DNA from: a virus
Lineage: Duplodnaviria; Heunggongvirae; Uroviricota; Caudoviricetes
Strand: one strand, 5' to 3'
Virus record (IMG/VR): IMGVR_UViG_2734482567_000007
DNA: 38,873 bases
Part shown: piece by piece, positions 1 through 38,873 of the stretch
How positions within the stretch are numbered: position 1 is the first letter of the stretch
How the letters are laid out: each line of letters starts with the position of its first letter
Position numbers and translations under genes: made by a program
Notes under the pieces: model-generated
Databases searched by the model: none
What the model was told of the DNA's origin: nothing
What the model saw: the letters and a program-made list of their open reading frames with translations, nothing else

Positions 1-83
1 TGATGGCAAAGTGTTCCTTACACAGGCGCAGCTGGCGATGCTGCTGGAAGGTATCGACTGGCGACATATAACCAGGTGAATCA

Positions 84-239
84 TTTGATACCGACAAGGG
101 GTTTAGTGAAAGGAGGTGAAATCACCTGTAAGATACTGAAATAAAACAGGTGATGGCTAGATGTGCGGATAAGGTCTATTTGATACCGATTGTGCAATAA
201 TTAGTCATTTATTATAAAATCGGCAACTCATTTGATACT
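84..239 (+). repeat. Left-end transposase-binding-type repeats (3 copies of TTTGATAC[C/T]G at 84-93, 179-188, 231-239)
   Basis: Three same-orientation copies in the ~230 bp outside the repressor gene; the same motif recurs at the other phage end; Mu-type ends carry multiple A-binding sites (established knowledge). Confidence 0.6.
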
Positions 240-298
240 GTGGTTTTAGTCTTTTAAGGCGTTCCAAACAATGCGAAATACTCGATATAGTGCAAAAT

Positions 299-327
299 GC
301 GGGCTAATGCTATTAACCCGCTTTTGG
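299..327. terminator. Bidirectional intrinsic terminator at 3' end of repressor gene
   Basis: GCGGG-13 nt loop-CCCGC hairpin flanked by AAAAT upstream and TTTTGG downstream; overlaps the last codons and stop of the minus-strand repressor ORF. Confidence 0.5.
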
Positions 328-858
328 TTCTACCGCGTTAGATTTGCGACTTCTCTCAGTTTCTTCCAAAATCTCTCTGACGCGTTCGTCAGACATACCT
401 TCAAGCTGTAATGCAGCTATTCTTTTCCTTCCTTCTAAGCGGATTAGATCTTGATTTTCAGGCTCTAACAACCGAGCTAAGTACTTGGCTCCATTCAGAA
501 CCAAATTTTTCGATAGCTGCTCTAAGTCTTTTTCATCAAGTGCGCTGATAATCGTCATAATTATCTTCTTGCTTTCATCTTGATTTTCCTTGATCTCACA
601 CCGATTCACTTGTGATGCATCACTGAATCCACATAGCCACTCAACACTTACTCCTTCGATAGACGCAATCTGAAGGGCGACACTTAAGGATGGCTCAGTG
701 CCACGAGACAGATAATTGTTTAGTGTTGAAAATGAAAGCCCCCAATCTCTTGCTGCAGCTCTGACGCTGCGGGAGCCAATCAGCCTTTTCAGACGCTCAG
801 CAATGCTTTCTTTTCTACCACCAGGAAAAGAAAGAGATGTTGTTGTTTGCTTGTTCAT
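313..858 (-). CDS. Prophage repressor, XRE/Cro-CI-type helix-turn-helix
   Basis: 181 aa, leftmost gene transcribed away from ner-A-B as in Mu; N-terminal HTH-like segment (SIAERLKRLIGSRSVRAAARDWGLSFSTLNNYL); ATG at 856-858. Confidence 0.7.
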   Translation of the reverse strand: MNKQTTTSLSFPGGRKESIAERLKRLIGSRSVRAAARDWGLSFSTLNNYLSRGTEPSLSVALQIASIEGVSVEWLCGFSDASQVNRCEIKENQDESKKIIMTIISALDEKDLEQLSKNLVLNGAKYLARLLEPENQDLIRLEGRKRIAALQLEGMSDERVREILEETERSRKSNAVEPKAG

Positions 859-1043
859 TTTCTTTTCTTCCTATCAATTTGAAATTATTAACTTTTAGTG
901 TTGTCAGCAACCATTGATCCACAATAGACAAAAGAAAGATGTTTTTTTTGCTTTACATGAAGCAGAAGTGGATCAATACTTATATCAAACTTGATAACTA
1001 AGTTTAGTTATCAAATTTCGTAACTTTTTAGGATAGATGAATC
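859..1043. promoter_or_regulatory. Divergent early promoter/operator region between repressor and ner
   Basis: Noncoding 185 bp between divergent genes; near-perfect palindrome TTGATAACTAAGTTTAGTTATCAA (991-1014); inverted pair ATTGATCCAC (913-922) / GTGGATCAAT (969-978); multiple TTGAT(A/C) half-sites. Confidence 0.55.
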
Positions 1044-1274
1044 ATGGCGAGAAATGAAGTTAAGCCTGATTGGCATCCTCAAAGAATTTTGGGGGAAGTC
1101 AGAGCCAGAGAAGGAAGCATGAGGGCGCTGGCCCGTAAAGCTGGCGTGGGTCAGAACAATCTGTACAACGCGGTATACCGCCATGTTCCCAAGTATGAGG
1201 GGATTATCGCGGAATGCCTGGGGGTGCCGCCCGAGGAGATTTGGCCCAGCCGCTACATTCGTAAGGTCGCGTAA
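1044..1274 (+). CDS. ner: Ner-like DNA-binding early regulator
   Basis: 76 aa; DWH...ALAR...IWPSRY signature resembling Mu Ner; position immediately upstream of transposase. Confidence 0.8.
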   Translation: MARNEVKPDWHPQRILGEVRAREGSMRALARKAGVGQNNLYNAVYRHVPKYEGIIAECLGVPPEEIWPSRYIRKVA

Positions 1275-1276
1275 TT

Positions 1277-3364
1277 ATGTTTGCTTCAGTTAAAGAACTG
1301 GTTGGATTACCGGGGATGCCGGGAACGGAGCAAGGCGTTCGCTATTCAATCAGGAAGTATGCAACCAGCGAAACCAGCAGACGCCGCAAGAAAGGCGCTA
1401 AAGGTTTTGAATACAGCATTGACTGTTTACCTGAAGTGACACAGCAGGCATTACGCGAACGTTATGCCCTGCAACTGATGACGCAAAAAGCCGATGAATC
1501 ACCGGCTCCGGTGGTGACAAAGGCCAGACGCTCGTCTGCCGTGGTTGATGCGGTGGAGGCATATCGCGGATCACCACAACTGATGGTCGAACGCCTCAAT
1601 GCCCTGACTGAAAACCAGCGCCAGGTGGCAGACGCACGCATTGCGATCGTCAGTGAGGTGCTGAAATTCACGCAACAACCCGGTTTCAGCTGCGCTAAAG
1701 CTATCCGGTTCCTCGTTAACAGCCTGGCACGATCACAACTGGACGAGCGCATTGTGGCAATGGTTGAGACGGCGAACGCCAAAAAGGGAAACAGCCGCGC
1801 GTTGAGTGAAATCACGCTGAAACGCTGGATTGCGGCCTTTAACAAGGCACAGAACGCCGCTGAACGCCTGCTTTTACTGGCACCGGGTAAACGCCAGGAA
1901 ATAAAAGCCGAAGATATTAACTGGCTGCCCGAATTTCTGGCGCAGTATCGCCAGTCAAACGGCCGACCAATGACCGAGGCTTACGAGGATTTTGTTGCTG
2001 AATGGCAGCACCGGCACGCTGATGAGCCTTATATGCTCGATATCATGCCCTCTTATGACACCATTCGCCGCGCAATGAAGAAACTGCCGGAAGTGGTGAA
2101 ACAAAAAGGCCGGGTAACTGGCAGTGAATACCGTCAGCTTGAGGGATTCACGCGCCGCGACTGGTCCAGAATGCCGGTGAATTATGTCTGGATTGGTGAC
2201 GGTCACGGCATGAAGCTGAAATGCGCGCACCCGGTTCACGGGCGGCCATTCGCACCGGAAGTGACCTTTGTTATCGACGGTGGCACGCGCTTTGTGGTGG
2301 GCTGGAGCCTTGACCTGGCTGAAAATGTTTTCGCCGTAGCCGGTGCCATACAGCACGGTATTCGCCATCATGGCAAACCGTTTCTGTATTACTCGGATAA
2401 TGGCTCCGGGGAAACCGCCGACGTCCTGGATAAGGAGATTGTGGGGATACTGCCACGACTGGGGATTAATCACCCGACAGGGATTGCCGGTAATCCGCAG
2501 GGACGGGGCATTATCGAACGGCTTAACCGCACATTACCGATGCGCATAGCCCGTAAATACCGCACCTATTTCGGGAAAGGAGCAGATCGCGAGACGTTAC
2601 GTAAAACCAACCGCGATTTACGCTCGGCATTCAGTGCCCTGCAACAGGGCAAACGGCTGAACGCCCGGCAGCAGTCAGCGATGCGTGATTTACCGTCCTG
2701 GTCTGAACTGATTGATGCCATTCGTGACGGTGTTGAGTGGTACAACAACCGGCCGCACGATGAATTACCCATGAAGCCGAACGGTAAACATTACAGCCCG
2801 GCGGAGTTCAGAAAAAAACGCCTGGCGGAAGAGGACACGGAAATTGAATGGCTGTCCGATGTTGAACTGCGGGATATGTTCCGGCCGATGGTGGAGCGCC
2901 CTGTAAGACGCTGTGAAATACGCTGGCTGAATAATATTTACTACGCGCCCGAGCTGCGTGACGAGCATGGCCGTAAGGTACTTATCAGCTATGACATTCA
3001 TGATGCCGAACGAATTACCGTGCGCCGCCCGGATGGCAGCGTGATTTGCGAGGCGGTATGGGACGGCAATAAACGCGAAGCCTTCCCTGTCAGCGCGGAA
3101 TACTACAAACAGCAGCAGCGCCTTAAAGGCATGCGTAAACGCGCAGAGGAAAAAATCCGTGATGCCGAGGATGAGGTTGTCAACGTGCTGGAGCACAAGC
3201 CGCAGGAGCCCTGGCTGGAAAACATATACCGCCCTGTGGGTAATACGGTGACCGTTCAGCAACCGGTCGCTGACGATGAACCTGATGAAGAATACGAGCG
3301 TAATTTCCAGCGGGGATTGCAACTGCTCGAAGCGAAATTAAAAGAAAGTGATCCGCTGGCCTGA
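1277..3364 (+). CDS. A: Mu-type DDE transposase (MuA homologue)
   Basis: 695 aa; position after ner; WIGDGHGMK and downstream acidic residues consistent with DDE core; size close to MuA. Confidence 0.85.
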   Translation: MFASVKELVGLPGMPGTEQGVRYSIRKYATSETSRRRKKGAKGFEYSIDCLPEVTQQALRERYALQLMTQKADESPAPVVTKARRSSAVVDAVEAYRGSPQLMVERLNALTENQRQVADARIAIVSEVLKFTQQPGFSCAKAIRFLVNSLARSQLDERIVAMVETANAKKGNSRALSEITLKRWIAAFNKAQNAAERLLLLAPGKRQEIKAEDINWLPEFLAQYRQSNGRPMTEAYEDFVAEWQHRHADEPYMLDIMPSYDTIRRAMKKLPEVVKQKGRVTGSEYRQLEGFTRRDWSRMPVNYVWIGDGHGMKLKCAHPVHGRPFAPEVTFVIDGGTRFVVGWSLDLAENVFAVAGAIQHGIRHHGKPFLYYSDNGSGETADVLDKEIVGILPRLGINHPTGIAGNPQGRGIIERLNRTLPMRIARKYRTYFGKGADRETLRKTNRDLRSAFSALQQGKRLNARQQSAMRDLPSWSELIDAIRDGVEWYNNRPHDELPMKPNGKHYSPAEFRKKRLAEEDTEIEWLSDVELRDMFRPMVERPVRRCEIRWLNNIYYAPELRDEHGRKVLISYDIHDAERITVRRPDGSVICEAVWDGNKREAFPVSAEYYKQQQRLKGMRKRAEEKIRDAEDEVVNVLEHKPQEPWLENIYRPVGNTVTVQQPVADDEPDEEYERNFQRGLQLLEAKLKESDPLA

Positions 3365-3437
3365 AATAAAAAAATAACCCGAGGGGTGACTCAGGTTATT
3401 TGAGGTTTCAGTCTCGGAGAATGCTGTCTCAAGCGAG

Positions 3438-4379
3438 GTGAATAATATGACCGATATTAACGATGTAATCAAGACCATTGATGAACTTATTGATGGCGGC
3501 GTACTGACGCAGTATGCCATCGCCAGAGAGGCGGGAATTTCCGACGGCACATTATCGGCTTTCCGTAAGGGAAAATATAAAGGCGATAACGCTGCTGTGG
3601 CTGCTTCCCTGCGCTCCTGGTATGAGAACTGGAATAAACAAAGCGCACTGCCGGAACCGCCGCAGTTTGTGGAAACTCAGACAGTCCAGGAGCTGCGCGC
3701 ACTGTTTCAGGCGGTTCGCCTGATGGGCTGTATTAACGTTATTGTGGGCGTACCGGGTGTGGGTAAAACGGCCACTGCCCGTAATTACTGCCAGGAGCAA
3801 CCAAACACCTGGATGATCACCCTGTCACCCGCGCACTCCAGCGTCACGGAGTGTCTGCTGGAGCTGGCCGATGCGCTGGGGATTGATTACACCCGCGCGA
3901 ACAAAGGGGCATTATCCCGCGCCATCCGCCGTCGCCTGATGGGAACGCGTGGACTGGTGATTGTGGATGAGGCGGATCATCTTGGTATTGACGGTCTGGA
4001 GCAACTCCGGGCAATTCAGGACGCCACGGGGATCGGGATGGTGCTTATTGGTAACCCGCGCGGATTGTTTAAAGGTGGACGCCGCGCCTTTGATGATTTA
4101 TCGCGCCTGTTCAGCCGTCTTGCCCGTACAAAACAACTTCGCAAGGCCAAAAAGGCGGATGTGCTGGCCATTGCCATGGCGTGGGGGATCAGTGGTGAGG
4201 CCGAGCTGGCCGTCATGCAGGCTATCGCTGAAAAGCCGGGAGCGTTACGCGTTCTGACACATACGCTTAACCAGGCGTGGCTCACCGCCAGCGGTGAAGG
4301 CGCGGCGCTGACAGAAAAACATATTAATGCGGCCTTTAAAGAGGTTTATACCAACCCTGAATTACTCTCACAGGTGTGA
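3438..4379 (+). CDS. B: Transposition ATPase (MuB homologue, AAA+)
   Basis: 313 aa; Walker A GVPGVGKT, Walker B VIVDEAD; directly downstream of A. Confidence 0.85.
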   Translation: MNNMTDINDVIKTIDELIDGGVLTQYAIAREAGISDGTLSAFRKGKYKGDNAAVAASLRSWYENWNKQSALPEPPQFVETQTVQELRALFQAVRLMGCINVIVGVPGVGKTATARNYCQEQPNTWMITLSPAHSSVTECLLELADALGIDYTRANKGALSRAIRRRLMGTRGLVIVDEADHLGIDGLEQLRAIQDATGIGMVLIGNPRGLFKGGRRAFDDLSRLFSRLARTKQLRKAKKADVLAIAMAWGISGEAELAVMQAIAEKPGALRVLTHTLNQAWLTASGEGAALTEKHINAAFKEVYTNPELLSQV

Positions 4380-4603
4380 TTATGGCGGTATTTAATATTC
4401 CTGATATTTACGGACGCTTTTACCTGGTTAATTTCGATAACGTGAAGGTGATTTCACTGGCCGAAAATAAAGAATGTGGCGATTTACTTTTTGAATTTAA
4501 TGACCGCACACGAATGGTGATATCTGCCGGACTTGATCGCGAAGGTGCGACAGAAGTTTACAGCGGAATATGCCGTTCTGTTGGTGCGAAACAAGTCAGC
4601 TAA
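4376..4603 (+). CDS. Small early protein (Kil position by synteny only)
   Basis: 75 aa ORF, ATGA overlap with B stop; function not recognisable from sequence. Confidence 0.4.
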   Translation: MIMAVFNIPDIYGRFYLVNFDNVKVISLAENKECGDLLFEFNDRTRMVISAGLDREGATEVYSGICRSVGAKQVS

Positions 4604-4870
4604 ATGAGGTGTTATATGAATATGCAATCCTGCGGTAACAAAATGAATTTATTCGACTCCCTGAACAGCGCGCGCCGTCTGACCGAACTTGCCGGTGCGG
4701 TACTGGAACGCAGTAAGCGCTATCCGCAACGTTTTGCACTGAAAACCACGCCGCCGGTAGGCAACGTGCAGGGAACCGGTGAAATTGAAATCACCATACA
4801 GACCAACGGCCTGCGCCGCCGTGTGAAGGCCACCCGCATCAGCGGCTGCACGGTTTACTGGGAGGTGTGA
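4604..4870 (+). CDS. Hypothetical early protein
   Basis: 88 aa ORF in tightly packed early operon; start uncertain. Confidence 0.35.
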   Translation: MRCYMNMQSCGNKMNLFDSLNSARRLTELAGAVLERSKRYPQRFALKTTPPVGNVQGTGEIEITIQTNGLRRRVKATRISGCTVYWEV

Positions 4871-4871
4871 G

Positions 4872-5153
4872 GTGAAAAAAAATCTCATTGCATGGGCGTG
4901 GTCGAGTGGTCTTATTGAGTTTGGTTACGTCCTGCCGGAAGGTGCATTGCCGATAGTTGCCGGAAAGCCTGCCACGGTACGGCATGTGATTGAGGTTATG
5001 GCGCGTCATGGACGTGATGAACAGGAGCAGTTACTGGTTCCGGGGATACCGGAAGCGGTGACGGAGGAAGAAGCCTTTAATGCCATGATTCGGTTCTGCC
5101 GTGAGGTTAGACGCCGGGTCAGTTATCCAAACAGAACGAGGACCAGAGGATGA
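4872..5153 (+). CDS. Hypothetical early protein (GTG start)
   Basis: 93 aa ORF; contiguous packing with neighbours. Confidence 0.35.
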   Translation: MKKNLIAWAWSSGLIEFGYVLPEGALPIVAGKPATVRHVIEVMARHGRDEQEQLLVPGIPEAVTEEEAFNAMIRFCREVRRRVSYPNRTRTRG

Positions 5154-5422
5154 GTAAAGTCGTACGCATTATTTTCGAATACAAGGAAGATGTTATCTGC
5201 AAAAACTCTGATGGCAGCACGCACAGAGGGGTAAGTCTGGATATACGTTCAACCGGAATAAAGAAGAAAGATAATGGACCCGCCATGATTTTTGGGGTGG
5301 TTATGCTGGCAGAAAGCAGAAACTTCGCAGAGTTTGTGGCAATGAAAGCCAGTGCATTCATGAAAGACAGAGGCATGGCTTCCGGGGTTATTAACGGTAA
5401 TGAATTTAATCAACAGGGGTAA
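5150..5422 (+). CDS. Hypothetical early protein, paralogue 1
   Basis: 90 aa; N-terminus MSKVVRIIFEY shared with next gene; overlapping stop/start packing. Confidence 0.45.
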   Translation: MSKVVRIIFEYKEDVICKNSDGSTHRGVSLDIRSTGIKKKDNGPAMIFGVVMLAESRNFAEFVAMKASAFMKDRGMASGVINGNEFNQQG

Positions 5423-5426
5423 TTCC

Positions 5427-5720
5427 ATGAGCAAAGTACGCGTTATTTTTGAATTTAATCATGTTTCGCATGACGAAAAGTTGGCAGGCAATGACTGTGT
5501 TGAAGTGCATGAAAAGATTGGAGTGGATGTGAAAACAGAACGTGATACGGATAACAGGCCGACGTCACTCTGTGACGTTTATGCAAGTATTCTCCAGTAT
5601 CACAGTCCTGCAATTATTCAGTTTCTCTCAGCGGAATTTCAGGCATCTGCACAGTCTTTTGGAGCGGATGCCATCATTAAACGCCACCGCGTGCATAAAG
5701 CATCAGGCACACTGCAATAA
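5427..5720 (+). CDS. Hypothetical early protein, paralogue 2
   Basis: ATG at 5427 with AGGGG 7 nt upstream; N-terminus MSKVRVIFEF paralogous to preceding gene. Confidence 0.45.
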   Translation: MSKVRVIFEFNHVSHDEKLAGNDCVEVHEKIGVDVKTERDTDNRPTSLCDVYASILQYHSPAIIQFLSAEFQASAQSFGADAIIKRHRVHKASGTLQ

Positions 5721-5731
5721 GGAAAAACAAA

Positions 5732-6262
5732 ATGGCTAAACGCGTTACAAAATTAAAGGCCGCAGCCGAGGCGGCACCGCAGACCCGGGAAGAAGTCAGC
5801 CGTGATATCCGCACCCTGGGAGATATTCAGCGAGAGGCGCTGCGCCTGGAAACGGCGATGAATGACGAAGTGGCAGAAATCACCGCCCGTTATACGCCGC
5901 AGATTGAAAATCTTAAAAAGCAAATCAAAGTGCTTTTTAAAGGGATTCAGGACTGGTGCAAAACCAACCGTGATGAGCTGACGAACGGCGGCAAAACCAA
6001 AACAGCCAATCTGACCACCGGAACGGTGTCATGGCGGCTGGGAACGCCATCATGCAGCGTCAGCCGTGATGTGGAAGGTGTGATTGAAATGCTGCGCCGT
6101 ATGGGGCTTGAGCGTTTCATCCGCACGAAAGAGGAAGTGAACAAGGAAGCCGTCCTGGCGGAGCCGGATGCTGTGAAAGGCATTGCCGGTATCAAGGTGA
6201 ATAAAGGCGCTGAAAGTTTTTATGTCGAGCCTTTTGAACAGGACGCCGGACTGAATAAATAA
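5732..6262 (+). CDS. gam: Gam host-nuclease inhibitor (Mu Gam family)
   Basis: 176 aa; strong resemblance to Mu Gam along the length (RLE...EITA..., CKTNRDELTNGGKTKTANLTTGTVSWR, ERFIRTKEEVNKEA). Confidence 0.85.
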   Translation: MAKRVTKLKAAAEAAPQTREEVSRDIRTLGDIQREALRLETAMNDEVAEITARYTPQIENLKKQIKVLFKGIQDWCKTNRDELTNGGKTKTANLTTGTVSWRLGTPSCSVSRDVEGVIEMLRRMGLERFIRTKEEVNKEAVLAEPDAVKGIAGIKVNKGAESFYVEPFEQDAGLNK

Positions 6263-6407
6263 CACCGCATTAATCAATTAAATATCACTTCATTTTAATT
6301 ATGGCGCTCGCGTCAGGGGACTGCTTGCGCCTGAAAACAGAAAATAAGGGTTAAGAAATATGAAATACGTTTATATCGTCATTAATAATGTGGTGGGGAA
6401 ATAAATC

Positions 6408-6941
6408 ATGATTGATGCAAAAGTGCTTGAAGGGGTTAAAAACTGGCTGTGTATTTATGGCCGCCTGACCTGCGGTGTACTGGCTGAAAAAATGAATATG
6501 CCGCCATCCTCCATGGTTTATTTTCTGCGTGATGCGGTTGATGCAGGCGTGCTGACGGAATGTAACGGTTTTTATGATATTCCGCGTCCCCGCCCGGTGC
6601 AGCCGGTTCGTCGCAAATGCAGCCAGGAATCTGCGGCTGATGATGTTCAGTGGTGCGGCTTCAGAAAATCCCTGCCATGGATTGAGGGGCATGATATTCC
6701 GTCGATGGCGTGGGAATTTGCTCAGGGCGTTCTGACCTGTGAAACCGTTTATGTGGTGGCTGAAGTTGATGAGCAGGCCATGAAAGAAGGCGTGCCCCAG
6801 TTTGTGATGGCGTATATCGACATACGCCTGGGCGTCATTATCTGCGGTTTAAGCGGCTGGAATATCACTGAACATGTTCTGCGCTACCTGATTGTTGACC
6901 GGACAGCAGCGCCTGCCGGGATATCTGCGGAGGTGGCGTAA
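6408..6941 (+). CDS. Hypothetical early accessory protein
   Basis: 177 aa ORF after 145-bp intergenic gap; no recognisable motif. Confidence 0.4.
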   Translation: MIDAKVLEGVKNWLCIYGRLTCGVLAEKMNMPPSSMVYFLRDAVDAGVLTECNGFYDIPRPRPVQPVRRKCSQESAADDVQWCGFRKSLPWIEGHDIPSMAWEFAQGVLTCETVYVVAEVDEQAMKEGVPQFVMAYIDIRLGVIICGLSGWNITEHVLRYLIVDRTAAPAGISAEVA

Positions 6942-7456
6942 TGTTCTTTAAAACATCAAACCCTTCCGCGCTGGCTGCGTGGCAAAAATACCAGCAGGAC
7001 TGCCAGAAAGTTAAGGATGAGGCAAAACGCCTTGAGGCCGTGCTGAATGTTGCGTGCCGGTCGGTATTTGTATCCGGTATCAGTGGATTTTACTTTAAGG
7101 GACTGCGTTTTACGGAGGACAAATATCCTTTTCATCGCGACTTATGGCGAAAACCGACTGCGTCGAATGGCTGGAGCTGCACACCGCGCACATCACGTAT
7201 CCCTAAAACCCTGCGTGTTGCCTCTGATGAACTGAACAGTCTGTGGCGTGAATATTCGCCCGTCACGTATGCCAGAACCGATGCGCTGTTGTTCTGGTTG
7301 GGTATTGATTTCTCGGCAATCCTGTTTGGCCCTGTGAAGTGGTTCTGCGTTGACGATGTGATTTACCTTCAGTGCGGCGTAAAACCCGCAAAACAGAAAA
7401 TGACCGAAATACTGTCTGATGAGTTTTATGCTGCTGAAAAGCGAGTCAGGGGGTGA
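6941..7456 (+). CDS. Hypothetical early accessory protein
   Basis: 171 aa ORF, start overlaps previous stop. Confidence 0.4.
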   Translation: MFFKTSNPSALAAWQKYQQDCQKVKDEAKRLEAVLNVACRSVFVSGISGFYFKGLRFTEDKYPFHRDLWRKPTASNGWSCTPRTSRIPKTLRVASDELNSLWREYSPVTYARTDALLFWLGIDFSAILFGPVKWFCVDDVIYLQCGVKPAKQKMTEILSDEFYAAEKRVRG

Positions 7457-7459
7457 TGC

Positions 7460-8011
7460 ATGATGAAATTACAACCCATGGGACTAAAAGGTCGCGCCCC
7501 CGCTCATGTCCGTCCGTGGACACCTGAAGAAGATGCGCTGCTGATTGCGCTTTATTCATCCACCCCGGTTAAGGATATTGCTGCCAGAATAAAAAGAACT
7601 GTCTGGGCTGTATATAACCGGACTGGTGTATTGCGCAGTTCATACCCGGAGTTACTGAAATATAAACACCCAAGATTTACACCTGATGAAGATAAGTTTA
7701 TTCGAAAAAATGCCAGAACAATGACCTGCCAGCAAATGGGAGAATATCTCGGACGTAATAAAGATTCTGTCAGATGTCGGGCAGGAATGATTGGTGCTGG
7801 ATTAACAAAGTGCGGAGAGTTACGCCCCGGCACGCGCATATCTGATGATGATGTACGTCTTATACGTGAGCTGCGTGATTCCGATTACCCACGCCGTCTG
7901 TCATTCCGGGAAATTGGCGAAAAGTTTGGAATATCTGAACATTCTGCTCACGCAGTTTATTACCGTCGCCGGACTGCCGAGGACGCTGTATTACGGGAGT
8001 TAACGCCATGA
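7460..8011 (+). CDS. Putative DNA-binding protein with Myb/SANT-like repeats
   Basis: 183 aa; repeated W/F-TP-[ED]ED motifs (WTPEEDALLIALY, FTPDEDKFIRKNA) and C-terminal HTH-like segment; locally AT-rich. Confidence 0.4.
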   Translation: MMKLQPMGLKGRAPAHVRPWTPEEDALLIALYSSTPVKDIAARIKRTVWAVYNRTGVLRSSYPELLKYKHPRFTPDEDKFIRKNARTMTCQQMGEYLGRNKDSVRCRAGMIGAGLTKCGELRPGTRISDDDVRLIRELRDSDYPRRLSFREIGEKFGISEHSAHAVYYRRRTAEDAVLRELTP

Positions 8012-8340
8012 TAACGACCTTATTTGTTGAATCAGATGAACCTCTTGTGTGTGCCGCCGGAATGCCGCTCTGTGGCGGAACGCTGACCGGCGTTTATTTC
8101 GGGGATTTGCGCGGTTATCCCTGGCATTCACTGGATGACGCATTTCCGCCTGATATGGAGGCTGTCGTGCTGATTGTTCAGTATGGTGACCAACAGGAAC
8201 TGCGCATCGGCCATATGGGGTATGAAGGCTTTTTTATTGATGAAGAAACCGGAGCCTGCCTTGAAGATGAGGACGGACAGGTGACGCACTGGTGCCATCT
8301 TTCGGCCTTGCCGGAATTACAGGGGATACATAATGGATGA
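8008..8340 (+). CDS. Hypothetical early accessory protein
   Basis: 110 aa ORF overlapping previous stop. Confidence 0.35.
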   Translation: MITTLFVESDEPLVCAAGMPLCGGTLTGVYFGDLRGYPWHSLDDAFPPDMEAVVLIVQYGDQQELRIGHMGYEGFFIDEETGACLEDEDGQVTHWCHLSALPELQGIHNG

Positions 8341-8476
8341 GCAAATTGTTGAATGTCCCACCTGTGGAAATGAGGACCCGGAGTATCTGAAAGAGTGCCC
8401 ACATTGTGGTGAGATAAAATGTAACCACTGCGATATGGGCGACGACACTGCATGTATAAATTGTGAGGATGAATAA
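8333..8476 (+). CDS. 47-aa C4 zinc-ribbon protein (not in supplied ORF track)
   Basis: ATG at 8333; MDEQIVECPTCGNEDPEYLKECPHCGEIKCNHCDMGDDTACINCEDE with CxxC pairs; tight packing with neighbours. Confidence 0.4.
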   Translation: MDEQIVECPTCGNEDPEYLKECPHCGEIKCNHCDMGDDTACINCEDE

Positions 8477-8477
8477 T

Positions 8478-8765
8478 ATGGAAAAAGAAATCAAATTTGC
8501 GCCTAAATCTATCGACGAAGAACTGGCTAAAATCGGCATGCTTGAACGTATGCGGGACATTATCGAATATGCGATAAAAGAAAATCTTGCAGCCAGAGAA
8601 GCCCTTTTGATAATGGAGCGGGAGATTAACCTGATTAAGGATGCTGTATCTCTGGATAATAAAATAGCCCGCGAGGAATACGTTCGCCGTAGGCTCGGTG
8701 TTGATGGTTCAGCAATTCTTACATCTGAACATTATGCAAAAATTTTTAATCTTTTTCAGCGGTAA
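8478..8765 (+). CDS. Hypothetical protein (AT-rich)
   Basis: ATG at 8478 with GAGGA 8 nt upstream; 95 aa; AT-rich codon usage unlike phage core. Confidence 0.4.
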   Translation: MEKEIKFAPKSIDEELAKIGMLERMRDIIEYAIKENLAAREALLIMEREINLIKDAVSLDNKIAREEYVRRRLGVDGSAILTSEHYAKIFNLFQR

Positions 8766-8985
8766 TCCCCATACAGGCCCGGAGATTGTCGAAATGCCAG
8801 TCGGTATTAATATATGAGCCATCCTGGATATCTTCTGCATTTTCCGGGGTAGAGTTTTTTTGAGCGAGATTGATAATATGTATTGCCTCCTCACGGGAAA
8901 TCAGCCCCTTATCGAACAGGGTTACCATAAGATTTCCAGCCATTGTGAATGCGGCAACATCAAGTGCATTTTTTATATCTGACAT
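8746..8985 (-). CDS. Hypothetical protein encoded antisense to the early operon
   Basis: 79 aa; strong RBS AAAAGGAAAAATCT before ATG; convergent with and overlapping 3' end of previous gene; AT-rich. Confidence 0.45.
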   Translation of the reverse strand: MSDIKNALDVAAFTMAGNLMVTLFDKGLISREEAIHIINLAQKNSTPENAEDIQDGSYINTDWHFDNLRACMGITAEKD

Positions 8986-9013
8986 AGATTTTTCCTTTTA
9001 TGTTAATTGACAT

Positions 9014-9041
9014 GGCGGTGCGGTAACACCGCCCATTTTTT
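9014..9041 (+). terminator. Intrinsic terminator-like hairpin upstream of gemA
   Basis: GGCGGTG-CGGTAA-CACCGCC perfect 7-bp stem followed by ATTTTTTAT. Confidence 0.5.
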
Positions 9042-9055
9042 ATGGAGCCACGATA

Positions 9056-9568
9056 ATGAATCGCGCTTCCCTGATTACCTTAATACATGTCGCAAAACGC
9101 GATCTACAGCTTGACCATGATACCTATACATCCGCGCTGCTGGCAGCCACCGGCAAATCCAGTTGCCGTGATATGTCACCCGGTGAGTTATCCCGCGTGC
9201 TGGATGTTTTCAAAAAACGCGGTTTTAAAGTGCGTCAGAAGCCGGTTAACCGGGCCTTAAAACCGGGTACGGTGACCGCCAAAATTCGCGCCATCTGGAA
9301 AGTGATGCACCGGCAGGGATTTATCTCTGATGGCGGGGAAACGGCCCTTAACCGCTGGGTGAAATCGCAGACGGCCGCGCAGAACGACGGCGAAGGTGTG
9401 GCTAACTGGCAGTGGCTGGAGCAACAACCCGCGCTGGCCTCTGATGTGCTGGAGCGTCTCAAACGCTGGCACCGCCGCAAAATGCTGGCAGCCCTGGATA
9501 TGTCGGAACGTGCAGTGATGAGTTATGAGCGTGTTTGCAGGCTGTATGAAAAATCATTCCCCCGTTAA
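9056..9568 (+). CDS. gemA: GemA-like early regulatory protein (Mu gp16 family)
   Basis: 170 aa; position immediately before early terminator and activator gene as in Mu; sequence character matches GemA family. Confidence 0.6.
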   Translation: MNRASLITLIHVAKRDLQLDHDTYTSALLAATGKSSCRDMSPGELSRVLDVFKKRGFKVRQKPVNRALKPGTVTAKIRAIWKVMHRQGFISDGGETALNRWVKSQTAAQNDGEGVANWQWLEQQPALASDVLERLKRWHRRKMLAALDMSERAVMSYERVCRLYEKSFPR

Positions 9569-9572
9569 CCCC

Positions 9573-9604
9573 AAATCCCGCCACAGCGCGGGATTTTTAT
9601 TTTA
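9573..9604 (+). terminator. Intrinsic terminator at end of early operon
   Basis: AAATCCCGC-CACAGC-GCGGGATTT hairpin followed by TTATTTT, 5 bp after gemA stop. Confidence 0.7.
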
Positions 9605-9638
9605 AACTTGCCCTGTGTAATGATGACCGGAGGCGGGT

Positions 9639-10061
9639 ATGGCTGAAACACAGATGAGCATGTTTGGTGACAGCGAACAGCTGCACGCGCTGATTGACCG
9701 TCTGGATGATATTCCTGATGATGAGCTGAAAAAGAACTGGCCCGGCACGCTGCGGGACCTGGTTGATGTGATCAGTGCTGAACTGCACCGTCAGGGGATT
9801 GAACCTGCTCAGGCGGGAATGCTTGCCCGTAAGGTTGCAGCCGCACAGGCCGGGTACATGGGCGGGCGTGGTTATTATCTCCCGGTCGGTGAATCCCTTT
9901 TCACCGAACTGCGCAATAATGAAATTTTTTCCCGCTGGAGCCAGGGCGAAAAAATTGAAACCCTGCGCCGCCACTACCAGATGTCAGAGACGCAGATTTA
10001 CTCCGTTATCCGCAACCAGCGTCGCCTGCATCAGGAACGCACGCAGCCACGGCTTTTCTGA
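9639..10061 (+). CDS. Mor/C-family transcriptional activator (middle/late gene activator)
   Basis: 140 aa; GGAGG RBS; position between early terminator and lysis genes; C-terminal HTH-like region typical of Mor/C family. Confidence 0.65.
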   Translation: MAETQMSMFGDSEQLHALIDRLDDIPDDELKKNWPGTLRDLVDVISAELHRQGIEPAQAGMLARKVAAAQAGYMGGRGYYLPVGESLFTELRNNEIFSRWSQGEKIETLRRHYQMSETQIYSVIRNQRRLHQERTQPRLF

Positions 10062-10132
10062 TATTCCGCAAATCCTGCCCCCTTTTCCTCACGGTTACGC
10101 TGACTCAGAGAACACCATGAGACAGCGTAACA

Positions 10133-10633
10133 ATGCCAAAACTCCCCGCACCCCTGCGTAAAAAGCTGATTGCCCTTGTTCTGGCCGGAGCCGGGACGTT
10201 CACCATTGCCACGCACTACACCGGCTACTGGGAAGGGAAAGAAAACACCACGTACATTGATCCCACCGGCACCCCCACCATCTGTTACGGCCATACCGGC
10301 CCGGATGTGAAACCGGGGATGACAAAAACTGATGAAGAGTGTCTGGAGCTGCTGGAAAAGGACATGAAATGGGCCTTTGCGGCTATCGATCGTCATGTTC
10401 AGGTGCCGCTTACCCGTGGTCAGACGGTGGCGCTGGCCTCCTGGATTTTCTGGGCCGGTGAAACGAACTTTCGCAACTCCACGCTCCTGCGCCTTATCAA
10501 TGCCGGGCAGATGCCCGCGTCCTGTAAGCAGTATATCCGCTGGATTTATTCAAAGGGGGTAAAACTCCCCGGTCTTGAGGCCCGCCGTTCGGCGGATGAA
10601 TGGTTATGTCGTTACGATTTGCCGAAAGTCTGA
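10133..10633 (+). CDS. lys: SAR endolysin (T4-type lysozyme fold)
   Basis: 166 aa; N-terminal Gly/Ala-rich weakly hydrophobic segment (LIALVLAGAGTFTIAT) then E-x8-D-x5-T catalytic spacing (WEGKENTTYIDPTGTPT). Confidence 0.75.
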   Translation: MPKLPAPLRKKLIALVLAGAGTFTIATHYTGYWEGKENTTYIDPTGTPTICYGHTGPDVKPGMTKTDEECLELLEKDMKWAFAAIDRHVQVPLTRGQTVALASWIFWAGETNFRNSTLLRLINAGQMPASCKQYIRWIYSKGVKLPGLEARRSADEWLCRYDLPKV

Positions 10634-11096
10634 ACCGCTTCTGGCGACCGCTCATGATTGCGCTGCTGTGTGCCGTTGTGCTGCTGCGGGGTGTGCTGTG
10701 TCTGCGGTGAACAATCCCTTACCGGCCCTGATTGCCGGAGGCTGTATGGCGGCGCTGGGGGTGATGAGCGTGCTGGCTGCCGTGGTATGGGGAATGCACC
10801 AGAAGACGCAGCGCCTTGAGGACAATAATCATGTGCTTGTGCGTGAACGGGACGAAGCCCGTCTGGTGCTGGCAAACCAGCAACGCACCCTGCAACTCAT
10901 TTCACAAATCAGCAAGGCGGCCACGAATGAAAAACAGCAGAACATGCAGCACAGCGAGGAACAGCAGAGCATTGTCCGCCGGTCACTGGCAACGGTGCCT
11001 GCTGCCGCTGTGCCTGTGCCTGATGATGTGGCTGACCGGGTGCGGCGGGCCGTCTGTGAAATACGTGCCGGTGAAGCCGGTGCCGATCCCCGCTGA
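10575..11096 (+). CDS. Putative i-spanin (Rz-like); true start probably internal
   Basis: Hydrophobic segment LPALIAGGCMAALGVMSVLAAVVWGM followed by charged coiled-coil-like region; overlaps endolysin 3' end. Confidence 0.45.
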   Translation: MRPAVRRMNGYVVTICRKSEPLLATAHDCAAVCRCAAAGCAVSAVNNPLPALIAGGCMAALGVMSVLAAVVWGMHQKTQRLEDNNHVLVRERDEARLVLANQQRTLQLISQISKAATNEKQQNMQHSEEQQSIVRRSLATVPAAAVPVPDDVADRVRRAVCEIRAGEAGADPR

Positions 11097-11298
11097 ATGG
11101 CTGGCTGACTGCCTGGTCCCTCCCGCGCCGCAGCCGTTCACGTTTGGTGCATCGGTCACTTACAACCTGCAACTGCTGGCGGTGATTAAAAACTGCAACG
11201 TGGACAAGGCCAGCATCCGCCGTCTGGAGACACAGCGACAGCATGAATTTACTGATATGGCCGGAACGACTGCTGTTCCGGCAGGAAAGACGAAGTAA
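10927..11298 (+). CDS. Putative o-spanin (Rz1-like lipoprotein), overlapping i-spanin in another frame
   Basis: Lipobox LTGC with Cys, Pro-rich mature region with Cys residues; out-of-frame overlap with 3' end of i-spanin; start codon uncertain (10927 or 11023). Confidence 0.45.
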   Translation: MKNSRTCSTARNSRALSAGHWQRCLLPLCLCLMMWLTGCGGPSVKYVPVKPVPIPAEWLADCLVPPAPQPFTFGASVTYNLQLLAVIKNCNVDKASIRRLETQRQHEFTDMAGTTAVPAGKTK

Positions 11299-11308
11299 GG
11301 AAAAAGGT

Positions 11309-11536
11309 ATGGATGATTCAGATTGTGCTCAGGCAGTCATGGAGCGTGCAACAGAACGCGCCCTTTGTGACCGGCTGACACGTAAGCGCCGGGTGGCGGA
11401 GACACCGGGCAGGCGTGTATGCGCGGACTGCGGGGGTGACATTCCGGCTGCCCGTCTGGTTGCCGTGCCGGATGCCATCCGTTGTGTGAACTGCCAGAAC
11501 ATCATGGAGGCCGGTCATGTGGGTCAGCATCGTTAA
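11309..11536 (+). CDS. DksA/TraR-type C4 zinc-finger protein
   Basis: ATG at 11309 after AAGGAAAAAGG; CADCGGDI...CVNC motif pair. Confidence 0.55.
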   Translation: MDDSDCAQAVMERATERALCDRLTRKRRVAETPGRRVCADCGGDIPAARLVAVPDAIRCVNCQNIMEAGHVGQHR

Positions 11537-11828
11537 AGATTATGTCGTGCCGATCCTGTCGGCAACGGCCACAGCCGGGGGGATCTTCATGGCGCTGATG
11601 CGCAAAACCTTTGTCCCCCGCGAGGCCTTTGAAAAACTCTCCGACCGGGTTGAGCGGGTGGAGAGCCGGATTTCCGGCCTGCCCACGCAGCAGGAGGTGA
11701 ACAGACTCAATATCGAAATCACCACCCTGCGCGGTGAGCTTAAGGCCACCAATGCCACCCTGAAATCCGTCTCCCATCAGAACGAACTGCTGCTGGAGCA
11801 GGCTGTAAGGAAAAAACACAATGAGTGA
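11517..11828 (+). CDS. Membrane-anchored coiled-coil protein (possible lysis accessory/releasin-like by position)
   Basis: 103 aa; N-terminal hydrophobic segment VVPILSATATAGGIFMALM then heptad-like charged region. Confidence 0.4.
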   Translation: MWVSIVKDYVVPILSATATAGGIFMALMRKTFVPREAFEKLSDRVERVESRISGLPTQQEVNRLNIEITTLRGELKATNATLKSVSHQNELLLEQAVRKKHNE

Positions 11829-12111
11829 TTTCATTACTGAAGATCAGCGTCTTGTCATTCTGCGGTCGCTGGCGGATTACAACGGCGAACTGGGCGAATC
11901 CGTGCTTCAGGACTGCCTGGATGATTACGGTCACCGCGTGTCCCGCGACACCGTTCATACCCACATTGCCTGGCTTGCCGAGCAGGGACTGGTGCGTAAG
12001 CGCACGCTTGTTAACGGTTATTTCATCGCTGAACTGACCGGCCGGGGTCAGGATGTGGCGGAAGGCCGCGCCACCGTTCCGGGTGTGAAGAAACCACGCG
12101 CAAGGGGGTAA
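11821..12111 (+). CDS. Hypothetical protein upstream of terminase
   Basis: 96 aa ORF, tight packing. Confidence 0.4.
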   Translation: MSDFITEDQRLVILRSLADYNGELGESVLQDCLDDYGHRVSRDTVHTHIAWLAEQGLVRKRTLVNGYFIAELTGRGQDVAEGRATVPGVKKPRARG

Positions 12112-12113
12112 CG

Positions 12114-12695
12114 ATGGATAAGCCAGCGCGTGGCCGTGTACGCAAGGTGGATTTGCTCCCCGACAGCATCCGTAAGCCGCTGCTGGAAATGCTGCGTGAA
12201 AAACGTCTGACGCAGGTCCAGATCCGCGAGGAAATCAACCGTCTGATCCGTGAAGCAGGTCTGCCGGAAGAGCAGCAGCTCTCACCGGCGGCCATCAGCC
12301 GGGAAGCCTCCCGTAATGAGCTGATTGCCCGTAATCTGCGTGATTTACGCGAGCAGACAAAAGCCATGATGGCCGAACTGGGGGATAAGCCGACCGGTGA
12401 AACCACGGCACTGATTCTGGAGATGTCCCGTGCCCTGATGTACCGCCGTCTGCGTGCCGCCACCGAATCCCTGAACAGCGACAGCGATGTGGATATGCGC
12501 CTTATTAAGGACATCCTCCTGTCGGCACAGCGTGCAGAAAGTGCCGCCGAGCGCAGCATTAAGCGTGAAAAAGAAATCCGGGCCGCATTTGCTGAAGAGA
12601 TGGCGAATGCGGTCACCGATGAGTTGCGCGGCGTGGATGGCATGAGCGAGCAGATCGAATTCCGTATCAGGCAGATGCTGCTGGGTAAGGCGTAG
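12114..12695 (+). CDS. Putative terminase small subunit (Mu gp27-like)
   Basis: 193 aa, immediately upstream of large terminase; basic N-terminus with HTH-like character. Confidence 0.55.
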   Translation: MDKPARGRVRKVDLLPDSIRKPLLEMLREKRLTQVQIREEINRLIREAGLPEEQQLSPAAISREASRNELIARNLRDLREQTKAMMAELGDKPTGETTALILEMSRALMYRRLRAATESLNSDSDVDMRLIKDILLSAQRAESAAERSIKREKEIRAAFAEEMANAVTDELRGVDGMSEQIEFRIRQMLLGKA

Positions 12696-12705
12696 GAGGT
12701 GAATC

Positions 12706-12954
12706 ATGGCAACAGATAACCGCTCACTGATGAGCAGTGCCCATCAGAAAGCATTCAGTCTTGCAACACAGTTACCTCCTGAAACCATAAAGGTATGTCG
12801 TGAGTTGACTGAACTCAGCATTGCCGGGGAAATATCCCTGGAACAACTGCATTCGCTGCTGGCAGAGGCTGCCACTGATGAGTTGAGCGGCGTGGACGTG
12901 ATGACTGAAGAGCTTGAGTCCCGAATCAAAAGCATTCTGACAGGTAAAGCATGA
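12706..12954 (+). CDS. Small protein whose C-terminus duplicates the terminase small-subunit C-terminus
   Basis: 82 aa; ...TDELSGVDVMTEELESRIKSILTGKA versus ...TDELRGVDGMSEQIEFRIRQMLLGKA of preceding gene, with matching nucleotide similarity. Confidence 0.45.
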   Translation: MATDNRSLMSSAHQKAFSLATQLPPETIKVCRELTELSIAGEISLEQLHSLLAEAATDELSGVDVMTEELESRIKSILTGKA

Positions 12955-14618
12955 TGAACAAAGCCAGAGAAACGTCGCCTTCACTGATGCAAATGACGCC
13001 TCCCCGCAAAATTGATCTGTCAGGTGAAAAAGCCCTGCTGGGCGTGGATGTGCCGGACAGCCTTGATTTGCCCGGTGATATGCCGGTGTTTCTGGATTAT
13101 CAGGCCCGCTGGTTTGCAGATGAAAGTCAGGTCTGCATCGCGGAGAAATCCCGCCGCACCGGTCTTACCTGGGCGGAAGCCGGGCGTAACGTCATTACTG
13201 CTGCAAAACCGAAGCGTCGTGGTGGCCGCAATGTGTTTTATGTGGGATCAAAGCAGGAGATGGCGCTGGAATATATTTCTGCCTGCGCGCTGTTCTCCCG
13301 TGCCTTTAACCAGCTGGCAGATGCTGATGTGTATGAGCAGACATTCTGGGATCGGGATAAAAAAGAAGAAATTTTGACCTACATGATCCGCTTTCCGAAC
13401 AGTGGATTCAAAATTCAGGCATTGTCTTCCCGTCCGTCAAACCTGCGCGGCCTTCAGGGGGATGTGGTGATTGATGAAGCCGCGTTCCACGAGTCACTGG
13501 ATGAGCTTCTCAAGGCGGCAATGGCGCTCACTATGTGGGGCGCGCGCGTGCGTATTATCTCCACGCATAACGGCGTCGATAATCTGTTTAATCAGTACAT
13601 TCAGGAAGCCCGCGAGGGGCGCAAGGATTACAGCGTCCACCGCATAACCCTGGATGATGCCATTGCGGACGGGCTGTACCGTCGTATCTGTTACGTCACC
13701 GATCAGGAATGGTCACCGGAAAGCGAGCAGAAATGGCGTGATGATCTCTACAAAAACGCCCCGACCCGTGAGGATGCCGACGAGGAATACGGCTGTATCC
13801 CGAAAAAATCCGGCGGTGCCTATATCCCCCACGCGCTTATTGAAATGGCGATGATCCGCGACATCCCGATTCTGACGTTTGAAGCCCCGGACAACTTCAT
13901 CAGCCGTGCCGCATGGCTGCGTGAATCGGAAGTTTTAACCTGGTGTGAAGAACATTTAAAACCGCTTTTAGAGAAATTAAATCCCCGTTCCCGCTTCAGC
14001 TTCGGGGAAGACTTTGCCCGCACCGGTGACCTGTCCTGCTTTGTGCTGCTGGAAATCACCGAATCCCTGGCAAAGCGCGAGGTGTTTCGCGTGGAGCTGC
14101 GCAACCTGCCGTATGCCCAGCAGGAACAGGTGATGATGTACATCCTGACCCGCGTTCCGGCGCTGGTCGGTGCGGCGTTCGACGCCACCGGTAACGGCGG
14201 CTATCTGGCAGAGGCCGCACTGCTGGCCTTTGGCCCGGACATCATCGACTGCGTGATGTTGTCGCCGAAGTGGTACGGCGAGTGGATGCCAAAACTGAAA
14301 GCCGAGTTTGAAGATCAGAATATCCTCGTCGCCCGCCATCAGACCACGCTTGATGATTTGCGCCATGTGAAGGTAGTGAATGGTATCCCGCAAATCGACA
14401 AGGGGCGCACGAAGGACCAGAACGCAACGGCTGCGAACGCCCGCCGCCATGGTGATTTTGCCGTGGCGCTCTGTATGGCAAACCGGGCGTCATACATGGA
14501 GGGCTTCATCCTGGATGAATCAGCCTGTCAGGCGCTACAGGAGCGGTCGCGGGCAATGGAGGGCGGTTATCGTGATGACGATGAGGCATATCATGAATTT
14601 GATCGGGGGGGCTGGTAG
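12951..14618 (+). CDS. Terminase large subunit (Mu gp28-like)
   Basis: 555 aa; position; VVIDEAAF Walker-B-like motif and C-terminal nuclease-like region. Confidence 0.75.
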   Translation: MMNKARETSPSLMQMTPPRKIDLSGEKALLGVDVPDSLDLPGDMPVFLDYQARWFADESQVCIAEKSRRTGLTWAEAGRNVITAAKPKRRGGRNVFYVGSKQEMALEYISACALFSRAFNQLADADVYEQTFWDRDKKEEILTYMIRFPNSGFKIQALSSRPSNLRGLQGDVVIDEAAFHESLDELLKAAMALTMWGARVRIISTHNGVDNLFNQYIQEAREGRKDYSVHRITLDDAIADGLYRRICYVTDQEWSPESEQKWRDDLYKNAPTREDADEEYGCIPKKSGGAYIPHALIEMAMIRDIPILTFEAPDNFISRAAWLRESEVLTWCEEHLKPLLEKLNPRSRFSFGEDFARTGDLSCFVLLEITESLAKREVFRVELRNLPYAQQEQVMMYILTRVPALVGAAFDATGNGGYLAEAALLAFGPDIIDCVMLSPKWYGEWMPKLKAEFEDQNILVARHQTTLDDLRHVKVVNGIPQIDKGRTKDQNATAANARRHGDFAVALCMANRASYMEGFILDESACQALQERSRAMEGGYRDDDEAYHEFDRGGW

Positions 14619-16207
14619 TGGGACGCATCATTGATACTGACGGAAAACCTTTCTCCTTTGACCCGGAGATGCAGAGTGCCGCGCTGGATATTCCGCAGAT
14701 TGCCAGCCGTTATATTGAACATCCGGCTTCGGGTATCACCCCGAACCGGGCGGCGCAGTGCCTTCGCGGGGCTGAACGTGGCGATCTGATTGCCCAGTCC
14801 GATCTGGCCGCTGATATTGAAGAAAAGGACACCCACCTTTTTGCGGAGCTGGGCAAGCGACGTCTTGCCATTCAGGGGGTGCCATGGAGTATTGAGCCGC
14901 CACCGAACGCCAGCGCGAATGAGAAAAAGGACGCGGAAATGCTCGACGAATATCTGCATTCCGCAGACTGGTTTGATGCCATGCTGTTTGACGCCACGGA
15001 TGCCATCCTGAAGGGCTATTCCTGCATGGAAATTGAGCACGGGATGCTCGGTAAAATGCACATCATCCGCGCCATCCGCTGGCGTGACAGCGGGCATTTC
15101 TGCCTTAACCCGGATGATTTGAGCGAACTGCGGCTGCGTGACGGCAGCCATGCCGGGGTGGCGTTTCAGCCCTTTGGCTGGATAGTGCATCAGTCGCGTT
15201 CACGCACCGGCTACGGTGGTGCGACGGGGCTTGTCAGAACGCTTATCTGGCCGTTCATTTTCAAAAACTATTCCGTGCGCGATCTGGCGGAATTTCTGGA
15301 GGTGTACGGCCTGCCAATGAAGGTCGGGAAATACCCGTCCGGGGCAACACCGGAGCAGAAAAGTGCCCTGATGCGGGCGGTGATGGATATCGGGCGACGT
15401 ACAGGCGGGATCATCCCGGCCGGGATGTCGCTGGAGTTTCAGGCGGCAGCGAACGGTCAGGCCGATCCGTTTGAAACCATGATTTCGTGGGGTGAGCGTT
15501 CCATCTCCAAAGCAATACTCGGCGGCACGCTGACCACAGAAGCCGGAGACAAAGGCGCGCGCTCGCTGGGTGAGGTGCATAACGAGGTGCGCCGGGAAAT
15601 CAGGGATTCTGATTTACGCCAGCTGGCTGCAACCCTGAACCGCGATCTGGTGTATCCGCTGTATGCCCTGAACACCGCCCACGCCATTGATATCCGTCGC
15701 CTGCCGCGTATCTGTTTCCAGACCAAAGAACCGGGGGATATCACCAAAATAGCCAGTGCGGTGATGCAACTCAGTGCGGGGATGGATATTCCTGATCCCT
15801 GGGTACGGGATCAGACCGGTATTCCACAGCCCACGCCCGGTGAAGCCATATTCCGTGTCCGTCAGAGCAGTAATGAACCGGCCATGCCTGACAGGGAAAC
15901 GCTACCGGAAAAACAGGAAAAGACAGAACAGACGGCGCTTTCAGCCCGACTGCCGGAAGCGAAAAACACGCCGCGTGATGAACTGGACGACATGGGGGAC
16001 GCGGTGCCTGCCCGCCGCTTACAGGAGGCCATCGATCCGGTGCTGGAGCCGGTCATTGATGTCATCAGAACGCGGGGGCTGGCGGAGGCACTGGCAGACC
16101 TGCCTGCCCTTTACCGTGAAATGGATGATTCCCGCCTGATGACGCTGCTCAGTGATGCCATGTTTGCTGCGGAAATGAAGGGGATGCTGGATGGCTCAGG
16201 GGATTGA
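14618..16207 (+). CDS. Portal protein (Mu gp29-like)
   Basis: 529 aa; position after terminase; size and composition typical of Mu-like portal. Confidence 0.75.
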   Translation: MGRIIDTDGKPFSFDPEMQSAALDIPQIASRYIEHPASGITPNRAAQCLRGAERGDLIAQSDLAADIEEKDTHLFAELGKRRLAIQGVPWSIEPPPNASANEKKDAEMLDEYLHSADWFDAMLFDATDAILKGYSCMEIEHGMLGKMHIIRAIRWRDSGHFCLNPDDLSELRLRDGSHAGVAFQPFGWIVHQSRSRTGYGGATGLVRTLIWPFIFKNYSVRDLAEFLEVYGLPMKVGKYPSGATPEQKSALMRAVMDIGRRTGGIIPAGMSLEFQAAANGQADPFETMISWGERSISKAILGGTLTTEAGDKGARSLGEVHNEVRREIRDSDLRQLAATLNRDLVYPLYALNTAHAIDIRRLPRICFQTKEPGDITKIASAVMQLSAGMDIPDPWVRDQTGIPQPTPGEAIFRVRQSSNEPAMPDRETLPEKQEKTEQTALSARLPEAKNTPRDELDDMGDAVPARRLQEAIDPVLEPVIDVIRTRGLAEALADLPALYREMDDSRLMTLLSDAMFAAEMKGMLDGSGD

Positions 16208-17522
16208 TTTAGGTTATGCCGCCACGCTTCCCTCAAAAGAGACGGTGGCATACTTCCGCGCCAAAGGGGCGCATATCAGCTGGAACTGGTTCGAAACAGA
16301 CGCGGATGTTCATGCCCGCTCATTCACGGCAGCAAAAACGGCACGGCTGGATGTGGTAACCACATTACAGGCCGAAGTGCAGCGGGCCATTGATGAGGGG
16401 ATTTCACAGAAAGAATTTATCCGCACACTGACGCCACGCCTGCAAAAGCTGGGATGGTGGGGAAAGCAGATTGTGGTGGACAGCGACGGTAACGCGGAAG
16501 AAGTGCAGCAGGGCAGTCCCCGTCGTCTGGCGCTGATTTACAACGTGAACACCCGTGTGGCTTACAATGCCGGGCGTTACACGCAGATGATGAACAACAC
16601 GGACACGCATCCGTTCTGGCAGTATGTGGCGGTCATGGACAGCCGTACCCGCCCGTCGCATTCCGCCCTTAACGGTCTGGTATTCCGCTATGACGATCCG
16701 TTCTGGAAAACACACTACCCGCCCAATGGCTGGAACTGCCGCTGCCGTGTGCGGCCATTGTCTCAGGCCCGTCTGGATGCAATGGGGTTATCCGTTTCAT
16801 CCGGTGAGGATCATCTCTCCACCCGCAATGTTGAGGCTGGCGTGGATAAACAGACCGGAGAAGTCAGAGAAATGCCGGTGACCACATATTCAGATGGCGC
16901 CAGAACCATGACACCGGATGTGGGCTGGTCATATAACCCCGGCTCGGCAGCGTTCGGCACAGACCAGGCGCTGATCCGCAAACTGATCGAGGTGAAAAGC
17001 CCGGCGTTACGGGAAATGGTGGTTCAGGAGATGAACAACAGCCCGGAGCGGCAGCTGGCGTTCCGCATCTGGGCAAAAAACATCATGCAGACCCGGCGAG
17101 GTGGTAACGATATCCGCACGCTGGGCTTTATGACTGAAAGCATTGCGCAGGCAGTGGAAAGCCGGACGGGAACGCCACCGGCCCGCCTGCTGGCGATGAG
17201 CGGTAAAAATGTGCTCCATGCGGACAGTGTGAAACATCAGAATGACGGCATCGCTCTGACGCCGGAGGACTTCGGGCGCTTACCGGCAATGCTGGCAAGG
17301 CCAAAAGCGGTACTGTGGGACAAACGGCACAACAATCTGATGTATATCGTGGAAAATCAGGATGGCAGTGTGCAGATTGCCGTTAATGCACCGTACAGTC
17401 TGAAACGTCAGCCCGACAAACTGGATGTGATTGTGAATGCTTACCGGGTTATCAATATGGATAAGCTGAAATCGGATATCCGGGGCGGAATGCTTGAGGT
17501 GCTGGAAGGACAAATTGATTAA
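16191..17522 (+). CDS. Head morphogenesis protein (Mu F-like)
   Basis: 443 aa; motif DSRTRPSHSALNGLVF...NGWNCRCRV typical of F-family minor head proteins. Confidence 0.75.
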   Translation: MAQGIDLGYAATLPSKETVAYFRAKGAHISWNWFETDADVHARSFTAAKTARLDVVTTLQAEVQRAIDEGISQKEFIRTLTPRLQKLGWWGKQIVVDSDGNAEEVQQGSPRRLALIYNVNTRVAYNAGRYTQMMNNTDTHPFWQYVAVMDSRTRPSHSALNGLVFRYDDPFWKTHYPPNGWNCRCRVRPLSQARLDAMGLSVSSGEDHLSTRNVEAGVDKQTGEVREMPVTTYSDGARTMTPDVGWSYNPGSAAFGTDQALIRKLIEVKSPALREMVVQEMNNSPERQLAFRIWAKNIMQTRRGGNDIRTLGFMTESIAQAVESRTGTPPARLLAMSGKNVLHADSVKHQNDGIALTPEDFGRLPAMLARPKAVLWDKRHNNLMYIVENQDGSVQIAVNAPYSLKRQPDKLDVIVNAYRVINMDKLKSDIRGGMLEVLEGQID

Positions 17523-17607
17523 CGGTCAGTGGCGGGGGTCGAACCCGCATACATGATCCACCCGGAGGCAGGCACCGACTTTACCAGTTAAGCGTACACT
17601 GACCGCC
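17523..17607 (-). other. Structured tRNA-like element (T-arm plus acceptor-like stem), not a canonical tRNA
   Basis: Minus strand shows GTCAGTG...CACTGAC 7-8 bp terminal helix enclosing GCGGG-TTCGACC-CCCGC T-arm-like hairpin; no acceptable anticodon arm found. Confidence 0.3.
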
Positions 17608-17643
17608 TGTTTATTTTATATTCATCCTTTATGCGGAGGCAAT

Positions 17644-18117
17644 ATGTCATCCATTGATGCAGCTGTCGTTGTTGACGTTACGCGTCTCCAGCGAGTGTTT
17701 GCCCGGCTTCAGTTTGTGGGCGGCGGAAAAGACCTGGCCCGCAGTGTGGCGGCGAGTCTTCTGTCATCGTCAGAAATGGCGTTTGAGCAGGAAAAAGAGC
17801 CGGATGGTGAACGCTGGCATGACTGGTCAGATCCTTACCGTGAGTGGCGTACCCGTAAGGGATACACGCCCGGCAAAATCCTGACGCTGAACGGCGATCT
17901 GGCCCGCCGCCTGACCACGGATTATGGCGATACCTGGGCGCTGATTGGATCAAATGAACCTTATGCAGCCATTCATCAGTGGGGTGGCCTGCCTGGTATG
18001 CCACCGGGACCGGCGGCCATTGGCGCACGTCCGTATATGGGCTTTGATCAGGTGGCAGAACAGGAGATCATGGACGAAATCAGAAAACGCTTTAAAAAGG
18101 CCACAGAAACGCCGTAA
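17644..18117 (+). CDS. Virion morphogenesis protein (Mu G-like)
   Basis: 157 aa; GGAGG RBS; position between F and I as in Mu. Confidence 0.6.
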   Translation: MSSIDAAVVVDVTRLQRVFARLQFVGGGKDLARSVAASLLSSSEMAFEQEKEPDGERWHDWSDPYREWRTRKGYTPGKILTLNGDLARRLTTDYGDTWALIGSNEPYAAIHQWGGLPGMPPGPAAIGARPYMGFDQVAEQEIMDEIRKRFKKATETP

Positions 18118-18294
18118 TGGTTTAAGGTATGCAAACGTATTACCTTACCCCCTTCAGGCGCGTGTCGTGATTTTCTAACCTGTATTTAACGGGCTTTAAA
18201 ATCTGCGTGAAGCGCCTTTCTCATTCCCCCCCTGTCAGCACTTTCTGAAGTCCCGCAAAACCAGCCCCAAAAATACCCGGCTTATGCTGCCGGT
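18118..18294 (+). promoter_or_regulatory. G-I intergenic region: candidate late promoter and, by synteny, candidate centrally located strong gyrase site
   Basis: 177-bp noncoding region at the genome centre between G and I homologues; contains CCCCC/CCCCCCC runs also seen upstream of the endolysin gene. Confidence 0.35.
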
Positions 18295-19428
18295 ATGAAG
18301 ACAGAAAATCACCCAAAAGACGCAAATCGCCCCTCCGGTTTAGCCGTGCTTTCAGCTTCGCTGACTGCATCCGGCGACGGATGGTGTCAGTTACTGCCAG
18401 CCGGTCGGGTAAAGGCCCGTGACGGTCGCCCGGAAAAACCGACTGAAGGCTGGCTGATTAACGAATCCGCCTGTAACCGGATGAAAGCCGGGCTTTCCGC
18501 CCTGCATCAGCCGTTACTGATTGATTATGACCATCACTCCGTGAATGCGCAGAAAAACGGATTCAAGGCTATTGCTGCAGGATGGGTTAAGCCGGAAAAC
18601 ATCGAATGGCGTGAGGGTCAGGGGATTTTCATTAAACCTGAATGGACACCACAGGCACAAAAACATATTGATGACCGTGAATATGCCTATCTGTCTGCAT
18701 ATATGCATTATTTCGCTGACACCGGGGAACCCTACCTGTTGCGCATGGCTTCCCTGACGAATGATCCGGGTATTACGGGTATGAACCCTGTCGCGGCACT
18801 CAGTGCTGATGATCTCTATGTCGTTTCCCCTTCTCAGGAGCAATCCCCCATGAATGAGCAATTACGCCAGTTGCTGACGGCGCTCGGTCTGACCGTGGCT
18901 GACGGTGACGAATTTACACCGGAACTGGGCACGGCGGCGCTGTCTGCCCTTACCGGGATCAAAACCCGTGCGGATGCGCACGACACCCTGAAAACGCAGG
19001 TTGCCAGCCTGTCGGCAGAACTGGAAACCGCAAAAGGCACACCAACTGGCGGCACTATTGATCTGACGAAATATGTGCCCGTTGAGACGTATAACGCCCT
19101 GCGTACCGAATATGCCGCGCTGTCGGCACAACACGGCAGCACCACGCTGGAGCAGTTGCTGGATAAGGCCGAGTCCGAAGGACGCATTTTCAAAAGCGAA
19201 CGCGGATACATGGAAGGACTCGGACAACAGATTGGCGTCGCGGCACTTTCTGCACAGCTTGACGCCCGCCAGCCGGTTGCGGCTCTGACCACTCTTCAGA
19301 CCGACACCGTAACCGTGCCGGATAAAAAGACCGCCACCGCTGTGCTGTCGGCTGAAGATATCGCCGCCGCACGTCTGTTGGGTAAAACCGAAGCCGAGTT
19401 CCTGAAAATGAAAGAGGAAATGCAATAA
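18295..19428 (+). CDS. Head maturation protease/scaffold (Mu I-like)
   Basis: 377 aa; position before major head protein; Ala/Leu-rich coiled C-terminal half typical of scaffold domain. Confidence 0.7.
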   Translation: MKTENHPKDANRPSGLAVLSASLTASGDGWCQLLPAGRVKARDGRPEKPTEGWLINESACNRMKAGLSALHQPLLIDYDHHSVNAQKNGFKAIAAGWVKPENIEWREGQGIFIKPEWTPQAQKHIDDREYAYLSAYMHYFADTGEPYLLRMASLTNDPGITGMNPVAALSADDLYVVSPSQEQSPMNEQLRQLLTALGLTVADGDEFTPELGTAALSALTGIKTRADAHDTLKTQVASLSAELETAKGTPTGGTIDLTKYVPVETYNALRTEYAALSAQHGSTTLEQLLDKAESEGRIFKSERGYMEGLGQQIGVAALSAQLDARQPVAALTTLQTDTVTVPDKKTATAVLSAEDIAAARLLGKTEAEFLKMKEEMQ

Positions 19429-20375
19429 TGCCTACCCCGATTACACCGGCGATGATCACCGCCCTGATGACGGGCTACCGTTCTGATTTTCAGGCCGGGA
19501 TGTCCATGGCTCCGTCGCAGTACCAGAAAATTGCGATGACCGTGCCGTCCACCTCGAAATCCAACACCTACGGCTGGCTGGGGCAGTTCCCGCAGTTCCG
19601 TGAGTGGATCGGCTCCCGCGTCATCGAGAAGATGAAAGCCTATGGCTACGCCATCGTGAACAAAACCTTTGAAGGCACCGTTGCCATTAGCCGCGATGAC
19701 TTTGAAGACGACAATCTCGGCATCTACTCCCCGTTATTCCAGGAAATGGGTCGTGCCGCTGCGGCACAACCGGATGAACTGGTCTTTGCTGCACTGCGTG
19801 ATGGTCTGAATGCGGCCTGCTATGACGGCCAGAACTTCTTTGATACCGAACACCCTGTTTACCCCAAAGTGGATGGCTCCGGTGATGCACAGATGGTCAG
19901 CAATATGTTTGTGGCAAAAACCGGCTCTGTCGGTGCACAGGCGGATTACAGCGGCCCGGCCTGGTATCTGCTTGACTGCTCCCGCGCGGTAAAACCGCTG
20001 ATTTATCAGGATCGCCGCAAAGCCGAACTGGTTGCCCAGACAAAAGTCGATGAAGGCCGTGCGTTTACTGATAACGAGTTTGTGTTCGGTGCTTCCGCCC
20101 GTCGCAATGTGGGCTACGGCTTCTGGCAGATGGCCTACATGATGCAGTCACCGCTGACGCTGGATGCGCTGTGGCACGGCTGGTCAGCCATGCGTGACTT
20201 TAAGGCTGACGGTGGCCGCAAACTCGGCATCAAACCCACCCATATTGTTGTCCCCACCTCGCTGGAAAAACAGGCGGTGCAGCTGCTGGAGCGCGAGCTG
20301 TTCGCAGACGGTAACGCCACAGTCTCTAACGAGATGAAGGGCAAGCTGGAGCTGGTTGTCGCGGATTATCTGTAA
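19428..20375 (+). CDS. Major head subunit (Mu T-like)
   Basis: 315 aa; position and size; ATGA overlap with I stop. Confidence 0.75.
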   Translation: MPTPITPAMITALMTGYRSDFQAGMSMAPSQYQKIAMTVPSTSKSNTYGWLGQFPQFREWIGSRVIEKMKAYGYAIVNKTFEGTVAISRDDFEDDNLGIYSPLFQEMGRAAAAQPDELVFAALRDGLNAACYDGQNFFDTEHPVYPKVDGSGDAQMVSNMFVAKTGSVGAQADYSGPAWYLLDCSRAVKPLIYQDRRKAELVAQTKVDEGRAFTDNEFVFGASARRNVGYGFWQMAYMMQSPLTLDALWHGWSAMRDFKADGGRKLGIKPTHIVVPTSLEKQAVQLLERELFADGNATVSNEMKGKLELVVADYL

Positions 20376-20382
20376 ACGGTGA

Positions 20383-20401
20383 GCCGGGCTTACGGCCCGG
20401 C
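20383..20401 (+). terminator. GC-rich hairpin downstream of major head gene (no U-tract; possible attenuator/stabiliser)
   Basis: GCCGGGC-TTACG-GCCCGGC perfect inverted repeat 8 bp after stop. Confidence 0.3.
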
Positions 20402-20418
20402 CCCTGCGGAGGGCAAAT

Positions 20419-20778
20419 ATGAATGAACATCACACTGTGGCAGCAACAGATGATTCAGGCCTTCAGGTCAGTGGTGACAGTCCTGTCACGGTACTGGCAG
20501 AAGTGCGTTGCAGTCGTACGCATTTTCGTCGTGCGGGGTTCCTGTTCATGCGGGGACGCCAGCAGGTTGACGTCACCCCGGAGCAGCTTGCCCGACTGGA
20601 AGCGGAGCCATGCCTCACTGTACGAATACTACAGACGCCTGGTGATGATGCGGGAGCCGTGGCGGGTGTGGTTCATGCAGAGACCGGTGCAGATTTAGCC
20701 GAAGCCGAAACCGTACAGGATGCTCCCCGGAAAAAGACCGGCAATAACGCCAGACAGGCGAAAAAGGCGCGCGCATGA
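20419..20778 (+). CDS. Hypothetical head-completion region protein
   Basis: 119 aa ORF with GGAGGG RBS. Confidence 0.45.
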   Translation: MNEHHTVAATDDSGLQVSGDSPVTVLAEVRCSRTHFRRAGFLFMRGRQQVDVTPEQLARLEAEPCLTVRILQTPGDDAGAVAGVVHAETGADLAEAETVQDAPRKKTGNNARQAKKARA

Positions 20779-21194
20779 ATTACGCCACCGAAACCGATAT
20801 GCGGGCACGTTACCGCGAGGATTTGCTCAGGCCATTACTGGCCGTGCCCCGTTCGGATGAACCGGACACGCGCAAGCTGAACCGGGCACTGACGGACGCG
20901 TCTGCCCTTATCGACAGCTATCTGTCTTCCCGTTACACGCTGCCGCTGGCGGTGGTTCCGGCGGTCCTTGTTCAGCATTGCTGCACGATTGCCTTTTATT
21001 ACCTGTGCGATCAGCGGGCATCCGATCAGGCGCGTGACCGTTACCGTGAGGCGCTGGCCTGGCTGAAAGATGTCATGAACGGTAACGTGCCGGTCGGCGT
21101 GGATACAGACGGTGCGGCCCCTGAATCCGGGGATTTACCGCAGGTGCAGTCTGATGCGGCGGTGTTCGGGCGCAACCAGAAGGGCTTTATATGA
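20775..21194 (+). CDS. Head-tail connector-region protein (Mu gp36-like)
   Basis: 139 aa; overlapping stop/start; position. Confidence 0.5.
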   Translation: MNYATETDMRARYREDLLRPLLAVPRSDEPDTRKLNRALTDASALIDSYLSSRYTLPLAVVPAVLVQHCCTIAFYYLCDQRASDQARDRYREALAWLKDVMNGNVPVGVDTDGAAPESGDLPQVQSDAAVFGRNQKGFI

Positions 21195-21754
21195 TTACGG
21201 AAACCGAGCAGGCGTACATCGCCCGTATCCGTGAGTATTTCGGGAATGAACTGGTGTCTGTTGACACACATCCCGGCGACTGGAGCGACAGCGTACTGCG
21301 CACCATGCTGATTAACGCCCCGGCTATCTATGTTGCCTGGCTGGGTGCCGGTGAAGGGCGTACCCGTGGGCGTCTGGTCAGTCACTGGGTGTTCTACGTC
21401 ATCGGCGACATGCTCAATGGCCGTGAGGTCAGCCGTCCCGGGCTTTATCAGATTGTGGCCCGCCTGATTACCGTGCTGGACGGCTTCAGAGCAGAAAAAA
21501 CCTCACCGCTTTACTTTGAAAAGGCGGTCAACGGTTACACCGAAACGCAGGCAGGCAGCGGTGCCGTGATGTACGCCCTGTATTTCTCATGCGAGGAAAT
21601 GATCGACCCGCTGACGGATATCAGCTCGCTGGATGATTTCCTGCGCCATTACGAAACCTTTACCGAACCGGAAGGCACGCCGGAATTTAAGGCACACATC
21701 CGTCTGCCTGGTGCAACTGCCGCCGGTGAAAACGCCGGACTGTCAGAGGAATAA
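21191..21754 (+). CDS. Head-tail region protein (Mu gp37-like)
   Basis: 187 aa; overlapping stop/start; position. Confidence 0.5.
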   Translation: MITETEQAYIARIREYFGNELVSVDTHPGDWSDSVLRTMLINAPAIYVAWLGAGEGRTRGRLVSHWVFYVIGDMLNGREVSRPGLYQIVARLITVLDGFRAEKTSPLYFEKAVNGYTETQAGSGAVMYALYFSCEEMIDPLTDISSLDDFLRHYETFTEPEGTPEFKAHIRLPGATAAGENAGLSEE

Positions 21755-21757
21755 CAG

Positions 21758-22036
21758 ATGACAACCATTTTTATTAAACCTGCGCCGGGATGCCTGATCC
21801 GCGATCCCGACACGATGACTCCGCTCTCTCAGGACGGGGAAGAGAAACCCTTCACTCCGTTCTGGTGCCGCCGTCTTAATGATGGCGACGTCATTGTGGT
21901 GGATAAAACGGCGGAGCCTGCCCCGGCTGCCACAACTGCTAATACCGGCGCGGCGGCAAAACCAGCGGGAGCGGTAGCAGAAAAAACTGCGGCGGTGGCT
22001 GAAAAAACCGCAGCATCAGATAAGGGGACGTCCTGA
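21758..22036 (+). CDS. Small structural-region protein
   Basis: 92 aa with Ala/Pro/Thr-rich tail; precedes sheath gene. Confidence 0.45.
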   Translation: MTTIFIKPAPGCLIRDPDTMTPLSQDGEEKPFTPFWCRRLNDGDVIVVDKTAEPAPAATTANTGAAAKPAGAVAEKTAAVAEKTAASDKGTS

Positions 22037-23538
22037 TGATTAACTTTGATTATATCGGCGATAACAATCGCATTCCGCTGGTACAGATTGAAATCAATAA
22101 TTCAATGGCCGTGACCGGCACTCCACCACAGCGTCAGGCGGTACTGTTGTTTGGTCAGGCTGCAATGAAAGACACTACCATTCAGGGGCGCGGTCAGCTT
22201 GATGTACCAGTACGTATTACCCGAGCTTCACAAGCAAGAGAACTCTGGGGGCGAGGTTCCATGATTGCACTGATGGTAGAGGAATTTATCGCCATTAACC
22301 CTGACACAGAGTTATATGCCATTGCACAGGGGGCTGGAACAGGTCAGTCCAGGGCATGCGTGATGAATATCATTGGAACAGCATTGGCAGACGGGGTGTT
22401 AAGTGTTTACATCGGCGGTCGCCGTTACCTCCTGCCCGTCAGTAAGGGGAAAAAAGGTAAAGAGCTTGTGGAAGAGCTGGCTAAGGTCATTAACGCTGAC
22501 ACTGATGCGCCATTCACTGCTATCGCAGCTGAAGTCAGTGGTGATAATGCTGAAGGACTTAAAGGCAGCATGGGGGTTAACGCCCGCTTTATCGGTGAAT
22601 GCTCAGCTCATGATTTACGGGTGAACTATTATGACGGTGAAACTACACCGGCCGGTCTTACGCTGGAGCTCGTCGCGCCAACACAGAAGGCAACAAACCC
22701 CGATATCACCCGTAGCGTCTCAGGGATGGGGAATCGTCAGTACAACTACATCGTCATGCCCTATAAGGATGCGGCAAATCTCAAAATTCTGGCGGATGAA
22801 CTGCTGAAACGCTGGGGACCGGTAAAAATGTCGGACGGTATGGTCTGGATGGCGCATACCGGCACCTTCGGTACGGCAACCAGTTTTGGTGAATCCCGTA
22901 ATGACTTCCTGTTTACCTGCACTTCTATTCCTAAAGCACCAGAGCCGGATTATGTCTGGGCTGCCTCCATTTGTGCGGTCTGTGCGCCCTCCCTGTCAAC
23001 GGATCCGGCCCGACCATTACAGACACTGGCGCTGCCTGCCCGTATGGCACCTGAAGCACCGGATCGTCTGACGCGGGAAGAGCGAAACAGCCTGCTTTAT
23101 ACCGGCATGTCCACGGTGACCGTCGCGGCCGCGGATGTGGTGCAGATTGAACGTCAGGTGACGATGTACCGTCAGAATGCATACGGCGAAATCGATCCCA
23201 GCTATCTGGATGTGGAAACCATCTACACCCTGTCATATCTGCGTTATTCCCTGCGCACCTTTATCACGCAGCGTTTTCCGCGCCATAAACTGGCTGATGA
23301 CGGGACGCCCGTTCGTGCCGGTCAGAATATCGTGACACCGGAGATCATGAAACTTCAGTTAATTTCGCTGGGGGAAGAATGGGTGGATCTGGGACTGGTC
23401 GAAAATCTGGACACCTTTAAAAAGAATCTGCTCGTGGAGCGCAACACAAAAGACCGTAACCGTCTGGATGTGATGTGTACACCGGATCTGGTTAACCAGT
23501 TCCGCTTCATGGCCGCGCAGATCCGTTTCATTTTGTGA
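22036..23538 (+). CDS. Contractile tail sheath protein
   Basis: 500 aa; followed immediately by tube gene; size typical of Mu L sheath. Confidence 0.8.
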   Translation: MINFDYIGDNNRIPLVQIEINNSMAVTGTPPQRQAVLLFGQAAMKDTTIQGRGQLDVPVRITRASQARELWGRGSMIALMVEEFIAINPDTELYAIAQGAGTGQSRACVMNIIGTALADGVLSVYIGGRRYLLPVSKGKKGKELVEELAKVINADTDAPFTAIAAEVSGDNAEGLKGSMGVNARFIGECSAHDLRVNYYDGETTPAGLTLELVAPTQKATNPDITRSVSGMGNRQYNYIVMPYKDAANLKILADELLKRWGPVKMSDGMVWMAHTGTFGTATSFGESRNDFLFTCTSIPKAPEPDYVWAASICAVCAPSLSTDPARPLQTLALPARMAPEAPDRLTREERNSLLYTGMSTVTVAAADVVQIERQVTMYRQNAYGEIDPSYLDVETIYTLSYLRYSLRTFITQRFPRHKLADDGTPVRAGQNIVTPEIMKLQLISLGEEWVDLGLVENLDTFKKNLLVERNTKDRNRLDVMCTPDLVNQFRFMAAQIRFIL

Positions 23539-23546
23539 GGTAAGGC

Positions 23547-23912
23547 ATGAGCGGAAAACAGTATCAGGGCACGGCCACCATCCGTGTGAACGGGCAGGAG
23601 TACGACACCCTTGAGGGGGCCACGTTCTCCCCGTCCGGCTTTGAGCGTGAAGTGGTGAAAGGCGCGAAAGTTTACGGCTATCGCGAGAAACCCCGTGAGG
23701 CGACGCTGGACTGTAAATTCCCGGCGGGCGGAGAAGGTTCACCGGCTGCCGATGAAATCAACACCTGGACTGCGGTCACGATTGAGTTCGTGGCCGATAC
23801 CGGTGAAGTCCACATGATGACGAAGGCCTGGAGCAGTGAACCGGCCTCGCTTGACGGTGGTGGTGATATCTCCGCGAAGTTCGCCAGCGCCACCAGTACC
23901 CGTGTCCAGTAA
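23547..23912 (+). CDS. Tail tube protein
   Basis: 121 aa; position between sheath and chaperone/tape measure. Confidence 0.75.
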   Translation: MSGKQYQGTATIRVNGQEYDTLEGATFSPSGFEREVVKGAKVYGYREKPREATLDCKFPAGGEGSPAADEINTWTAVTIEFVADTGEVHMMTKAWSSEPASLDGGGDISAKFASATSTRVQ

Positions 23913-23926
23913 TCAGGAAAAATGTA

Positions 23927-24403
23927 ATGAGCACACGTAAGAAAAAAACGGCGGTTTCTGACGAGGCCGTGATGGAGGCTATCCGGGATGCACTTGAAGA
24001 CGGCGATCCCCGCACCGCCGGGCTGGCTGAACAACTGGCGAACGGCTATGTGGATCTGCTCGACGGTCTGCCGTTCGGGGAATCCCGTGAATACCGCGTC
24101 ACCTTCCGCGAACTGACGGCAAAAGACAGCATTGATGCGGAGAGCGAGGCCGAGCGTCTTATGGAAACCCGAAACGGTCCGGTTCTTGTGGCCTCACCGG
24201 CACTGCGCGGCATTGCGCTGCTGCGCCGTCAGATTGCCGCTGTCGGCCAGATTGAGGGGCCATTGTCTCCGCGTCAGATAGGACAGCTCAGCGAGCGCGA
24301 TCTCTCCCGACTGATGGCGGCAGTAAGCCTGCTTGATTCCGCGATGGCCGGAAAGCTGGTCGCTGAACGGGGGCGACCAGATGCAGTGCCGGGATCAGAT
24401 TGA
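23927..24403 (+). CDS. Tail assembly chaperone-like protein
   Basis: 158 aa acidic protein immediately upstream of tape measure. Confidence 0.5.
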   Translation: MSTRKKKTAVSDEAVMEAIRDALEDGDPRTAGLAEQLANGYVDLLDGLPFGESREYRVTFRELTAKDSIDAESEAERLMETRNGPVLVASPALRGIALLRRQIAAVGQIEGPLSPRQIGQLSERDLSRLMAAVSLLDSAMAGKLVAERGRPDAVPGSD

Positions 24404-24527
24404 AGAAGCCGCAATTGTGCTGGGGATGGTGACAAAAAGCGGCCCGGAGTGGGCGCTTAACCTCCCCTTATCGCAGCTTTACCGGCACTGCCGACAGACC
24501 GAAAAAATTCTCAGAACGAAGCAGTAA
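24381..24527 (+). CDS. Small ORF overlapping chaperone 3' end in another frame (separate gene or frameshift extension)
   Basis: ATG at 24381 inside longer ORF 24333-24527; overlaps chaperone 3' end in +1 frame; ends 3 bp before tape measure. Confidence 0.3.
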   Translation: MQCRDQIEEAAIVLGMVTKSGPEWALNLPLSQLYRHCRQTEKILRTKQ

Positions 24528-24530
24528 CCC

Positions 24531-26588
24531 ATGGCAAAAAACCTGAAAGCCTCCCTGATTGTCGATTTACTCGGCAATATTTCTGCCAAATCCCGCCAGT
24601 GGTCACAGGAGCTGGGGGCATTCTCCCGTTCCGGCAGGACGGGGCTGGGTGGTCTTGGAAATGCAGCACGTCGTGCCGGTCAGGAGACAGAACTTGTCGG
24701 CTCCCGTATGCAGCGAACGCTTGCCGGTGTTCGTGGCAGTATCCGCACGGTGACGTCAGATTTTGACCGCCTTCAGGGCAGCATTACCGGCACCATCGGG
24801 CGGATAAGCAACCTTTACGGGATGCTGGCGGGAGGGGCTGCGGTCTACGGGTTTAATAAAGCCTTTATCCGCCCGGCCGCAGAGATGGAGAACTATATTC
24901 TGCGTCTCAACGCCATTAATCATGGCGATACGGCAAAAACGGAAGCAGTGAAAGCCTGGGCGGTACAGAACGCCAAAGACACCACCTGGGGGCTGGCGGG
25001 GGTTATGCAGGAATACGCCTCCAGTCGCGGGTTCGGTATGAGTGACAGGGAAGCCCGTCGCTTTATTACCATGCTTCAGGATCAGGGCGGCTATCACGGC
25101 TGGTCACTGTCAGATGCACAGGGTGCGTCCCTGCAACTCAAACAGATGTTTGCCCGCCAGAGTATCCAGGCAGCGGACGCCAATATTCTGACCGGATACG
25201 GGATTAACGTTTACCAGTTGCTGGCCGATAAGCTGGGTGTAAACCAGAAGATCATCCGTGAGAAAGGCGAGAAAGGAAAACTGGGACCGGACAGCATTCG
25301 CCTGTTATTTCAGGTGATGGCCGAACAGGCAAAAGGTGCCCAGAAAAACGCCATGAATTCCTGGACGGGAATGACGTCCATGATGGGCGATGTCTGGGAC
25401 GGATTTGCCCGCGAGGTGATGGCAAAGGGACCGTTTGACAGCCTGAAAAAGAGCCTGAAAGGCTTTCTGGATTATGCTGATGCGGCACAGAAAAGCGGCT
25501 TACAGGATAAGCTGGCCACACAGACGGCCTCAGCCCTGAATCAGGGATTTGAGTATGCCAGAGACGCTGCGACCGGCTTTTACCGGGTCATTCAGAAAGT
25601 CAGGGAAACGCTTCAGGCACTGCGCGACGCCGGTTATGGCGATGCGCTGGATCGCATTGGTCAGGGTGCGCAGACCGCCGCAAAGTACCTGATGTATATG
25701 TATCTCGCCTCCCGTGCGCTGAAGGTGCTCAGGTTTGCGGGGACGGGGGCATTACGTCTCGGCGCAACCCCCTTACGCTATGGCATGGCGATGACCTCCG
25801 TGCTGACGTCGCCCTTCCGCAAACCGCAGACCACTGTACCGGGAACGCAGCCCGGACGCGCTGGCCGGTTCCTGAATTTCCTTACCGGGGTAAATCCGGC
25901 TGCCGTTCAGCCCGTGCTGGTCACCAATTGGCCTGCGGGTGGCCTGGCCTCAGGTGGCGGGGATGTGGTGGTCAGCGGTGACGGCAAAACCGTGCGCGGC
26001 CGTAAAAAACGCGGCCCCGGACGTGGACGGGGTGTCACGACCGTCGTGACTGCCGGTGAGCAACTGGCGGAGAGTGCCGGTAAACAGGGCTTCTTCGGTC
26101 GTATGATGAGCCGTGCCGGTGGTCTGCTAACGGCGGCCGGAAACCGCATGGGGCTGGGGCGTTTTGCCGGGCTGTTCCGTGGTGCCGGTCGGCTGGGTGG
26201 TGGTGCCCTGTGGGCCGGTGCCATGGCGGCTCCTGTACTGCTGGACAGCAGCGCCAGTGCAGCCGATAAAGCCGGTGCCGTGGGTTCCCTTGCCGGAAGT
26301 ATCGCCGGTGGCGCGCTGGGGGCGGCTGCCGGTCCGGTCGGGGTTGCCATTGGTTCCACGGTGGGCAGCTATCTCGGTGATTATCTGGGGGGCTGGCTGA
26401 CGCAGGCCTGGCAGAAACTGCGTGGCGGCAGTGACGAAAACGGCGGACAGGCCACCGCGAAAACCGCCGCACGGGTGGAGCTTGTTGCCCCTGAAGGCTG
26501 GCGGGCGCGCAGTATTGATGTGGATGATACCGCACAGCATGGCCTGGATGTGAACGTCTGGAACGGAGGGAACTATGGCCTCTACTGA
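24531..26588 (+). CDS. Tail tape measure protein
   Basis: 685 aa; Gly/Ala-rich C-terminal third; position after tube and chaperone. Confidence 0.8.
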   Translation: MAKNLKASLIVDLLGNISAKSRQWSQELGAFSRSGRTGLGGLGNAARRAGQETELVGSRMQRTLAGVRGSIRTVTSDFDRLQGSITGTIGRISNLYGMLAGGAAVYGFNKAFIRPAAEMENYILRLNAINHGDTAKTEAVKAWAVQNAKDTTWGLAGVMQEYASSRGFGMSDREARRFITMLQDQGGYHGWSLSDAQGASLQLKQMFARQSIQAADANILTGYGINVYQLLADKLGVNQKIIREKGEKGKLGPDSIRLLFQVMAEQAKGAQKNAMNSWTGMTSMMGDVWDGFAREVMAKGPFDSLKKSLKGFLDYADAAQKSGLQDKLATQTASALNQGFEYARDAATGFYRVIQKVRETLQALRDAGYGDALDRIGQGAQTAAKYLMYMYLASRALKVLRFAGTGALRLGATPLRYGMAMTSVLTSPFRKPQTTVPGTQPGRAGRFLNFLTGVNPAAVQPVLVTNWPAGGLASGGGDVVVSGDGKTVRGRKKRGPGRGRGVTTVVTAGEQLAESAGKQGFFGRMMSRAGGLLTAAGNRMGLGRFAGLFRGAGRLGGGALWAGAMAAPVLLDSSASAADKAGAVGSLAGSIAGGALGAAAGPVGVAIGSTVGSYLGDYLGGWLTQAWQKLRGGSDENGGQATAKTAARVELVAPEGWRARSIDVDDTAQHGLDVNVWNGGNYGLY

Positions 26589-27933
26589 CACGCCGGGGCG
26601 TGGCTCCTTTCGTGGCGTACCGTTCCTGGTTTATCAGGAGCAGCGGGAACGGGGCGGACGTAACATTGTGCGCCGTGAATACCCACTGCGTGAAAGCGGC
26701 GGTGCGGATGATCTGGGGCCAAAACTCCCGGAGTTCACATTCACGGTTCTGGTGACCGGAGACGATCTTCAGACACAGCGAAGCCGCCTGCGTGATGCGC
26801 TGCGTGCACCCGGTGCCGGTGAACTGATGCACCCGGATTACGGCACGTTAAACGTGCTGATAAACAGCTTTGAAAGCCGTTATAACGCCAGCGAGCAGGG
26901 AACGGTTGAGTTCACGATCAACGTGATCCCCGCCAGTGACGATACCGCCCCTGCGGTGGCAGAAGATACGGCAGCTGCGCTGGAGCAGAAAAGCGGCTCA
27001 GCAATGAATCAGCTGTTTAACACGCTTTCAGACGGCTGGACGGTGATTTCAGACGGTCTGCATGATGTACAGGCCATGACCGACACCATCAGCGATAAGA
27101 TTGATGCACTGGAGAATGCCGTTTCGGGGATGGGGATTGTGCAGGATATCAGTGCCTTTACGGCCAGTTTTACTGCCCTGAAAGGCAATGCCGCCGCCCT
27201 GATTAATGCGCCCCGTCGCATGGCTGAATCGCTGGCCGGAATGTTTGCCGTGCTGACCGGGCTGCCCGGCGATCCTTCCCTGTCTCTGACCGGAAAAGCC
27301 GGAACGCCGTCCGGCAGCCTGACCACAAACCGTGACAGCATGGCAGAGCAGGCCATGCCGCAGCTGTACCGCACACTTTCCTCCCTGCGTTACACCCTCA
27401 GCGAACAGGATGATCCACAGCGCCTGATTGGCCTGACGCCTGCGGCACAGAAAAATATCCGTCTGCTGCGGAGCGTGATGCAGAGTGCAACCCTGGTGTC
27501 GCAGGCACAGACGCTCGGAAAACTGCTGGATCAGGTCATCCGGCAGAATACGACGCACGTTCAGGATACTGACCGTTCGGGCGGACTGGCCTGGCTGGAA
27601 AGTTCTGCTGATGTGCAGCGTATCAACCGGGATTTGAGCGATGCCATGGAACAACAGGTGCTGGATCTGTCCGCACAGGGCTATACCGGGACTGCCCTTG
27701 CATTACGTGATGCAGGGCTTGCGCTGACAGAAGATTTAACCACACGGAGCGTGCATCTTCCCGGTGCTTTTCAGGTCATGGTTCGCACCACCGAACCGGC
27801 ACTGGTCACGCTGTACCGTGCCACCGGCAACAGCAGTCGCTGGCAGTATTTTGTCCGCAGAAACAATATCCCCGATCCGGTTTTTGTTCCGGGTGGCCGC
27901 AGCGTGGAGGTGATCAGTGAGCAGCAGGATTGA
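26575..27933 (+). CDS. DNA circularisation (Mu N-like) tail protein
   Basis: 452 aa; position after tape measure; overlapping start. Confidence 0.6.
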   Translation: MASTDTPGRGSFRGVPFLVYQEQRERGGRNIVRREYPLRESGGADDLGPKLPEFTFTVLVTGDDLQTQRSRLRDALRAPGAGELMHPDYGTLNVLINSFESRYNASEQGTVEFTINVIPASDDTAPAVAEDTAAALEQKSGSAMNQLFNTLSDGWTVISDGLHDVQAMTDTISDKIDALENAVSGMGIVQDISAFTASFTALKGNAAALINAPRRMAESLAGMFAVLTGLPGDPSLSLTGKAGTPSGSLTTNRDSMAEQAMPQLYRTLSSLRYTLSEQDDPQRLIGLTPAAQKNIRLLRSVMQSATLVSQAQTLGKLLDQVIRQNTTHVQDTDRSGGLAWLESSADVQRINRDLSDAMEQQVLDLSAQGYTGTALALRDAGLALTEDLTTRSVHLPGAFQVMVRTTEPALVTLYRATGNSSRWQYFVRRNNIPDPVFVPGGRSVEVISEQQD

Positions 27934-29041
27934 ACTGTATATCGGTGGCAGTATTTTTTCCGGCTGGCTGACGGTCAGCGTCCGTCGCTCGCTGGAGCAT
28001 CTGGCCGGGTCGTTTGAACTGGGGCTGATGCTGCCCGGTGAGCGCATCCCCTCAGCCCTGCGAACCGGTCAGTCCCTGACGCTCAGAATTAACGGGCAGA
28101 CGGTCATCAGTGGCTGGCTGGATCAGGTCAGTCAGCGGATCAGTGCAACCCGTCATCAGATCAGCATCAGCGGTCGGGATAAAACCGGCGACCTGGTGGA
28201 CTGTGCCGCCATCCATCCCGGCAGCCAGTGGCGCAACCGGACGCTGGCACAGATTGCCGCAGATTTATGTGCGCCCTTCGGGATAGCCGTGCGCTGGCAG
28301 GTTAACGACGACACGGCTGCACGCCCCTTCAGCTCTTTTACGCTGGAAAACTCAGAAACCGTGGCGGATGCGCTGACCCGTGCTGCCCGGCATCGCGGGG
28401 TGCTGGTGACCAGTAATGCTGACGGCGATCTGGTGTTCACCCAGGCAGGAAGCCAGCAGACGGACAGACTGGTGCTGGGAGATAACCTGCTTGATGCCGA
28501 TTACAACACGGACTGGCGAGGACGATACAGCGAATACCGTGTCCGGGGACACGGGCGCGGTGGTGGCAAACGGGGAGACAGCGAATCCGCCGCCCGTCTG
28601 GCAGCACCTGTGGGCGTCATCAGTGATGAGCAGATCGGCCGCTACCGGTCGAAAATCATCCTCGCCGATCAACAGACAGACACCACCGGTGCACGGCAGC
28701 GTGCCCTGCGTGAAATGCGCCGTGCGATTGCCCGTTCAGAACGGTTTTCTGCCACCGTGCGTGGCTGGTTCCGGGATGATGGCCGGTTATGGGATGTCAA
28801 TCTGCTGACCGGTGTTTCAGCCCTGCGTTTCGGTATAGAACAGACTGAACTGCTGGTCTGTCAGGTGGAGTTTTTACTTGATGAACATAACGGGGAAGTC
28901 ACCCGGCTGGTACTGGCACCGCGTGACGGCTTTATCGTTCCGGCAGAGCCGGACAGTAAGGGCCGGGGTGGTTCCGGTGACGATGTTGATGCCTTTATTC
29001 GCCAGCAGATGAAAAAACAGGGGATCAGCTTTGATGAATGA
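27917..29041 (+). CDS. Baseplate hub / tail protein (Mu P-like)
   Basis: 374 aa; position; overlapping start. Confidence 0.65.
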   Translation: MSSRIELYIGGSIFSGWLTVSVRRSLEHLAGSFELGLMLPGERIPSALRTGQSLTLRINGQTVISGWLDQVSQRISATRHQISISGRDKTGDLVDCAAIHPGSQWRNRTLAQIAADLCAPFGIAVRWQVNDDTAARPFSSFTLENSETVADALTRAARHRGVLVTSNADGDLVFTQAGSQQTDRLVLGDNLLDADYNTDWRGRYSEYRVRGHGRGGGKRGDSESAARLAAPVGVISDEQIGRYRSKIILADQQTDTTGARQRALREMRRAIARSERFSATVRGWFRDDGRLWDVNLLTGVSALRFGIEQTELLVCQVEFLLDEHNGEVTRLVLAPRDGFIVPAEPDSKGRGGSGDDVDAFIRQQMKKQGISFDE

Positions 29042-29645
29042 TGAAGTGTTCAGCCGCCTGATTGCCCCGGTAACGCGCGGTATTCGCCTGTTGTTTGGCC
29101 GGGGCGTTCTGACCGGCACACATGACGAACTGAAAATGCAGAATGTGCAGCTCACCGGCATGGACGGCGAAACCTTTGATGATGTGGAGCGTCCCCAGCA
29201 GTACGGGCAGATCAGCGTTCCCCTGCCGGGTGCGGAAACCTTTTTTGCCTGTCTGGGCGGACAGCGGGATCAGACTGTGGTGCTTGTGGTGGAAGACCGG
29301 CGCAGCCGCCCGACCGGACTCACAGCCGGAGATACGGGGGTGTATCACCATGAGGGGCACCGGATACGGTTAACAAAGGATGGTCGCATTATTGTGACAT
29401 GCAAAATGCTGGAGATTTACGCCGATGAGGGGATGCGGGTGGATACGCCGGAGGCCACCTTTACGGGCAATGTGACGGTGGATAAAAACCTGCATGTTAA
29501 GGGTAATTTCGTGCTTGATGGTACAGGTAAATCAGACGGGCTGTTCACGATGTCTGATGCCGTTATTGCCGGGATCACCTATTCCGGCCATGTGCATCAG
29601 GATAACGGCAAAGGCAGTAAGACAGGAGCGCCGGAGAATGGCTGA
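29031..29645 (+). CDS. Baseplate spike/assembly protein (gpV-like)
   Basis: 204 aa; position; overlapping start. Confidence 0.6.
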   Translation: MMNDEVFSRLIAPVTRGIRLLFGRGVLTGTHDELKMQNVQLTGMDGETFDDVERPQQYGQISVPLPGAETFFACLGGQRDQTVVLVVEDRRSRPTGLTAGDTGVYHHEGHRIRLTKDGRIIVTCKMLEIYADEGMRVDTPEATFTGNVTVDKNLHVKGNFVLDGTGKSDGLFTMSDAVIAGITYSGHVHQDNGKGSKTGAPENG

Positions 29646-30075
29646 TATTGCAATTGTATGGGATCAGGGGTGCGGTTCGCTGCAACTGAACGGTGCCGAC
29701 TTGCTGACGGATGACAGTCTGCTGACGGCCGTTCTGATTTCGCTGTTTACTGACCGCCGGGCGCTGGCATCGGATGAAATCCCTGACGGTACGCGCGACC
29801 GCCGGGGATGGTGGGGAGACAGTTTTCGCCCGCGCCCCATTGGCTCCCGTCTGTGGCTTCTCAGCCGGGAAAAAACGCTGGCCTCGGTGATAAGCCGTGC
29901 CCGTGCTTACGCGGATGAGGCGCTGGGCTGGCTCAGTCAGGATGGCGTGGCGTCATCCGTGGTCTGTCATGCAGAACGTGTGGGACACGCGCGGCTGGCG
30001 CTTTCGGTGCGCATAACCCTGCCTGATGGTTCAGTGAGGCCCATGATTTTTTATGCTGATCTTAAGGGGGAGTAA
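29638..30075 (+). CDS. Baseplate wedge protein (gpW/gp25-like)
   Basis: ATG at 29638 overlapping previous stop (ATGGCTGA); 145 aa; position before J-like gene. Confidence 0.6.
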   Translation: MADIAIVWDQGCGSLQLNGADLLTDDSLLTAVLISLFTDRRALASDEIPDGTRDRRGWWGDSFRPRPIGSRLWLLSREKTLASVISRARAYADEALGWLSQDGVASSVVCHAERVGHARLALSVRITLPDGSVRPMIFYADLKGE

Positions 30076-31157
30076 TGCCTTATCAGCCTTTACCGCTGGC
30101 ACAGTTAATCACGCAGACACAGCAGGATATCAGCCAGCGCCTGCCCGGCTCGCAGCCGGGTGTGAATGAAACCACCCTGAATGCCATTGCTTACGCTCAG
30201 GCAGGGTTATCTGCTCAGGAGCATGAGCATCTGGCCTGGATTGCGCGTCAGATCATCCCGACCGAAGCCGATGAAGCCGAACTGCTGAAACACTGTGCAT
30301 TCTGGGGCGTCATGCGTAAGCCTGCCTCTCGGGGGGACGGGCCGGTTCAGCTGATGCTGACCACGGATGCGGGGATCAAGGAAGGTGTGCTTCTCCAGCG
30401 AAGTGATGGCGTGGTTTACCGTATCACCACCTCCCTGACCGGTAAGGCCGGTACGCTGAATGTCAGTGTGGAAGCCGAAAGTGCCGGTCGTGCGGGGAAT
30501 GCCCCGGCAGGGACAAAACTGACATTTATCACACCGCAGGCGGGGATCAACCAGACGGCCACGGTGACCGGAACGGGGATCACCGGTGGTGCGGATGTGG
30601 AAACCGTGCCGGAGCTGCTTTCCCGTCTGGTTTTCCGGGTGCAGAATCCACCGTCCGGCGGCACGCAGTATGATTTTGAACGCTGGGCGCGTGAAGTGCC
30701 GGGCGTGACGCGGGCATGGTGCCGCCCGGAATGGCCGCAGGCGGGCAGCGTGGGGGTAACGTTTGTTCAGGATAATAACCCGGATATTTTCCCCGGTGAC
30801 GGTGATGTTCAGCGGGTGGCGGATTATATCCGCAGTCATGATGATCCGGCGACCGGCCAGCCTGTCGGACAGCCTCTGGGGCCGACGGTGACCGTGTTTA
30901 AACTGACCAATAAGCCGGTGCCCTTCAGCATCAGGATCATCCCGAAAACACCGGAGAATCAGGCGGCCGTAAAACAGGCGCTGACCGACCTGTTGTATAA
31001 CGAATCCCGGCCCGGCGGTCTGGTTCTGCCGTCGTCTTTCTGGCGGGCGGTGGCAGGGGTGAAAAATCTGGAGGATTTTGAAGTGCGCAGTCCGCTGACG
31101 TCAGTTCAGGCGGGAGACAGTGAGCTGCTGACGGTAGGAGAAATCACATGGCTGTAA
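30075..31157 (+). CDS. Baseplate J-like protein
   Basis: 360 aa; position; overlapping start. Confidence 0.65.
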   Translation: MPYQPLPLAQLITQTQQDISQRLPGSQPGVNETTLNAIAYAQAGLSAQEHEHLAWIARQIIPTEADEAELLKHCAFWGVMRKPASRGDGPVQLMLTTDAGIKEGVLLQRSDGVVYRITTSLTGKAGTLNVSVEAESAGRAGNAPAGTKLTFITPQAGINQTATVTGTGITGGADVETVPELLSRLVFRVQNPPSGGTQYDFERWAREVPGVTRAWCRPEWPQAGSVGVTFVQDNNPDIFPGDGDVQRVADYIRSHDDPATGQPVGQPLGPTVTVFKLTNKPVPFSIRIIPKTPENQAAVKQALTDLLYNESRPGGLVLPSSFWRAVAGVKNLEDFEVRSPLTSVQAGDSELLTVGEITWL

Positions 31158-31708
31158 CCCTGACCCCGCATCAGCGCGCCCTGTTGCAGTTACTGCCTGA
31201 CGGGCTGGCATGGGACAAGCGTCCGTCATCCGTACTGGCATCATTATGTCTGGGCCTCAGTCATTCGACAGCGCGTGTATCCTGGACGGGTAAACAGCTG
31301 CTTGCCGAGCGTTTCCCTGACACGTCGCGCCTGCTGCTGGAAGACTGGGAGCGTTATCTCGGGCTTCCCGAGTGTGATATGGCCGGAGCCACCCTCACGG
31401 AGCGACAGCGTTATGCCGGAAATAAATACCGGATGAAGCCCTCGCTGAACCGTGAATTTTATATCCGGTTTGCGGCGGAGTTTGGTTATCAGATTGACAT
31501 TCAGCCCTCACCGGATTCGCAGTGGGTCAGTATTGTCACGATTAACAGTGAAACCGGCTACCGGAATATGAATGTGCTGGATGATATTCTCACGCCGCTG
31601 CGTATTTATGAAGGCGGTGCGCTGGAATGTATTCTGAACCGTTATAAGCCTGCATGGCAGACGTTTATTTACGTTTATGCAAACAGCCATGAAGAGGAGA
31701 CTATTTAA
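31148..31708 (+). CDS. Baseplate/tail-fibre-adaptor protein (Mu gp48-like)
   Basis: 186 aa; immediately upstream of fibre gene. Confidence 0.55.
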   Translation: MAVTLTPHQRALLQLLPDGLAWDKRPSSVLASLCLGLSHSTARVSWTGKQLLAERFPDTSRLLLEDWERYLGLPECDMAGATLTERQRYAGNKYRMKPSLNREFYIRFAAEFGYQIDIQPSPDSQWVSIVTINSETGYRNMNVLDDILTPLRIYEGGALECILNRYKPAWQTFIYVYANSHEEETI

Positions 31709-32153
31709 TGTTTCATGTTGATAATAATTCCGGCGTGGCGAATATGCCTGCGCTGGCACCGGCGCAGAGTAATACCACCACCTGGTTTACCGAAGGTGAC
31801 GGACAAAAAGGTATCAGCTGGATTGGTCAGGACTGGCTGAATATTCTCCAGGCCGAACTGCTGAATATTCTGGCTGAAGCCAGTATTCAGCCGGATAAGG
31901 CGCAGTTAAACCAGCTTACGCTGTCCATTAAAGCCATTATCGCTGCGAATGCCTTTTCCCGGAAAAATAACCTGAAAGAAATTGCTGATGCCGGTGCGGA
32001 GGCCCAGCGTCTGGCCCGTGGTTATCTTGGTCTGGGGACGCTTGCCACAAAAAACAGTCTTGGTCCCGCTGACGTTAATGCCCTGGCGAAGGATCAGAAT
32101 CTCGCCGACCTGGAGAATAAGGGAACCGCCCGTAATAATCTGGATGTTTACAG
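31708..32153 (+). CDS. Tail-fibre protein, N-terminal constant part (3' truncated by N gap)
   Basis: ORF runs into the N run; N-terminus typical of Mu/P2-type fibre anchor region. Confidence 0.65.
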
Positions 32154-32403
32154 NNNNNNNNNNNNNNNNNNNNNNNNNNNNNNNNNNNNNNNNNNNNNNN
32201 NNNNNNNNNNNNNNNNNNNNNNNNNNNNNNNNNNNNNNNNNNNNNNNNNNNNNNNNNNNNNNNNNNNNNNNNNNNNNNNNNNNNNNNNNNNNNNNNNNNN
32301 NNNNNNNNNNNNNNNNNNNNNNNNNNNNNNNNNNNNNNNNNNNNNNNNNNNNNNNNNNNNNNNNNNNNNNNNNNNNNNNNNNNNNNNNNNNNNNNNNNNN
32401 NNN
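32154..32403. other. Assembly gap (250 N)
   Basis: Uninterrupted run of N. Confidence 0.99.
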
Positions 32404-32427
32404 GGCTGTCTATAGCGCGGCGATTTT

Positions 32428-32493
32428 TTTGATACCGATTTGCATTTCATTTGATACCGCTGAAAAACGCCGATACGCAACTTATTTGATACT
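32428..32493 (+). repeat. Right-end transposase-binding-type repeats (TTTGATACCG at 32428-32437 and 32450-32459, TTTGATACT at 32485-32493)
   Basis: Same motif as at left end, immediately downstream of mom stop on the minus strand and abutting the N gap. Confidence 0.6.
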
Positions 32494-32538
32494 AAATCGG
32501 CGCTTTTCTTTTGAGTTTTAGAATGAGTTTTTAAGCGT

Positions 32539-33276
32539 TCATTCACTCTCTTTCAAACCAGTTTTAACTGTTTGTGGTTTTGGGTAAGGCTGGACTTTGA
32601 ATAGCTTTGTGTTAAGGCGTTTTCTGGCTCTCTTGTCCAGAAACCGGATGTAACGAAACTGACGGAATTTATGAACACTGGCTCTGTCGATATTAGCCCG
32701 CAGATGTTCACCTCGCTGTCCTCCTCGTTTGATTGCATTCTTGCAAATCTCGTGATACCACTCGCCATCAAGTTCATAGAATGTTGTTTCATGACTGCCT
32801 ACATAATCAAAATTGCTTGCCTGGTACACGACACCAAGACAGCCACAACGCTCATCTGCAAACGACTGAACCCACTGCACCTGCGGATAAAGTTGTCTGA
32901 TTAGTTTGAGCGCGTAACTGATTGCCCTTGATTCGGAGTTTCTCGGCATACAGTCATGCAGCCATAACCGGTTAAGCTCCATATATTCGCGGTTCTGCGT
33001 GCCAGTTACGACGCGTGCACCATTGTTTGGATTAAGGGCATAACCCCATTGCATTACGCCAACCAGCTCCCGTTCTGAAAATATGCCCAGATGAAGGTAG
33101 GAATTATTTACGAAACGATGGCTGTAATGTTTATTGACGACGACCAGCCGGGCCAGCCAGCAACTTATTGTCTCAACCCGTAACTCACGGGAGCCATAAC
33201 CGACGATATTGTCGTTATAGTGAATAAGTTCAGGCGTGCTGATGATACGGGATGTAACTTGCTTTCTGTTCCCCAC
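32539..33276 (-). CDS. mom: Mom-like DNA modification protein; start inferred as GTG at 33276 inside 3' end of com
   Basis: Last gene before the phage end, immediately downstream of and overlapping a Com-like zinc-finger gene; mom frame has no ATG near com stop; GTG at 33276 preceded by AAGGA (9-nt spacing). Confidence 0.55.
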
Positions 33277-33430
33277 GACAGGATTTCCTTGTGTATGTGG
33301 GGTGCTCTGTGGCGCTCTGAGATGTGATTTGATTGAGGGTTTTACAGCGCGGACATTTAACTTCCAGATAACTGAAGCTGGCTCGTGCCAGTAGCTTGTT
33401 ACAATGTCGGCACCGTATGTTTCGATACAT
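33230..33430 (-). CDS. com: Com-like zinc-finger translational activator of mom
   Basis: 66 aa from ATG 33430 (GGAGG upstream); CRHCNKLL...CPRCK zinc-finger resembling Mu Com; overlaps mom start. Confidence 0.7.
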
Positions 33431-33570
33431 GGCCGCATAACCTCCTGCTTTGTTGTTGATATCTTTATCACTCAATCGATCGACAAAAACGATCGATTTG
33501 ATTTATTTAATTGATACAACAAATAACACGAAATGTCATTAGCGAAAATTTATGAGTTTGATCACTAATT
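33431..33570 (-). promoter_or_regulatory. com-mom upstream regulatory region with clustered GATC sites
   Basis: GATC at 33478-33481 and 33491-33494, each within a CGATCG palindrome, and a third at 33560-33563, in an AT-rich region upstream of com. Confidence 0.45.
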
Positions 33571-33686
33571 TTAAACGGTGCTGTAACGCATAAGTGCTGA
33601 ATGATTGTACATTTGAATACCGCAAAGCAAACAAATCAACTAATTTATAGAAGTCAATTGGTTAATTGCCAGCGTAAGAGGCTGCT

Positions 33687-33980
33687 ATGGACAATCATGT
33701 AACGACGAGAAATCGAAAAATGATTGAAAATGCGGAAATCTATAATGATTATTTTTCCGATTATTCAGATGCCTGCAAATACAGTTCGAGTGCGGGAGAG
33801 TTCATATGCTTCAACTTTTTTATTAAATCTTATGTTTTTCCTCCACAGCAAGAAGATGGAGGTGTGCCACCTCCTGAAATCACTTTGCACCGTATAGCCT
33901 CCGTCTCAATGATGGAGCAACAGGCTAATGAGCTGTATAGCATTCTGGGAACGATTCTACAAAAGCGTGAATCGGACTAA
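33687..33980 (+). CDS. Hypothetical AT-rich protein, divergent from com-mom
   Basis: 97 aa; RBS TAAGAGG 5 nt before ATG; markedly AT-rich relative to phage core. Confidence 0.45.
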   Translation: MDNHVTTRNRKMIENAEIYNDYFSDYSDACKYSSSAGEFICFNFFIKSYVFPPQQEDGGVPPPEITLHRIASVSMMEQQANELYSILGTILQKRESD

Positions 33981-34062
33981 TGATACCGGTTCATTTGCCT
34001 GCCCGGATGGGGAAGCAGGATTGACTGCTCCATAAGCAGCTATATTTCTGAATACGAAATAC

Positions 34063-34142
34063 TATCCAGCGATTACATATGGCTGGATAGCGGCAAAGAT
34101 GTTTTCATTAGTGTCAAACCGGCAGAGGACACCACCGGTTTG
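34063..34142. other. Two palindromic elements between convergent genes (TATCCAGC/GCTGGATA and CAAACCGG/CCGGTTTG)
   Basis: Perfect 8-bp inverted repeats at 34063-34089 and 34115-34142; the second ends 5 bp before the stop of the 84-aa gene. Confidence 0.35.
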
Positions 34143-34147
34143 TATTG

Positions 34148-34402
34148 TTACATCATGGTACTGTCAGTTCCGGGCTGAGCCGGGTCTGGTTGCTCTGGCT
34201 GCGCGTCGGTTTTCGGCTCATTATCAGCATCACTGGCCGCAACTGCTGGCCCAATAAGTTTTGCCAGCACTTCATCAACGTAAGTGTCGATTTGTGCCTC
34301 AAAATCCTTGCGGACCTGCGCTTTCAGCAACTTATTTACTTCACCGGAATACAGTGCCTGTTTTACCAGGTCTTCAGTGACGGTGCCTTTAATTTCTGGC
34401 AT
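34148..34402 (-). CDS. Hypothetical acidic protein
   Basis: 84 aa; strong RBS AGGAGG 6 nt before ATG; Asp/Glu/Pro-rich C-terminus. Confidence 0.5.
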   Translation of the reverse strand: MPEIKGTVTEDLVKQALYSGEVNKLLKAQVRKDFEAQIDTYVDEVLAKLIGPAVAASDADNEPKTDAQPEQPDPAQPGTDSTMM

Positions 34403-34437
34403 GTATATCCTCCTTATGCGGGAATAAAGCCCTGCAA

Positions 34438-34620
34438 TCAGGGCTGGGTCGGGTCTTTTGGGAGCGGAGTTACCTGCGCTGTTTTACTGAGTTTTTCAGC
34501 TGCTGCGTCCTCAATTTTGCGGCGAACATAATTTCTGATGGCCTTATAACCACCACTCACCAGATATAACGCACATACTGCCGTGCAGAAATACAATAAA
34601 ATAAGCTGTAAAAATGTCAT
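34438..34620 (-). CDS. 60-aa single-transmembrane peptide (candidate small membrane toxin or lysis/exclusion peptide)
   Basis: ATG at 34620 preceded by GGGAGGG; N-terminal hydrophobic helix MTFLQLILLYFCTAVCALYLVSGGY followed by basic/charged tail. Confidence 0.45.
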   Translation of the reverse strand: MTFLQLILLYFCTAVCALYLVSGGYKAIRNYVRRKIEDAAAEKLSKTAQVTPLPKDPTQP

Positions 34621-34635
34621 TATCCCTCCCAATTA

Positions 34636-34758
34636 TTGACATGGTGTTGACACCGGTAATATCTGTTAGGTAAAAAGGTGCACTGCATTTTTTGCTTTGG
34701 ATATAACGATCTTTTTGCCGCCGGTTTCTTGTTTTCCCTTACCGGCGGCATTTTTTTA
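34636..34758 (+). ncRNA. Candidate small RNA transcription unit antisense to the leader of the 60-aa peptide gene
   Basis: TTGACA (34636-34641), 15-bp spacer, TAATAT (34657-34662), then intrinsic terminator GCCGCCGGT...ACCGGCGGC + TTTTTTT (34717-34757); no plus-strand protein gene to serve. Confidence 0.35.
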
Positions 34759-34764
34759 TCCTGC

Positions 34765-36819
34765 TTACGCGTTATTCACTTCCACCACGATACTGTCAAT
34801 CAGTACCGGGTAAGTCGCATTTTTAGTGATATCGGTCACGCGCAACTTGTCTGCCGTAAACGTGCCGACCGGAGACTGCGACAGCATGAATGGTGTCCCG
34901 TCCTTACCATCAATGACCGGCGTCACCTCAATACTGTTGTTACCGGCAAAACGGAAGCCCAGCGTATGCCATTCGTTATTAAATGCGCCGAATGACCCCA
35001 GCTTCGTGTTCTGCGCCGTGTTTCCTTTGTGATACATCACGTTAAGGTCTGTGGCATCGCTCTGTACGTAGAACGATGCCAGCAGGTTATGACCGGCATT
35101 TCCTTCCAGAGTAACCCCTTGCGGCAGGGCAGAAACCGGCCAGTACAGCGCCAGTGCGTACTGATTAGCCGTAAGCGCGCCATCGAGTTTAAAACGACAA
35201 CTGACAAGACCACCTTTACCCAGCAGGTCCGCACCATTACCAGCATCATGCTCAAGGTACCAGGGGGCTCTTCCTGTTTCCTTGGTCAGTTTCATTGCCT
35301 TACCCCCGCTGGCTCCGGCATCATCCACGATTTGAGCCTTGCCACCTCCGGCAGCCCAACCCTGTGGTGTCAACCGTCCTTCAGACTCAGATGCCCGGTA
35401 AGCAAATAGCGTACTCATCGTCGTGGTGTCTGCGGGTGGCGTGGACGGTTTTGATGGTGTATCAGGTGACGGCTTCTCATCCGGTGGTGTCACGGTCTGC
35501 CCACGCATCAGTTCAGCCGTGCGCCCTGCATGGAGCATAATAGCTGAGGCCAGACGGTCTGAAATGACGCCCCTGCGTGCCCATGAGCTGAAATGGCTGT
35601 CACGCTGTGTCGAAACAAAACTGCCCTGGGTTCGGGATGCTGCACCGTAATACCCGACAGCCACAATATCCGGGTCTTCCGCCGGAGCATTCGTTGGCGT
35701 GCTCTGTCCATTCTCATCCGTCAGGAACGGTACAAAGAAAATTTTCTGTGCTTCCTTGCCTTTGTAGCCACCGTATACTGCCTCATATTTATCGGTGCCA
35801 GCGTTTTTCCAGTAATACGTGGTATCACCGCAAATCCACGGCACCGTGGTGGCATTTCCACTCACGCACTGCGCAGCAAGCGGAGCCAGGTCAGTTCTGA
35901 ACTGCTGAACCATGGCCGTGAATAAACTATTATGCTGCTGGCTTCCTGAGGCAAGGTCTGCCTCTCCCTGCATCCAGACCACAGCCAGAAGTTTGTTTTT
36001 CGGGTTTTTCGCCAGCGCGACTTTGGTGCGGCTTACCAGGTCCTGATACAGAGGTTTACCGGCCCCCCAGCGTGAAGAATCAGCGGAAGCACCGCTGGCC
36101 TCACTGAATGAGCCGTCGGCTCCAGTGGTGAATGCTGACCCGCCACGACAACAGGGCACCAGAAGTATCCCGGCATTCTGTGGGATATAGGGAAGCAGTT
36201 TTTTGGCAATATGCAACCCCTGACCGACAGTCCCGTACTGGCCTTTTGCCAGATCAGCTTTCGGGTGGTTTATCCCGCTCATATCCTGAACATCATGCAG
36301 GCAGTGGTCTGCCGGAATGATGTCGTTGTATGTACACGACGTACCGTTGGGCGTTACCGTACTGCGGCGTGCCAGTTGCTTAATGCGTGGGTCCGGGCGG
36401 TCAAACGAATCCGGTAACGGCAGCCCCTCGCCGTAGGCCATGCCATTTGACTGACCCGCGAGAATGACAACAAAGTAATATTCCGGCTCTGAACTGCTGC
36501 CATTCGTGCTACCGGAAGGCCCGGCGTTATCCGGTGCATTCCAGTCGGAGGGCGTGAGCGTTCCGGCCACGTCAGATGTGATTGGAATGATGCCAGTCAC
36601 GCCTGAACTGGTGATTTCTGCACTGGGATTACCGGATACCGGCATTACCCATAATGGCTCTTTCGTGCTGAAGCGGATCACGCAGTCTGCGAAGGTGATC
36701 CCCCCTTTATTACCCGAAGGGCGGAAAGGGCTTTCAATAAATGCCACCGTGCCACCGGCAACCTTGACTGAAAACTCTCCGGGCATGGCGGAGAGCATTT
36801 TCCACTTGGAGTCTGACAT
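34765..36819 (-). CDS. SGNH/sialate-O-acetylesterase-like carbohydrate esterase with C-terminal lectin-like domain (NanS-p-like)
   Basis: 684 aa; YYFVVILAGQSNGMAYGEG esterase motif; Pro/Ser/Thr-rich linker; C-terminal beta-rich domain; inserted between gin and com. Confidence 0.5.
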   Translation of the reverse strand: MSDSKWKMLSAMPGEFSVKVAGGTVAFIESPFRPSGNKGGITFADCVIRFSTKEPLWVMPVSGNPSAEITSSGVTGIIPITSDVAGTLTPSDWNAPDNAGPSGSTNGSSSEPEYYFVVILAGQSNGMAYGEGLPLPDSFDRPDPRIKQLARRSTVTPNGTSCTYNDIIPADHCLHDVQDMSGINHPKADLAKGQYGTVGQGLHIAKKLLPYIPQNAGILLVPCCRGGSAFTTGADGSFSEASGASADSSRWGAGKPLYQDLVSRTKVALAKNPKNKLLAVVWMQGEADLASGSQQHNSLFTAMVQQFRTDLAPLAAQCVSGNATTVPWICGDTTYYWKNAGTDKYEAVYGGYKGKEAQKIFFVPFLTDENGQSTPTNAPAEDPDIVAVGYYGAASRTQGSFVSTQRDSHFSSWARRGVISDRLASAIMLHAGRTAELMRGQTVTPPDEKPSPDTPSKPSTPPADTTTMSTLFAYRASESEGRLTPQGWAAGGGKAQIVDDAGASGGKAMKLTKETGRAPWYLEHDAGNGADLLGKGGLVSCRFKLDGALTANQYALALYWPVSALPQGVTLEGNAGHNLLASFYVQSDATDLNVMYHKGNTAQNTKLGSFGAFNNEWHTLGFRFAGNNSIEVTPVIDGKDGTPFMLSQSPVGTFTADKLRVTDITKNATYPVLIDSIVVEVNNA

Positions 36820-36904
36820 CGTCTTTTCTGCCTGTTTCTGAATTAAACAGAGTCAGAATAGCGACCGCTGAAAAATATGTGTTTTGCGGAAATTCAAAAA
36901 AGCG

Positions 36905-37477
36905 TCACGGTACTTTTGGTGACGGAGCTGGTGAGGCAGGAAAATAACGATAAAGGGTGGAAAGGCCAATATCAAATATCAGTGCGATTTGTTTACGGGA
37001 CTCGCCATTAGCCAGCAAACGGGCGATTTGCTCCCGCTCTTTCTCTGTCAGTTTCTGAGGTCTGCCGCCATGACGCCCCTGAGCACGGGCAGCAGCAAGA
37101 CCCGCGCGTGTACGTTCAATAATGAGTTCCCGCTCCATTTCCGCCAGCGCGCCCATTATATGGAAAAAGAAACGTCCCATGGGAGTGGATGTATCAATAT
37201 TGTCCGTAATGCTGCGGAAGTTAACGCCGCGTTGCCGGAGTTCTTCTGTTAAAAGGACAAGGTGCTGCATACTGCGTCCAAGGCGATCCAGTTTCCAGAC
37301 CAGCAGGGTATCCCCTGGCCGGAGTCGCTTTAATGCGCGTTTAAGTCCGGGACGCTCCCTTGTCTTACCGCTTATTCTGTCTTCGAAAAACAGCTCACAT
37401 CCTGCACATTCCAGCGCATTTCTTTGTAGCGCCGTATTCTGGTCATTTGTTGACACCCTGATATACCCAATCAGCAT
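36905..37477 (-). CDS. gin: Gin/Hin/Pin/Cin-family serine DNA invertase
   Basis: 190 aa; near-identical N-terminus to Mu Gin (MLIGYIRVSTNDQNT...GDTLLVWKLDRLGRSM...GRFFFHIMGALAEMERELIIERT); adjacent to gix site. Confidence 0.9.
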   Translation of the reverse strand: MLIGYIRVSTNDQNTALQRNALECAGCELFFEDRISGKTRERPGLKRALKRLRPGDTLLVWKLDRLGRSMQHLVLLTEELRQRGVNFRSITDNIDTSTPMGRFFFHIMGALAEMERELIIERTRAGLAAARAQGRHGGRPQKLTEKEREQIARLLANGESRKQIALIFDIGLSTLYRYFPASPAPSPKVP

Positions 37478-37523
37478 ACGATTTCCTTATTATAAAAAGC
37501 CGGAATTGTCGCATGAGGAATAA

Positions 37524-37907
37524 AACAGAGTTAATCCTGGCTTTCCTGAAAACCTCGGTTTACGGGAAACGGTAAACAGGGCGGCGAATGCCCTGCCATC
37601 GGACGGCACCGCCGTTGCCGCGAACAGGCTGGCAAATGCCCACACAATTAATGGTGTTCCCTTTGACGGGACGCAGGATATCACTATCTCATCAGGAACA
37701 GTAACCGCCATAAGACTGGGGTCGGTGACCGCACATATGCCCGGAACATGGGAAAGCTGGGATCTGAATCTGGGGGGCGGCAATGTTCTTACCGGAATTA
37801 AAGTACAGGATGTCGGTAAGAATACGGCAGATAACGTCGGCGGCGTGTATTACCGGCCGTTGCAGTATCTGTTAAATGGAGCATGGGTGACGGCTGCAAG
37901 TATATAA
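37524..37907 (+). CDS. Alternative tail-fibre C-terminal cassette (no start codon; expressed only after inversion)
   Basis: Open frame from IR into variable region ending at 37907; shares ...NGVPFDGTQDI with the minus-strand cassette and then diverges. Confidence 0.55.
   Translation, partial: NRVNPGFPENLGLRETVNRAANALPSDGTAVAANRLANAHTINGVPFDGTQDITISSGTVTAIRLGSVTAHMPGTWESWDLNLGGGNVLTGIKVQDVGKNTADNVGGVYYRPLQYLLNGAWVTAASI
37543..37568. other. gix-type inversion crossover site (left)
   Basis: TTCCTGAAAACCTCGGTTTACGGGAA, matching the Mu gix/hix core AAAACCTCGGTTTAC with imperfect dyad symmetry; 65 bp from gin start. Confidence 0.7.
37555..37624 (+). repeat. Left inverted repeat of invertible segment
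   Basis: 70 bp with one mismatch to the reverse complement of 38804-38873; encodes the shared fibre segment ...RAANALPSDGTAVAAN... Confidence 0.8.
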
Positions 37908-37938
37908 TGATATTCAGAAGGCCTTCCGGCCTTCTTTA

Positions 37939-38460
37939 TTACTGTGGCTGCTCAGGCCATTTAATGGCGTTAAATTCAGCTTCTGTTTTAATGGCGGGTA
38001 GTTCCATTTTCTTCACCTGACTGATGTATGCCATCCATTGGGTAAGTGCTGCTCTGTCTTCATCGCTGATGGTGCCCAGTTGTAGCTCCGTTCTCCAGTC
38101 ATTAATTTTTTCATATGCCTGATTAAGATATGACTGGCGCATTGCTTCCAGTTTTCTTGCGTAGTTAACCGGAATACGGGAGATTATGCCATTATCAAAC
38201 TTCCAGTTTCCTGAAATATCCGTGCCTTCAGGGAGTTCATCGACCTCAACCACAGAAAACCCCGCAGGATACAGCGCCGAGGCGTCCTGTGATATTGAGC
38301 AGATAACGCCGCTGTCAGGTGTTATGCAAAGTTTATATTTTTTGGTGAATAATGGCAGGGATTCGTAGAAATCCTTACCATCTTCACTCTGGAAATACTG
38401 AACATTATTACCATATGGCATATTTTCAGGATAATAACGGGTTATATTTTTTAGTTCCAT
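37939..38460 (-). CDS. Tail-fibre assembly (chaperone) protein, U/Tfa family
   Basis: 173 aa; GGAGG RBS; immediately downstream of minus-strand fibre cassette; typical Tfa C-terminal region. Confidence 0.75.
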   Translation of the reverse strand: MELKNITRYYPENMPYGNNVQYFQSEDGKDFYESLPLFTKKYKLCITPDSGVICSISQDASALYPAGFSVVEVDELPEGTDISGNWKFDNGIISRIPVNYARKLEAMRQSYLNQAYEKINDWRTELQLGTISDEDRAALTQWMAYISQVKKMELPAIKTEAEFNAIKWPEQPQ

Positions 38461-38511
38461 AAAATCCTCCTGGAAATAAATCTGTTTTAAAATATATTAT
38501 TTACTGACTAT

Positions 38512-38873
38512 TTATAACTGAGATACCGTAATCCATGTACCTCCGACTAATTTTTGCAGGGGTCTGAATGCTATAAAATCGTTTGAAGCATCAACTTTAC
38601 TGTCAATCTGCAGGCCTGCCATAACATTACCGTACGCAGAGTAATATGCCCCACCGTACATTACCTGCCTGTTCTCTGCTCCCAGCCTGATATCCTGGAT
38701 ATATCGGGAATCCGCATCCTGCTGTGTTATACCAGAAGTGATGTTTATGTCCTGCGTCCCGTCAAAGGGAACCCCATTAATATTTCTTGGGGTGGCGAGT
38801 CTATTCGCGGCAACGGCGGTGCCGTCCGATGGCAGAGCATTCGCCGCCCTGTTTACCGTTTCCCGTAAACCGA
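38512..38873 (-). CDS. Tail-fibre variable C-terminal cassette (5' truncated at window edge / gix site)
   Basis: Open frame from window end to TAA at 38512-38514; begins with IR-encoded ...NRAANALPSDGTAVAAN then variable region; followed by assembly gene. Confidence 0.6.
   Translation of the reverse strand, partial: GLRETVNRAANALPSDGTAVAANRLATPRNINGVPFDGTQDINITSGITQQDADSRYIQDIRLGAENRQVMYGGAYYSAYGNVMAGLQIDSKVDASNDFIAFRPLQKLVGGTWITVSQL
38804..38873 (-). repeat. Right inverted repeat of invertible segment, ending in right gix half-site (38860-38873)
   Basis: Reverse complement matches 37555-37624; TTCCCGTAAACC + GA at the very end of the window is the right half and centre of a gix site. Confidence 0.8.

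Follow-up and report, generated by a model that had tools for sequence, protein, structure and literature searches.

A predicted three-repeat Myb-like DNA-binding protein and an unannotated gp13 ortholog in the early operon of a Mu-type Escherichia coli prophage

The early operon of a Mu-type prophage of E. coli encodes a 183-residue protein that we explain, with moderate confidence, as a three-repeat DNA-binding accessory regulator, together with gp13, a putative zinc protein. What is new here is that the gene of the Myb-like protein is a swapped allele with its substitutions concentrated in the three predicted recognition helices. The stretch of DNA analyzed (38,873 nt, hereafter the window) is over its whole length 100% identical to NZ_CM128582.1, and its source is an intact and complete Mu-type prophage of E. 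coli strain 600029, inserted in sgrR. To our knowledge, the semi-essential early region of Mu-type phages is still poorly understood. A literature search on Mu gp9, gp13 and Myb-like prophage proteins found no functional study, and no experimentally defined function for any family member of 170-190 aa, for Mu gp9 or for gp13.

The genes surrounding positions 7460-8476 include those of Mu A, B, Gam, gp11, gp12, GemA, Mor, Com and Mom. Between the gp12 and gp13 homologs, the early operon carries two extra, tightly packed genes, which encode proteins of 183 and 110 aa. The genes of this region are as follows.

6941 to 7456, forward strand: Mu gp12 homolog, 171 aa (55% identity to Mu gp12; phrog_2314, E = 1e-84)
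7460 to 8011, forward strand: SANT/Myb-like protein WP_000977059.1, 183 aa, PHROG 323 (RefSeq, profiles, AF2 model)
8008 to 8340, forward strand: 110-aa protein, very acidic, pI 4.05 (phrog_6925, which has no annotated function)
8333 to 8476, forward strand: ortholog of Mu gp13 (Mup13/E14), 47 aa, acidic, four CxxC pairs (8 Cys), phrog_5584; unannotated in RefSeq
8478 to 8765, forward strand: homolog of Mu gp14, with which it shares 49% identity; 95 aa, counted from the ATG at 8478 (phrog_6075; RefSeq CDS)
8746 to 8985, reverse strand: 79-aa gene at the Mu gp15 position (phrog_32893, E = 1e-45)

The gp12 homolog, whose relatives carry the label 'Mu-Gp12 family protein' or PF26885, is conserved as the gene next upstream of the Myb-like one, and 3 nt separate its stop codon from the ATG of the latter. 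The ATG of the 110-aa gene in turn overlaps the stop codon of the Myb-like gene (ATGA). These two genes are conserved together in the Mu-like prophages of E. coli and Salmonella; the 110-aa protein shares 79% identity with its Salmonella counterpart. The gp14 homolog is the conserved downstream neighbour of gp13, and the 79-aa gene on the reverse strand is at most a distant homolog of Mu gp15, which itself matches phrog_32893 weakly (E = 6e-4). No promoter signal above chance was found for the Myb-like gene and its neighbours, and the genes at 7460-8476 are therefore regarded as embedded in the operon. Searches of the five proteins encoded in 7460-8985 against the PADLOC defence models gave no match at E <= 0.1, and NCBIfam searches returned nothing useful.

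The 183-aa protein (21 kDa) is basic, with a pI of 9.88 and a net charge of +12, and its RefSeq name is already 'SANT/Myb-like DNA-binding domain-containing protein'. The motifs W20-TPEED, F73-TPDED and I126-SDDD recur at an exact spacing of 53 codons, and the DNA motif CTGA[AT]GA[AT]GAT is found at 7524, 7683 and 7842. Inspection of the gene for iteron- or operator-like repeats revealed this 159-bp-spaced codon motif, which encodes the protein repeat, as the sole regular repeat. Self-alignment of the three protein repeats gave a weak sequence signal (z 2.3-2.8), so their assignment had to rest on profile and structure. The AF2 model of the protein (pLDDT 84.6) contains three sets of three helices.

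7511 to 7642, forward strand: repeat R1, aa 18-61, motif WTPEED, helices at aa 22-32, 37-43 and 48-59 (AF2 model; profile alignment to c-Myb R2)
7670 to 7798, forward strand: repeat R2, aa 71-113, motif FTPDED, helices at aa 75-84, 90-97 and 101-110 (AF2 model; profile)
7829 to 7969, forward strand: repeat R3, aa 124-170, helices at aa 129-140, 149-156 and 160-169 (AF2 model; HTH models)

In the model, R3 is followed by a C-terminal helix (aa 173-181). The protein consists of three tandem 53-residue tri-helical HTH units; the first two, R1 and R2, belong to the Myb/GcrA type, and the third, R3, is nearer to the HTH of AsnC or of sigma-70 region 4. Myb/SANT-type repeats and a C-terminal HTH, as the earlier note had proposed for the open reading frame at 7460-8011, are thus borne out by profile searches and AF2 structure prediction; this frame and the one at 8333-8476 are both present where it had placed them.

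Alignment of the family profile against c-Myb R2R3 yielded an E value of 1.2e-6 over positions 18-106, followed by B-Myb (1e-4) and Cbp1 (5e-4). The Pfam Myb model matched 17 of the 22 family members at E < 0.01, the best at 6e-9. The gathering cutoff of Myb_DNA-binding (PF00249) is 24.4 bits; the 183-aa protein itself, with its match at aa 19-33 of R1, stays below it at 19.7 bits (E = 9.5e-4), and multi-repeat relatives score above it at 40-140 bits (140 bits in P0040). A deep profile search collected 12,863 relatives, many of them with 5-9 tandem repeats. The protein has the three-helix bundle with a helix-turn-helix in tandem repeats that characterizes SANT-Myb domains. The tryptophan triad of Myb is reduced to its first position, which alone is aromatic (W20 and F73; I126 in R3), and inspection of the sequence and the alignment shows aliphatic or polar residues at the second and third positions. 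PHROG 323 ('transcriptional regulator, D5-like') was matched at E = 5.3e-53 with aa 2-182 on profile positions 80-256, and Mu gp9 matched the same profile at E = 5e-29 on positions 142-244.

Assignments to other HTH families did not hold. The C-terminal third gave sub-threshold matches to an HTH_AsnC-type model (aa 130-164, 18.8 bits against a cutoff of 27) and to HTH_10 (aa 142-164), and the alpha/beta RAM domain is absent from the all-helical AF2 model; the PGAP label 'AsnC family protein' on close relatives is misleading. Similarity to the GcrA family (PF07750) is confined to the fold of a single repeat, the C-terminal region of GcrA is absent, and no Pfam GcrA match was found in the 183-aa protein or its 21 close relatives. 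A domain search of the relatives revealed sigma-70 region 4-like matches, and the same repeat serves as a non-catalytic module of HNH endonucleases and helicases. A whole-chain Foldseek search against the PDB gave weak matches (best E = 0.06), and a single-sequence search of the PDB sequences was uninformative. The structural neighbours in BFVD include endonucleases, and the viral ones are all uncharacterised.

The similarity to GcrA suggested a methylation link for the Myb-like protein. A Dam-type methyltransferase lies two genes upstream in P2-like prophages, and methylase annotations underlie the mycobacteriophage matches. In the mycobacteriophages the link is incidental, the repeats being located within an insertion that splits a C5-methylase gene.

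Among 5,426 complete E. coli genomes, a gp11-gp12 probe and a Myb probe each gave 232 matches, and the Myb-like gene follows the gp12 homolog in every prophage of the lineage. Mu-like prophages of Salmonella carry it at the same position, P2-like phages have a family member in the early operon, and a dN/dS of 0.23-0.29 indicates purifying selection. In Mu itself, no counterpart was found at this position after gp12. The earlier note had proposed a check of conservation and synteny in related prophages, and both genes proved to be kept, the Myb-like gene in all 232 genomes and the 47-aa frame intact in the relative examined. It had also considered the Myb-like gene unusual for a Mu-like early region, a view contradicted by these 232 genomes, by the Salmonella prophages and by Mu gp9, which belongs to the same PHROG. 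That the gene lacks a Mu counterpart is correct for the position after gp12 but not for the family, of which gp9 is a member. The local AT-richness is marginal: the GC content of the gene is 47.3%, compared to 51% in the early region, and it falls further, to 40-44%, in the gp13-gp15 block.

Comparison with the sister prophages revealed a divergent segment inside the Myb-like gene.

About 7600 to 7977, forward strand: divergent allelic segment, from R1 helix 3 to R3 helix 3 (comparison with sister prophages)

This segment shares 63-77% identity with the sister prophages, whereas its flanks share about 95% (>93%), and strain SW070917 has the same allele at 99-100% identity; the divergence is restricted to the interior of the gene. 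Differences between the alleles affect 18 of the 32 helix-3 positions but 5 of the 56 positions in helices 1 and 2 (p = 2e-6). Within the family, variation is greatest in the recognition helices, which have moved as a gene-internal cassette between near-identical prophages. Since they both vary and are swapped as a cassette, allele-specific targets are implied. Variable exposed helices are also explicable by relaxed constraint or by a protein interface. The segment was also considered as the target of a DGR, which is ruled out: the window holds no second copy of 7591-7980, and the substitutions are of all types and not A-specific, with 29/31/57 differences at the three codon positions. A comparison of three prophages found no segment or cis site in the early region that co-varies with the Myb allele. 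In the same comparison, the tail genes gave weak signals of covariation with the allele, which look like unrelated mosaicism.

We propose that the 183-aa protein likely serves the early operon as an accessory regulator that binds DNA in an allele-specific manner. It would be translated from the early transcript, and its three units would each insert their helix 3 into successive major grooves of double-stranded DNA, a binding mode that may be likened to those of c-Myb R2R3 and of the bipartite Tc3 and Pax domains. In lytic development the protein would be dispensable, serving as an accessory regulator or an architectural factor. A more specific version, which we put forward as speculative, is that the three recognition helices form an exchangeable specificity cassette, by which alleles read different DNA targets and move between near-identical Mu-like prophages, making the protein a lineage-specific determinant; the acidic 110-aa protein and gp13 might modulate it. 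If this were true, the Myb-like protein would be no generic accessory regulator but a determinant of its lineage, for example in selective control of host genes or in interference between related transposable phages.

The variable helices might instead form an interface to a host or phage protein, such as an RNA polymerase sigma factor, a nucleoid protein or the transpososome, and the Myb-like protein would then be a SANT-type protein-protein adaptor. GcrA, which gave the best match in structure, reportedly works with sigma-70; sigma-70 region 4-like matches occur in relatives, the three-prophage comparison found no co-varying DNA site, and the two very acidic small proteins encoded directly downstream could be partners. 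However, protein-binding SANT domains are typically acidic, whereas the Myb-like protein is strongly basic (pI 9.9, net +12). In addition, its profile keeps register when aligned with R2R3, the repeats by which c-Myb binds DNA, and the use of the repeat as a module of HNH endonucleases and helicases leads one to expect DNA targeting. We consider the adaptor role improbable.

Somewhat less probable still is that the gene is left over from a homing endonuclease or other selfish element, of which it would represent the DNA-targeting module alone, kept by linkage and without a role in the phage. Such an origin would fit the weak PHROG matches to HNH and other endonuclease families, the mycobacteriophage repeats, whose insertion in the C5-methylase gene is annotated as an HNH endonuclease, the endonucleases among the BFVD neighbours, and a gene interior that behaves like a mobile mosaic segment. 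A remnant kept by linkage is difficult to reconcile, however, with a fixed position after gp12 across E. coli and Salmonella and a presence in all 232 genomes of the lineage, or with an intact frame under the purifying selection described above. Moreover, the protein has no catalytic domain, the gene is translationally coupled into the early operon, and the two-repeat paralog gp9 is kept in Mu. The regulator reading remains our preferred one for the 183-aa protein.

The 47-aa open reading frame downstream is a real gene missed by annotation and an ortholog of Mu gp13. Its start overlaps the stop of the upstream frame by 8 nt, a Shine-Dalgarno sequence (AGGGGA) is located at 8321-8326, and the ATG of the gp14-like gene at 8478 comes 1 nt after its stop. 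The earlier note had reported that this CxxC protein is absent from the open reading frame track and fits the packing of the operon, with which these distances agree; its opinion that the frame has no Mu counterpart was mistaken. Alignment with Mu gp13 revealed 88% identity over a 41-residue cysteine-rich core with all eight Cys kept, and the codon changes comprise 15 synonymous and 5 nonsynonymous ones, with 17 of the 22 differences at codon position 3. The protein matches phrog_5584 at E = 3e-26; membership of the Mu gp13 family is supported by this HMM match, the eight-Cys core and the position upstream of gp14. Across 11 homologs, six of the eight Cys never vary, and 10 of these homologs have the first CxxC pair. 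The frame is also intact in a relative with 89% DNA identity. That it is a chance open frame and the annotation gap correct, as its very short length, its low-confidence AF2 model and the missing PGAP call in two genomes (the source and a relative) could suggest, is effectively refuted by the identity and codon pattern against the annotated Mu gp13, the HMM match, the conserved cysteines, the good Shine-Dalgarno with coupled start and stop codons, and the intact frame in the relative.

The cysteines are arranged in the motifs CPTCG and CPHCG, followed by CNHC and CINC. All Pfam zinc-ribbon matches are sub-threshold (best Zn_ribbon_LapB, 16.8 against 25.7 bits), and the AF2 model is poor (pLDDT 58), too low for a fold search; the cysteine pattern is the sole basis of the predicted fold and metal stoichiometry. 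The eight cysteines (two CPxCG, then two CxxC) are predicted to hold most likely two zinc ions, and the strong acidity of gp13 makes contact with a protein more probable than contact with DNA.

Taken together, the observations of the earlier note are partly confirmed and its interpretation is partly supported. Both genes are ordinary parts of an E. coli Mu-like prophage, and the finding reveals no new kind of system. It nevertheless ties Mu gp9, itself uncharacterised, to a very large bacterial and phage family whose HTH repeats are of the Myb/GcrA type (about 12,900 profile matches), a family that also provides the DNA-reading module of HNH endonucleases and helicases. The two natural alleles in near-identical prophages, the window type (WP_000977059.1) and the O157 type (WP_000973021.1), offer a testable handle on function. 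In addition, PGAP systematically overlooks the 47-aa form of gp13, which is a conserved gene of Mu.

Among known systems, the closest to the Myb-like protein is Mu gp9 (Mup09, formerly E8), which shares with it PHROG 323, the basic charge and the location in a Mu-type early accessory region. The N- and C-terminal halves of gp9 align with R2 (z = 8.4) and R3 (z = 6.6) of the window protein, respectively, and blastp aligns aa 66-168 of the latter with aa 5-96 of gp9 at 27% identity. However, gp9 has two repeats in 99 aa and is encoded upstream of gam, whereas the window protein has three repeats in 183 aa and is encoded after gp12; at the site that gp9 occupies in Mu, the window prophage carries no homolog of it. 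Compared to the R2R3 repeats of c-Myb and B-Myb (PF00249; PDB 1H88, 1A5J), the window protein keeps only the first aromatic residue of the triad, scores under the Pfam cutoff and has a third HTH unit that is not Myb-like, and its family is bacterial and phage, whereas theirs are eukaryotic transcription factors. The N-terminal domain of Caulobacter GcrA (PDB 5YIU) is the best structural match of a single repeat, but GcrA has one HTH unit against three in the window protein, which lacks its C-terminal domain. Cbp1, the CRISPR repeat-binding protein of Sulfolobus (PDB 2LVS; NCBIfam NF040595), is likewise small and built only of tandem imperfect HTH repeats and linkers; it is the top Foldseek match of the window protein (probability 0.96) in addition to the profile match given above, and Mu gp9 matches its NCBIfam model weakly. 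Cbp1 is archaeal, however, and the scores lie far under the family cutoffs; the likeness is best taken as an architectural analogy, not as family membership. For the 47-aa protein, the known counterpart is Mu gp13, likewise encoded directly upstream of gp14. Mu gp13 has 60 aa with a 19-residue N-terminal extension, whereas the window copy has 47 aa and starts with MDEQIV; the N-termini differ because the two-gene insertion abuts the 5' end of the window gene.

Both the 183-aa gene and the 47-aa gene are real. They lie in the early region of a complete Mu-type prophage in sgrR, as revealed by RefSeq annotation and by Pfam and PHROG scans. Its genes include a repressor and a ner-like gene, transposase A, B and Gam, homologs of gp11, gp12, GemA (gp16) and Mor, genes for lysis, head and tail, a Gin-like recombinase, Com and Mom. 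The prophage interrupts sgrR, with a RefSeq SgrR pseudogene half at each side (1-160 and 38700-38873). Over the region 7300-8800 the match to NZ_CM128582.1, the E. coli strain 600029 chromosome, is 100%. The early genes of interest and two good terminator-like sites are:

7460-8011, + strand, 183-aa ORF (Myb gene) with three HTH units, R1, R2 and R3
8008-8340, + strand, 110-aa ORF
8333-8476, + strand, 47-aa ORF with CxxC motifs
9014-9033, + strand, terminator-like hairpin with T-run, between the reverse-strand gp15-like gene and gemA
9573-9596, + strand, terminator-like hairpin with T-run, between gemA and mor

Sequence reading confirmed the 183-aa and 47-aa ORFs as described. The ATG at 7460 comes 3 nt after the stop of the gp12 homolog, and the stop of the 183-aa ORF overlaps the ATG of the 110-aa ORF (ATGA at 8008-8011). 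The 47-aa ORF suits the operon packing, as the earlier note had proposed: it overlaps the 110-aa ORF stop by 8 nt, is preceded by an AGGGGA Shine-Dalgarno sequence at 8321-8326, and is followed by the gp14-like ATG (8478) 1 nt past its own stop. No sigma-70-type promoter signal in 6200-10200 was above chance (4 found, 5.9 expected), therefore the genes lie inside the early operon rather than forming independent morons. Terminator-like sites, too, were in total no more numerous than chance would give. The Myb gene had been called locally AT-rich, which is marginally so, as its GC content of 47.3% lies below that of the early region (51%) but above that of the gp13-gp15 block (40-44%).

The 183-aa ORF encodes a triple Myb/GcrA-type HTH protein. 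The protein alone scores 19.7 bits against Pfam Myb, below the cutoff of 24.4, and its C-terminal third gives sub-threshold Pfam HTH matches. Among 22 aligned full-length homologs from E. coli and Salmonella (43-74% identity), 17 match Pfam Myb at E < 0.01, the best at 6e-9. Comparison of the family profile with solved structures revealed c-Myb R2R3 (E = 1.2e-6), whose R2-R3 line up in register with R1-R2 here, as well as B-Myb (1e-4) and the archaeal triple-HTH protein Cbp1 (5e-4). In the AF2 model (pLDDT 84.6) aa 1-13 at the N-terminus are disordered, and these helices follow:

aa 22-32, 37-43 and 48-59, R1
aa 75-84, 90-97 and 101-110, R2
aa 129-140, 149-156 and 160-169, R3
aa 173-181, final helix

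The repeat period is exactly 53 residues, and the codon motif CTGA[AT]GA[AT]GAT recurs at 7524, 7683 and 7842; the direct mutual similarity of R1, R2 and R3 is weak (z 2.3-2.8). The Myb/SANT-type repeats first read from the sequence are thus backed by both profile and model, and the suspected C-terminal HTH-like segment forms a third three-helix unit. This Myb call is right, but it already stands in RefSeq ('SANT/Myb-like DNA-binding domain-containing protein') and in PHROGs (phrog_323, E = 5e-53). The protein is basic (pI 9.88, net +12), as would suit DNA binding more than a SANT role in protein binding; a SANT-like protein adaptor is an unlikely reading.

A full profile search yielded 12,863 proteins at E <= 1e-3, with 161 at E <= 1e-30. 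Many members of this wider family run to 300-1,500 aa and match the R1-R2 unit 5-9 times in tandem; in examples the unit reads WTxEEDxxLxxxYxxxxxxEIAxxLGRSxxAVxxRAxxLGL, and in one it is fused to a helicase. Multi-repeat relatives exceed the Pfam Myb cutoff with scores of up to 140 bits, and one of them also passes the model for GcrA. The 183-aa protein and Mu gp9 give weak PHROG matches to HNH endonucleases, and that the 183-aa gene is a domesticated or remnant endonuclease targeting module is conceivable but very unlikely. In mycobacteriophage matches the repeats lie inside an insertion that splits a C5-methylase gene. Because of the helicase fusion, the HNH matches and this insertion, the repeat appears to be a general DNA-reading module in phages. 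The split gene in Mycobacterium phage Bombitas (L015) is located as follows:

1004-2887 of L015 (Bombitas genes 109-110), split C5 cytosine methylase, Pfam positions 2-172 in gene 109 and 273-322 in gene 110

Gene 109 carries Myb-like repeats in the intervening part; since this stretch is annotated as an HNH endonuclease in sister phages, it looks like a homing endonuclease invasion. The 183-aa protein has many viral structural neighbours, none of them characterised. Earlier work had already noted phage transcription factors of the Myb-type HTH kind (PMC7824862), and a literature search for gp9, gp13 and the 183-aa family found no functional study.

Comparison with the sister prophages at the DNA level showed gam, gp11 and gp12 to be 95-96% identical (dS 0.14-0.22) and the 110-aa ORF 93%. 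The Myb gene reaches only 78-79% identity as DNA and 71-73% as protein (dS 0.57-0.70, dN/dS 0.23-0.29), and its divergence is limited to the gene interior (about 7600-7977), with 63-77% identity and no indels. The amino-acid differences between the alleles cluster in helix 3 of each unit: they affect 18 of its 32 positions, whereas only 5 of 56 are affected in helices 1 and 2 (Fisher p = 2e-6) and 31 of 138 elsewhere (p = 3e-4). Across the family, entropy is likewise higher in helix 3, at 1.70 bits, than in helices 1 and 2, at 0.89 (p = 6e-5). Unexpectedly, the Myb gene is a swapped allele that varies in its predicted recognition helices. In strain SW070917 the window allele recurs at 99-100% identity, within flanks that are only about 95% identical, and is paired with O157-type downstream genes; therefore the segment moves by recombination. 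A DGR target was ruled out, with no template repeat and a substitution spectrum of ordinary diverged coding DNA. Across the three prophages compared, no other segment of the early region co-varies with the Myb allele, and no cis target emerged; the immunity region of the window prophage is unlike that of either comparator.

That immunity region (201-1400), made up of the repressor, the operator and the ner-like gene, fails to align with either sister prophage even though the transposase and the remaining early sequence are 95-99% identical; therefore the window prophage is of a different immunity type. Three further regions were recorded:

17524-17603, - strand, 'tRNA-OTHER' (RefSeq), between the head-morphogenesis and virion-morphogenesis genes
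32001-32400, sharp AT-rich island (GC 0.21 vs about 0.55 around it), within the 3' part of the 'phage tail protein' gene (31708-32589)
34291-36345, 684-aa DUF6645 protein, then small DUF1378 and DUF826 genes, between the Gin-like recombinase and com/mom

The same 'tRNA-OTHER' feature is annotated at 30406-30490 in the related prophage L014; ARAGORN found no tRNA or tmRNA over the entire window. A tail-fibre assembly gene and the Gin-like recombinase adjoin the AT-rich island. The DUF6645 block, also present in the O157:H7 prophage L013, looks like cargo with no known Mu counterpart.

The 47-aa ORF had been thought to lack a Mu counterpart, which is wrong: by sequence similarity it is Mu gp13. 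In tblastn against phage genomes it matched Mu, D108, SfMu and Yersinia Mu-like phages with 88% identity across residues 7-47. The match in Mu is Mup13 (E14), blastp agrees (E = 6e-26), and both proteins match phrog_5584. The DNA is 82.5% identical to Mu, with 17 of 22 nucleotide differences at codon position 3 and 15 synonymous against 5 nonsynonymous codon changes, the pattern left by strong purifying selection on a gene that is translated; a chance frame is effectively refuted. It is the best-conserved protein of its block relative to Mu (gp11 68%, gp12 55%, gp14 49%, GemA 46%, Mor 28%). RefSeq leaves the ORF unannotated in the window genome and one relative, in both of which the frame is intact; a real gene had been missed. 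Its cysteines are C8, 11, 22, 25, 30, 33, 41 and 44. Among 11 aligned homologs the last six are invariant, and the first CxxC pair is kept in 10, the exception (P0036) being probably an erroneous sequence; variation is found only in an N-terminal extension, giving forms of 47, 60 and 70 aa. The first two knuckles have the rubredoxin-type CPxCG motif, which explains the sub-threshold matches to Pfam zinc-ribbon models. The protein is very acidic (pI 4.05, net charge -12), and its AF2 model was left out of the fold search because it was poor (pLDDT 58).

We established the fold, family, operon position, conservation and selection pattern of the 183-aa protein. It is probably made from the early transcript and probably binds double-stranded DNA, the three units inserting their helix 3 into successive major grooves by analogy with c-Myb R2R3 or the bipartite domains of Tc3 and Pax. 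It would then serve as an accessory regulator, or as an architectural factor, that is dispensable and whose targets depend on the allele. In addition, gp13 would carry two zinc ions and, because of its charge, more likely contacts protein than DNA. The 110-aa protein, directly after the basic Myb-like protein, is extremely acidic (pI 4.05, net -17). In composition, both acidic proteins resemble what is expected of protein-binding or DNA-mimic proteins; family evidence for such a role was found for neither.

Among 5,426 complete E. coli genomes, the gp11-gp12 probe matched 232 (274 places), and one that includes the Myb gene likewise matched 232 (275 places); in this lineage a Myb gene after gp12 is the norm. 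The order in Salmonella Mu-like prophages is identical (gp11, gp12, Myb, 108-aa ORF). The position after gp12 is therefore kept in E. coli and Salmonella, and the gene, contrary to what had been claimed, is not unusual for a Mu-like early region. Downstream the arrangement is mosaic, with gp13-14-15 in some prophages, as in the window, and an unrelated set in the O157-type. P2-like phages have a 37-44% identical homolog in the early operon, just upstream of replication gene A. In three Salmonella P2-like prophages (L007-L009, 4752-6564) the homolog's stop overlaps the start of gene A, and two genes upstream of the homolog there is a Dam-type (MethyltransfD12) methyltransferase. This neighbour and the GcrA-like fold hint at a possible methylation link.

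What is added here is the gp13 identification, the recognition-helix swapping between alleles and the link to gp9, a Mu relative that the 183-aa ORF had been said to lack. Residues 5-96 of Mu gp9 align with residues 66-168 of the 183-aa protein (R2 and R3) at 27% identity, its first half resembling R2 (z 8.4) and its second half R3 (z 6.6). Mu gp9 also matches phrog_323 (E = 5e-29), and this match covers the R2-R3 portion of the profile. In Mu, gp9 lies upstream of gam, whereas the window prophage has no gp9 homolog at that position and carries the three-repeat protein and the 110-aa acidic ORF (phrog_6925) inserted between gp12 and gp13.

What the first reader, a model, noticed from the sequence alone, without database searches (positions are those of the whole stretch)
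8478..9041. Convergent AT-rich gene pair with an antisense-oriented gene and a terminator inside the early operon
The gene at 8746-8985 is on the minus strand within an otherwise plus-strand early operon, has a strong RBS, and overlaps the 3' end of the preceding plus-strand gene by about 20 bp. Both genes are AT-rich relative to the phage core, suggesting recent acquisition. A strong plus-strand hairpin plus T-tract (9014-9041) lies between this pair and gemA, which would terminate or attenuate early transcription before gemA and the activator gene. Such opposite-strand cargo in Mu-like early regions often turns out to be defence, anti-defence or exclusion functions.
Basis: partly seen in the sequence, partly recalled or inferred. 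Interest (0 to 1): 0.6.

Follow-up and report, generated by a model that had tools for sequence, protein, structure and literature searches.

The report
Phage Mu gp14/gp15 convergent gene pair
The opposite-strand gene and its partner are real, but they are the counterparts of two uncharacterised phage Mu genes (gp14 and gp15) in an E. coli Mu-like prophage, bracketed by two oppositely oriented terminator-like hairpins; there is no evidence that they are newly acquired or act in defence.

Summary
It comprises a plus ORF (8478-8765, 95 aa), a minus ORF (8746-8985, 79 aa, good RBS), a 20-bp 3' overlap, low GC, and a GC hairpin (9014-9033) plus T6 just before gemA.

The window is an Sp18-type Mu-like prophage of E. 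coli. The plus gene is a homolog of phage Mu gp14 (E15). The minus gene belongs to the Mu gp15 (Mup15) family, and the Zn-ribbon ORF before them matches Mu gp13. In every locus examined, from Mu, D108 and SfMu to Klebsiella and Photobacterium prophages, gp14 and gp15 occur together. They always converge and overlap by 20-98 bp, and they always sit directly upstream of gemA.

Two conserved, covarying hairpins bracket gp15:
- a new one (8666-8695, followed by a U-rich tail) that would terminate the gp15 transcript inside gp14.

A different pair, ending in a DUF2513 minus-strand gene, fills the same slot in other prophages with the same architecture.

"Recent acquisition" is not supported, and "defence" has no evidence: Pfam, PADLOC, NCBIfam and PDB searches found nothing. 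The protein function and the gp15 promoter remain unknown. This is a new member of a known but uncharacterised kind, of modest interest.

The parts
8333..8476 (+). 47-aa, 8-Cys zinc-ribbon ORF, counterpart of Mu gp13 (E14). It is not annotated in RefSeq copies of this prophage.
   Evidence: phrog_5584 E 3e-26. Weak Zn-ribbon Pfam hits. An equivalent 46-60-aa ORF precedes the gp14 homolog in L015, L017, L019-L026 and Mu. The RefSeq gap is seen.
8478..8765 (+). 95-aa helical protein, a homolog of phage Mu gp14 (old name E15).
   Evidence: phrog_6075 E 5e-44. tblastn to Mu 7655-7936: 49% identity, E 5e-21; D108 gene 14: 56%. pN/pS 0.26 in its own frame. AF2 model pLDDT 87, four helices.
8746..8985 (-). 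79-aa three-helix protein, a member of the Mu gp15 (Mup15) family.
   Evidence: phrog_32893 E 1e-45. BLASTP to the L017 ortholog E 6e-14. hhalign against the Mu gp15 group: probability 95%, E 4e-8 over the N-terminal 43 aa. RefSeq Mu annotates Mup15 on the minus strand in the same position. pN/pS is lowest in this frame. AF2 pLDDT 74.
8746..8765 (.). 20-bp 3'-3' overlap of the convergent genes.
   Evidence: An overlap of 20-98 bp is present in all 11 loci measured.
8656..8695 (-). Terminator-like element for the gp15 transcript, embedded in gp14 codons 60-73 (NKIAREEYVRRRLG). The hairpin is 8666-8695 and the U-rich tail AUUUUAUUAU is 8656-8665.
   Evidence: A hairpin plus U-rich tail lies 19-51 nt after the gp15 stop in 11 of 12 loci scanned; in the 12th (L075) the orthologous hairpin is weak. 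On 11 sequences, 91.6% of cells are paired, 5 pairs show compensatory changes, and 21 G.U cells pair only in minus-strand RNA. The window allele is weak (dG -9.7 kcal/mol, two mismatches).
8986..9055 (.). 70-bp divergent spacer between the gp15 ATG and the gemA ATG. It holds the gp15 SD (8993-8997, minus strand) and the gemA SD (9044-9047, plus strand).
   Evidence: The spacer is 64-91 bp in 9 loci. It is invariant among 5 E. coli genomes that differ by 2-8% elsewhere. The equivalent Mu interval is annotated 'semi-early promoter, PMID 9454718'.
9014..9041 (+). GC hairpin GGCGGTG-cggtaa-CACCGCC (9014-9033) followed by CA and T6 (9036-9041). It looks like a plus-strand intrinsic terminator or attenuator and ends 22 nt before the gemA ATG.
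   Evidence: Pattern scan. It folds in all 9 orthologs. 100% of 70 cells are paired, there are 2 compensatory pairs, and 4 G.U cells pair only in plus-strand RNA. It is present in all 8 gp15 loci, in all 5 loci with a 115-136-aa DUF2513-type minus ORF, and in 2 loci where no minus ORF was called. No such hairpin ends 20-23 nt before the ATG where gemA directly abuts a plus-strand ORF.
9056..9568 (+). gemA (Mu gp16 family), the conserved right-hand neighbour of the module.
   Evidence: PF06252 E 1.8e-28.
9573..9606 (+). Second terminator-like hairpin plus T-run, in the gemA-mor spacer. It resembles the Mu middle promoter/terminator region. It is context, not part of the pair.
9639..10061 (+). 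Mor/C-family activator, the only one in this phage. Context.
   Evidence: PF08765 E 6.7e-31.

Best explanation
SHOWN.
- The interval is the Mu gp13-gp14-gp15 module in an Sp18-type Mu-like prophage of E. coli.
- gp14 (plus strand) and gp15 (minus strand) form an obligately linked, convergent, 3'-overlapping pair that always sits immediately upstream of gemA.
- Two conserved hairpins of opposite polarity flank gp15.
  - T(-), at 8656-8695, lies inside gp14 codons 60-73 and is followed by a U-rich tail on the minus strand.
  - T(+), at 9014-9041, lies between the gp15 start and the gemA ribosome-binding site and is followed by a T-tract on the plus strand.

INFERRED MECHANISM.
- gp15 is its own leftward transcription unit. 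It would start in or beyond the 70-bp spacer and end at T(-).
- Rightward early transcripts would read through gp13 and gp14, run antisense across all of gp15, and be stopped or attenuated at T(+). The T(-) hairpin has no U-tract in the rightward direction.
- About 390 nt (8656-9041) would then be transcribed from both strands, so strong early transcription and gp15 expression would antagonise each other. gp15 would be made mainly when the early promoter is repressed, that is, in the lysogen.
- T(+) would also uncouple gemA-mor from the upstream early genes. This fits the separate 'semi-early promoter' annotated at this spot in Mu, and the fact that gemA abuts the upstream ORF in relatives that lack a reverse gene.

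UNKNOWN. The biochemical function of the two small helical proteins is unknown. My best guess is a lysogen-expressed modulator paired with an early lytic protein, at roughly 35% likelihood.
For: Identity:
- PHROG hits for both proteins.
- gp14: tblastn to Mu, D108, SfMu and Yersinia Mu-like phages.
- gp15: profile-profile match to the Mu gp15 group, probability 95%.
- RefSeq Mup15 and SfMu_16 are annotated on the minus strand in the same place.
- A coherent alignment of 23 family members.

Linkage:
- In a survey of 102 GemA loci, the gp15 hits and the gp14 hits fall in the same 8 loci.
- Distant members P0025 and P0040 again converge on a gp14 homolog next to gemA.
- The two genes overlap in all 11 loci measured.

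The minus gene is coding: pN/pS is lowest in its own frame.

T(+):
- It is present with every reverse-gene cassette. No such hairpin ends 20-23 nt before the ATG where gemA directly abuts a plus-strand ORF.
- It shows covariation, and its G.U pairs are valid only on the plus strand.
- It has T6-T8 tails in the window, L015, L033 and L034.

T(-):
- It is clear in 11 of 12 gp15 loci, and an analogous element lies after the DUF2513 genes.
- It has 5 compensatory pairs and 21 G.U cells valid only on the minus strand.
- TransTermHP also predicted a terminator at the equivalent Mu position, 7839-7873.

A separate gemA unit in Mu:
- A 'semi-early promoter' is annotated at 8151-8217.
Against: - No transcript data were available, so termination at either hairpin is untested.
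- In the window allele T(-) is weak (dG -9.7 kcal/mol, two mismatches), and T(+) has a 2-nt spacer before its T6.
- In Mu, D108 and L017 the tail after T(+) is U-poor (CCCTTTCC, TGTATTAT), and TransTermHP did not call it in Mu. Termination may therefore not be its conserved role.
- No positionally conserved sigma-70 promoter for gp15 was found within 300 nt in 9 loci.
- mor is needed for lytic growth in Mu, according to the literature. An efficient terminator upstream would need read-through or an internal promoter, and I could not locate one in the sequence.
- The 20-nt T(+) hairpin, loop included, is identical between loci whose gp15 proteins are only about 39% identical. This hints at an extra constraint on sequence rather than structure alone.
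Confidence: 0.6

Rival explanations
1. The pair is recently acquired AT-rich cargo that encodes a defence, anti-defence or superinfection-exclusion function, and the hairpin is its insulating terminator.
For: - Distribution is patchy: 20 of 232 E. coli genomes with this prophage family and 8 of 97 GemA loci.
- GC is low.
- The slot is exchangeable: a pair ending in a minus-strand DUF2513 gene occupies it in other prophages.
- The minus orientation would allow expression independent of the repressed early promoter.
- Opposite-strand overlapping genes with exclusion activity are reported in a Pseudomonas Mu-like phage (PMC9936078).
Against: - The same arrangement occurs in Mu, D108 and SfMu and in Klebsiella and Photobacterium prophages at 25-49% identity, so the association with gemA is old.
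- Low GC is shared by all copies.
- PADLOC, Pfam and NCBIfam gave no hits, and PDB fold and sequence searches gave no significant hits.
Confidence: 0.15
2. The plus-strand hairpin is not mainly a terminator. It would be part of the gemA leader or promoter region, acting as a 5' stem-loop that stabilises gemA-mor mRNA, as a processing site, or as a structure that shields the gemA ribosome-binding site from the long untranslated antisense-gp15 RNA. The T-tract in this allele would then be incidental.
For: - The stem is conserved with covariation, while the downstream tail varies from T8 to CCCTTTCC.
- The hairpin always ends 20-23 nt before the gemA ATG, about 8-10 nt before the SD.
- The Mu annotation places a 'semi-early promoter' at 8151-8217. 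That interval contains the hairpin and ends about 5 nt after it. For Pm, the annotated interval ends about 7 nt after a -10-like hexamer, which I infer is the transcription start.
- gemA has its own SD only in loci with the hairpin; elsewhere it directly abuts the upstream ORF.
Against: - Six of the ten distinct sequences have at least 5 T within the 8-9 nt after the stem, the classical terminator form.
- No convincing -10/-35 was found upstream of the hairpin at a conserved position.
- The paper behind the Mu promoter annotation could not be read.
Confidence: 0.25
3. The inverted repeat GGCGGTG-N6-CACCGCC acts as DNA. It would be an operator for a dimeric regulator of the divergent gp15 and gemA genes, or a conserved junction at which cassettes are exchanged by recombination.
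For: - The 20-nt sequence, loop included, is identical in the window, L015 and L033, and a second version is identical in Mu, D108 and a Klebsiella prophage. The flanking genes are much more diverged.
- Homology between prophages carrying different cassettes resumes within a few nucleotides of the T-tract, at window 9037-9040.
Against: - Four G.U cells break the DNA palindrome but keep plus-strand RNA pairing, and other lineages have different arm sequences with preserved pairing.
- No candidate binding protein was identified.
Confidence: 0.08
4. The minus-strand ORF is a chance ORF and the real coding potential is on the plus strand, as in the updated GenBank Mu record, which annotates a plus-strand 'Mu_54' there.
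For: - AF083977 annotates Mu_54 (7960-8127, plus strand) in place of gp15.
- Frameshifted versions of the minus ORF exist in some draft assemblies.
Against: - No plus-strand ORF is conserved across the loci.
- pN/pS is lowest in the minus frame.
- The minus-frame protein family is alignable across 23 members at 19-41% identity.
- All 14 complete E. coli genomes keep the ORF intact.
- The frameshifts lie at homopolymer runs.
Confidence: 0.02

Closest known systems
Phage Mu gp14 (Mup14, old E15) and gp15 (Mup15), with gp13 (E14), upstream of gemA (gp16); also D108 gene 14 and SfMu_15/SfMu_16
   Same: - Homologous proteins: gp14 at 49% identity; gp15 N-terminal domain with hhalign probability 95%.
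- Same gene order: gp13, gp14, reversed gp15, gemA.
- Same convergent 3' overlap (62 bp in Mu, 20 bp here) and the same low GC.
- Same GGCGGTG/CACCGCC hairpin before the gemA RBS, and the same hairpin inside gp14.

   Different: - The host phage here is Sp18-type: a single Mor/C gene directly followed by lysozyme, plus TraR and SANT/Myb genes. It is not Mu-type.
- The C-terminal half of the 79-aa protein resembles the L017 subgroup (WHxDNL motif) rather than Mu gp15.
- The T-tract after the hairpin is much better here than in Mu.
- The Mu proteins are themselves uncharacterised, so the homology gives no function.
Morons (autonomous extra genes in prophages, with their own promoter and terminator; concept as summarised in PMC4378225)
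   Same: - A small accessory unit, present or absent between conserved neighbours.
- Deviant base composition.
- Its own terminator-like element for the reverse gene.
- An orientation that would permit expression from the repressed prophage.

   Different: - It is a two-gene convergent unit rather than a single gene.
- The reverse gene's terminator is embedded in its partner's coding sequence.
- No promoter was identified.
- The association with gemA is ancient rather than a recent insertion.
Mu early terminator / middle promoter Pm arrangement downstream of mor (the terminator hairpin overlaps the annotated Pm region)
   Same: A GC hairpin plus T-run sits at the boundary between two temporal transcription units of a Mu-type phage, overlapping an annotated promoter region.
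   Different: - The sequence is different, and the position is before gemA rather than after mor.
- No Mor-type binding site was recognised.
- The window has a separate Pm-like element at 9573-9606.
Convergent or antisense regulatory units of temperate phages, such as lambda OOP RNA against cII and P22 sar against ant (recalled from general knowledge, not tested here)
   Same: Transcripts from opposite strands overlap at their 3' ends, so expression of one partner depends on the activity of the other promoter.
   Different: - Here the leftward unit encodes a conserved protein rather than only an antisense RNA.
- No RNA-level regulation has been shown.
Overlapping exclusion genes olg1 / gene 10 of Pseudomonas Mu-like phage Fc02 (PMC9936078)
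   Same: Genes on opposite strands overlap in the early region of a transposable phage. One is expressed in the lysogen and one from the early promoter, and both have superinfection-exclusion activity.
   Different: - They lie next to the repressor and ner, not next to gemA.
- Homology to gp14 or gp15 was not tested here, and the window pair has no functional data.

Membership tests
Mu gp15 (Mup15) family / phrog_32893 | Sequence homology to Mu gp15 and its relatives | tested here: met
   - phrog_32893 E 1.3e-45 over the full length.
- hhalign of the window group against the Mu gp15 group: probability 95%, E 4e-8 over 43 aa.
- Direct BLASTP to Mu gp15 is not significant (E 0.38). The link is through intermediates: window to L017 at 6e-14, and L015 to Mu at 2e-23.
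Mu gp15 (Mup15) family / phrog_32893 | Position and orientation: minus strand, start codon 64-91 nt from the gemA start and divergent from it | tested here: met
   The spacer is 70 nt in both the window and Mu. The same layout holds in all the gp15-family loci measured.
Mu gp14 (E15) family / phrog_6075 | Sequence homology, and convergent 3' overlap with a gp15 homolog | tested here: met
   - phrog_6075 E 5e-44.
- tblastn to Mu at 49% identity, E 5e-21.
- Overlap present in 11 of 11 loci.
- Co-occurrence with gp15 in 8 of 8 surveyed loci.
Intrinsic (Rho-independent) terminator, plus strand, 9014-9041 | GC-rich stem-loop immediately followed by a U-tract | tested here: met
   A 7-bp stem with 6 GC pairs, a 6-nt loop, then CA and T6. 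The stem is conserved with covariation. The U-tract is strong in 6 of 10 orthologous sequences and weak in Mu, D108, L017 and L022.
Intrinsic (Rho-independent) terminator, plus strand, 9014-9041 | Causes transcript release by RNA polymerase | not testable with these tools
   Requires in vitro transcription or Term-seq.
Intrinsic terminator, minus strand, 8656-8695 | Stem-loop followed by a U-tract downstream of the gene it serves | tested here: met
   It lies 50 nt after the gp15 stop, with the tail AUUUUAUUAU. 91.6% of cells are paired, with 5 compensatory pairs and 21 minus-strand-only G.U cells. The window allele is weak (-9.7 kcal/mol).
Moron | Own promoter | tested here: inconclusive
   No positionally conserved sigma-70 -35/-10 was found within 300 nt upstream of gp15 in 9 loci. 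The best candidate in the window is CTGCCA-18-TATCAT at 9146-9117, inside gemA, and it is not conserved.
Moron | Inserted between genes that are adjacent in related phages, with deviant composition | tested here: met
   Sp18-type relatives lack the pair, and there gemA directly abuts the upstream plus-strand ORF. GC is 0.39-0.42 against 0.55.
Known anti-phage defence systems (PADLOC-DB) | Match to a defence-system protein model | tested here: not met
   There were no hits for gp13, gp14 or gp15 from the window, for the Mu and D108 homologs, for the DUF2513 genes, or for the reverse genes of L005 and L006. One DUF2513 partner (L002) gave only a weak, non-significant match (E 0.068).
Toxin-antitoxin pair | Two small co-transcribed genes, or a protein gene with an antisense RNA, with homology to known toxin or antitoxin families | tested here: not met
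   The genes are convergent rather than an operon, and Pfam and NCBIfam find no homology to known families. Toxicity was not testable.

The most novel reading that the evidence does not exclude
The interval just upstream of gemA would be an undescribed accessory hotspot of Mu-like phages that accepts interchangeable, self-insulated, two-gene convergent cassettes: gp14/gp15 here, and an unrelated partner plus DUF2513 elsewhere.

Each cassette would carry a lysogen-expressed reverse gene with a terminator hidden in its partner's coding sequence. Each would also carry a plus-strand terminator that splits the early operon, so that gemA-mor becomes a separately timed unit.

The reverse genes would be lysogenic-conversion functions, such as exclusion, defence, or control of the lytic switch, set in antisense opposition to early transcription.
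Probability: 0.2. Interest if true: 0.6.

Novelty: new member of a known kind. Interest (0 to 1): 0.33.

Why it matters
The immediate value is corrective: the 'antisense cargo' is the counterpart of two long-annotated but unstudied genes of the paradigm phage Mu, so nothing here is a new kind of system.

Three points could still interest Mu specialists.
- gp14 and gp15 are strictly co-inherited, and conserved terminator-like hairpins of opposite polarity bracket gp15. One is encoded within the most conserved gp14 motif. This predicts a roughly 390-nt region transcribed from both strands, and a testable switch between early transcription and gp15 expression.
- The plus-strand hairpin occurs in every locus where a reverse gene precedes gemA. 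This gives a structural rationale for treating gemA-mor as a separate ('semi-early') unit in Mu.
- The evidence favours RefSeq's minus-strand gp15 over the plus-strand 'Mu_54' of the updated GenBank Mu record.

Tried and rejected
- **Family searches.** Pfam, NCBIfam and PADLOC gave nothing for either protein or for their Mu and D108 homologs. PHROGs recognises both proteins, but only as families of unknown function.
- **Structure.** The AF2 models are small helical bundles (pLDDT 74 and 87). Foldseek against the PDB found nothing below E 0.4. PDB sequence-profile searches found nothing significant.
- **RNA families.** Rfam found no credible family in 8000-10200.
- **Programmed frameshift or phase variation at the A7 run (8855-8861).** Rejected. 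The alternative-frame versions all arise at homopolymers in draft or Logan assemblies, and all 14 complete genomes are in frame.
- **Promoter for gp15 or for gemA.** PWM scans of 9 divergent loci gave no positionally conserved candidate. The perfect TTGACA at 9007-9012 has no usable -10.
- **Chance ORF, or plus-strand coding (Mu_54).** Rejected.
- **Literature.** The paper behind Mu's 'semi-early promoter' (PMID 9454718) is not held. Searches for Mup15, DUF2513, 'semi-early' and 'semi-essential early' gave nothing on gp14 or gp15.
- **ARAGORN.** No tRNA was found in the window.
Full report
**1. What is in the sequence.**
The window is a Mu-like prophage of E. coli. Region 8300-9100 is 100% identical to five complete E. 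coli chromosomes and 92-99.9% identical to nine more. The surrounding genes are Mu transposase A, MuB, Gam, gp11, gp12, GemA, Mor, lysozyme and TraR, that is, the Sp18 type of O157 Sakai.

- a plus ORF at 8478-8765 (95 aa);
- a minus ORF at 8746-8985 (79 aa), with an AAGGA SD 7 nt from its ATG;
- a 20-bp 3' overlap;
- GC of 0.39 and 0.42, against 0.55 for gemA;
- a hairpin GGCGGTG-cggtaa-CACCGCC at 9014-9033, then CA and T6;
- the gemA SD, and the gemA ATG at 9056.

A 47-aa, eight-cysteine zinc-ribbon ORF (8333-8476) directly precedes the plus gene. RefSeq does not annotate it.

**2. The two genes are Mu gp14 and gp15.**
Both proteins hit PHROG families of unknown function. Neither hits anything in Pfam, NCBIfam or PADLOC.

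The plus protein is a gp14 homolog. tblastn places it on phage Mu at 7655-7936 (49% identity, E 5e-21). That is Mu_14/gp14, formerly E15. It also matches D108 gene 14, SfMu and several Yersinia Mu-like phages.

The minus protein needs intermediates to reach Mu:
- It has few close relatives.
- The gp14 homologs P0015, P0017 and P0018 are each followed by a convergent, overlapping minus ORF.
- Those ORFs share the motif D-x-A-A-F-x-M/L-A-G-N-L-x-x-x-L-x-x-K-G-x-I-x-x-x-E-A with the window protein.
- BLASTP of the window protein against the L017 ortholog gives E 6e-14.
- Reading the Mu minus strand in the equivalent place gives an 88-aa ORF. It matches the L015 ortholog at E 2e-23.
- RefSeq annotates that ORF as Mup15/gp15, at 7896-8162 on the minus strand. 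SfMu_16 is the same gene.
- D108 has an unannotated 119-aa member.
- A profile-profile comparison of the window group with the Mu gp15 group gives probability 95% and E 4e-8 over the N-terminal 43 residues.

An exhaustive HMM search of 1.84 billion representative proteins found about 25 small proteins (67-91 aa) that form one alignable family.

**3. The minus ORF is a gene.**
- Its frame has the lowest pN/pS of all six frames: 0.27 against 0.60-1.90 for window vs L012, and 0.11 for L017 vs L022.
- It is intact in all 14 complete genomes that carry it.
- No plus-strand ORF is conserved in this interval.

The updated GenBank Mu record (AF083977) replaces gp15 with a plus-strand 'Mu_54'. That call is found only in Mu and SfMu, and this evidence does not support it. 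Frameshifted versions of the protein in draft assemblies all arise at homopolymer runs, including the A7 run at 8855-8861. I read them as sequencing errors or occasional pseudogenes.

**4. The pair is a linked module tied to gemA.**
- In 102 GemA-containing loci, the gp15 and gp14 profile hits fall in exactly the same 8 loci. The set comprises 32 viral contigs close to this phage and 70 species-representative genomes. The 8 loci include a Klebsiella plasmid prophage and Photobacterium frigidiphilum.
- Distant family members P0025 (39% identity) and P0040 (25%) again sit convergent with a gp14 homolog and divergent from gemA.
- The 3' overlap is 20-98 bp in all 11 loci measured.
- GC of the pair is 0.37-0.46 in the enterobacterial copies, against 0.53-0.57 for gemA.

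Low GC is therefore a property of the module everywhere, not a sign of recent arrival in this phage. The module is nevertheless accessory. Only 20 of the 232 E. coli genomes with this prophage family carry it. In Sakai Sp18 and most relatives, the genes before gemA are all rightward and directly abut gemA.

**5.
All nine distinct orthologous spacers fold into a GC-rich hairpin at the same place. On an alignment of ten sequences:
- 100% of 70 cells pair;
- two pairs change on both sides (CG/UA, and GC/CG or UG);
- four G.U cells would be A.C mismatches in the opposite strand.

The constraint is therefore on plus-strand RNA.

In the survey, a hairpin ending 20-23 nt before the gemA ATG occurs in:
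- all 8 gp15 loci;
- all 5 loci with a 115-136-aa DUF2513-type minus ORF;
- 2 loci where no minus ORF was called.

No such hairpin occurs at that position where gemA directly abuts a plus-strand ORF. The tail is T6-T8 in the window, L015, L033 and L034, but U-poor in Mu, D108, L017 and L022. In this phage it looks like a respectable intrinsic terminator. Across the family, the stem is the constant part.

In Mu, the interval holding the hairpin is annotated 'semi-early promoter, PMID 9454718'. I could not read that paper. [quoted passage not shown]

**6. A second, oppositely oriented terminator-like element, T(-).**
Folding the minus strand downstream of the gp15 stop shows a hairpin followed by a U-rich tail 19-51 nt after the stop, clearly in 11 of 12 loci. 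In the 12th (L075) the orthologous hairpin is weak. The element lies inside the gp14 coding sequence.

- In the window the hairpin is 8666-8695 and the tail AUUUUAUUAU is 8656-8665. This corresponds to gp14 codons 60-73, NKIAREEYVRRRLG, its most conserved motif.
- On 11 sequences aligned without gaps, 91.6% of 143 cells pair and five pairs show compensatory changes.
- 21 cells are G.U pairs that exist only in the minus-strand RNA.
- Sliding the partners by 1-3 columns drops pairing to 38-47%.
- TransTermHP had predicted a terminator at the equivalent Mu position (7839-7873).
- The window allele is weak (-9.7 kcal/mol, two mismatches). The 92%-identical L012 allele gives -15.7 kcal/mol.

This element is indirect evidence that gp15 is transcribed as its own leftward unit. 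It also explains part of why gp14 and gp15 cannot be separated.

**7. An analogous cassette.**
In other Sp18-type prophages and in Edwardsiella, the same slot holds an unrelated 87-102-aa plus gene. It is convergent with, and overlaps by 39 bp, a 136-137-aa minus gene with a weak DUF2513 match. This cassette also has a T(+) hairpin before gemA. It also has a minus-strand hairpin plus U-rich tail inside the partner's conserved AAVAAL motif. Reverse genes also occur between gemA and mor in some relatives.

**8. Mechanism.**
Shown: homology, linkage, orientation, the two covarying strand-specific hairpins, and their association with reverse genes.

Inferred:
- gp15 is a leftward unit ending at T(-).
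- Early rightward transcripts cross gp14, run antisense over gp15, and are terminated or attenuated at T(+).
- The two units overlap over about 390 nt and should interfere with each other. gp15 would therefore be favoured when the early promoter is shut, in the lysogen.
- gemA-mor is partly uncoupled from the early operon.

Open:
- No gp15 promoter was found.
- The efficiency of either terminator is unknown.
- The extreme sequence conservation of the T(+) hairpin, loop included, suggests an extra role.
- The proteins' functions are unknown. The AF2 models are small helical bundles with no significant PDB neighbours.

**9. Verdict.**
It is wrong on recent acquisition and unsupported on defence. 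The finding is a new member of a known, uncharacterised Mu gene pair. The added value is the bracketing-terminator architecture and its generality.

Noticed in passing
Mu records: NC_000929.1 7896-8162 (minus) versus AF083977.1 7960-8127 (plus); locus L028 1397-1663: The updated GenBank annotation of phage Mu replaces RefSeq's minus-strand gp15 with a plus-strand 55-aa 'Mu_54'. Family conservation, pN/pS and the lack of a conserved plus-strand ORF favour the minus-strand gene.
   Followed up: yes
window 9569-9638: The gemA-mor spacer has a 9-bp hairpin (9573-9596) plus a T-run, then CCTGTGTAATGA. It aligns with Mu's terminator/middle-promoter (Pm) region. Yet this phage has only one Mor/C-family gene, and lysozyme follows it directly. 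That suggests a Pm-like, possibly autoregulated promoter in front of its own activator gene.
   Followed up: partly
window 8333-8476: A 47-aa ORF with four CxxC motifs (the Mu gp13/E14 family, phrog_5584) is left unannotated in the RefSeq copies of this prophage. It has a weak, non-significant resemblance to Lar-type zinc ribbons (E 0.2).
   Followed up: partly
L002 8775-9455; L036 756-1436; L068 804-1442: An alternative cassette occupies the same slot: an 87-102-aa plus gene convergent with, and overlapping by 39 bp, a 136-137-aa DUF2513-like minus gene. A hairpin precedes gemA, and a minus-strand terminator-like hairpin lies inside the partner's AAVAAL motif.
   Followed up: partly
L005 2025-2366 and L006 2018-2440 (minus strand): Some Sp18-type prophages carry reverse-strand genes (113 and 140 aa, with no family hits) between gemA and mor. 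This is a second reverse-gene slot.
   Followed up: partly
window 8855-8861: An A7 run (coding strand) in the middle of the gp15-like gene. Database versions with A6 or A8 shift the C-terminal half into other frames, one of which is the window's alternative ORF 8709-8894. This is probably homopolymer sequencing error.
   Followed up: partly
window about 17524-17603 (minus strand; L001 18725-18804): RefSeq annotates a 'tRNA-OTHER' between the minor head protein gene and the virion morphogenesis gene. ARAGORN finds no tRNA anywhere in the window.
   Followed up: partly
L013 1897-2608 and NZ_CP027586.1 (H10): In two E. coli strains an IS1A element has inserted at or next to the gp15-gemA spacer. 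In L013 it replaces the hairpin and everything to its right.
   Followed up: no

Follow-up and report, generated by a model that had tools for sequence, protein, structure and literature searches.

The stretch of viral DNA analysed here (IMGVR_UViG_2734482567_000007; 38,873 nucleotides, hereafter the window) is a complete Mu-like prophage. It encodes the MuA transposase (1277-3364), MuB (3438-4379) and MuF, and the RefSeq annotation of a 99.9% identical Escherichia coli chromosome supplies genes for Mor, lysozyme, spanin, a TraR-like protein, a DUF2730 protein and a gp26-like protein. Between the genes for the small and large terminase subunits (TerS and TerL) lies an open reading frame of 82 residues, ORF82, as a sequence-only reading of the window had proposed; both neighbours are identified by family matches. 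The features of the locus are the following:

12114-12695, plus strand: TerS, small terminase subunit, 193 aa, of the Mu gp27 / DUF3486 family (PF11985, phrog_426)
12600-12692, plus strand: C-terminal tail of TerS, aa 163-193, repeat copy 1, which aligns with ORF82 residues 52-82
12695-12705, plus strand: ribosome-binding site region of ORF82, with GGAGG at 12695-12699
12706-12954, plus strand: ORF82, 82 aa, ATG start, between TerS and TerL
12706-12870, plus strand: N-domain of ORF82, aa 1-55, homologous to the tail-less proteins ORF67 and ORF65
12871-12954, plus strand: tail of ORF82, aa 56-82 and stop, repeat copy 2, a putatively grafted TerS 3' end
12954-14618, plus strand: TerL, large terminase subunit (phrog_2)
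12954-13012, plus strand: variable 5' end of TerL, the first ~20 codons, which travel with ORF82 as a block

TerS matches PF11985 in Pfam over residues 12-193 (E=3e-33) and phrog_426, 'terminase small subunit', in PHROGs (E=2e-54), and is 56.5% identical to Mu gp27. The TerL gene product matches phrog_2 (E=5e-43), and a Mu-type portal gene lies downstream of it.

ORF82 is annotated as a gene by RefSeq. A GGAGG Shine-Dalgarno (SD) sequence precedes its ATG by 6 nt, has its first base(s) within the TerS stop codon and is unpaired in the predicted mRNA fold. The TGA stop overlaps the TerL ATG as TGATG, an overlap common to all alleles and also found at the TerS-TerL junction of prophages that carry no gene between the two subunits (ORF-less prophages). 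RefSeq starts TerL at the position equivalent to 12954; an additional in-frame TerL ATG at 12951 is exclusive to the window allele. No promoter or convincing terminator was found near ORF82, which places the gene inside the late packaging operon. There is also no unusual RNA fold nearby, and Rfam and tRNA scans of the window are empty.

Other parts of the window carry features of their own. A DUF2513 gene (8581-8991, minus strand; 2782-3192 in locus L002) lies on the opposite strand within the rightward early/middle region and is probably an accessory gene that was inserted there. RefSeq annotates, in the genome that is 99.9% identical, a 'tRNA-OTHER' between MuF and a virion morphogenesis gene (about 17516-17603 on the minus strand of the window; 11717-11804 in L002); ARAGORN and Rfam find no RNA gene across the whole window, this site included. 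A Mom-family protein of 309 residues is encoded at 32539-33471 on the minus strand, opposite to the late genes. Its Mom domain occupies residues 95-297, leaving an N-terminal extension of about 95 residues. The minus-strand genes at 34765-38460, past the Mu-like genes, encode a SASA/DUF6645 esterase, a serine invertase (Resolvase+HTH_7) and a tail-fibre assembly protein, and look like part of a second prophage adjoining the Mu-like one. In the phage collection, the sole close matches are Stx-phage records with an 'inserted Mu-like phage'.

The terminase tail of ORF82

The C-terminus of ORF82 had been described as clearly paralogous to that of the preceding TerS at both the nucleotide and the protein level. 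The similarity is real, the motif given for it (TDEL[RS]GVD.M[ST]E..E.RI...L.GKA) is correct, and it is limited to the last ~27-31 residues. BLASTP aligns TerS 163-193 with ORF82 52-82 gaplessly, with 18/31 positions identical and 24/31 positive (E=3e-10). Profile-profile comparison with hhalign pairs columns 50-82 of ORF82 with TerS 161-193 at 96% probability and returns no other segment. In DNA, the two tail copies are direct repeats on the same strand, 259 nt apart and 67% identical across 93 nt, with detectable similarity beginning at 12859 (ORF82 aa 52). A pairwise alignment, the check suggested by the sequence-only reading, puts the tail well above chance: the best local alignment (Smith-Waterman) spans ~70 nt with a score of 43, against 17.3 +/- 2.3 and a maximum of 29 in 200 shuffles, a scale obtained by aligning the TerS upstream region with the shuffled ORF82 upstream region. 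The tail repeat does not appear in the output of a repeat search of the window run with a seed of 9 and a minimum length of 20.

Upstream of the tail, the N-terminal 165 nt of ORF82 score 17 against the TerS gene, which equals the shuffle mean and is no similarity above chance; hhalign of the ORF82 and TerS families likewise finds nothing beyond the tail. A longer duplication, or a frameshifted TerS copy upstream of the tail, is rejected on these two results. PF11985 gives no match to ORF82 at E<=5. ORF82 thus resembles the Mu gp27 / DUF3486 small subunits in its homologous last ~27-31 residues and in the same predicted layout of a loop and terminal helix, but the remaining ~160 residues, among them the helix-turn-helix-like region at the N-terminus and the long helices, are absent from it. 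Judged by its sequence, ORF82 is not a small terminase, as more than 80% of the PF11985 architecture is missing.

A consensus of ..DGMSE[EQ]LE[AS]RI[KR]..LLGKA emerges from 43 distinct TerS tail sequences. The ORF82 tail, EELESRIKSILTGKA, fits this consensus; the TerS tail of the window, QIEFRIRQMLLGKA (last 14 residues), is an outlier. At three positions that are invariant or near-invariant in TerS (R172, G176 and S178), ORF82 carries S, V and T (R172S, G176V, S178T), and it has T at TerS position 190, elsewhere L or M only (L190T). Hydrophobic positions of the TerS tail are kept at 7/8 sites, as read from the BLASTP alignment. The AF2 model of TerS ends in the close of a long helix, a loop (172-178) and a helix (179-191); its pLDDT is 52, and only the secondary-structure pattern is used. 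A tail of loop plus amphipathic helix is predicted by AF2 for ORF82 and TerS alike, with low confidence in the TerS model.

One tail position differs between ORF82 alleles. Codon 72 of ORF82 (12919-12921) encodes F (TTC) in the commonest allele, like F183 of the co-resident TerS (12660-12662), and S in the window allele, as in the ORF-less TerS type. The F may reflect gene conversion between the tail copies, or coincidence.

Tail-less relatives and the TerS-TerL joint

The N-domain of ORF82 is acidic, with 7 K/R vs 13 D/E. AF2 predicts ORF82 helices at residues 3-22, 25-39 and 45-60 (pLDDT 70); a fold search of this model against the PDB gives nothing at E<=0.001, and the best matches, ribosomal helices, are uninformative. 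PADLOC has no match at E<=1 for ORF82 or for its relatives ORF67 and ORF65, and Pfam has nothing for these small ORFs.

ORF67 (P0012) occurs on six metagenomic contigs, after a near-identical TerS with the same ribosome-binding site; the GGAGG and its spacing are identical across all ORF82 and ORF67 loci. It matches the ORF82 profile over positions 1-56 (E=1.2e-10) and phrog_30922 (E=2.6e-14). The two proteins have residues 1-55 in common, after which ORF67 ends in ..LVAHAQSSRRGKT with no TerS-like sequence, followed by a spacer of ~120 bp and a TerL with a different N-terminus. Over codons 35-55, ORF67 and ORF82 are only ~55-60% identical and differ by a 12-nt indel.

ORF65 (P0133-P0148) occupies the same slot in a Citrobacter braakii genome, an IMG/VR prophage and four more contigs, one of them from a Salmonella enterica assembly, and its protein clusters are annotated as Salmonella enterica. 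In these loci GAGGTG stands right after the TerS stop, homologous to the SD of ORF82, and the ORF65 stop overlaps the TerL ATG. The protein ends in ..LEDKVKKV, again with no TerS-like sequence, and neither ORF65 nor ORF67 shows similarity to TerS. ORF65 is related to the N-domain of ORF82 by BLASTP (E=4e-7) and hhalign (74% probability, E=2.8e-5, columns 4-50 vs 6-52, colinear), so that this homology link appears moderate, not strong. Its length is 65 aa in 14/16 clusters, and its pN/pS of 0.30, vs 0.08 for the adjacent TerS and TerL, indicates moderate purifying selection.

ORF82 is like these two proteins in its TerS-TerL slot and strand, in an SD placed after the TerS stop and in the homology of a ~50-residue N-domain. 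It is unlike them in length (82 aa, as opposed to 65-67 aa) and in having the family-specific C-terminus replaced by a TerS tail. By these homologies, ORF82 is best classed as a divergent, tail-bearing member of the ORF65/67 family. ORF65 of locus L049 (3090-3284) also matches phrog_220, 'minor head protein and DNA pilot', weakly (917-974 of 1338, E=2.5e-5), which hints that an ORF65-type small domain may also exist within large virion or pilot proteins.

ORF82 belongs to phrog_30922 (E=6.9e-52, residues 2-82 on positions 2-82 of the 82-position profile), whose members were found only in E. coli genomes, E. coli-named proteins and prophage or metagenome contigs. An index-based search of 5.8 billion proteins gives 11 clusters, and those with a named source are from E. 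coli; an exhaustive HMM search of 1.84 billion representatives returns ORF82 copies or fragments, one 67-residue relative and nothing else. Among 50,697 phage records, tblastn finds no full-length ORF82, only TerS tails and chance mycobacteriophage matches with E close to 1. Presence and absence were surveyed in E. coli complete genomes, IMG/VR and contig look-ups, because a profile scan of genome contigs with the TerS alignment gave two loci. The prophage type is present in 231 of 5426 complete E. coli genomes, and 25 of the 5426 carry ORF82, at 29 sites (up to 3 per genome), all between TerS and TerL; ~206/231 are without it. In this ORF-less E. coli allele there is a clean absence of 259 bp, and the end of TerS runs directly onto the start of TerL. 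The two subunit genes are also directly adjacent, with no gene in between, in Mu and in a Shewanella Mu-like phage, and in a group of 74% identity (Salmonella-like) TerS overlaps TerL directly and has a consensus tail.

The 5' end of TerL that adjoins ORF82 occurs in the E. coli set at the 29 places, in 25 genomes, where ORF82 does, and at no others. It is ~60-65% identical to that of the ORF-less allele, against flanks at 92-95%, and at least 5 versions of the TerL N-terminus exist among the relatives. At least 6 junction states were found:

no ORF
ORF82
ORF67 with a 120-bp spacer
a 9-codon remnant (L029)
ORF65
an 87-aa ORF (L048)

In enterobacterial Mu-like prophages, the joint between TerS and TerL is thus small and hypervariable, a hot spot.

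Some single loci are worth recording. L029 (IMG/VR UViG_2654587996, 3082-3125) is a deletion derivative of the ORF67 allele in which the SD and the first four codons are kept; the resulting 9-codon mini-ORF, MATDWFSYE, has a stop that overlaps the TerL start and suggests selection for some translated leader before TerL. L048 (IMG/VR UViG_2663762818, 3090-3353) has an 87-residue ORF in the TerS-TerL slot that has no family match and resembles ORF65 in the first ~10-20 residues only (MQQKYDWYE..). A Logan contig (P0014) encodes a gp27-family protein of 291 aa, 96% identical across the whole of TerS, a length consistent with fusion to the gp26-like gene of 96 residues that lies upstream, through a frameshift or an assembly error.

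Constraint on ORF82

The sequence-only reading would have yielded to an ORF absent or frameshifted in all relatives. The survey finds it neither absent nor frameshifted throughout: all 19 ORF82-bearing loci that were read, representing 6 alleles, have an open frame that begins with ATG or GTG, and the SD is conserved. Substitutions, counted as minimum events, are distributed as follows:

ORF82: 11 synonymous, 22 nonsynonymous
ORF82 tail: 4 synonymous, 5 nonsynonymous
TerS among ORF82-bearing loci: 30 synonymous, 2 nonsynonymous
TerS tail: 4 synonymous, 0 nonsynonymous
TerL, counted over codons 26-200 only: 32 synonymous, 5 nonsynonymous

Pooled pN/pS is 0.42 for ORF82, 0.01 for TerS and 0.05 for TerL; with ~33 events in ORF82, its rate ratio is not cleanly separable from neutrality or from moderate constraint. 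TerS is under very strong purifying selection and ORF82 is weakly constrained. The tail of ORF82 is polymorphic (A56V, G62S, S72F, K75R, S76G and, in one allele, L70P) and that of TerS is not; allele P0006 has a proline in the terminal helix of ORF82. This weak constraint on ORF82 and its tail argues against an essential role like that of TerS. The ORF82 tail has a dN/dS of ~0.3 when compared with the closest TerS tail and of 0.30 within its family; together with the 7/8 hydrophobic positions kept, this makes some selection on the tail possible.

Origin and possible role of ORF82

The tail of ORF82 is 77% identical in nucleotides to the TerS tail of ORF-less E. coli prophages (pS 0.42), vs 67% to the tail of its co-resident TerS (pS 0.66, near saturation). 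With its fit to the TerS consensus, this means that the tail is not a copy of the neighbouring TerS; of the paralogy to the preceding subunit that had been proposed, the homology of the tail holds and an origin by duplication of the neighbour does not. In the ORF-less allele, whose TerS tail is MANAVTDELRGVDGMSEQLESRIKGILLGKA, the 5' half of the tail is like that of the window TerS, and the 3' half, with the overlap of stop and start and the opening codons of TerL, is like the tail of ORF82 and its sequel. The ORF82 tail would accordingly appear to be the former 3' end of an ORF-less-type TerS gene, still joined to its TerL start.

The reading we prefer, at a probability of roughly 55%, is that ORF82 is a chimera in which an accessory N-domain was fused in frame to a TerS 3' end and its linked TerL 5' end, the tail being largely a passenger and the frame being kept for coupling to TerL. 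The sequence-only reading had offered a recombination scar, an alternative adaptor and a modulator of packaging, and the scar fits best of the three, with the refinement that the donor would be the TerS of another phage and the recipient a small gene that was already there. Two Mu-like phages would have recombined at the variable joint of their terminase genes. The left parent would have had a small gene of ~65-67 codons between TerS and TerL, with its own Shine-Dalgarno sequence right after the TerS stop, and the right parent the usual layout, with the stop of TerS overlapping the start of TerL. Joining in frame at about codon 55 of the small gene and about codon 167 of TerS would yield an acidic N-domain of three helices that runs into the final ~27 residues of a small terminase, and the ancestral overlap of TerS stop and TerL start would now be served by ORF82.

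The chimera would be co-transcribed with the late packaging genes and translated from its own strong ribosome-binding site, and ribosomes completing it would reinitiate at the overlapping TerL start. TerL's own SD is weak and lies within GGTAAAGC of the conserved Gly-Lys-Ala codons. Such reinitiation is proposed as the reason why the ORF82 frame stays open despite amino-acid drift. The N-domain would carry whatever non-essential function belongs to the ORF65/ORF67 family, with the tail mainly a recombination passenger. The tail still shows the hydrophobic pattern seen in the terminal helix of TerS, so it might dock weakly on the partner of the TerS tail, though the reading does not require this. 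Expression of ORF82, its translational coupling to TerL and the lack of an essential function in its tail are what we infer from this arrangement. The parent genomes were not found, and no ORF-less phage in the E. coli set has the TerL 5' end that is linked to ORF82. The difference between ORF67 and ORF82 exceeds one crossover.

Other histories of the locus account for less. It is very improbable that ORF82 arose in place by tandem duplication of the 3' part of TerS, with an upstream portion diverged or frameshifted past recognition: direct repeats on one strand, and two proteins both predicted to be helical, would suit such an event, but the ORF82 tail is closer to another TerS allele than to its neighbour, no DNA or profile similarity exists upstream of the tail, and the N-domain has tail-less homologues of its own at the same locus in other genera. 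The order of events assumed in the chimera is itself inferential, and in principle a deletion between the tail repeats of an ORF82-like ancestor could have given rise to the ORF-less E. coli allele. ORF82 would then have come first in the lineage, and the repeat would be a recombination substrate, not a scar. The clean 259-bp deletion with its junction inside the repeat, the ORF-less TerS tail as a hybrid of 5'-TerS and 3'-ORF82-like sequence and the existence of a deletion derivative of the ORF67 allele (L029) all suit this order, which we nevertheless consider improbable. The hybrid tail is 83% (5' half) and 77% (3' half) identical to the copies by hand count, far under the 92-95% of the flanks, so any inter-repeat deletion would be old; a direct overlap is the state of the 74%-identity (Salmonella-like) group, TerS and TerL are adjacent in Mu and the Shewanella phage, and an earlier event creating ORF82 would still be required. 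That ORF82 is no gene at all, only a chance open frame in a recombination joint, is highly unlikely. Its substitution pattern does not differ significantly from neutral, and it has no Pfam or defence-system match and no informative fold match; against this stand an optimal SD and a start that are conserved, a frame open in all 19 ORF82-bearing loci read, across 6 alleles, its RefSeq annotation and phrog_30922 membership, and a homologous ORF65 of fixed length in 14/16 clusters with a pN/pS of 0.30.

The main alternative to the passenger tail, and a less likely one, is that the graft is functional. ORF82 would dock on the partner of the TerS tail, most likely TerL, and would either tune TerS:TerL assembly by acting as a decoy or serve as an adaptor, tethering its acidic N-domain to the packaging motor. 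In phage lambda (gpNu1) and P22 (gp3), the C-terminal segment of TerS binds the N-terminus of TerL (PMC9611059), and it is by this analogy that the gp27 tail is supposed to dock on TerL, the expectation of such a contact in the sequence-only reading included; the ORF82 tail travels with a matching variable TerL N-terminus. The tail is among the best-conserved parts of the gp27 family, is recognisable in the TerS of Mu and of a Vibrio phage and has zero nonsynonymous changes in TerS here. ORF82 retains its helix-loop-helix layout and most of its hydrophobic positions, and the tail dN/dS values of ~0.3 and 0.30 given above point the same way. The strong SD, the intactness of ORF82 in every locus read and the presence of the prophage in 2-3 copies in some genomes are further points for a function. 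However, ORF82 has replacements at the invariant or near-invariant R172, G176 and S178 of TerS, and nonsynonymous polymorphism is found in its tail and none in that of TerS. Purifying selection on the tail-less homologues (pN/pS 0.30) implies that the ORF65/ORF67/ORF82 family does not need the tail, and ~206/231 E. coli genomes with this prophage type do without ORF82. The docking partner of the gp27 tail is itself assumed by analogy, and a PDB search with the TerS profile gave no related structure.

Comparison with characterised systems bears on this alternative. Lambda gpNu1 and P22 gp3 are like ORF82 in that a short C-terminal small-terminase segment is encoded beside the large-subunit gene; there, the segment is within TerS itself, whereas in ORF82 it is on a separate protein, and no sequence or structural relationship to these two proteins was found. 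Rpp, of E. coli phage-inducible chromosomal islands, redirects packaging by binding TerS (PMC6739421). Compared by description, this small helical terminase-interfering protein is the nearest known concept to ORF82 as a decoy or adaptor; Rpp, though, is satellite-encoded, targets the TerS of the helper and is not terminase-derived, whereas ORF82 is a product of the phage itself, its gene lying between those of the phage's terminase. Literature searches on Mu gp27/gp28 and DUF3486 brought up no account of the tail, or of any gene lying between those for the two subunits. A 'tail graft' in the fullest sense, with an accessory domain that sits on TerL via a TerS docking peptide and either competes with TerS, thereby tuning or delaying the initiation of packaging, or brings an acidic N-domain to the motor, is by analogy conceivable but doubtful. 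If true, it would make ORF82 a phage-encoded modulator of the phage's own terminase, built from a terminase fragment, and would pinpoint the TerL-binding element of the Mu gp27 family.

Under the preferred reading of ORF82 as a recombinational chimera, the locus offers a clean, datable case of phage mosaicism building new ORFs. The event is ordinary phage mosaicism; its unusual part is an in-frame join within two unrelated coding sequences. Such an illegitimate join would be tolerated because the stop/start overlap feeding the essential TerL is preserved. The joint also hosts an undescribed family of 65-82-residue proteins. Should the tail prove functional, the tail-bearing, tail-less and ORF-less alleles on near-identical backbones would constitute a natural experiment for mapping the TerS-TerL contact.

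What the first reader, a model, noticed from the sequence alone, without database searches (positions are those of the whole stretch)
17523..17607. tRNA-like structured element between the F and G head genes
On the minus strand a 7-8 bp terminal helix (GTCAGTG / CACTGAC) encloses a perfect T-arm-like hairpin GCGGG-TTCGACC-CCCGC with the TTCGA loop signature, and U8-like T follows the 5' strand. I could not fold a credible anticodon arm, so it is not a standard tRNA. On the plus strand the same helix is followed by a T-rich tract, so it may act as a terminator or processing site between head genes, or be a tRNA remnant or mimic.
Basis: seen in the sequence. Interest (0 to 1): 0.5.

Follow-up and report, generated by a model that had tools for sequence, protein, structure and literature searches.

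The report
Anticodon-less tRNA mimic gene in Mu-like prophage
Between two head genes of a Mu-like E. coli prophage, on the opposite strand, lies a small conserved gene for an RNA shaped like a tRNA but with a capped hairpin in place of the anticodon, one of an apparently undescribed family carried by Mu-like phages and small phage-satellite-like islands, function unknown.

Summary
On the minus strand, 17521-17607 folds into a cloverleaf. It has a terminal helix of 11 bp rather than 7, a D-arm with U8/A14/G18G19, a perfect T-arm (GCGGG-UUCGACC-CCCGC) and a 5-nt variable loop. Where the anticodon arm should be there is a kinked hairpin capped by a UCCG tetraloop.

ARAGORN finds nothing. Rfam tRNA scores 31 bits (cut-off 29), and only in the sensitive scan. 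RefSeq annotates the locus as "tRNA-OTHER".

It is not a remnant. At least 26 distinct relatives show strong covariation in every helix. Within its class the element is 94-97% identical where the flanking genes are 71-73% identical. It always lies antisense between F and G in Mu-like phages whose F proteins are 54-100% identical. Mu and one relative have an empty site.

A conserved -10 (TAAAAT) sits 4-6 nt upstream of the first paired base. Positions -1:73 and -2:74 pair, and no CCA is encoded.

There are three hairpin classes. Small integrase/Icd/RepA/Mor islands carry arrays of two or three.

Best reading: an independently transcribed, probably leaderless, non-decoding tRNA mimic that acts as a decoy or ligand for a protein that binds the tRNA body. 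That function is inferred, not shown. The plus-strand terminator idea is not supported.

The parts
17521..17607 (-). Whole tRNA-like RNA, numbered -4 to 76 in tRNA numbering. The core that the Rfam tRNA model matched is 17524-17603.
   Evidence: Family model R1 scores 95.7 bits and gives the only hit in the window. Rfam RF00005 scores 31 bits. PGAP annotates 'tRNA-OTHER' at the same position in identical prophages.
17597..17607 (-). 5' strand of the terminal helix, GGCGGUCAGUG: positions -4 to -1 plus acceptor positions 1-7.
   Evidence: Pairs with 17531-17521. Acceptor pairs, and the -1:73 and -2:74 pairs, covary across the family.
17521..17531 (-). 3' strand of the terminal helix, CACUGACCGUU: positions 66-72, paired C73, then G74, U75, U76. 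No CCA is encoded. U75 and U76 are the complement of the AA of the F stop codon TAA.
17576..17596 (-). U8, A9 and the D-arm: CGCUU / AACUGGUA / AAG(U)CG, with A14, G18 and G19.
   Evidence: Rfam alignment. D-stem covariation, for example U:A to C:G and C:G to G:U.
17554..17574 (-). Hairpin at the anticodon-arm position: basal UG/CA, a 1x2 internal loop, 5 bp CUGCC/GGUGG, and a UCCG tetraloop (17563-17566). No 7-nt anticodon loop.
   Evidence: The basal pairs covary: CG/UA and GC/AU. Relatives have UUCG, GUAA, GUAC, UCAA and other loops.
17549..17553 (-). 5-nt variable loop UGUAU. Its last U could form the Levitt-type pair with A15.
   Evidence: Columns are conserved in alignments A2, A4 and A5. 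The tertiary pair itself is inferred.
17532..17548 (-). T-arm: GCGGG / UUCGACC / CCCGC.
   Evidence: 99.2% of cells are paired, with C:G to U:A and G:C to A:U exchanges.
17613..17618 (-). -10-like hexamer TAAAAT. It lies 5 nt upstream of the first paired base, G at position -4 (17607).
   Evidence: Promoter scan. TAAAAT, TACAAT or TAGGAT is conserved 4-6 nt upstream of the helix in 14 of 15 Mu-type loci tabulated (3 nt in L092, where the helix was counted to 14 bp).
17637..17642 (-). -35-like hexamer TTGCCT, with an 18-nt spacer. It is the complement of the Shine-Dalgarno region of gene G (GGAGGCAA), so its conservation is confounded by that signal.
16191..17522 (+). Gene F (Mu gp30-like head morphogenesis protein). 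Its stop codon abuts the RNA gene.
17644..18117 (+). Gene G (Mu gp31-like virion morphogenesis / neck protein).

Best explanation
The region 17521-17607 (minus strand) is a functional gene for a small RNA of about 87 nt. The RNA keeps the tRNA body but cannot decode. Together with its own sigma-70-type promoter it forms a cassette of about 115 bp. The cassette is inserted, moron-like and antisense, between the stop codon of F and the ribosome-binding site of G in a Mu-like prophage.

Shown here:
- A cloverleaf supported by covariation.
- Invariant tRNA core and elbow bases: U8, A14, G18G19 and the UUCGA T-loop.
- A kinked, tetraloop-capped hairpin in place of the anticodon arm.
- A base-paired position 73, with pairing continuing to -2:74 (to -4:76 in this class).
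- No encoded CCA.
- Purifying selection on the element.
- Syntenic conservation, plus empty sites in relatives.
- Three hairpin classes, and arrays of two or three copies in small satellite-like islands.

Inferred:
- Transcription starts at the first paired base, so there is no 5' leader for RNase P to remove.
- The RNA folds into an L-shape with a closed acceptor end and is not aminoacylated.
- It works by molecular mimicry. It occupies, titrates or recruits a protein that recognises the tRNA core or elbow rather than the anticodon or the CCA end.
- Because it sits in accessory positions of prophages and satellites and has an exchangeable hairpin, the most likely role is in phage-host or phage-phage conflict. 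One example would be a decoy or inhibitor of a tRNA-directed nuclease or modifying toxin, produced in the lysogen or early in infection.

My probabilities:
- Functional minus-strand tRNA-mimic RNA gene: about 0.9.
- Non-decoding: about 0.95.
- Leaderless, closed end, uncharged: about 0.55.
- Decoy or ligand role in conflict: about 0.25-0.3.

The single confidence figure given for this explanation (0.55) is for the statement taken as a whole up to and including 'works by mimicry of the tRNA body'. It is not a figure for the specific conflict or decoy role.
For: Structure and detection:
- The minimum-free-energy fold is a cloverleaf.
- Rfam tRNA scores 31 bits, with the anticodon arm skipped as a 24-nt local gap.
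- PGAP annotates 'tRNA-OTHER'.

Family and covariation:
- R1 gives 51-96 bits for 27 hits, 26 of them distinct.
- 91.8% of cells are paired, against 78.4% in shuffles. 16 of 23 pairs change on both sides. Slid controls give 34-58%.
- RNAalifold independently recovers the terminal helix, including -1:73 and -2:74, and the T-arm.

Selection:
- The element is 94-97% identical where the F and G flanks are 71-73% identical (L008 and L020).

Synteny and insertion:
- It is always antisense between F and G, with F at 54-100% amino-acid identity.
- In Mu, F and G overlap.
- In L095 the F stop is followed directly by GGAGGCAATATG.

No anticodon:
- The hairpins are 16-33 nt long.
- Loops are UUCG, UCCG, GUAA, GUAC, UCAA, UCAG, UAAC, UAUC, or 5-18 nt.

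Promoter and ends:
- TTGCCT-18-TAAAAT.
- The -10 lies 4-6 nt upstream of the first paired base in 14 of 15 Mu-type loci tabulated (3 nt in L092); none was identified in L096.
- -1:73 is paired in 23 of 26 sequences and -2:74 in 22 of 26, with CG/AU and GC/UA exchanges.

Strand:
- 19 G-U cells against 6 A-C cells.

Mobile-element accessory context:
- An island carrying integrase, Ash, Icd-like, RepA, SSB, PerC, Mor and then two copies, next to tRNA-Ile.
- PerC, Mor, three copies, then a Bro-N protein, next to yicG-ligB-gmk-spoT.
- Different classes occur in phages whose G genes are 92-94% identical, which indicates cassette exchange.
Against: - There are no expression data. The transcription start, the 3' end, RNase P processing and CCA addition are all untested.
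- No terminator follows the gene in this window. A hairpin follows it only in the Leminorella version.
- Conservation of the -35 is confounded by the Shine-Dalgarno sequence of G.
- Single-sequence folding energy is unremarkable.
- Alignments A4 and A5 were fitted to the model's structure, which inflates the paired percentages somewhat.
- No binding partner or associated protein gene was identified. The rest of the prophage shows nothing obviously tRNA-related.
- The decoy role is argued from context only.
- G-1:C73 in the Mu-type copies is also the tRNA-His hallmark, so processing at -1 followed by charging cannot be excluded.
Confidence: 0.55

Rival explanations
1. It is a processed, CCA-tailed and aminoacylated tRNA-like RNA. 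RNase P cuts at -1 or +1, exonucleases trim the trailer, the host CCA enzyme adds CCA, and an anticodon-independent synthetase charges it. With G-1:C73 that synthetase would be HisRS. The charged RNA would then serve a non-decoding purpose, such as titrating the synthetase or EF-Tu or donating an amino acid.
For: - The body is a complete tRNA body.
- G-1:C73 is present in this copy and in most Mu-type copies. In E. coli that pair is the main HisRS determinant and shifts RNase P cleavage to -1 (established knowledge, not tested here).
- Downstream copies in satellite arrays have no promoter of their own and must be cut out of a longer transcript.
Against: - Position 73 and acceptor pairs 1-4 vary across the family: C, U or A at position 73. 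No single acceptor identity is conserved.
- -2:74 also pairs and covaries. This is pointless if position 74 is replaced by CCA.
- The -10 is placed so that transcription starts at the first paired base.
- No family member encodes CCA.
Confidence: 0.15
2. It is a cis-acting antisense or transcriptional-interference element. Its conserved purpose would be to fire a promoter against the late lys-to-G operon, or to make an RNA antisense to the F 3' end. That would damp leaky late expression in lysogens. The tRNA shape would merely stabilise the transcript.
For: - The antisense orientation is invariant in all Mu-type loci.
- The promoter overlaps the ribosome-binding site of G.
- No terminator follows, so transcripts should run antisense into F.
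Against: - The same RNA family occurs in satellite-like islands, co-oriented with its neighbours and antisense to nothing.
- Conservation is concentrated on tRNA tertiary-interaction bases and on helices that covary. It is not concentrated on sequence complementary to F or G.
- Relatives, including Mu, manage without it.
Confidence: 0.1
3. It is a plus-strand signal in the late mRNA, either an intrinsic terminator/attenuator or an RNase processing site between F and G.
For: On the plus strand the outer helix is followed, 4 nt later, by UUUAUUUUAU. The plus-strand RNA can also form the outer helix and the T-arm complement.
Against: - No terminator-like site is detected.
- The helix encloses an 80-nt multibranch, and the U-tract is not adjacent to it.
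- The T-tract is the complement of the conserved minus-strand -10.
- G-U pairs become A-C mismatches on the plus strand: 19 cells against 6.
- F and G overlap or abut in phages without the element.
- Terminating before G, an essential morphogenesis gene of the same operon, would be costly (inference).
Confidence: 0.05
4. It is a decaying tRNA pseudogene, or the leftover half of an integration site, with no function.
For: - ARAGORN rejects it.
- Rfam with default filters misses it.
- There is no anticodon loop.
- Phage tRNA-Ile(UAU) genes share its 3' half, which suggests descent from a real phage tRNA.
Against: - Compensatory changes occur in all helices.
- The element is 94-97% identical where the flanks are 71-73% identical.
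- Stable UNCG/GNRA-type caps sit in place of the loop.
- The promoter position is conserved.
- It is retained at one site across phages whose F proteins are only 54% identical.
- Three classes are maintained side by side in arrays.
- Mu-type phages transpose and do not integrate at tRNA genes (established knowledge).
Confidence: 0.05

Closest known systems
Canonical tRNA (Rfam RF00005), including phage-encoded tRNAs
   Same: - Ends at the acceptor helix; normal, unpermuted topology.
- U8, A14 and G18G19 in the D-loop.
- A 5-nt variable loop.
- A 5-bp T-stem with a UUCGANY loop.
- It scores just above the Rfam cut-off.
- It shares its 3' half with phage tRNA-Ile(UAU) genes.
   Different: - No 7-nt anticodon loop and no anticodon: a tetraloop-capped hairpin of 16-33 nt instead.
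- Position 73 is paired and the helix continues to -2:74 or further.
- No CCA is encoded.
- It is probably leaderless.
- ARAGORN rejects all members.
- Other members fall below the Rfam cut-off.
YrlA, a bacterial Y RNA with a tRNA-like domain (Rfam RF02553)
   Same: It is a bacterial or phage non-coding RNA that reproduces the tRNA L-shape and the D/T tertiary contacts. It lacks both an anticodon loop and a free CCA end, and it has a kink in the stem that corresponds to the anticodon stem. Its partner for the tRNA-like part is unknown (bioRxiv 10.1101/312249, read).
   Different: - YrlA is circularly permuted. Its acceptor stem is a closed loop, and its 5'/3' ends extend the anticodon stem into a Ro60/Rsr-binding module.
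- Here the ends are at the acceptor helix and there is no such module.
- No YrlA match was found at E<=10.
- No rsr gene is present in the prophage.
tmRNA tRNA-like domain
   Same: Acceptor and T-arm mimicry without an anticodon.
   Different: - tmRNA has a G3:U70 alanine identity pair, an unpaired 3' CCA end, a reduced D-arm, a tag reading frame and the partner protein SmpB (established knowledge).
- Here position 3:70 is C:G, the D-arm is full, and there is no tag.
- ARAGORN finds no tmRNA.
C4 (P1/P7) and CI (P4) immunity RNAs (Rfam RF01695). The comparison is from memory.
   Same: They are small cloverleaf-like RNAs of temperate phages and a satellite, and their tRNA-like shape makes them RNase P substrates. 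The islands that carry arrays of the present RNA also encode Icd-like and Ash-family proteins, which are typical of P1/P4-type immunity regions.
   Different: - Those RNAs act through loops complementary to targets in their own operon.
- Here the class 1 and class 2 loops are structural tetraloops.
- There is no Rfam C4 match.
- The arrays lie about 5 kb from the icd-like genes.
Other non-decoding tRNA look-alikes: T4 species 1 and 2 stable RNAs, Bacillus cereus 'tRNA-Other', the vtRNA part of MHV68 TMERs, mascRNA, plant-virus 3' tRNA-like structures, and the leaderless tRNAs of Nanoarchaeum. All comparisons are from memory.
   Same: The tRNA shape is reused for something other than decoding. 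In viruses it is usually used to engage host tRNA enzymes. In Nanoarchaeum, transcription starts at position +1, so no RNase P is needed.
   Different: None has this combination: a full tRNA core, a tetraloop-capped anticodon-position hairpin, a paired position 73/74 region and a promoter abutting the helix. None shows a distribution limited to Mu-like prophages and small satellite-like islands of enterobacteria.

Membership tests
tRNA (RF00005) | Covariance-model score at or above the curated cut-off | tested here: inconclusive
   - 31.0 bits against a cut-off of 29, and only with permissive filters.
- Nothing in the default gathering scan.
- Relatives score 26.9 bits or have no hit.
tRNA (RF00005) | Anticodon arm: 5-bp stem plus a 7-nt loop with U33 and an anticodon | tested here: not met
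   - The Rfam alignment skips the arm as a 24-nt gap.
- The region folds as a hairpin with a 4-nt UCCG loop.
- Family loops are UUCG, GUAA, GUAC and others, or 5-18 nt.
- ARAGORN finds no tRNA.
tRNA (RF00005) | T-arm with the GTTCRANYC-type loop, and a D-loop with G18G19, A14 and U8 | tested here: met
   GCGGG-UUCGACC-CCCGC; D-loop AACUGGUA; U8 and A9. These bases are invariant across the family.
tRNA (RF00005) | 7-bp acceptor stem, unpaired discriminator base and a 3' CCA (encoded in all E. coli tRNA genes, or added after transcription) | tested here: not met
   - The 7 bp are present.
- Position 73 is paired in 23 of 26 sequences and position 74 in 22 of 26.
- In this copy the helix is 11 bp.
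- No CCA is encoded.
- Post-transcriptional CCA addition cannot be tested here.
tRNA (RF00005) | Aminoacylation and use in decoding | not testable with these tools
   Needs acid-gel or periodate assays. Decoding is excluded by inference from the missing anticodon loop.
YrlA / Y RNA | Ro60/Rsr-binding stem formed by the 5'/3' ends, permuted tRNA-like domain, rsr gene nearby | tested here: not met
   - No RF02553 match at E<=10.
- The topology is unpermuted (compared with the description read).
- No rsr gene in the prophage annotation.
tmRNA | Alanine identity pair G3:U70 and a tag-peptide reading frame | tested here: not met
   ARAGORN reports no tmRNA. Position 3:70 is C:G.
Intrinsic terminator (plus strand) | Compact G+C-rich hairpin immediately followed by a U-run | tested here: not met
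   No terminator-like site on either strand in 17200-17900. The helix encloses about 80 nt, and 4 nt separate it from the T-run.
Phage 'moron' (independently expressed insertion between conserved genes) | Absent from the same junction in related phages, and carries its own promoter (and terminator) | tested here: met
   - Empty junctions in Mu and in L095.
- A conserved promoter-like site.
- A terminator hairpin is seen only in the Leminorella-type copy.
- Promoter activity itself has not been tested.

The most novel reading that the evidence does not exclude
These RNAs may form a previously undescribed class of RNA-only conflict modules of temperate mobile elements. They would be leaderless, uncharged tRNA-body mimics with a closed end. 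The conserved elbow and core would dock onto a tRNA-directed enzyme of the host or of a competitor, such as a tRNA nuclease or modifier used in anti-phage defence, a colicin/CDI-type tRNase, or a tRNA-processing enzyme. The exchangeable hairpin, in three classes stacked as arrays in satellites, would tune specificity. This would be the tRNA counterpart of RNA-based anti-CRISPR repeats.
Probability: 0.25. Interest if true: 0.85.

Novelty: new variant of a known kind. Interest (0 to 1): 0.6.

Why it matters
Phage tRNAs are currently explained in two ways: as codon-usage aids, or as replacements for host tRNAs destroyed by defence nucleases. A conserved RNA that keeps the whole tRNA body but deliberately lacks an anticodon, and probably lacks a chargeable end, fits neither explanation. 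It points to a use of tRNA shape as a ligand or decoy.

The family is easy to study:
- About 4% of complete E. coli genomes carry a member, including the Sp18 prophage of O157:H7 Sakai.
- The gene is about 90 nt long.
- Natural empty-site phages exist as controls.

There is also an annotation issue. RefSeq lists these loci as 'tRNA-OTHER', and in one class as 'tRNA-Tyr'. That inflates tRNA counts and suggests a decoding capacity that the sequence does not support.

Tried and rejected
- **ARAGORN** on the window and on 20 related loci found no tRNA or tmRNA at any family member.
- **Rfam at gathering thresholds with default filters** found nothing in the whole window. The weak STnc480 match (17.6 bits against a cut-off of 72) is chance.
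- **Single-sequence folding z-scores** were uninformative on both strands.
- **Alternative registers giving a 7-nt anticodon loop** were sought by hand. None exists. The PGAP 'tRNA-Tyr' call in the island copy requires an out-of-register stem, and the region folds as 6 bp plus a GUAC loop.
- **Histidine identity (G-1:C73)** was considered and judged not to be a conserved feature of the family. Position 73 is C, U or A, and position 74 also pairs.
- **YrlA-type architecture** was rejected on topology.
- **Similarity of the hairpin to the 16S rRNA 3' end and to the tRNA-Asp anticodon stem** was noticed by eye, from remembered sequences, and was not pursued. It is not conserved in other class members.
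- **Close host tRNA relatives:** blastn of the element against 5,426 E. coli genomes returned only family members.
- **Cultured phage genomes and plasmids** hold the family only where a Mu-like phage is inserted.
- **Eight literature searches** found no description of this element. A remembered link between Mu repression and the tRNA-like function of SsrA (Ranquet et al. 2001) could not be retrieved and remains an untested lead.
Full report
**What is in the sequence**

On the minus strand:
- GUCAGUG (17603-17597) pairs with CACUGAC (17531-17525).
- These strands enclose a perfect T-arm, GCGGG/UUCGACC/CCCGC (17548-17532).
- U8 lies at 17596.

Three things can be added.
- There is a normal D-arm (17594-17576). 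Its stem is CGCUU/AAG(U)CG and its loop is AACUGGUA, carrying A14 and G18G19.
- The 'missing' anticodon arm is a 21-nt hairpin (17574-17554). It has two basal pairs, a 1x2 internal loop with an extra A on the 3' side, and five pairs CUGCC/GGUGG. It is capped by a UCCG tetraloop (17566-17563).
- The terminal helix does not stop at 7 bp. G-1:C73, C-2:G74, G-3:U75 and G-4:U76 extend it to 11 bp, 17607-17597 with 17531-17521.

No CCA is encoded. The minimum-free-energy fold of the minus strand is a four-way cloverleaf.

**What the detectors say**

- ARAGORN reports nothing in the window.
- Rfam at curated thresholds with default filters also reports nothing.
- With permissive filters on 351 nt, the tRNA model matches 17524-17603 on the minus strand at 31.0 bits (cut-off 29, E = 9.4e-5). 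It aligns the acceptor, D-arm and T-arm and skips the anticodon arm as a 24-nt gap.
- NCBI's pipeline annotates the identical sequence as 'tRNA-OTHER' in many RefSeq E. coli genomes.
- Single-sequence folding energies are no better than shuffles: z = -1.12 on the minus strand and -0.96 on the plus strand.

The comparative evidence below overrides it.

**Context**

The window is a Mu-like prophage, 95% identical to the 'inserted Mu-like phage' in two Stx-phage records. Its gene order is typically Mu-like.

The late genes run on the plus strand:

| Gene | Coordinates |
|---|---|
| terminase | 12951-14618 |
| portal | 14618-16207 |
| F | 16191-17522 |
| G | 17644-18117 |
| protease | 18295-19428 |
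| gpT | 19428-20375 |

The RNA gene is therefore antisense to the late operon.

In phage Mu itself F and G overlap by 4 nt and there is no such element. In one relative (L095, G 65% identical) the F stop codon is followed directly by GGAGGCAATATG. That is the same ribosome-binding site and start as in the window. The cassette from 17523 to about 17635 is thus an insertion between the F stop and the Shine-Dalgarno sequence of G, in the manner of a phage moron.

**A conserved family**

Pattern scans of viral, metagenome and genome collections recovered the element in many contigs. A covariance model built from 11 variants (R1) recovered 27 matches of 51-96 bits in the 22 sources used for alignment A5. 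26 of these sequences are distinct.

- In every Mu-type locus the element lies between F and G homologues and antisense to them. The F proteins there are 54-100% identical to the window's F.
- All four helices covary. 91.8% of pair cells are standard pairs, against 78.4% in column shuffles (0 of 500 shuffles reach the observed value). Partners slid by 1-3 columns give 34-58%. 16 of 23 pairs show changes on both sides.
- These alignments were fitted to the model, which flatters the numbers. However, RNAalifold on its own recovers the terminal helix and the T-arm with the same exchanges.
- Within the window's class, the element is 94-97% identical in two phages whose F and G flanks are only 71-73% identical.

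This is purifying selection (or very recent transfer) acting on the RNA, not decay.

173 of 5,426 complete E. coli genomes carry a close copy. 230 carry some member of the family, including the Sp18 prophage of O157:H7 Sakai.

**No anticodon anywhere in the family**

The hairpin at the anticodon position is 16-33 nt long. Its caps fall into two groups:
- Four-base loops: UUCG, UCCG, UCAA, UCAG, UAAC, UAUC, GUAC and GUAA. Several of these are classic stable UNCG or GNRA tetraloops.
- Loops of 5-18 nt in longer hairpins.

Its two basal pairs covary, and an extra A or a small asymmetric loop on the 3' strand is common to all types.

Three hairpin classes can be distinguished, each linked to small differences in the D-stem and variable loop. 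Phages with nearly identical G genes (92-94%) carry different classes, so the cassette is exchanged by recombination.

The one copy that RefSeq calls 'tRNA-Tyr' folds as 6 bp plus a GUAC loop. The call is spurious.

**The same RNAs in other mobile elements**

- In E. coli JNEC-KY179 an island of about 8 kb lies next to tRNA-Ile. It encodes an integrase, Ash-family and Icd-like proteins, a RepA-family helicase, SSB, PerC and a Mor-family activator, and it ends with two copies.
- In a metagenome contig the order is PerC, Mor, three tandem copies (one of each class, L059 1128-1437), then a Bro-N protein. Next come the chromosomal genes yicG-ligB-gmk-spoT.
- In the islands the copies are co-oriented with their neighbours. 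Antisense placement is therefore not intrinsic to the function of the RNA.
- The family is absent from cultured-phage records and from plasmids, except where a Mu-like phage is inserted.

**Ends of the RNA**

A sigma-70-like site, TTGCCT-18-TAAAAT, lies on the minus strand at 17642-17613. The -35 is the complement of the Shine-Dalgarno sequence of G, so its conservation proves little. The -10 is in spacer DNA and is conserved as TAAAAT, TACAAT or TAGGAT.

In 14 of 15 Mu-type loci tabulated this hexamer ends 4-6 nt before the first paired base of the terminal helix (3 nt in L092, where the helix was counted to 14 bp). In one, L096, no hexamer of this type was identified. A start 5-7 nt after the -10 therefore falls on that base, which here is G at 17607 or 17606.

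Across the family:
- -1:73 is paired in 23 of 26 sequences (GC, UA, GU, AU).
- -2:74 is paired in 22 of 26 sequences (CG, AU, UA, UG).

My inference is that the primary transcript has no single-stranded 5' leader. Its first bases are locked into a helix with positions 73-76. The RNA has neither a free discriminator base nor a CCA end, so it is probably not aminoacylated.

This step is not shown. G-1:C73 is also the tRNA-His signature. Downstream copies in the arrays must be excised from a longer transcript, so RNase P processing of some members remains possible.

No terminator follows the gene in the window. A hairpin follows it only in the Leminorella-type copy.

**Strand and the plus-strand alternative**

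- In the family's helices there are 19 G-U cells, which are valid only on the minus strand. Only 6 A-C cells would be G-U on the plus strand.
- The invariant bases are the tRNA tertiary-interaction set of the minus strand.
- The T-rich tract that suggested a plus-strand terminator is the complement of the -10 hexamer.
- The terminator scan is negative.

The terminator or processing-site reading is therefore not supported.

**How it most likely works**

Shown:
- It is a selected, structured RNA gene on the minus strand.
- It keeps the tRNA core and elbow.
- It has replaced the decoding end by a capped, kinked hairpin.

Inferred:
- It is transcribed on its own, from the helix start, probably in the lysogen or early in infection, because it opposes the late operon.
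- It folds into an L-shape and cannot decode.

The conserved part is what body-recognising tRNA partners read. Such partners include RNase P, the CCA enzyme, T-loop and D-loop modification enzymes, ribosomal elbow contacts and some tRNA-directed toxins. The parts read by synthetases and anticodon nucleases are either variable or absent.

Three further observations bear on function:
- It sits in accessory slots of prophages and satellite-like islands.
- Its hairpin is exchangeable.
- Its classes are stacked in arrays.

Taken together, the reading I favour is a tRNA-body mimic that titrates, blocks or recruits such a protein in phage-host or phage-phage conflict. I put this at only about 0.25-0.3. 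By contrast, 'functional non-decoding tRNA mimic' stands at about 0.9.

Rivals, given in detail in the rival-explanations section:
- a processed and charged tRNA-like RNA (about 0.15);
- an antisense or transcription-interference device (about 0.1);
- a plus-strand signal (about 0.05);
- a pseudogene (about 0.05).

**Comparison with known systems**

- It works like a tRNA look-alike but fails two defining tRNA features that were tested here: the anticodon loop, and an unpaired position 73 followed by CCA. It should not be filed as a tRNA.
- YrlA Y RNAs share the lack of an anticodon loop and of a free CCA end, and a kinked anticodon-position stem. They are circularly permuted and carry a Ro-binding module. 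Neither applies here, and Rfam gives no YrlA match.
- tmRNA, the C4/CI immunity RNAs, T4 species 1 and 2 RNAs, B. cereus tRNA-Other, herpesviral vtRNAs, mascRNA and plant-virus tRNA-like structures are functional analogies only. Most of these are cited from memory.
- Eight literature searches found no description of this family.

**Verdict**

This is a real and conserved feature. It has been noticed by annotation pipelines only as 'tRNA-OTHER', and it appears to be undescribed as a family. It is best classed as a new variant of a known kind, the non-decoding tRNA mimic. Its interest is moderate to high because the RNA is small, common in well-studied E. coli strains, has natural empty-site controls, and could reveal a new use of tRNA mimicry by temperate phages and their satellites.

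Noticed in passing
L001 2996-3077 (E. coli JNEC-KY179, NZ_AP045176.1 744506-744587): RefSeq annotates this family member as 'tRNA-Tyr'. The supposed GUA anticodon lies in a hairpin that folds as 6 bp plus a GUAC tetraloop, and no in-register 5-bp stem with a 7-nt loop exists. The isotype call looks spurious.
   Followed up: yes
L059 1128-1437; L050 3842-4036; L053 2090-2294; L001 2992-3196; island in L063 1507-9668: Tandem arrays of two or three family members, one per hairpin class, lie at the distal end of small islands. The islands encode integrase, Ash, Icd-like, RepA helicase, SSB, PerC and Mor (plus Bro-N in one). They are integrated next to tRNA-Ile or next to yicG-ligB. They are probably phage satellites. 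The first copy has its own -10-like site and a 5+5-bp terminal helix with an internal loop.
   Followed up: partly
L095 about 1185-1203; L037 (phage Mu) 1890-1893: Natural empty sites. In L095 the F stop TAA is followed at once by GGAGGCAATATG. In Mu, F and G overlap by 4 nt. Both are useful controls for deletion experiments.
   Followed up: yes
L014 3775-3867; L017 1307-1384 and 2487-2565; L030 789-866: Unrelated phage tRNA clusters contain tRNA-Ile(UAU) genes whose 3' halves (TATGTGGGTTCGACCCCCACCAC) match the family. One of these genes is 93 nt with a long extra arm. They may resemble the ancestral tRNA. ARAGORN also reports a 'tRNA-???' with a four-base anticodon (tgtt) in L017.
   Followed up: no
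L044 118-198 and 752-834; L056 638-719: More divergent members on short metagenome contigs, with UUCG and GUAA loops. The L044 copy at 752-834 has a terminal helix that continues for about 12-13 bp. The surrounding genes could not be identified.
   Followed up: partly
window 18118-18294: A 177-bp gap between G and the protease gene. In Mu the corresponding G-I gap carries the annotated central gyrase cut site (NC_000929 17879-17880) and, from memory, the late promoter for the I operon. It was not examined here.
   Followed up: no
window 34765-38460, compared with L064 35106-38830: The window has a 684-aa ORF, a 190-aa ORF and a 173-aa ORF, all on the minus strand. In the otherwise near-identical FORC_069 prophage, a DUF6645 protein of the same length (684 aa) and the recombinase lie on the plus strand downstream of the tail genes. 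The right end therefore seems rearranged or inverted between the two. DUF6645 sits where Mu has mom.
   Followed up: no
window 17555-17558: The 3' strand of the class-1 hairpin contains GATC (a Dam site) within the conserved GGAUCA. It is also present in the island class-1 copies (CUGAUCA). Its significance is unknown and it may be incidental.
   Followed up: no
L030 2011-2064: A weak YrlA (Y RNA-like) match of 27.6 bits, against a cut-off of 69, in a phage tRNA cluster unrelated to the window.
   Followed up: no

Follow-up and report, generated by a model that had tools for sequence, protein, structure and literature searches.

The non-coding interval between the G and I genes of the phage analysed here probably comprises two adjacent cis elements, a strong gyrase site and the late promoter of I, both inherited from the common ancestor of Mu and phages of the Sp18 type. 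Sequence homology, positions, conservation and motif statistics were established directly and are laid out below. The window, by which we mean the whole stretch of 38,873 nucleotides that was analysed, is an Sp18-type Mu-like transposable prophage of E. coli (Table 1). Around the G-I gap it shares 87.8% identity with prophage Sp18 of strain Sakai (E. coli O157:H7), and a prophage of E. coli JE86-ST05 matches it at 100% identity. Relatives of the prophage were found in 228 of 5426 complete E. coli genomes (about 4%), many of these being Shiga-toxin producers. The G-I region gave no nucleotide-level match to Mu itself; the proteins of the flanking genes G and I are 53% and 50% identical, respectively, to their Mu counterparts.

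As the initial annotation had stated, the gap extends over exactly 177 non-coding bases (18118-18294), from the stop codon of G (18117) to the start codon of I (18295). The homology of both flanking genes is supported by Pfam. With the left end of the phage placed near position 67, the gap lies about 18.07 kb into the approximately 38.7-kb phage (47%); the Mu gyrase site is at 17.88 of 36.7 kb (49%). The location is thus that of a Mu-type central gyrase site, namely in the G-I gap and near the middle of the genome. An Rfam scan of the gap returned no RNA family.

Several features of the window outside the gap are recorded here in their own right. The left end of the phage is preceded by about 66 bp of flanking DNA that is not phage (window 1-70), and the end itself reads TATAACCAGGTGAATC where Sp18 has TGTAACCAGGTGAATC, a difference that would alter the terminal TG usual at Mu-type ends. 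A run of 250 N is found at 32154-32403, within the tail-fibre gene, and the DNA to its right is inverted relative to Sp18. The inverted part includes mom (33471-32539), a 684-aa DUF6645/SASA gene, the invertase (37477-36905) and a tail-fibre assembly gene (38460-37939), and the window terminates inside tail-fibre DNA with no phage end. A scaffold join or a rearrangement at an invertible segment could be the cause. The F-G gap (17523-17643) contains an antisense tRNA-like element (17524-17603, minus strand) that scores 31 bits with the Rfam tRNA model (gathering score 29; E 2.7e-4) and is annotated by NCBI as 'tRNA-OTHER' at its position in three relatives; ARAGORN found no tRNA in the window.

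Table 1. Features of the window discussed in the text (window coordinates)
Feature	Position	Strand	Sequence or basis
Transposase A	1277-3364		
Transposase B	3438-4379		
GemA	9056-9568		
Mor/C-family activator gene, presumed activator	9639-10061	+	Pfam Mor 6.7e-31
lys late promoter (predicted)	element 10055-10081; -10 10096-10101	+	-10 TACGCT
Endolysin (lys)	10133-10633		
F	16191-17522		
G-like virion morphogenesis gene	17644-18117	+	Pfam Phage_tail_S 1.2e-33
Putative strong gyrase site	18070-18220		130-bp footprint of gyrase about 18133, prolonged until the family-invariant block ends
Predicted 4-bp staggered gyrase cleavage site	18133-18136		GGTATGC^AAAC^GTATTACC
Long imperfect hairpin, possible weak terminator of the lys-G transcript	18157-18215	+	RNA fold
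Conserved block	18159-18192		CGCGTGTCGTGATTTTCTAACCTGTATTTAACGG; match to distal right arm of Mu SGS
Variable T/C-rich spacer with C7 run	18221-18241		sole poorly conserved gap stretch in 16 family variants
Upstream element of I late promoter, presumed C-like activator site	18242-18268	+	TTTCTGAAGTCCCGCAAAACCAGCCCC
Predicted -10 hexamer of I promoter	18283-18288	+	TATGCT; 41 bp from element start; family-conserved
I-like protease/scaffold gene	18295-19428	+	Pfam Mu-like_Pro 8.3e-89
T	19428-20375		
Third, core-only copy of the element	36900-36881; -10 36860-36855	-	TTTTTGAATTTCCGCAAAAC; exact core match 36896-36883; -10 TATTCT

The putative gyrase site in the left part of the gap

Alignment to the strong gyrase site of Mu (SGS) reveals a single well-aligned stretch between the two gaps, the block 18159-18192, in which 27 of the 34 bases are identical to Mu 17901-17934. 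The best ungapped segment (18166-18192) begins 48 nt past the G stop codon, the same offset as in Mu, and its score was reached by none of 1000 dinucleotide shuffles. The non-coding bases flanking this island are only 17-23% identical to Mu, and the conservation of the island itself is on par with the better parts of the coding sequence. An island of this kind amid unalignable flanks argues for selection on just the essential part of the Mu site. The three distal AT tracts (about +32 to +64) keep the same register in window and Mu, and the last approximately 50 bp of G would make up the left arm of the site. For Mu, a published account states that taking away the SGS right arm abolishes the preferential activity of gyrase, and taking away the left arm does not (PMC13284261, citing Oram et al. 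2006). The Mu record annotates, within a G-I gap of 196 bp, a gyrase cut (17879/17880), a terminator known by prediction (17908-17953) and the late promoter PI (17977-18043).

For scoring of the gap against the generic gyrase motif, simple matching to the published 133-bp consensus was dropped, as it placed the Mu SGS control below the genome mean. The matrix used is an approximate symmetric linear model, fitted to the published coordinates and scores of 606 sites (W3110 positions 1-275000). Its coordinate register was confirmed by the base frequencies, with G making up 71% at position 0 and C making up 72% at +3. Alternative fits (forward-only, maximum-of-strands EM, shifted reverse strand, wider windows, L1) did not recover the exact matrix (Sutormin et al. 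2018, Table DS10), and the symmetric approximation was therefore kept. It reproduces the published scores with a cross-validated r of 0.86-0.87 (rmse 1.5) and under-predicts the published controls, giving 10.1 for the Mu fragment (published, 14.3) and 25.6 for the consensus (published, 36.8); the scrambled control obtains 3.0 (published, 2.5). In the Mu genome the SGS ranks third by the approximate matrix (score 9.7, z ~3.5) with position 0 at 17876, which shows the annotated 17879/17880 to be the cut in the other strand.

Within the gap the best position is 18133 (score 6.3, z 2.2, rank 391 of 38,744 by the approximate matrix), and agreement with the generic E. coli gyrase motif is moderate. 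The equivalent base of Sp18 has the same approximate-matrix score. A MAFFT alignment pairs 18133 of the window with Mu 17876, that is, with the cleavage position indicated by the approximate matrix and the published 133-bp fragment, and the staggered cut is predicted on that basis (Table 1). For its AT periodicity of 10-11 bp, the right arm ranks within the top 0.8% of the window; the Mu right arm, set against the Mu genome, ranks within the top 0.03%. The proximal T6A4 tract is absent from the window. Elsewhere in the window, the strongest AT periodicity of 10-11 bp is located at about 9211-9300, inside gemA, where it exceeds that of the gyrase-site arm; the maximum is found likewise at the equivalent Sp18 position.

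Over 18145-18220 the window and Sp18 are identical, and this stretch hardly varies among 16 distinct family variants, in which the identity of the I proteins falls as low as 72%. Within the Sp18 family, G is as conserved as the gyrase block, so that family conservation alone says little about the block; what counts is the experimental test of the Sp18 site. In 2004, Oram and Pato reportedly tested five prophage sites, all of which are said to have been cleaved by gyrase and only one of which, that from the E. coli prophage, is said to have markedly enhanced replication. A review describes the site of the Sakai O157:H7 Mu-like prophage Sp18 as the only foreign site able to replace that of Mu for Mu replication (PMC10052514). 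By its sequence, the gyrase site of the window would be an allele of this one, known from Sp18. The earlier proposal of a strong gyrase site in the gap thus gains substance from homology with the Mu site and from near-identity with the experimentally tested site of Sp18.

More distant relatives were sought by a protein-guided scan of genome contigs, which yielded two loci only. The Apirhabdus prophage has a Mu-like G-I gap, and the prophage of Edwardsiella has other DNA upstream of I. In the latter (Edwardsiella anguillarum, 780-1200), the 420 bp that precede I have a high AT content and contain an apparent minus-strand ORF in the place of G; the conserved gyrase-site block is absent upstream of I, and extra DNA seems to have been inserted there.

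The moderate motif score lends itself to a different reading, according to which the gap is a promoter region only and its similarity to Mu is residual ancestry, without present gyrase function. A generic matrix score no higher than the top 1% would be consistent with that, as would the loss of the proximal AT tract of Mu. Several central sites of Mu-like prophages reportedly failed to support Mu replication in the 2004 work of Oram and Pato. The review supports the failure of other prophage central sites in general terms, yet the sole exception it reports is the very Sakai site with which the window is identical over 18145-18220 (PMC10052514). The conserved island between unalignable flanks also speaks against mere ancestry, and we regard a gap lacking present gyrase function as improbable.

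Transcript structure provides another perspective on the same bases. On the plus strand, RNA from 18157-18215 folds into a long hairpin with outer stem GGCGC/GCGCC and inner stem GUGAUUUU/AAAAUC, followed by CUUUCUCAUU, and the whole-gap RNA fold has a z-score of -2.0. The conserved block could therefore be mainly a terminator or 3'-end stabilising hairpin of the late transcript from lys to G, with its likeness to a gyrase site being secondary. The homologous stretch of Mu is annotated as a terminator predicted by TransTermHP, the outer and inner stems are both kept in Mu and the window despite differing sequences of the 3' arm, and a promoter immediately downstream suits an operon boundary. 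The U tract is poor, however, a scan for consensus terminators found none on the plus strand at the gap, the fold z-score is modest, and the most conserved bases (TATTTAACGG) are in the loop and inner stem, outside any GC-rich terminator stem. Moreover, a terminator role is compatible with gyrase binding, and the same bases in Mu belong to the right arm, which has been proven essential (PMC13284261). As the principal function of the block, a terminator is possible but rather unlikely; it is plausible that the lys-G transcript ends in a weak terminator, able to coexist with the gyrase site. On the minus strand, the inverted repeat at 18277-18293 followed by GTATTTTTGG was called terminator-like for leftward transcription.

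The predicted late promoter of I and its upstream element

Immediately to the right of the variable spacer, the segment 18242-18288 is recognised from its sequence as the putative I late promoter of this phage family. The sequences upstream of I and lys can be aligned without gaps over 50 bp and read TTTCTGAAGTCCCGCAAAACCAGCCCC-N14-TATGCT for I and TTTCTGATATTCCGCAAATCCTGCCCC-N14-TACGCT for lys, with a spacing of 41 bp from the element start to TAYGCT in both. The 27-nt element pattern has two matches in the window (10055 and 18242) against 0.00 expected, and the copy at 18242-18268 is conserved in the family. In the Edwardsiella prophage, whose I protein is 62% identical, a related G.AAA.CCA.CC occurs at the same distance from the I ATG. 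The plus strand has no canonical sigma-70 promoter of the -35/-10 type between 17600 and 18500, and a -10 without a -35 is the arrangement found in Mor/C-type promoters. When TATGCT is taken as the -10, the shared element covers about -53 to -27 with respect to the predicted start and so overlaps the -35 region, and the centre of its imperfect dyad (TTTnnG...CnnAAA) falls at -43.5 to -44.5, if the start is 18294-18295. The C protein of Mu binds a dyad centred at -43.5 in promoters devoid of a -35 hexamer (PMC2582627). The late promoter suggested by the initial annotation thus appears well founded in the element common to the lys upstream region and in its identical spacing to the -10. The shared element precedes lys and I, and a weight-matrix search found no copy of it ahead of the tail/baseplate genes or com/mom, a difference from the set of four C-dependent promoters in Mu. 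Upstream of com/mom (33470-33560, minus strand) there is a cluster of GATC (AATCGATCGTTTTTGTCGATCGATTG), as at the mom promoter of Mu.

Further definition of the element comes from its core. The 14-nt core TGAWNTYCCGCAAA has three exact matches and one near match in the window against 0.31 expected, and each of the three exact copies lies a short way upstream of where a gene or operon begins. The third of them is located directly after the invertase stop codon, approximately 80 bp ahead of the 684-aa gene and 40 bp from TATTCT; Sp18 has CTTTACTGAATTAACGCAAAATGG at this position. Sp18 retains the element at all three places, and from its substitutions the conserved recognition core is predicted to be CTGAWnTnnCGCAAAA, which contains no C run. 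A one-mismatch core at position 14381, inside the terminase gene and without a -10 hexamer, was rejected as a promoter copy. The 684-aa gene behind the third copy encodes a sialate-O-acetylesterase-like domain together with DUF6645. A late-promoter core in front of this gene suggests its late expression, similar to a virion or lysis-associated function.

The C runs of the gap (CCCCC, 18148-18152; CCCCCCC, 18226-18232) had been compared earlier to the run upstream of the endolysin gene, as possible binding sites of the late activator. Both runs are there, but the supposed likeness is misplaced, with the lys run GCCCCC (10077-10082) aligning to a third and shorter run, GCCCC at 18264-18268. These latter two are C runs inside the shared element, and they represent what can be said for C runs as activator sites in the window. 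The runs at 18148-18152 and 18226-18232 are both outside the element. The C5 run lies within the gyrase site, is without an equivalent at lys and in some relatives is CCCTC instead. The C7 run varies freely, its position being occupied in relatives by TTTTTCCCC, TTTTCCC, TCCCCCCC or C9. In Sp18 even the lys run has become GCCGCC, and the third copy of the element is entirely without a C run. Taken together, the variable C7, the altered lys run and the C-free third copy show that the C runs are not the signal, and their function as activator binding sites is considered highly improbable.

The presumed activator of the promoter is encoded at 9639-10061, by the only Mor/C-family gene identified among those ORFs of the window that were scanned. 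The protein is 40% identical to Mu C and 28% identical to Mu Mor, and the phage therefore carries a Mor/C-family activator of its own. With only one gene of the family identified, a separate middle stage may be absent. Just after gemA, window 9569-9638 contains a hairpin and T run (AAATCCCGC-cacag-GCGGGATTTTTATTTT) and then about 40 bp to the activator gene, a layout like that of the Mu middle promoter, which overlaps a terminator. The four late promoters of Mu have CCATAACCCC at a fixed distance from the -10 and share ATAAC/CCCC, likewise at a constant position. The promoter of the window lacks CCATAACCCC, the Mu C box. Since the element differs from the C box, the promoter appears to work like a C-dependent promoter in its layout, but to have no target for Mu C. 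The I late promoter is probably driven by the phage's own C-like activator via a recognition sequence other than that of Mu.

Predicted transcription start, proposed mechanism and significance

The start codon of I is secure, for the homologues from Mu, Apirhabdus and Edwardsiella share the N-terminus MKT.., and no Shine-Dalgarno sequence is present before the I ATG. The -10 hexamer TATGCT is placed in the loop of an inverted repeat, CCGGC-TTATGCT-GCCGG (18277-18293), that ends one base before the ATG. From this arrangement we infer that transcription of I would start at the ATG, with the message being leaderless or nearly so. A transcription start at the I ATG would be unusual. The Edwardsiella prophage has the same layout in other bases (CCCCC-TGACAAT-GGGGG-A-ATG), whereas Mu and Apirhabdus have a longer hairpin before I and the Mu leader is about 26 nt.

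The mechanism proposed for the gap involves gyrase action, activator binding and a transcription start as its three inferred components. Host DNA gyrase would bind 18070-18220, centred near 18133, and the right arm with its phased AT tracts (18166-18205) would be wrapped around a GyrA C-terminal domain, enabling processive supercoiling. A plectonemic loop might thus be extruded with the gyrase site at its apex, as proposed for Mu, and the loop would bring together the two prophage ends, which lie at about 18-20 kb from the site on either side, so that the transpososome can assemble and replicative transposition take place. At the adjacent promoter, a dimer of the C-like activator (9639-10061) would bind 18242-18268 at the core dyad TTTcTGA...TCCGCAAA, centred near -44, and assist sigma-70 RNA polymerase in using the -10 TATGCT without a -35 hexamer. 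The promoter would serve I as well as the downstream head and tail genes, with transcription starting at the I start codon or no more than one or two bases from it. The I promoter is only about 100 bp from the gyrase site. It is conceivable, if speculative and on balance doubtful, that Sp18-type phages use a leaderless head-gene message and that firing of the late promoter is coupled to supercoiling at the gyrase site, thereby linking replication to late expression.

The Mu site is the reference substrate for studies of gyrase mechanism, and only one natural substitute has been reported to work. The window provides a natural variant of that working substitute, having an identical distal right arm, AAAC as compared to AAAT as its predicted cleavage tetranucleotide and a different spacer, and so lets one ask which bases of a gyrase site matter. 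In CTGAWnTnnCGCAAAA the study offers a testable recognition sequence for the single C-like activator of the prophage family. Gyrase site and promoter extend known Mu biology to a relative, and current understanding is unchanged by them.

Comparison with known systems

Regarding the generic gyrase motif of 130 bp (Sutormin et al. 2018), the best match of the gap is the position homologous to the Mu cleavage site; the difference is that the match is moderate, and was scored with a fitted approximation of the published matrix. The Sp18 site shares with that of the window the phage family, the sequence of 18145-18220, the layout and nearly the gap length (177 bp in the window, 176 bp in Sp18). It is different in the substitutions at 18136 and 18138 beside the predicted cleavage (AAACGT in the window, AAATGC in Sp18), in two substitutions carried at the G end and in the T/C spacer, which reads CTCATTCCCCCCC in the window and GTATTTTTCCCC in Sp18.

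Compared to the Mu SGS, the core and the proximal right arm of the window site are not alignable, the proximal T6A4 tract of Mu being replaced by CCTTACCCCCTTCAGG, which contains the C5 run. The AT periodicity is weaker, the generic gyrase-matrix score is lower and the overall identity of the gaps is low. Both sites nonetheless occupy the G-I gap at the genome centre, have a homologous distal right arm with phased AT tracts, and are followed by the I late promoter.

With respect to the C-dependent promoters of Mu, the window element (TTTCTGAnnTyCCGCAAA) is different from the Mu box CCATAACCCC, three copies were found in the window as compared to four in Mu, with none before com/mom, and the I transcript would have essentially no leader, as opposed to about 26 nt in Mu. 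The architecture, by contrast, is the same in both phages. It involves a -10 without a -35, an element at about -53 to -27 with an imperfect dyad near -44, and the placement of one copy right after the activator gene before lys and of another in the G-I gap before I.

Follow-up and report, generated by a model that had tools for sequence, protein, structure and literature searches.

A back-to-front second contig in the scaffold of a single Sp18-type Mu-like prophage of Escherichia coli

The Sp18-like Mu-like phages of STEC are the closest known group to the element analyzed here, and Sp18 itself is reported to possess an invertible host-specificity region with genes unlike those of Mu (PMC2669165, PMC10132054). 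In the native order of Sp18, fibre gene, invertible segment, invertase, ECs_4993, com, mom and the phage right end follow one another, all on one strand. The window, by which we mean the whole stretch of 38,873 nucleotides that was analyzed (virus record IMGVR_UViG_2734482567_000007), had been noted for a right arm that appears reverse-complemented behind a run of Ns. The original prediction saw in this an assembly break at the invertible segment with the second contig scaffolded in reverse, and named a genuine rearrangement or a second, oppositely oriented Mu-like copy as alternatives. The element is a member of the known Sp18 group (O157 Sakai) with a Mu-like Gin/gix switch. The "flipped" right arm is very probably a scaffolding artefact, i.e. 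one ordinary Sp18-type prophage of E. coli whose second contig was joined back to front.

Order and orientation of the two contigs

The following features bear on the arrangement of the window:

32154..32403, no strand: scaffold gap, 250 N, no real sequence there; the true gap is 83 bp, between 32153 and 38873
67..260, +: left end of the phage, TATAACCAGG..., with three repeats that resemble transposase sites (84-93, 179-188, 231-240); independent insertions match from 67
32411..32500, -: phage right end, reverse-complemented as shown (TATAGCGCGG...), three adjacent repeats at 32428, 32450 and 32485; other genomes match from 32411
32539..33276, -: mom (Pfam Mom, E 7.8e-78; Mom family in the DLI.5a annotation)
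33230..33430, -: com, overlapping the mom start (Pfam Zn_ribbon_Com, E 1.3e-12; the DLI.5a annotation agrees)
34765..36819, -: cargo gene of 684 aa between gin and com (Pfam SASA carbohydrate esterase and DUF6645; the Sp18 counterpart in position is ECs_4993)
36905..37477, -: gin-type serine DNA invertase, intact, 190 aa (Pfam Resolvase and HTH_7, E 1.6e-51)

The run of Ns comprises exactly 250 bases at 32154-32403, as had been claimed. A motif scan for TTTGATACYR found seven copies in the window versus 0.21 expected, among them those at 84, 179 and 231 and at 32428, 32450 and 32485, all on the plus strand. The latter three are the Mu-type end repeats predicted directly after the gap and, because an end with the same repeat polarity as the left end must be written in reverse, they mark this end as reverse-complemented. 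The minus-strand location of mom, com and gin was likewise confirmed, each gene by its Pfam match.

The complete E. coli genomes DLI.5a and HH35 carry prophages 99.4-100% identical to that of the window, and in both of them 83 bp separate base 32153 from base 38873, the two being on the same strand. Position 38873 is hence the true neighbour of 32153, which establishes that contig 2 was scaffolded in reverse with the break at the invertible segment, just as had been proposed. In DLI.5a, one strand carries both the final 60 bases of the window and, at the 83-bp spacing, the 200 bases that end contig 1, the latter as their reverse complement. When the window was compared by blastn with the complete HH35 prophage, positions 58-32153 aligned forward with 99.4% identity and positions 32404-37681 reversed with 99.7% identity, and the 83-bp hole recurred. 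The two contigs share neither an overlap nor a duplicated gene. Joining contig 1 and the reverse complement of contig 2 through the missing 83-bp piece, CAAAAGCGAAGGTGATAACCGTTACCTGCGCAGGGAGCAGAACGGCGCAGACATTCCGGATAAAGGGGCTTTTATCGATAACG, reconstructs a prophage of 38,633 bp.

The window is accordingly best read as a two-contig scaffold of one Sp18-type Mu-like prophage residing within tnpB of an IS66-family element, in which contig 1 (1-32153) runs from the left end to the constant part of the tail-fibre gene and contig 2 (32404-38873) holds the remaining phage, written reverse-complemented. Owing to this reversal, the gix crossover, which is the true inner end of contig 2, comes to lie at the window edge and the phage right end against the Ns. 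What is really missing is not 250 bp but an 83-bp piece of the fibre gene that contains the outer half-site of gix. A break at gix itself was only partly borne out: contig 2, and with it the window, ends there, but contig 1 stops 83 bp upstream, within the constant part of the fibre gene.

For the record annotation this means that 32404-38873 should be flipped, the gap shrunk to 83 bp and the whole treated as one intact 38.6-kb prophage. If left uncorrected, the fibre gene is truncated and the gene order false, such that the importance lies mainly in data quality. The case illustrates that invertible segments can cause contig breaks and wrong scaffold orientation; the artefact itself adds nothing new to phage biology, since the Gin/gix switch and the Sp18 group have already been described.

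The invertible fibre segment and the cause of the break

The components of the switch are distributed over both contigs as follows:

31708..32153, +: Sc, constant N-terminal tail-fibre part, 148 codons, cut by the gap (ORF list)
37543..37568, no strand: gin-proximal gix, TTCCTGAAAACC TC GGTTTACGGGAA, a complete site; the Mu equivalent differs at 3/26 positions
37557..37907, +: S'v, alternative fibre C-terminus, 116 codons, with a bidirectional hairpin (37904-37939) behind it
37939..38460, -: tail-fibre assembly gene (U-like), the sole one in the segment (Pfam Caudo_TAP, E 4.8e-19)
38512..38871, -: Sv, fibre C-terminus joined to Sc in the state of contig 2 (reconstructed ORF)
38860..38873, +: Sc-side gix, core and inner half-site (TTCCCGTAAACC GA); the window lacks the outer half-site CGTTATCGATAA

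The final 14 bases of the window (38860-38873, +) are TTCCCGTAAACCGA, the predicted gix half-site plus central GA, of which there is one exact inverted copy at 37555-37568. Once the Sc-side site is completed with 12 bases from DLI.5a, there are two inverted 26-bp gix sites with a shared TC/GA core like that of Mu. Whichever variable part follows, the frame of Sc continues into it across the missing 83 bp, and the open reading frame is intact in both states: Sc plus Sv yields a 296-aa tail-fibre protein identical to DLI.5a WP_032189690, and Sc plus the 83 bp plus S'v gives a 293-aa product identical to HH35 WP_000469166. This arrangement is that of a Gin/gix switch, in which the serine invertase flips the ~1.3-kb segment and either Sv or S'v thereby becomes the in-frame continuation of the constant fibre N-terminus. 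Both states occur in natural genomes. The segment orientation of the window is also present in H8-H10, and the opposite one was found in HH35, 600029 and JE86-ST05, each of which was checked; the opposite orientation is also probable for seven further records, which match in the same way, in two pieces and with 83% coverage.

The gin product matches the Mu Gin structures PDB 4M6F and 3UJ3 with an E value of 2.5e-88. Among relatives, the gene is frameshifted in DLI.5a and absent in S1-CAM-01-A. In Mu, a Fis-dependent cis enhancer of inversion lies within the 5' portion of gin. Over its first 240 nt, gin of the window is 71% identical to that of Mu, with one shared match to the Fis consensus at position 71 of both genes; a search with one simple consensus gave no second Fis site. 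At the place of the HH35 'tRNA-OTHER' annotation, ARAGORN finds no tRNA in the window.

Draft genomes are known to break or to be mis-joined during assembly where they contain invertible segments or inverted repeats. The break may have arisen from an inverted repeat or from mixed orientations of the G segment: the exact inverted repeat of 37 nt beginning at the crossover fits, and so do reads of mixed orientation. As displayed, S'v shares the strand of Sc, a placement to which the scaffolder could have been steered by read pairs stemming from the other G state. With confidence only a little above even, we favour the view that break and flip directly reflect active switching in the population, with both G states abundant in the culture and Sc|S'v read pairs setting the displayed orientation. 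If true, this would offer a workable example of a Gin switch that is live in an Sp18-type phage, with a second fibre variant without its own assembly chaperone. As in known draft-assembly breaks at invertible segments, the end of contig 2 is the first base at which the orientation states diverge; unlike in those cases, the other break is 83 bp off the site and the gin-side junction was assembled through. Both of these points count against the proposed explanation; a simple mixture of orientations does not predict that contig 1 ends 83 bp short of gix. No prophages other than Mu-like ones contain a match to the 83-bp piece, and the median is one place per genome; a dispersed repeat shared with other prophage types is therefore not supported as the reason for the stop at 32153.

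Instead of mixed G orientations, the exact 37-nt inverted repeat alone could have been the cause, being unthreadable for a short-k assembler, with the flip arbitrary or reference-guided. The gix arms are indeed identical for 37 nt from the TC core, mismatching first at positions 38 and 71, and because the outer neighbours of the arms differ immediately, a break at the repeat boundary falls on the same base as a break at the crossover. We regard this explanation as possible but rather unlikely: reads longer than 37 nt normally resolve such a repeat, gin is intact here and both states occur naturally, and it leaves unexplained why S'v and Sc share a strand in the display, an outcome that read pairs of the other G state would give.

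Phage ends and insertion site

The outer limits of the prophage and its transposition functions are defined by:

1..66, +: host left flank, 3' part of an IS66-family tnpB; GACA at 63-66 is one copy of the target duplication
1277..3364, +: MuA-family transposase (Pfam Mu-transpos_C, E 2.1e-17; HTH_Tnp_Mu_1, E 1.3e-8)
32404..32410, -: host right flank GGCTGTC (reverse complement of GACAGCC), exact continuation of the tnpB target; second GACA copy at 32407-32410

According to the HH35 annotation, the B-type neighbour of the transposase is an adjacent AAA ATPase. After re-orienting contig 2, the putative transposase-site repeats are inverted between the two ends, as in Sp18. Mu-like 5'-TG...CA-3' termini are absent, the ends being TATA...TATA in the present phage (TGTA...TATA in Sp18). 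This sets it apart from Mu proper and is no argument against membership in the Sp18 group.

In thousands of E. coli records, tnpB of IS66-family elements matches the left flank at 100%. The intact target reads ...GACTGGCGACAGCCTAAG. The left ...GGCGACA and the right GACAGCC fit the intact IS66 tnpB target GGCGACAGCC. The right flank is only 7 bases long, and its 7/7 match has a chance probability of ~6e-5. The flanks are so short because the outer ends sit in a multicopy insertion sequence. Among the complete E. coli genomes of the collection, none has the phage inserted in IS66 tnpB, and the exact junction between IS66 and phage gave no hits in IMG/VR or in the species-representative genomes of GTDB. 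The target duplication expected at both ends is indeed present (GACA, in IS66 tnpB), but it measures 4 bp and not the anticipated 5 bp. Six independent insertion sites of this phage group each show a 4-bp duplication, with the empty site verified for two of them; a 5-bp duplication was rejected as no choice of phage boundary yields 5 bp at any of the six sites. In the Sp18-type group, target duplications are thus 4 bp (5 bp in Mu) and the ends are 3'-TA. Our literature search found nothing relevant on 4-bp duplications in transposable phages or in Sp18.

Since both outer ends lie in a single IS66-family tnpB target with the GACA duplication, the prophage represents one insertion, which rules out a second copy as well as a real inversion. 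That contig 2 stems from a second, oppositely oriented Mu-like copy elsewhere, the contigs being partial views of different elements, might be considered because some E. coli genomes hold several Sp18-like copies, in up to 8 places per genome, and because the best left-end and right-end matches lie far apart in TOE17 and AST46. However, the contigs complement each other exactly, without overlap or a gene present twice and lacking no more than 83 bp, and GGCTGTC continues the IS66 tnpB target of the left flank at the same position with the group's 4-bp duplication, so that we consider such an origin very unlikely. Mu-type replicative transposition can invert DNA; still, a right arm truly inverted in the genome by gix recombination or intramolecular transposition, with the right end abutting the fibre gene, is scarcely credible, as all that speaks for it is the displayed scaffold order, whereas the right end joins GACAGCC of the IS66 target and not fibre-gene sequence, the far edge of the window runs into the fibre gene in every complete relative, and the arrangement occurs in none of the complete genomes examined, including 15 whose match covers 80% or more of contig 2. 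We thus regard it as essentially excluded that the right arm underwent a real structural rearrangement.

Comparison with Sp18 and Mu

Sp18 of E. coli O157:H7 Sakai has the same order of repressor, ner, A, B ... fibre, invertible segment, invertase, ECs_4993-type 680-aa gene, com and mom, the same end repeats and the same 4-bp duplication, and its fibre region is ~91.5% identical to that of the window at the DNA level. It differs in its left terminus (TGTAACC versus TATAACC here) and in its site of insertion, which is sorM in Sakai and IS66 tnpB here. Relatives closer than Sp18 are HH35, DLI.5a and TOE17, with 99.4-100% identity.

The phage shares several features with Mu. Mu Gin matches the window's invertase across residues 1-184 (E 2.5e-88), and the gix sites of Mu are likewise 26 bp in length with the same TC/GA core, the inner half-site differing at 1/12 positions. 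In Mu, too, a constant fibre N-terminus is fused in frame to alternative C-termini, gin adjoins the segment, and com and mom are located at the right end. In contrast, the G segment of Mu comprises ~3 kb versus ~1.3 kb here, where the segment has a single tail-fibre assembly gene and lacks U'. The phage in the window furthermore carries ~3.4 kb of extra genes between gin and com, and its 4-bp duplication and 3'-TA termini set it apart from Mu with 5 bp and 3'-CA.

Arrangement of the contigs around the gap

The window contains a single run of Ns, exactly 250 bases long (32154-32403), which separates contig 1 (1-32153) from contig 2 (32404-38873). The original prediction placed Mu-type end repeats directly beyond this gap, followed by mom, com and gin on the minus strand, and a gix half-site (the Gin crossover site) plus the central GA at the very end of the window. 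All of these were recovered at the positions it gave. In a motif scan, TTTGATACYR matched seven times in the window against 0.21 matches expected by chance. Three matches lie on the plus strand directly past the N run (32428, 32450, 32485) and three, likewise on the plus strand, near the window start (84, 179, 231). Their spacing, one apart from two on the left and three adjacent at the other end, resembles the layout of the L1/L2-L3 and R1-R3 sites of Mu. The two ends of a transposable phage are expected in inverted orientation to each other and the equal polarity of the repeats therefore already shows that the second piece is reverse-complemented.

Features of contig 2
32539-33276, minus: mom (Pfam Mom, E 7.8e-78)
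33230-33430, minus: com (Zn_ribbon_Com, E 1.3e-12)
after com and before the 684-aa gene, minus: three small ORFs
34765-36819, minus: 684-aa gene with SASA esterase and DUF6645 domains
36905-37477, minus: intact serine invertase, 190 aa (Resolvase and HTH_7)
37557-37907, plus: S'v, alternative fibre C-terminus, without its own assembly gene, running directly into a bidirectional hairpin (37904-37939)
37939-38460, minus: tail-fibre assembly gene, after Sv
38871 to 38512, minus: Sv, the other fibre C-terminus, followed by the assembly gene

The invertase matched Mu Gin (PDB 4M6F, 3UJ3) at E 2.5e-88. The final 14 bases of the window are TTCCCGTAAACCGA, and their single exact inverted copy (37555-37568) is part of a complete 26-bp site, TTCCTGAAAACC TC GGTTTACGGGAA, at 37543-37568.

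Contig 2 was 99.4-100% identical to complete E. coli chromosomes. In DLI.5a, a genome with a near-identical prophage, the sequence runs on past window base 38873 into the tail-fibre gene, on the same strand, and the reverse complement of contig 1's terminal 200 bases is reached exactly 83 bp beyond the window's final base. When the whole window was compared by blastn with the complete 38.6-kb prophage of strain HH35, window 58-32153 aligned forward (99.4% identity) and 32404-37681 reversed (99.7%). HH35 carries the invertible segment in the opposite orientation, and the same 83 bp are missing from the window. A phage of 38,633 bp resulted when the 83 bp were placed between contig 1 and the reverse-complemented contig 2; its fibre ORF encodes 296 aa, identical to WP_032189690 of DLI.5a. 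In the other state, the constant fibre part Sc, the 83 bp and S'v encode 293 aa identical to WP_000469166 of HH35. Collinearity and reconstruction thus establish that the contigs adjoin via their ends at 32153 and 38873, bearing out the proposal that the second contig was scaffolded in reverse. We conclude that the 250 Ns are misplaced and larger than the real gap, and that the apparent flip of the right arm arose in the scaffolding of a prophage of known type and does not reflect biology.

The flanks bear on the two alternatives. The first 66 bases of the window derive from the 3' part of a tnpB gene of the IS66 family, found with 100% identity in thousands of records, and matches to independent insertions of the phage elsewhere start at 67 (left) and 32411 (right). 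The left flank ends in ...GGCGACA, the right flank in phage orientation starts with GACAGCC, and together they restore the intact IS66 tnpB target (...GACTGGCGACAGCCTAAG) with a GACA duplication. As both flanks rebuild one target, a second, oppositely oriented Mu-like copy is very unlikely; a genuine inversion of the arm is excluded because the right end borders IS66 sequence instead of the fibre gene. The prophage lies inside tnpB of a multicopy repeat (flanks 1-66 and 32404-32410), which accounts for the contigs reaching only 66 and 7 bases beyond the phage ends. None of the complete genomes of the collection carried the same IS66 tnpB insertion.

The 684-aa protein carries its sialate-O-acetylesterase-type SASA domain at residues 117-312 and DUF6645 C-terminally. 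Its gene sits between gin and com, with small DUF1378 and DUF826 genes alongside, and could be a surface-glycan-modifying cargo gene. Mu lacks this block, whereas Sp18, the Mu-like prophage of O157:H7 Sakai, keeps it as ECs_4993. A 97-aa ORF without Pfam match (33687-33980, plus) lies between com and DUF826 on the strand opposite to all its right-arm neighbours; relatives are annotated with an 86-aa hypothetical protein. HH35 RefSeq lists a 'tRNA-OTHER' between the virion morphogenesis and minor head genes (L007 21326-21405; window about 17522-17644), and ARAGORN found no tRNA in the whole window.

The Gin/gix switch and the cause of the break

The invertase gene adjoins a segment of about 1.3 kb that has a gix site at either end, the two being inverted relative to each other.

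Gix sites in phage orientation
Sc side: here TTATCGATAACG TC GGTTTACGGGAA; Mu TTATCCAAAACC TC GGTTTACAGGAA
gin side: here TTCCCGTAAACC GA GGTTTTCAGGAA; Mu TTCCTGTAAACC GA GGTTTTGGATAA

Complete genomes with near-identical prophages contain the segment in either orientation: that of the window in H8-H10, the opposite one in HH35, 600029 and JE86-ST05, which were checked, and probably also in seven more records with the same two-piece match pattern at 83% coverage. The fibre genes are intact in both states. By analogy with Gin/Hin biochemistry, the core would be cut with a two-base stagger and subunit rotation would invert the segment, thereby exchanging the fibre C-terminus and, as a result, the host range. 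For the putative Fis enhancer, only one Fis-consensus match is common to this gin and Mu gin. The segment (37557-38871) is asymmetric, as in Sp18, with a single assembly gene against the pair U and U' of Mu. The switch has been lost in several close relatives: DLI.5a has a frameshift in gin and S1-CAM-01-A no gin at all (L001 9496-10067; L010 4612-4917), so that their fibre state is frozen. The DLI.5a prophage also has a large internal deletion, with head and tail genes gone.

The two segment arms are identical over 37 nt from the TC core, with first mismatches at positions 38 and 71, and their outer neighbours differ immediately. Consequently, the first base outward at which the orientations G(+) and G(-) diverge is the base after GA, where the window ends. 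We mildly favour a mixed G population as the cause of break and flip: the displayed orientation places S'v on the Sc strand, an erroneous placement of just the kind that read pairs from the other state would support. A short-k assembler could also break at an exact inverted repeat, even in a clonal culture, and the outer edge of the repeat coincides with the base of divergence. Neither cause accounts for two details: contig 1 ends 83 bp short of gix, and assembly passed through the gin-side junction unbroken. The 83-bp piece is not a dispersed repeat, matching only Mu-like prophages at a median of one place per genome.

Target duplication, termini and relation to Sp18 and Mu

A target-site duplication had been anticipated at the phage ends; GACA is indeed present at both, with 4 bp instead of the predicted 5. 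Sp18-type Mu-like prophages showed 4-bp duplications at six independent insertions (GACA, TACG, AACA, CGTG, GACG, TAAA; window 63-70 and 32407-32414; comparison loci L003 1560-1569, L002/L004, L005/L006, L008/L009, L010/L011, and L012 2972 and 41730), whereas Mu duplicates 5 bp. Empty sites were verified for two of the six, IS66 tnpB and sorM; O157 strains without Sp18 matched the sorM site at 136/136 positions. Mu ends in CA and the Sp18 type in 3'-TA; the left end reads TATAACC here and TGTAACC in Sp18. We found no description of 4-bp duplications or 3'-TA termini for this MuA-family group in the searchable literature, and their consistency might merit separate attention.

The element belongs to the Sp18 group, sharing with Sp18 itself its order of genes, its end repeats and, at about 91.5% DNA identity, its fibre region. 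An invertible host-specificity region with genes unlike those of Mu has been reported for Sp18 (PMC2669165), and Sp18-like phages are reported to occupy variable loci, often within mobile elements (PMC10132054). Mu proper differs in its longer segment, in having more than the single assembly gene, in lacking the additional genes between gin and com, and in its terminal bases and duplication length.

Follow-up and report, generated by a model that had tools for sequence, protein, structure and literature searches.

The closest described relatives of the locus reported here are the com–mom operons of phage Mu and of D108 and SfMu, in which com and mom likewise follow gin as the final pair of genes at the right end. 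Adenine modification by Mom depends on Gly-tRNA(Gly) (PMC13219725). Translation of Mu mom involves two RNA structures: Mu Com binds a 19-mer hairpin, GAAUGCCUGCGAGCAUCCC, with the motif CC(N)2-3GAG, just 5' of an inhibitory stem, and it is in this stem that the GUG of mom sits (PMC6483171). Upstream of com, Mu carries a DNA element that is an established target of Dam and OxyR, according to the work cited in PMC3378877 (Bolker and Kahmann 1989; Hattman and Sun 1997). The arrangement is not confined to Mu itself. Sp18 and comparable Mu-like prophages have genes for Mom and its regulators at the mom position, and in FluMu (HI1522.1/HI1523), Pnm1 and phage B3 a methyltransferase gene follows a Com homologue together with putative Com-binding elements (PMC3299994).

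Here we analysed a stretch of viral DNA of 38,873 nucleotides (IMGVR_UViG_2734482567_000007), called the window below; all positions are counted from its first letter. Judging from sequence homology, it very probably contains the com–mom operon of a Mu-like transposable E. coli prophage on the minus strand. Both genes and all of the RNA elements associated with them lie on that strand.

Com, Mom and the right end of the phage

The genes and the phage end are made up of the following features.

33230–33430, minus strand: com, encoding a 66-aa zinc-ribbon protein, the predicted translational activator (Pfam, PHROG, PGAP).
33441–33446, minus strand: Shine-Dalgarno sequence of com, AGGAGG, 10 nt before the com ATG (from the sequence).
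32539–33276, minus strand: mom, encoding a predicted tRNA(Gly)-dependent adenine-modifying enzyme of 245 aa (Pfam, PHROG, identity to Mu, PDB).
32407–32530, minus strand: right end of the transposable phage, with TTTGATAC(C) repeats and a terminal TG/CA (match ends and sequence).

The original prediction for this locus was a com–mom module with a 245-aa downstream product, which was to be aligned to Mu Mom. The alignment leaves little to argue about. The product is 78% identical to Mu Mom over residues 5–233 and is a bona fide Mom, an adenine-modifying enzyme with GNAT fold. It is encoded from a GTG (33276–33274) to a TGA (32541–32539), and it matches the Pfam family Mom (PF25680) with an E-value of 1.6e-77 (260 bits, cut-off 27.1), the PHROG 'Mom-like' with 2.8e-83 and the crystal structure of Mu Mom (PDB 8bv8) with 2.4e-123. 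Nine residues are essential or important for Mu Mom (PMC13219725), and all nine are conserved: W48, H58, Y59, R111, S124, D149, R151, Y159 and W181 in the numbering of the 241-aa Mu protein. In a 99.8%-identical prophage, PGAP names the gene 'tRNA(Gly)-dependent adenine aminoacyltransferase Mom', also with 245 aa and a GTG start. By analogy with the experiments on Mu, we would expect Mom to carry out its chemistry in the DNA of this phage.

The com frame starts with ATG and encodes a zinc-finger signature, CxxC...CxxC, that ends in ...CPRCK; the cysteines are Cys7, Cys10, Cys26 and Cys29. Its product is 45% identical to Mu Com and matches Pfam PF10122 Zn_ribbon_Com (1.3e-12; 47.4 bits, cut-off 22.9) as well as the PHROGs 'translational regulator' and 'gpCom' (about 1e-13). 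PGAP annotates an identical 66-aa com ORF in the 99.8%-identical prophage, and the AGGAGG in front of com is kept in the relatives L085–L087 and L091. A PDB sequence search with Com gave no match. The NCBIfam HMMs matched neither Com nor Mom, and the RefSeq names of the two proteins evidently come from other types of rule.

The prediction also had a Com-like zinc-finger ORF overlapping the last gene before the phage end, and this is what we find. A stretch of 47 nt is common to the two genes and is read in different frames, both products have their Pfam matches, and the operon is the final one ahead of the right end of the transposable phage at about 32407. The position of the end comes from E. 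coli genomes with differing flanking genes, in which the match to the window stops at 32404–32411; the TTTGATAC repeats occupy 32420–32500. In full, the 99.8%-identical prophage comprises Mu-like genes for head, tail, lysis and Mor/C, followed by gin and a tail-fibre segment that is invertible. Its PGAP gene order is gin ... com-mom-phage end, and a disrupted host gene follows directly after mom. Among 5426 complete E. coli genomes, 233 carry the module with at least 90% identity, at varied insertion sites. A tRNA scan of the window found none; PGAP marks a 'tRNA-OTHER' in one relative.

The GATC pair and the region upstream of com

Control of transcription has to be sought upstream of com, where the features are these, together with one activator gene further away.

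33474–33498, no strand assigned: inverted repeat AATCGATCG-N7-CGATCGATT with two Dam sites (flanks and spacing as in Mu, conservation).
33560–33563, no strand assigned: third GATC, probably outside the control element (its DNA is missing from 93%-identical relatives).
33431–33539, minus strand: upstream block with the presumed com–mom promoter (shared with about 93%-identical relatives).
9639–10061, plus strand: gene for a 140-aa homologue of C, the late activator of Mu; the lysozyme gene begins shortly after it.

Three GATC sites are present as originally listed: a pair at 33478–33481 and 33491–33494, 13 bp apart and each within CGATCG, and a third site 69 bp beyond the one at 33491. They are the only ones between 32092 and 34708, in a window with 117 GATC in total (149 expected). 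CGATCG occurs four times in the whole window, against about 10.7 expected, and two of the four form this pair; we estimate the chance that two of four would fall within 13 bp of each other at about 0.004.

The pair matches AATCGATC-N9-GATCGATT of Mu both in its flanks and in the 13-bp spacing (we number the two Mu sites nearest to com II and III). It is conserved in L085–L087, L091, L088 and L004. Typical com–mom loci of Enterobacterales have GATC-N14-GATC-N9-GATC about 75–110 nt upstream of com, and the family of the window and Edwardsiella have the N9 pair alone, at a conserved position 47–50 nt from the com ATG. The third GATC has a different history. Matches in 218 records begin at query positions 162–176, which is 33539–33525 in the window, and the DNA upstream of 33539 is unrelated in most relatives, including the third GATC and a divergent ORF. 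The original idea, that the GATC cluster is reminiscent of the Dam-dependent control of Mu mom, can be kept for the CGATCG pair, with its match to Mu and its conservation in relatives; the third GATC, located in non-homologous DNA, does not support it. Since the pair matches the Dam/OxyR element of Mu and is conserved, it is reasonable to infer that it would put com–mom under Dam-sensitive control.

One could also argue that the pair has nothing to do with a Dam/OxyR switch. It might be the palindromic operator of some other regulator, possibly of the phage activator, or just a hairpin that acts on antisense transcripts. The sites do lie in an inverted repeat with 9-bp arms, and on the plus strand this repeat, with a T-rich run behind it, is scored as terminator-like. 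The OxyR consensus is matched at 13 of 20 positions in the window and in Mu alike, no better than in shuffles, and a separate activator site would not fit. We nevertheless consider such an operator or hairpin unlikely. Its Mu counterpart is the Dam/OxyR target established by the work cited in PMC3378877. Variation affects the flanks and the N9 spacer, but not the GATC cores or their 13-bp spacing, which are conserved. Clusters with the 18/13-bp spacing upstream of com are found in gammaproteobacterial loci only (Enterobacterales and Neptunomonas), the hosts of which would be expected to carry Dam. Loci outside the Gammaproteobacteria are without an 18/13-bp cluster; two GATC occur there in just three alphaproteobacterial loci, with other spacings and positions.

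We regard the terminator-like call on the plus strand as a by-product of the palindrome. A scan for sigma-70 promoters on the minus strand upstream of com found no consensus. TAAAGAT (33467–33461; compare TAAGAT in Mu) was considered as the -10 and rejected: it is not conserved and reads GAAAGGC in 93%-identical relatives. At almost the offset of this TAAAGAT, a relative from Salmonella has TATACT.

The C homologue is 40% identical to Mu C (E-value 2e-37), belongs to the 'Mor transcription activator family' according to PGAP, and is a candidate trans-activator of com–mom transcription. Dependence on C, like control by Dam and OxyR, would be expected from the experiments on Mu. The presumed C box, CCGCAAAWCCWGCCCC, which we derived from the lys-like and I-like late promoters, is matched exactly at just two places, 10066 and 18253; it is absent upstream of com, and this region has no counterpart to the C-binding/T6 region of Mu. 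In Mu, too, Pmom upstream of the -10 is unlike the segment common to Plys and PI. The GATC pair of the window is 27 bp closer to com than the pair of Mu, and hence a Mu-like C site would not fit between the pair and a -10.

The start of mom and the RNA structures around it

Downstream of the promoter region, control would pass to the mRNA, where the following elements are found.

33302–33315, minus strand: predicted Com-binding hairpin GCGC[CACAGA]GCAC, with AGA before it (Mu homology, covariation).
33271–33302, minus strand: predicted translation-inhibition stem-loop (RNA fold, Mu homology, conservation).
33286–33290, minus strand: Shine-Dalgarno sequence of mom, AAGGA, partly paired with CCU(GU) at 33282–33278 (fold and sequence).
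33436–33438, minus strand: ATG in the mom frame, rejected as the start of mom (2 nt behind the com Shine-Dalgarno sequence; outside the Mom homology).

In the predicted fold, the GUG of mom is buried in the outer stem of a stem-loop, in which CCCCAC (33302–33297) pairs with GUGGGG (33276–33271). An inner helix, ACA(A)GG/CCUGU, covers the GG of the AAGGA. The free energy of the 45-nt fold is -12.6 kcal/mol, compared to -7.0 ± 2.1 for shuffled sequences (z -2.7), and 3 of 200 shuffles are as stable. The outer stem corresponds to CCCAC(GG)/(UU)GUGGG of Mu, and the stem-loop is predicted to be homologous to the translation-inhibition structure of Mu. The original prediction saw only a part of this, namely a small hairpin between AAGGA and the following TCCT. 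Pairing of the Shine-Dalgarno sequence is real and consists of GG/CC plus A-U, with two further pairs, but a 4-bp hairpin of AGGA and UCCU would leave a loop of 2 nt. In the MFE fold the GG of AAGGA pairs with the CC of UCCU, and the U is taken by the neighbouring A17 or A18, according to whether the MFE or the centroid structure is considered. The hairpin is merely the inner helix of a larger structure, and the outer stem that buries the GTG had been missed. The proposed echo of Mu is therefore stronger than it first seemed: homologues of both the Mu stem and the Mu Com hairpin are present.

The outer stem is conserved in L004, L006, L008, L018, L088 and L091 and is kept in Edwardsiella, other Enterobacterales and Salmonella relatives. 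In Parathalassolituus (L012) it is replaced by a compensatory UGCCA/UGGCA. Pairing of the inner AGG with CCU is retained in L088 and L091, which are closer relatives, although the loops differ. Across 46 loci, the start codon is paired in 39, compared to 28.8 expected from shuffles; the excess is only modest because the sequences are GC-rich. An Rfam scan of 32404–34200 yielded no family, the sole sub-threshold match being a chance match to IS102 (21 bits, gathering score 46).

The predicted Com-binding hairpin lies directly 5' of the stem-loop, and its last C is shared with the stem. Together the two read AGA-GCGC[CACAGA]GCAC-CCCAC (33318–33297) and are arranged as in Mu. The hairpin has the motif CC-N3-GAG and one C.A mismatch in its stem. 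For comparison we gathered 80 mom loci from diverse bacteria. A Com hairpin occurs within 130 nt upstream of mom in 48 of 51 loci with com, which come from diverse Proteobacteria, versus 8 of 31 mom loci without a detectable com. In our hairpin alignment (A2), three of the four stem pairs change on both sides, a count that is partly circular since the sequences had been selected for pairing. We therefore added a test that is anchored on the core GCC-N2-3-GAGC alone and escapes this circularity. Of 62 core-anchored instances upstream of mom, 54 have complementary bases at both outer stem pairs, versus 23 of 130 elsewhere in the same loci, and more than eight different combinations of outer pairs occur among the anchored instances. 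In the window, the unconstrained MFE fold does not include the full Com hairpin but a 2-bp version only.

Another trace of the RNA structures can be found in Com itself. The residues EHPT, common to the Com tails of the window and of Mu, are encoded exactly by the 3' arm of the hairpin and the 5' arm of the stem-loop, which suggests that a constraint at the RNA level shapes this part of Com.

From the experiments on Mu we would expect Com to bind this hairpin and to activate mom. Alternatively, mom might be unlocked mainly by translational coupling, that is by the ribosomes that translate com, with little or no role for Com binding. The com frame crosses hairpin and stem and terminates 47 nt past the GUG. 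Ribosomes that translate com thus have to melt the structure, and their passage could help to open the stem-loop independently of Com binding. As the main key to mom, coupling is improbable in our view. The loop motif CC-N2-3-GAG is conserved far past what coupling would need, and Com reportedly acts in trans on the mom mRNA of Mu. Moreover, Mu Com binds the homologous hairpin in vitro (PMC6483171).

Taken together, regulation by Com and by the Dam sites would work as follows. A weak promoter of the activator type, within about 110 nt upstream of com, would produce a single com–mom transcript, late and gated by methylation. The two Dam sites in AATCGATCG-N7-CGATCGATT would most likely tie transcription to the methylation state as at Pmom of Mu, which OxyR represses by binding to unmethylated sites. 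Com would be translated from its own AGGAGG and ATG. On the naked mRNA mom would be blocked, with the GUG in the 3' arm of the stem opposite CCCCAC and AAGGA partly paired inside the loop. Once the zinc ribbon of Com binds GCGC[CACAGA]GCAC, which abuts the stem, the stem would open and expose the Shine-Dalgarno sequence and the GUG. Mom would then take glycine from Gly-tRNA(Gly) and attach it to adenine N6 in the phage DNA, and the carbamoylmethyl-adenine formed would make this DNA resistant to restriction. This scheme builds on computational observations, namely the identities of the two proteins, the overlap with its GUG start, the fold, the conservation and covariation of the Com hairpin, and the conservation of the GATC pair.

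None of these steps would take place if the module were a decaying remnant of a defective prophage that has lost expression. Some relatives do contain IS insertions and pseudogenes, the right block of the window is inverted with respect to the left block, and the candidate -10 is poor and even worse in O157-type relatives. Still, decay is very hard to reconcile with two intact ORFs, with catalytic residues that are all kept and with conserved RNA elements. Presence at 90% identity or more in 233 genomes, at varied insertion sites, is typical of an active transposable phage. A functional module is the reading we prefer.

A GTG at 33276, with AAGGA 9 nt upstream, had been named as the best start of mom, and this choice is borne out: the AAGGA (33290–33286) ends 9 nt before the GTG, and PGAP uses the same start. 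It is also true that there is no in-frame ATG nearby. The sole upstream one is 162 nt away (33438–33436) and corresponds to M12 of a 310-aa mechanical ORF, and the next one downstream is about 74 codons inside Mom. The Pfam Mom match begins at residue 96 of the 310-aa ORF, and homology to Mu Mom begins at the GTG.

Another indicator of the start is a change of payload in L087 (E. coli DETEC-S792). In this locus the com, the hairpin, the stem and the GUG-GGG-AAC are those of the window, but what is fused to them is a C5 cytosine methyltransferase. Because the similarity to the window stops 3–4 codons past the GUG, the swap indicates that the regulated gene starts at this GUG. For Mu, the RefSeq entry extends mom to an upstream ATG. 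The Mu GUG (L001:858), 10 codons downstream of this ATG, gives a 231-aa protein, and Mu Mom tolerates the deletion of those 10 N-terminal residues (PMC13219725). Since the GUG start of Mu mom is likewise located within com and in the stem-loop, a non-ATG start inside com is the norm of the family and not an oddity.

A longer Mom of 299 aa, starting at the ATG at 33438 and making the com ORF an artefact of overlapping frames without any Com-dependent control, is scarcely credible: this ATG is in frame and just past a strong AGGAGG, but only 2 nt separate the two, neither the Pfam match nor the Mu homology begins before the GTG, the zinc ribbon read in the other frame is a significant Com match that is conserved across 51 loci, PGAP calls com together with a GTG-started mom, and the payload of L087 is swapped directly past the GTG.

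Comparison with known com systems

Two readings go beyond the operon itself, and we put them forward together as a tentative proposal that may well turn out to be wrong. The first concerns the promoter. In this lineage it may be a compressed version of Mu Pmom, in which a Dam-methylatable repeat overlaps the -35 and spacer region and a separate C site is missing. The methylation state, or the protein that reads it, may then gate RNA polymerase directly, perhaps without a late activator. The second concerns translation. The unit of com, hairpin, start-sequestering helix and first three codons may be a portable translational lock that is placed in front of varied DNA-modification payloads, such as Mom in the window and the C5 methyltransferase in L087. 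The RNA element of the Com lock is conserved from Enterobacterales to Desulfovibrio and Alphaproteobacteria, and it has no Rfam family. Many of those lineages have a hairpin and a start-sequestering helix that cannot form at the same time.

The value of the locus is that of a natural variant of the Mu system, with a longer stem-loop that includes explicit pairing of the Shine-Dalgarno sequence and with a shortened promoter. Together with the family-wide alignment of hairpins, this variant could help to define how Com recognizes its target and how the lock is opened. The prophages that carry the module probably have an adenine modification that evades restriction. In a type of prophage that is common in E. 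coli, we would find the textbook cascade of a Dam-sensitive promoter, a translation lock activated by Com and a toxic DNA-modifying enzyme.

As the literature and RefSeq already describe the com–mom module, and RefSeq annotates it in hundreds of genomes, our finding is the recognition of a known system. Mu-like E. coli prophages, including those of O157:H7 (Sp18 type, PMC3299994), carry the same module, annotated as Com family protein and Mom with identical starts. The com-methyltransferase modules likewise have a DNA-modification gene at the mom position, whereas the payload of the window is a true Mom.

The likeness to Mu extends to details. The overlap of com and mom is 47 nt in the window and 50 nt in Mu. 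In Mu, too, the GUG-GG at which mom starts belongs to the 3' arm of a stem, CCCAC/GUGGG (CCCACGG/UUGUGGG in full), a CC-N3-GAG Com hairpin lies directly 5' of this stem, and the AATCGATC-N9-GATCGATT pair of Dam sites is found upstream of com.

The differences from Mu lie within this common plan. The loop of the inhibitory stem-loop is 20 nt long, compared to 7–11 nt in Mu, and the structure has an additional helix between the Shine-Dalgarno sequence and its complement, as well as a sixth stem pair that shares a C with the Com hairpin. Unlike the Mu hairpin, the Com hairpin of the window and its family has a C.A mismatch. Two of the three GATC sites of Mu are present, the absent one being the site farthest from com, and the pair is 47 nt from the com ATG instead of 74 nt. 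About 3.4 kb of extra genes separate gin from com. Judged from the sequence, the longer inhibitory loop with its Shine-Dalgarno pairing, the two GATC sites and the compressed promoter are uncharacterised minor variations on the com–mom operon of Mu.

The com locus and its neighbours

One related prophage of the same family (L087; NZ_CP116067.1, 1910-3116) carries a different payload at com. In this prophage com, the Com hairpin, the inhibitory stem and the GUG-GGG-AAC at the start are all kept, and a C5 DNA cytosine methyltransferase stands in place of mom, with the junction lying 3-4 codons past the start.

On the other side of com, the window holds three cargo genes between gin and com (34148-36819, minus strand), which Mu lacks, and a divergent ORF.

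Genes flanking com in the window
within 34148-36819, minus strand: cargo protein of 684 aa with SASA sialate-O-acetylesterase-like and DUF6645 domains
within 34148-36819, minus strand: small cargo protein, DUF1378
within 34148-36819, minus strand: small cargo protein, DUF826
33687-33980 (PGAP start 33720), plus strand: orphan divergent ORF of 86-97 aa

Family searches with the orphan ORF returned no match. In the 93%-identical relatives, whose homology to the window breaks off at about 33539, an unrelated gene with a frameshift fills this slot.

A second member of the Com family, more distantly related, turns up in 144 E. coli records (e.g., NZ_CP027447.1, 1869855-1869980) and also in phage Chuche. 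It shares about 70% nucleotide identity across 130 nt of com, and no mom annotation underlies the match. The product name that PGAP gives to Com in RefSeq relatives, "Com family DNA-binding transcriptional regulator," is misleading; experimental studies present Com as an activator of translation that binds RNA (PMC6483171).

Assembly and ends of the window

The window contains a run of exactly 250 N (32154-32403). After it comes a block (32404-38873) that runs from the phage right end and mom through com, the cargo genes and gin to the G segment, in the opposite orientation to the left 32 kb. Intact relatives have the tail-fibre gene (its end is at 32153 in the window) joined to the G segment; in the window the G segment lies at the far end. 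The window terminus itself falls inside the gix inverted repeat, as a comparison of 37546-37600 with the reverse complement of 38740-38873 shows. The window looks like a scaffold in which one contig was flipped at the repeat of the invertible segment.

At the opposite end, the phage left end with its TTTGATACCG repeats seems to start near position 77. About the first 60 bases of the window (2-63) match part of an IS66-family element at 95%; the same region is annotated as tnpB in the comparison locus L083.

A candidate late-activator box

The motif CCGCAAAWCCWGCCCC occurs at 10066-10081 and at 18253-18268, upstream of the lysozyme gene and upstream of the head protease gene, with TTAYGCT coming 22 nt after it. 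The two elements are probably the binding box and the -10 of the phage's C-type late activator. Upstream of the C homologue, at 9569, there is a further copy with three mismatches.

RNA layouts at other mom loci

Not every mom gene comes with com. In an Enterobacteriaceae MAG (L003, 1930-2010) mom has no detectable com, and its UUG start sits inside a perfect 13-bp hairpin (AUCUGUUUUCUCAA...UUGAGAAAACAGA). The com gene is likewise missing from two Symbiopectobacterium loci (L007 and L009), where three GATC sites remain immediately upstream of mom.

At many com-mom loci (L019-L060; Desulfovibrio, Rhodospirillales and others) Com-type hairpins come as a tandem pair with a spacing of 22 nt. The proximal hairpin has a 5' half (e.g., GGCCAUGG) complementary to the start region (CCAUGGCC), and this pairing encloses a CCUCC/GGAGG helix. 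Because the same 5' half pairs with the start region, only one of the two structures, Com hairpin or start-sequestering helix, can exist at a time at these loci. In Mu the stems are adjacent, whereas the tandem-hairpin loci would have a switch-like layout.
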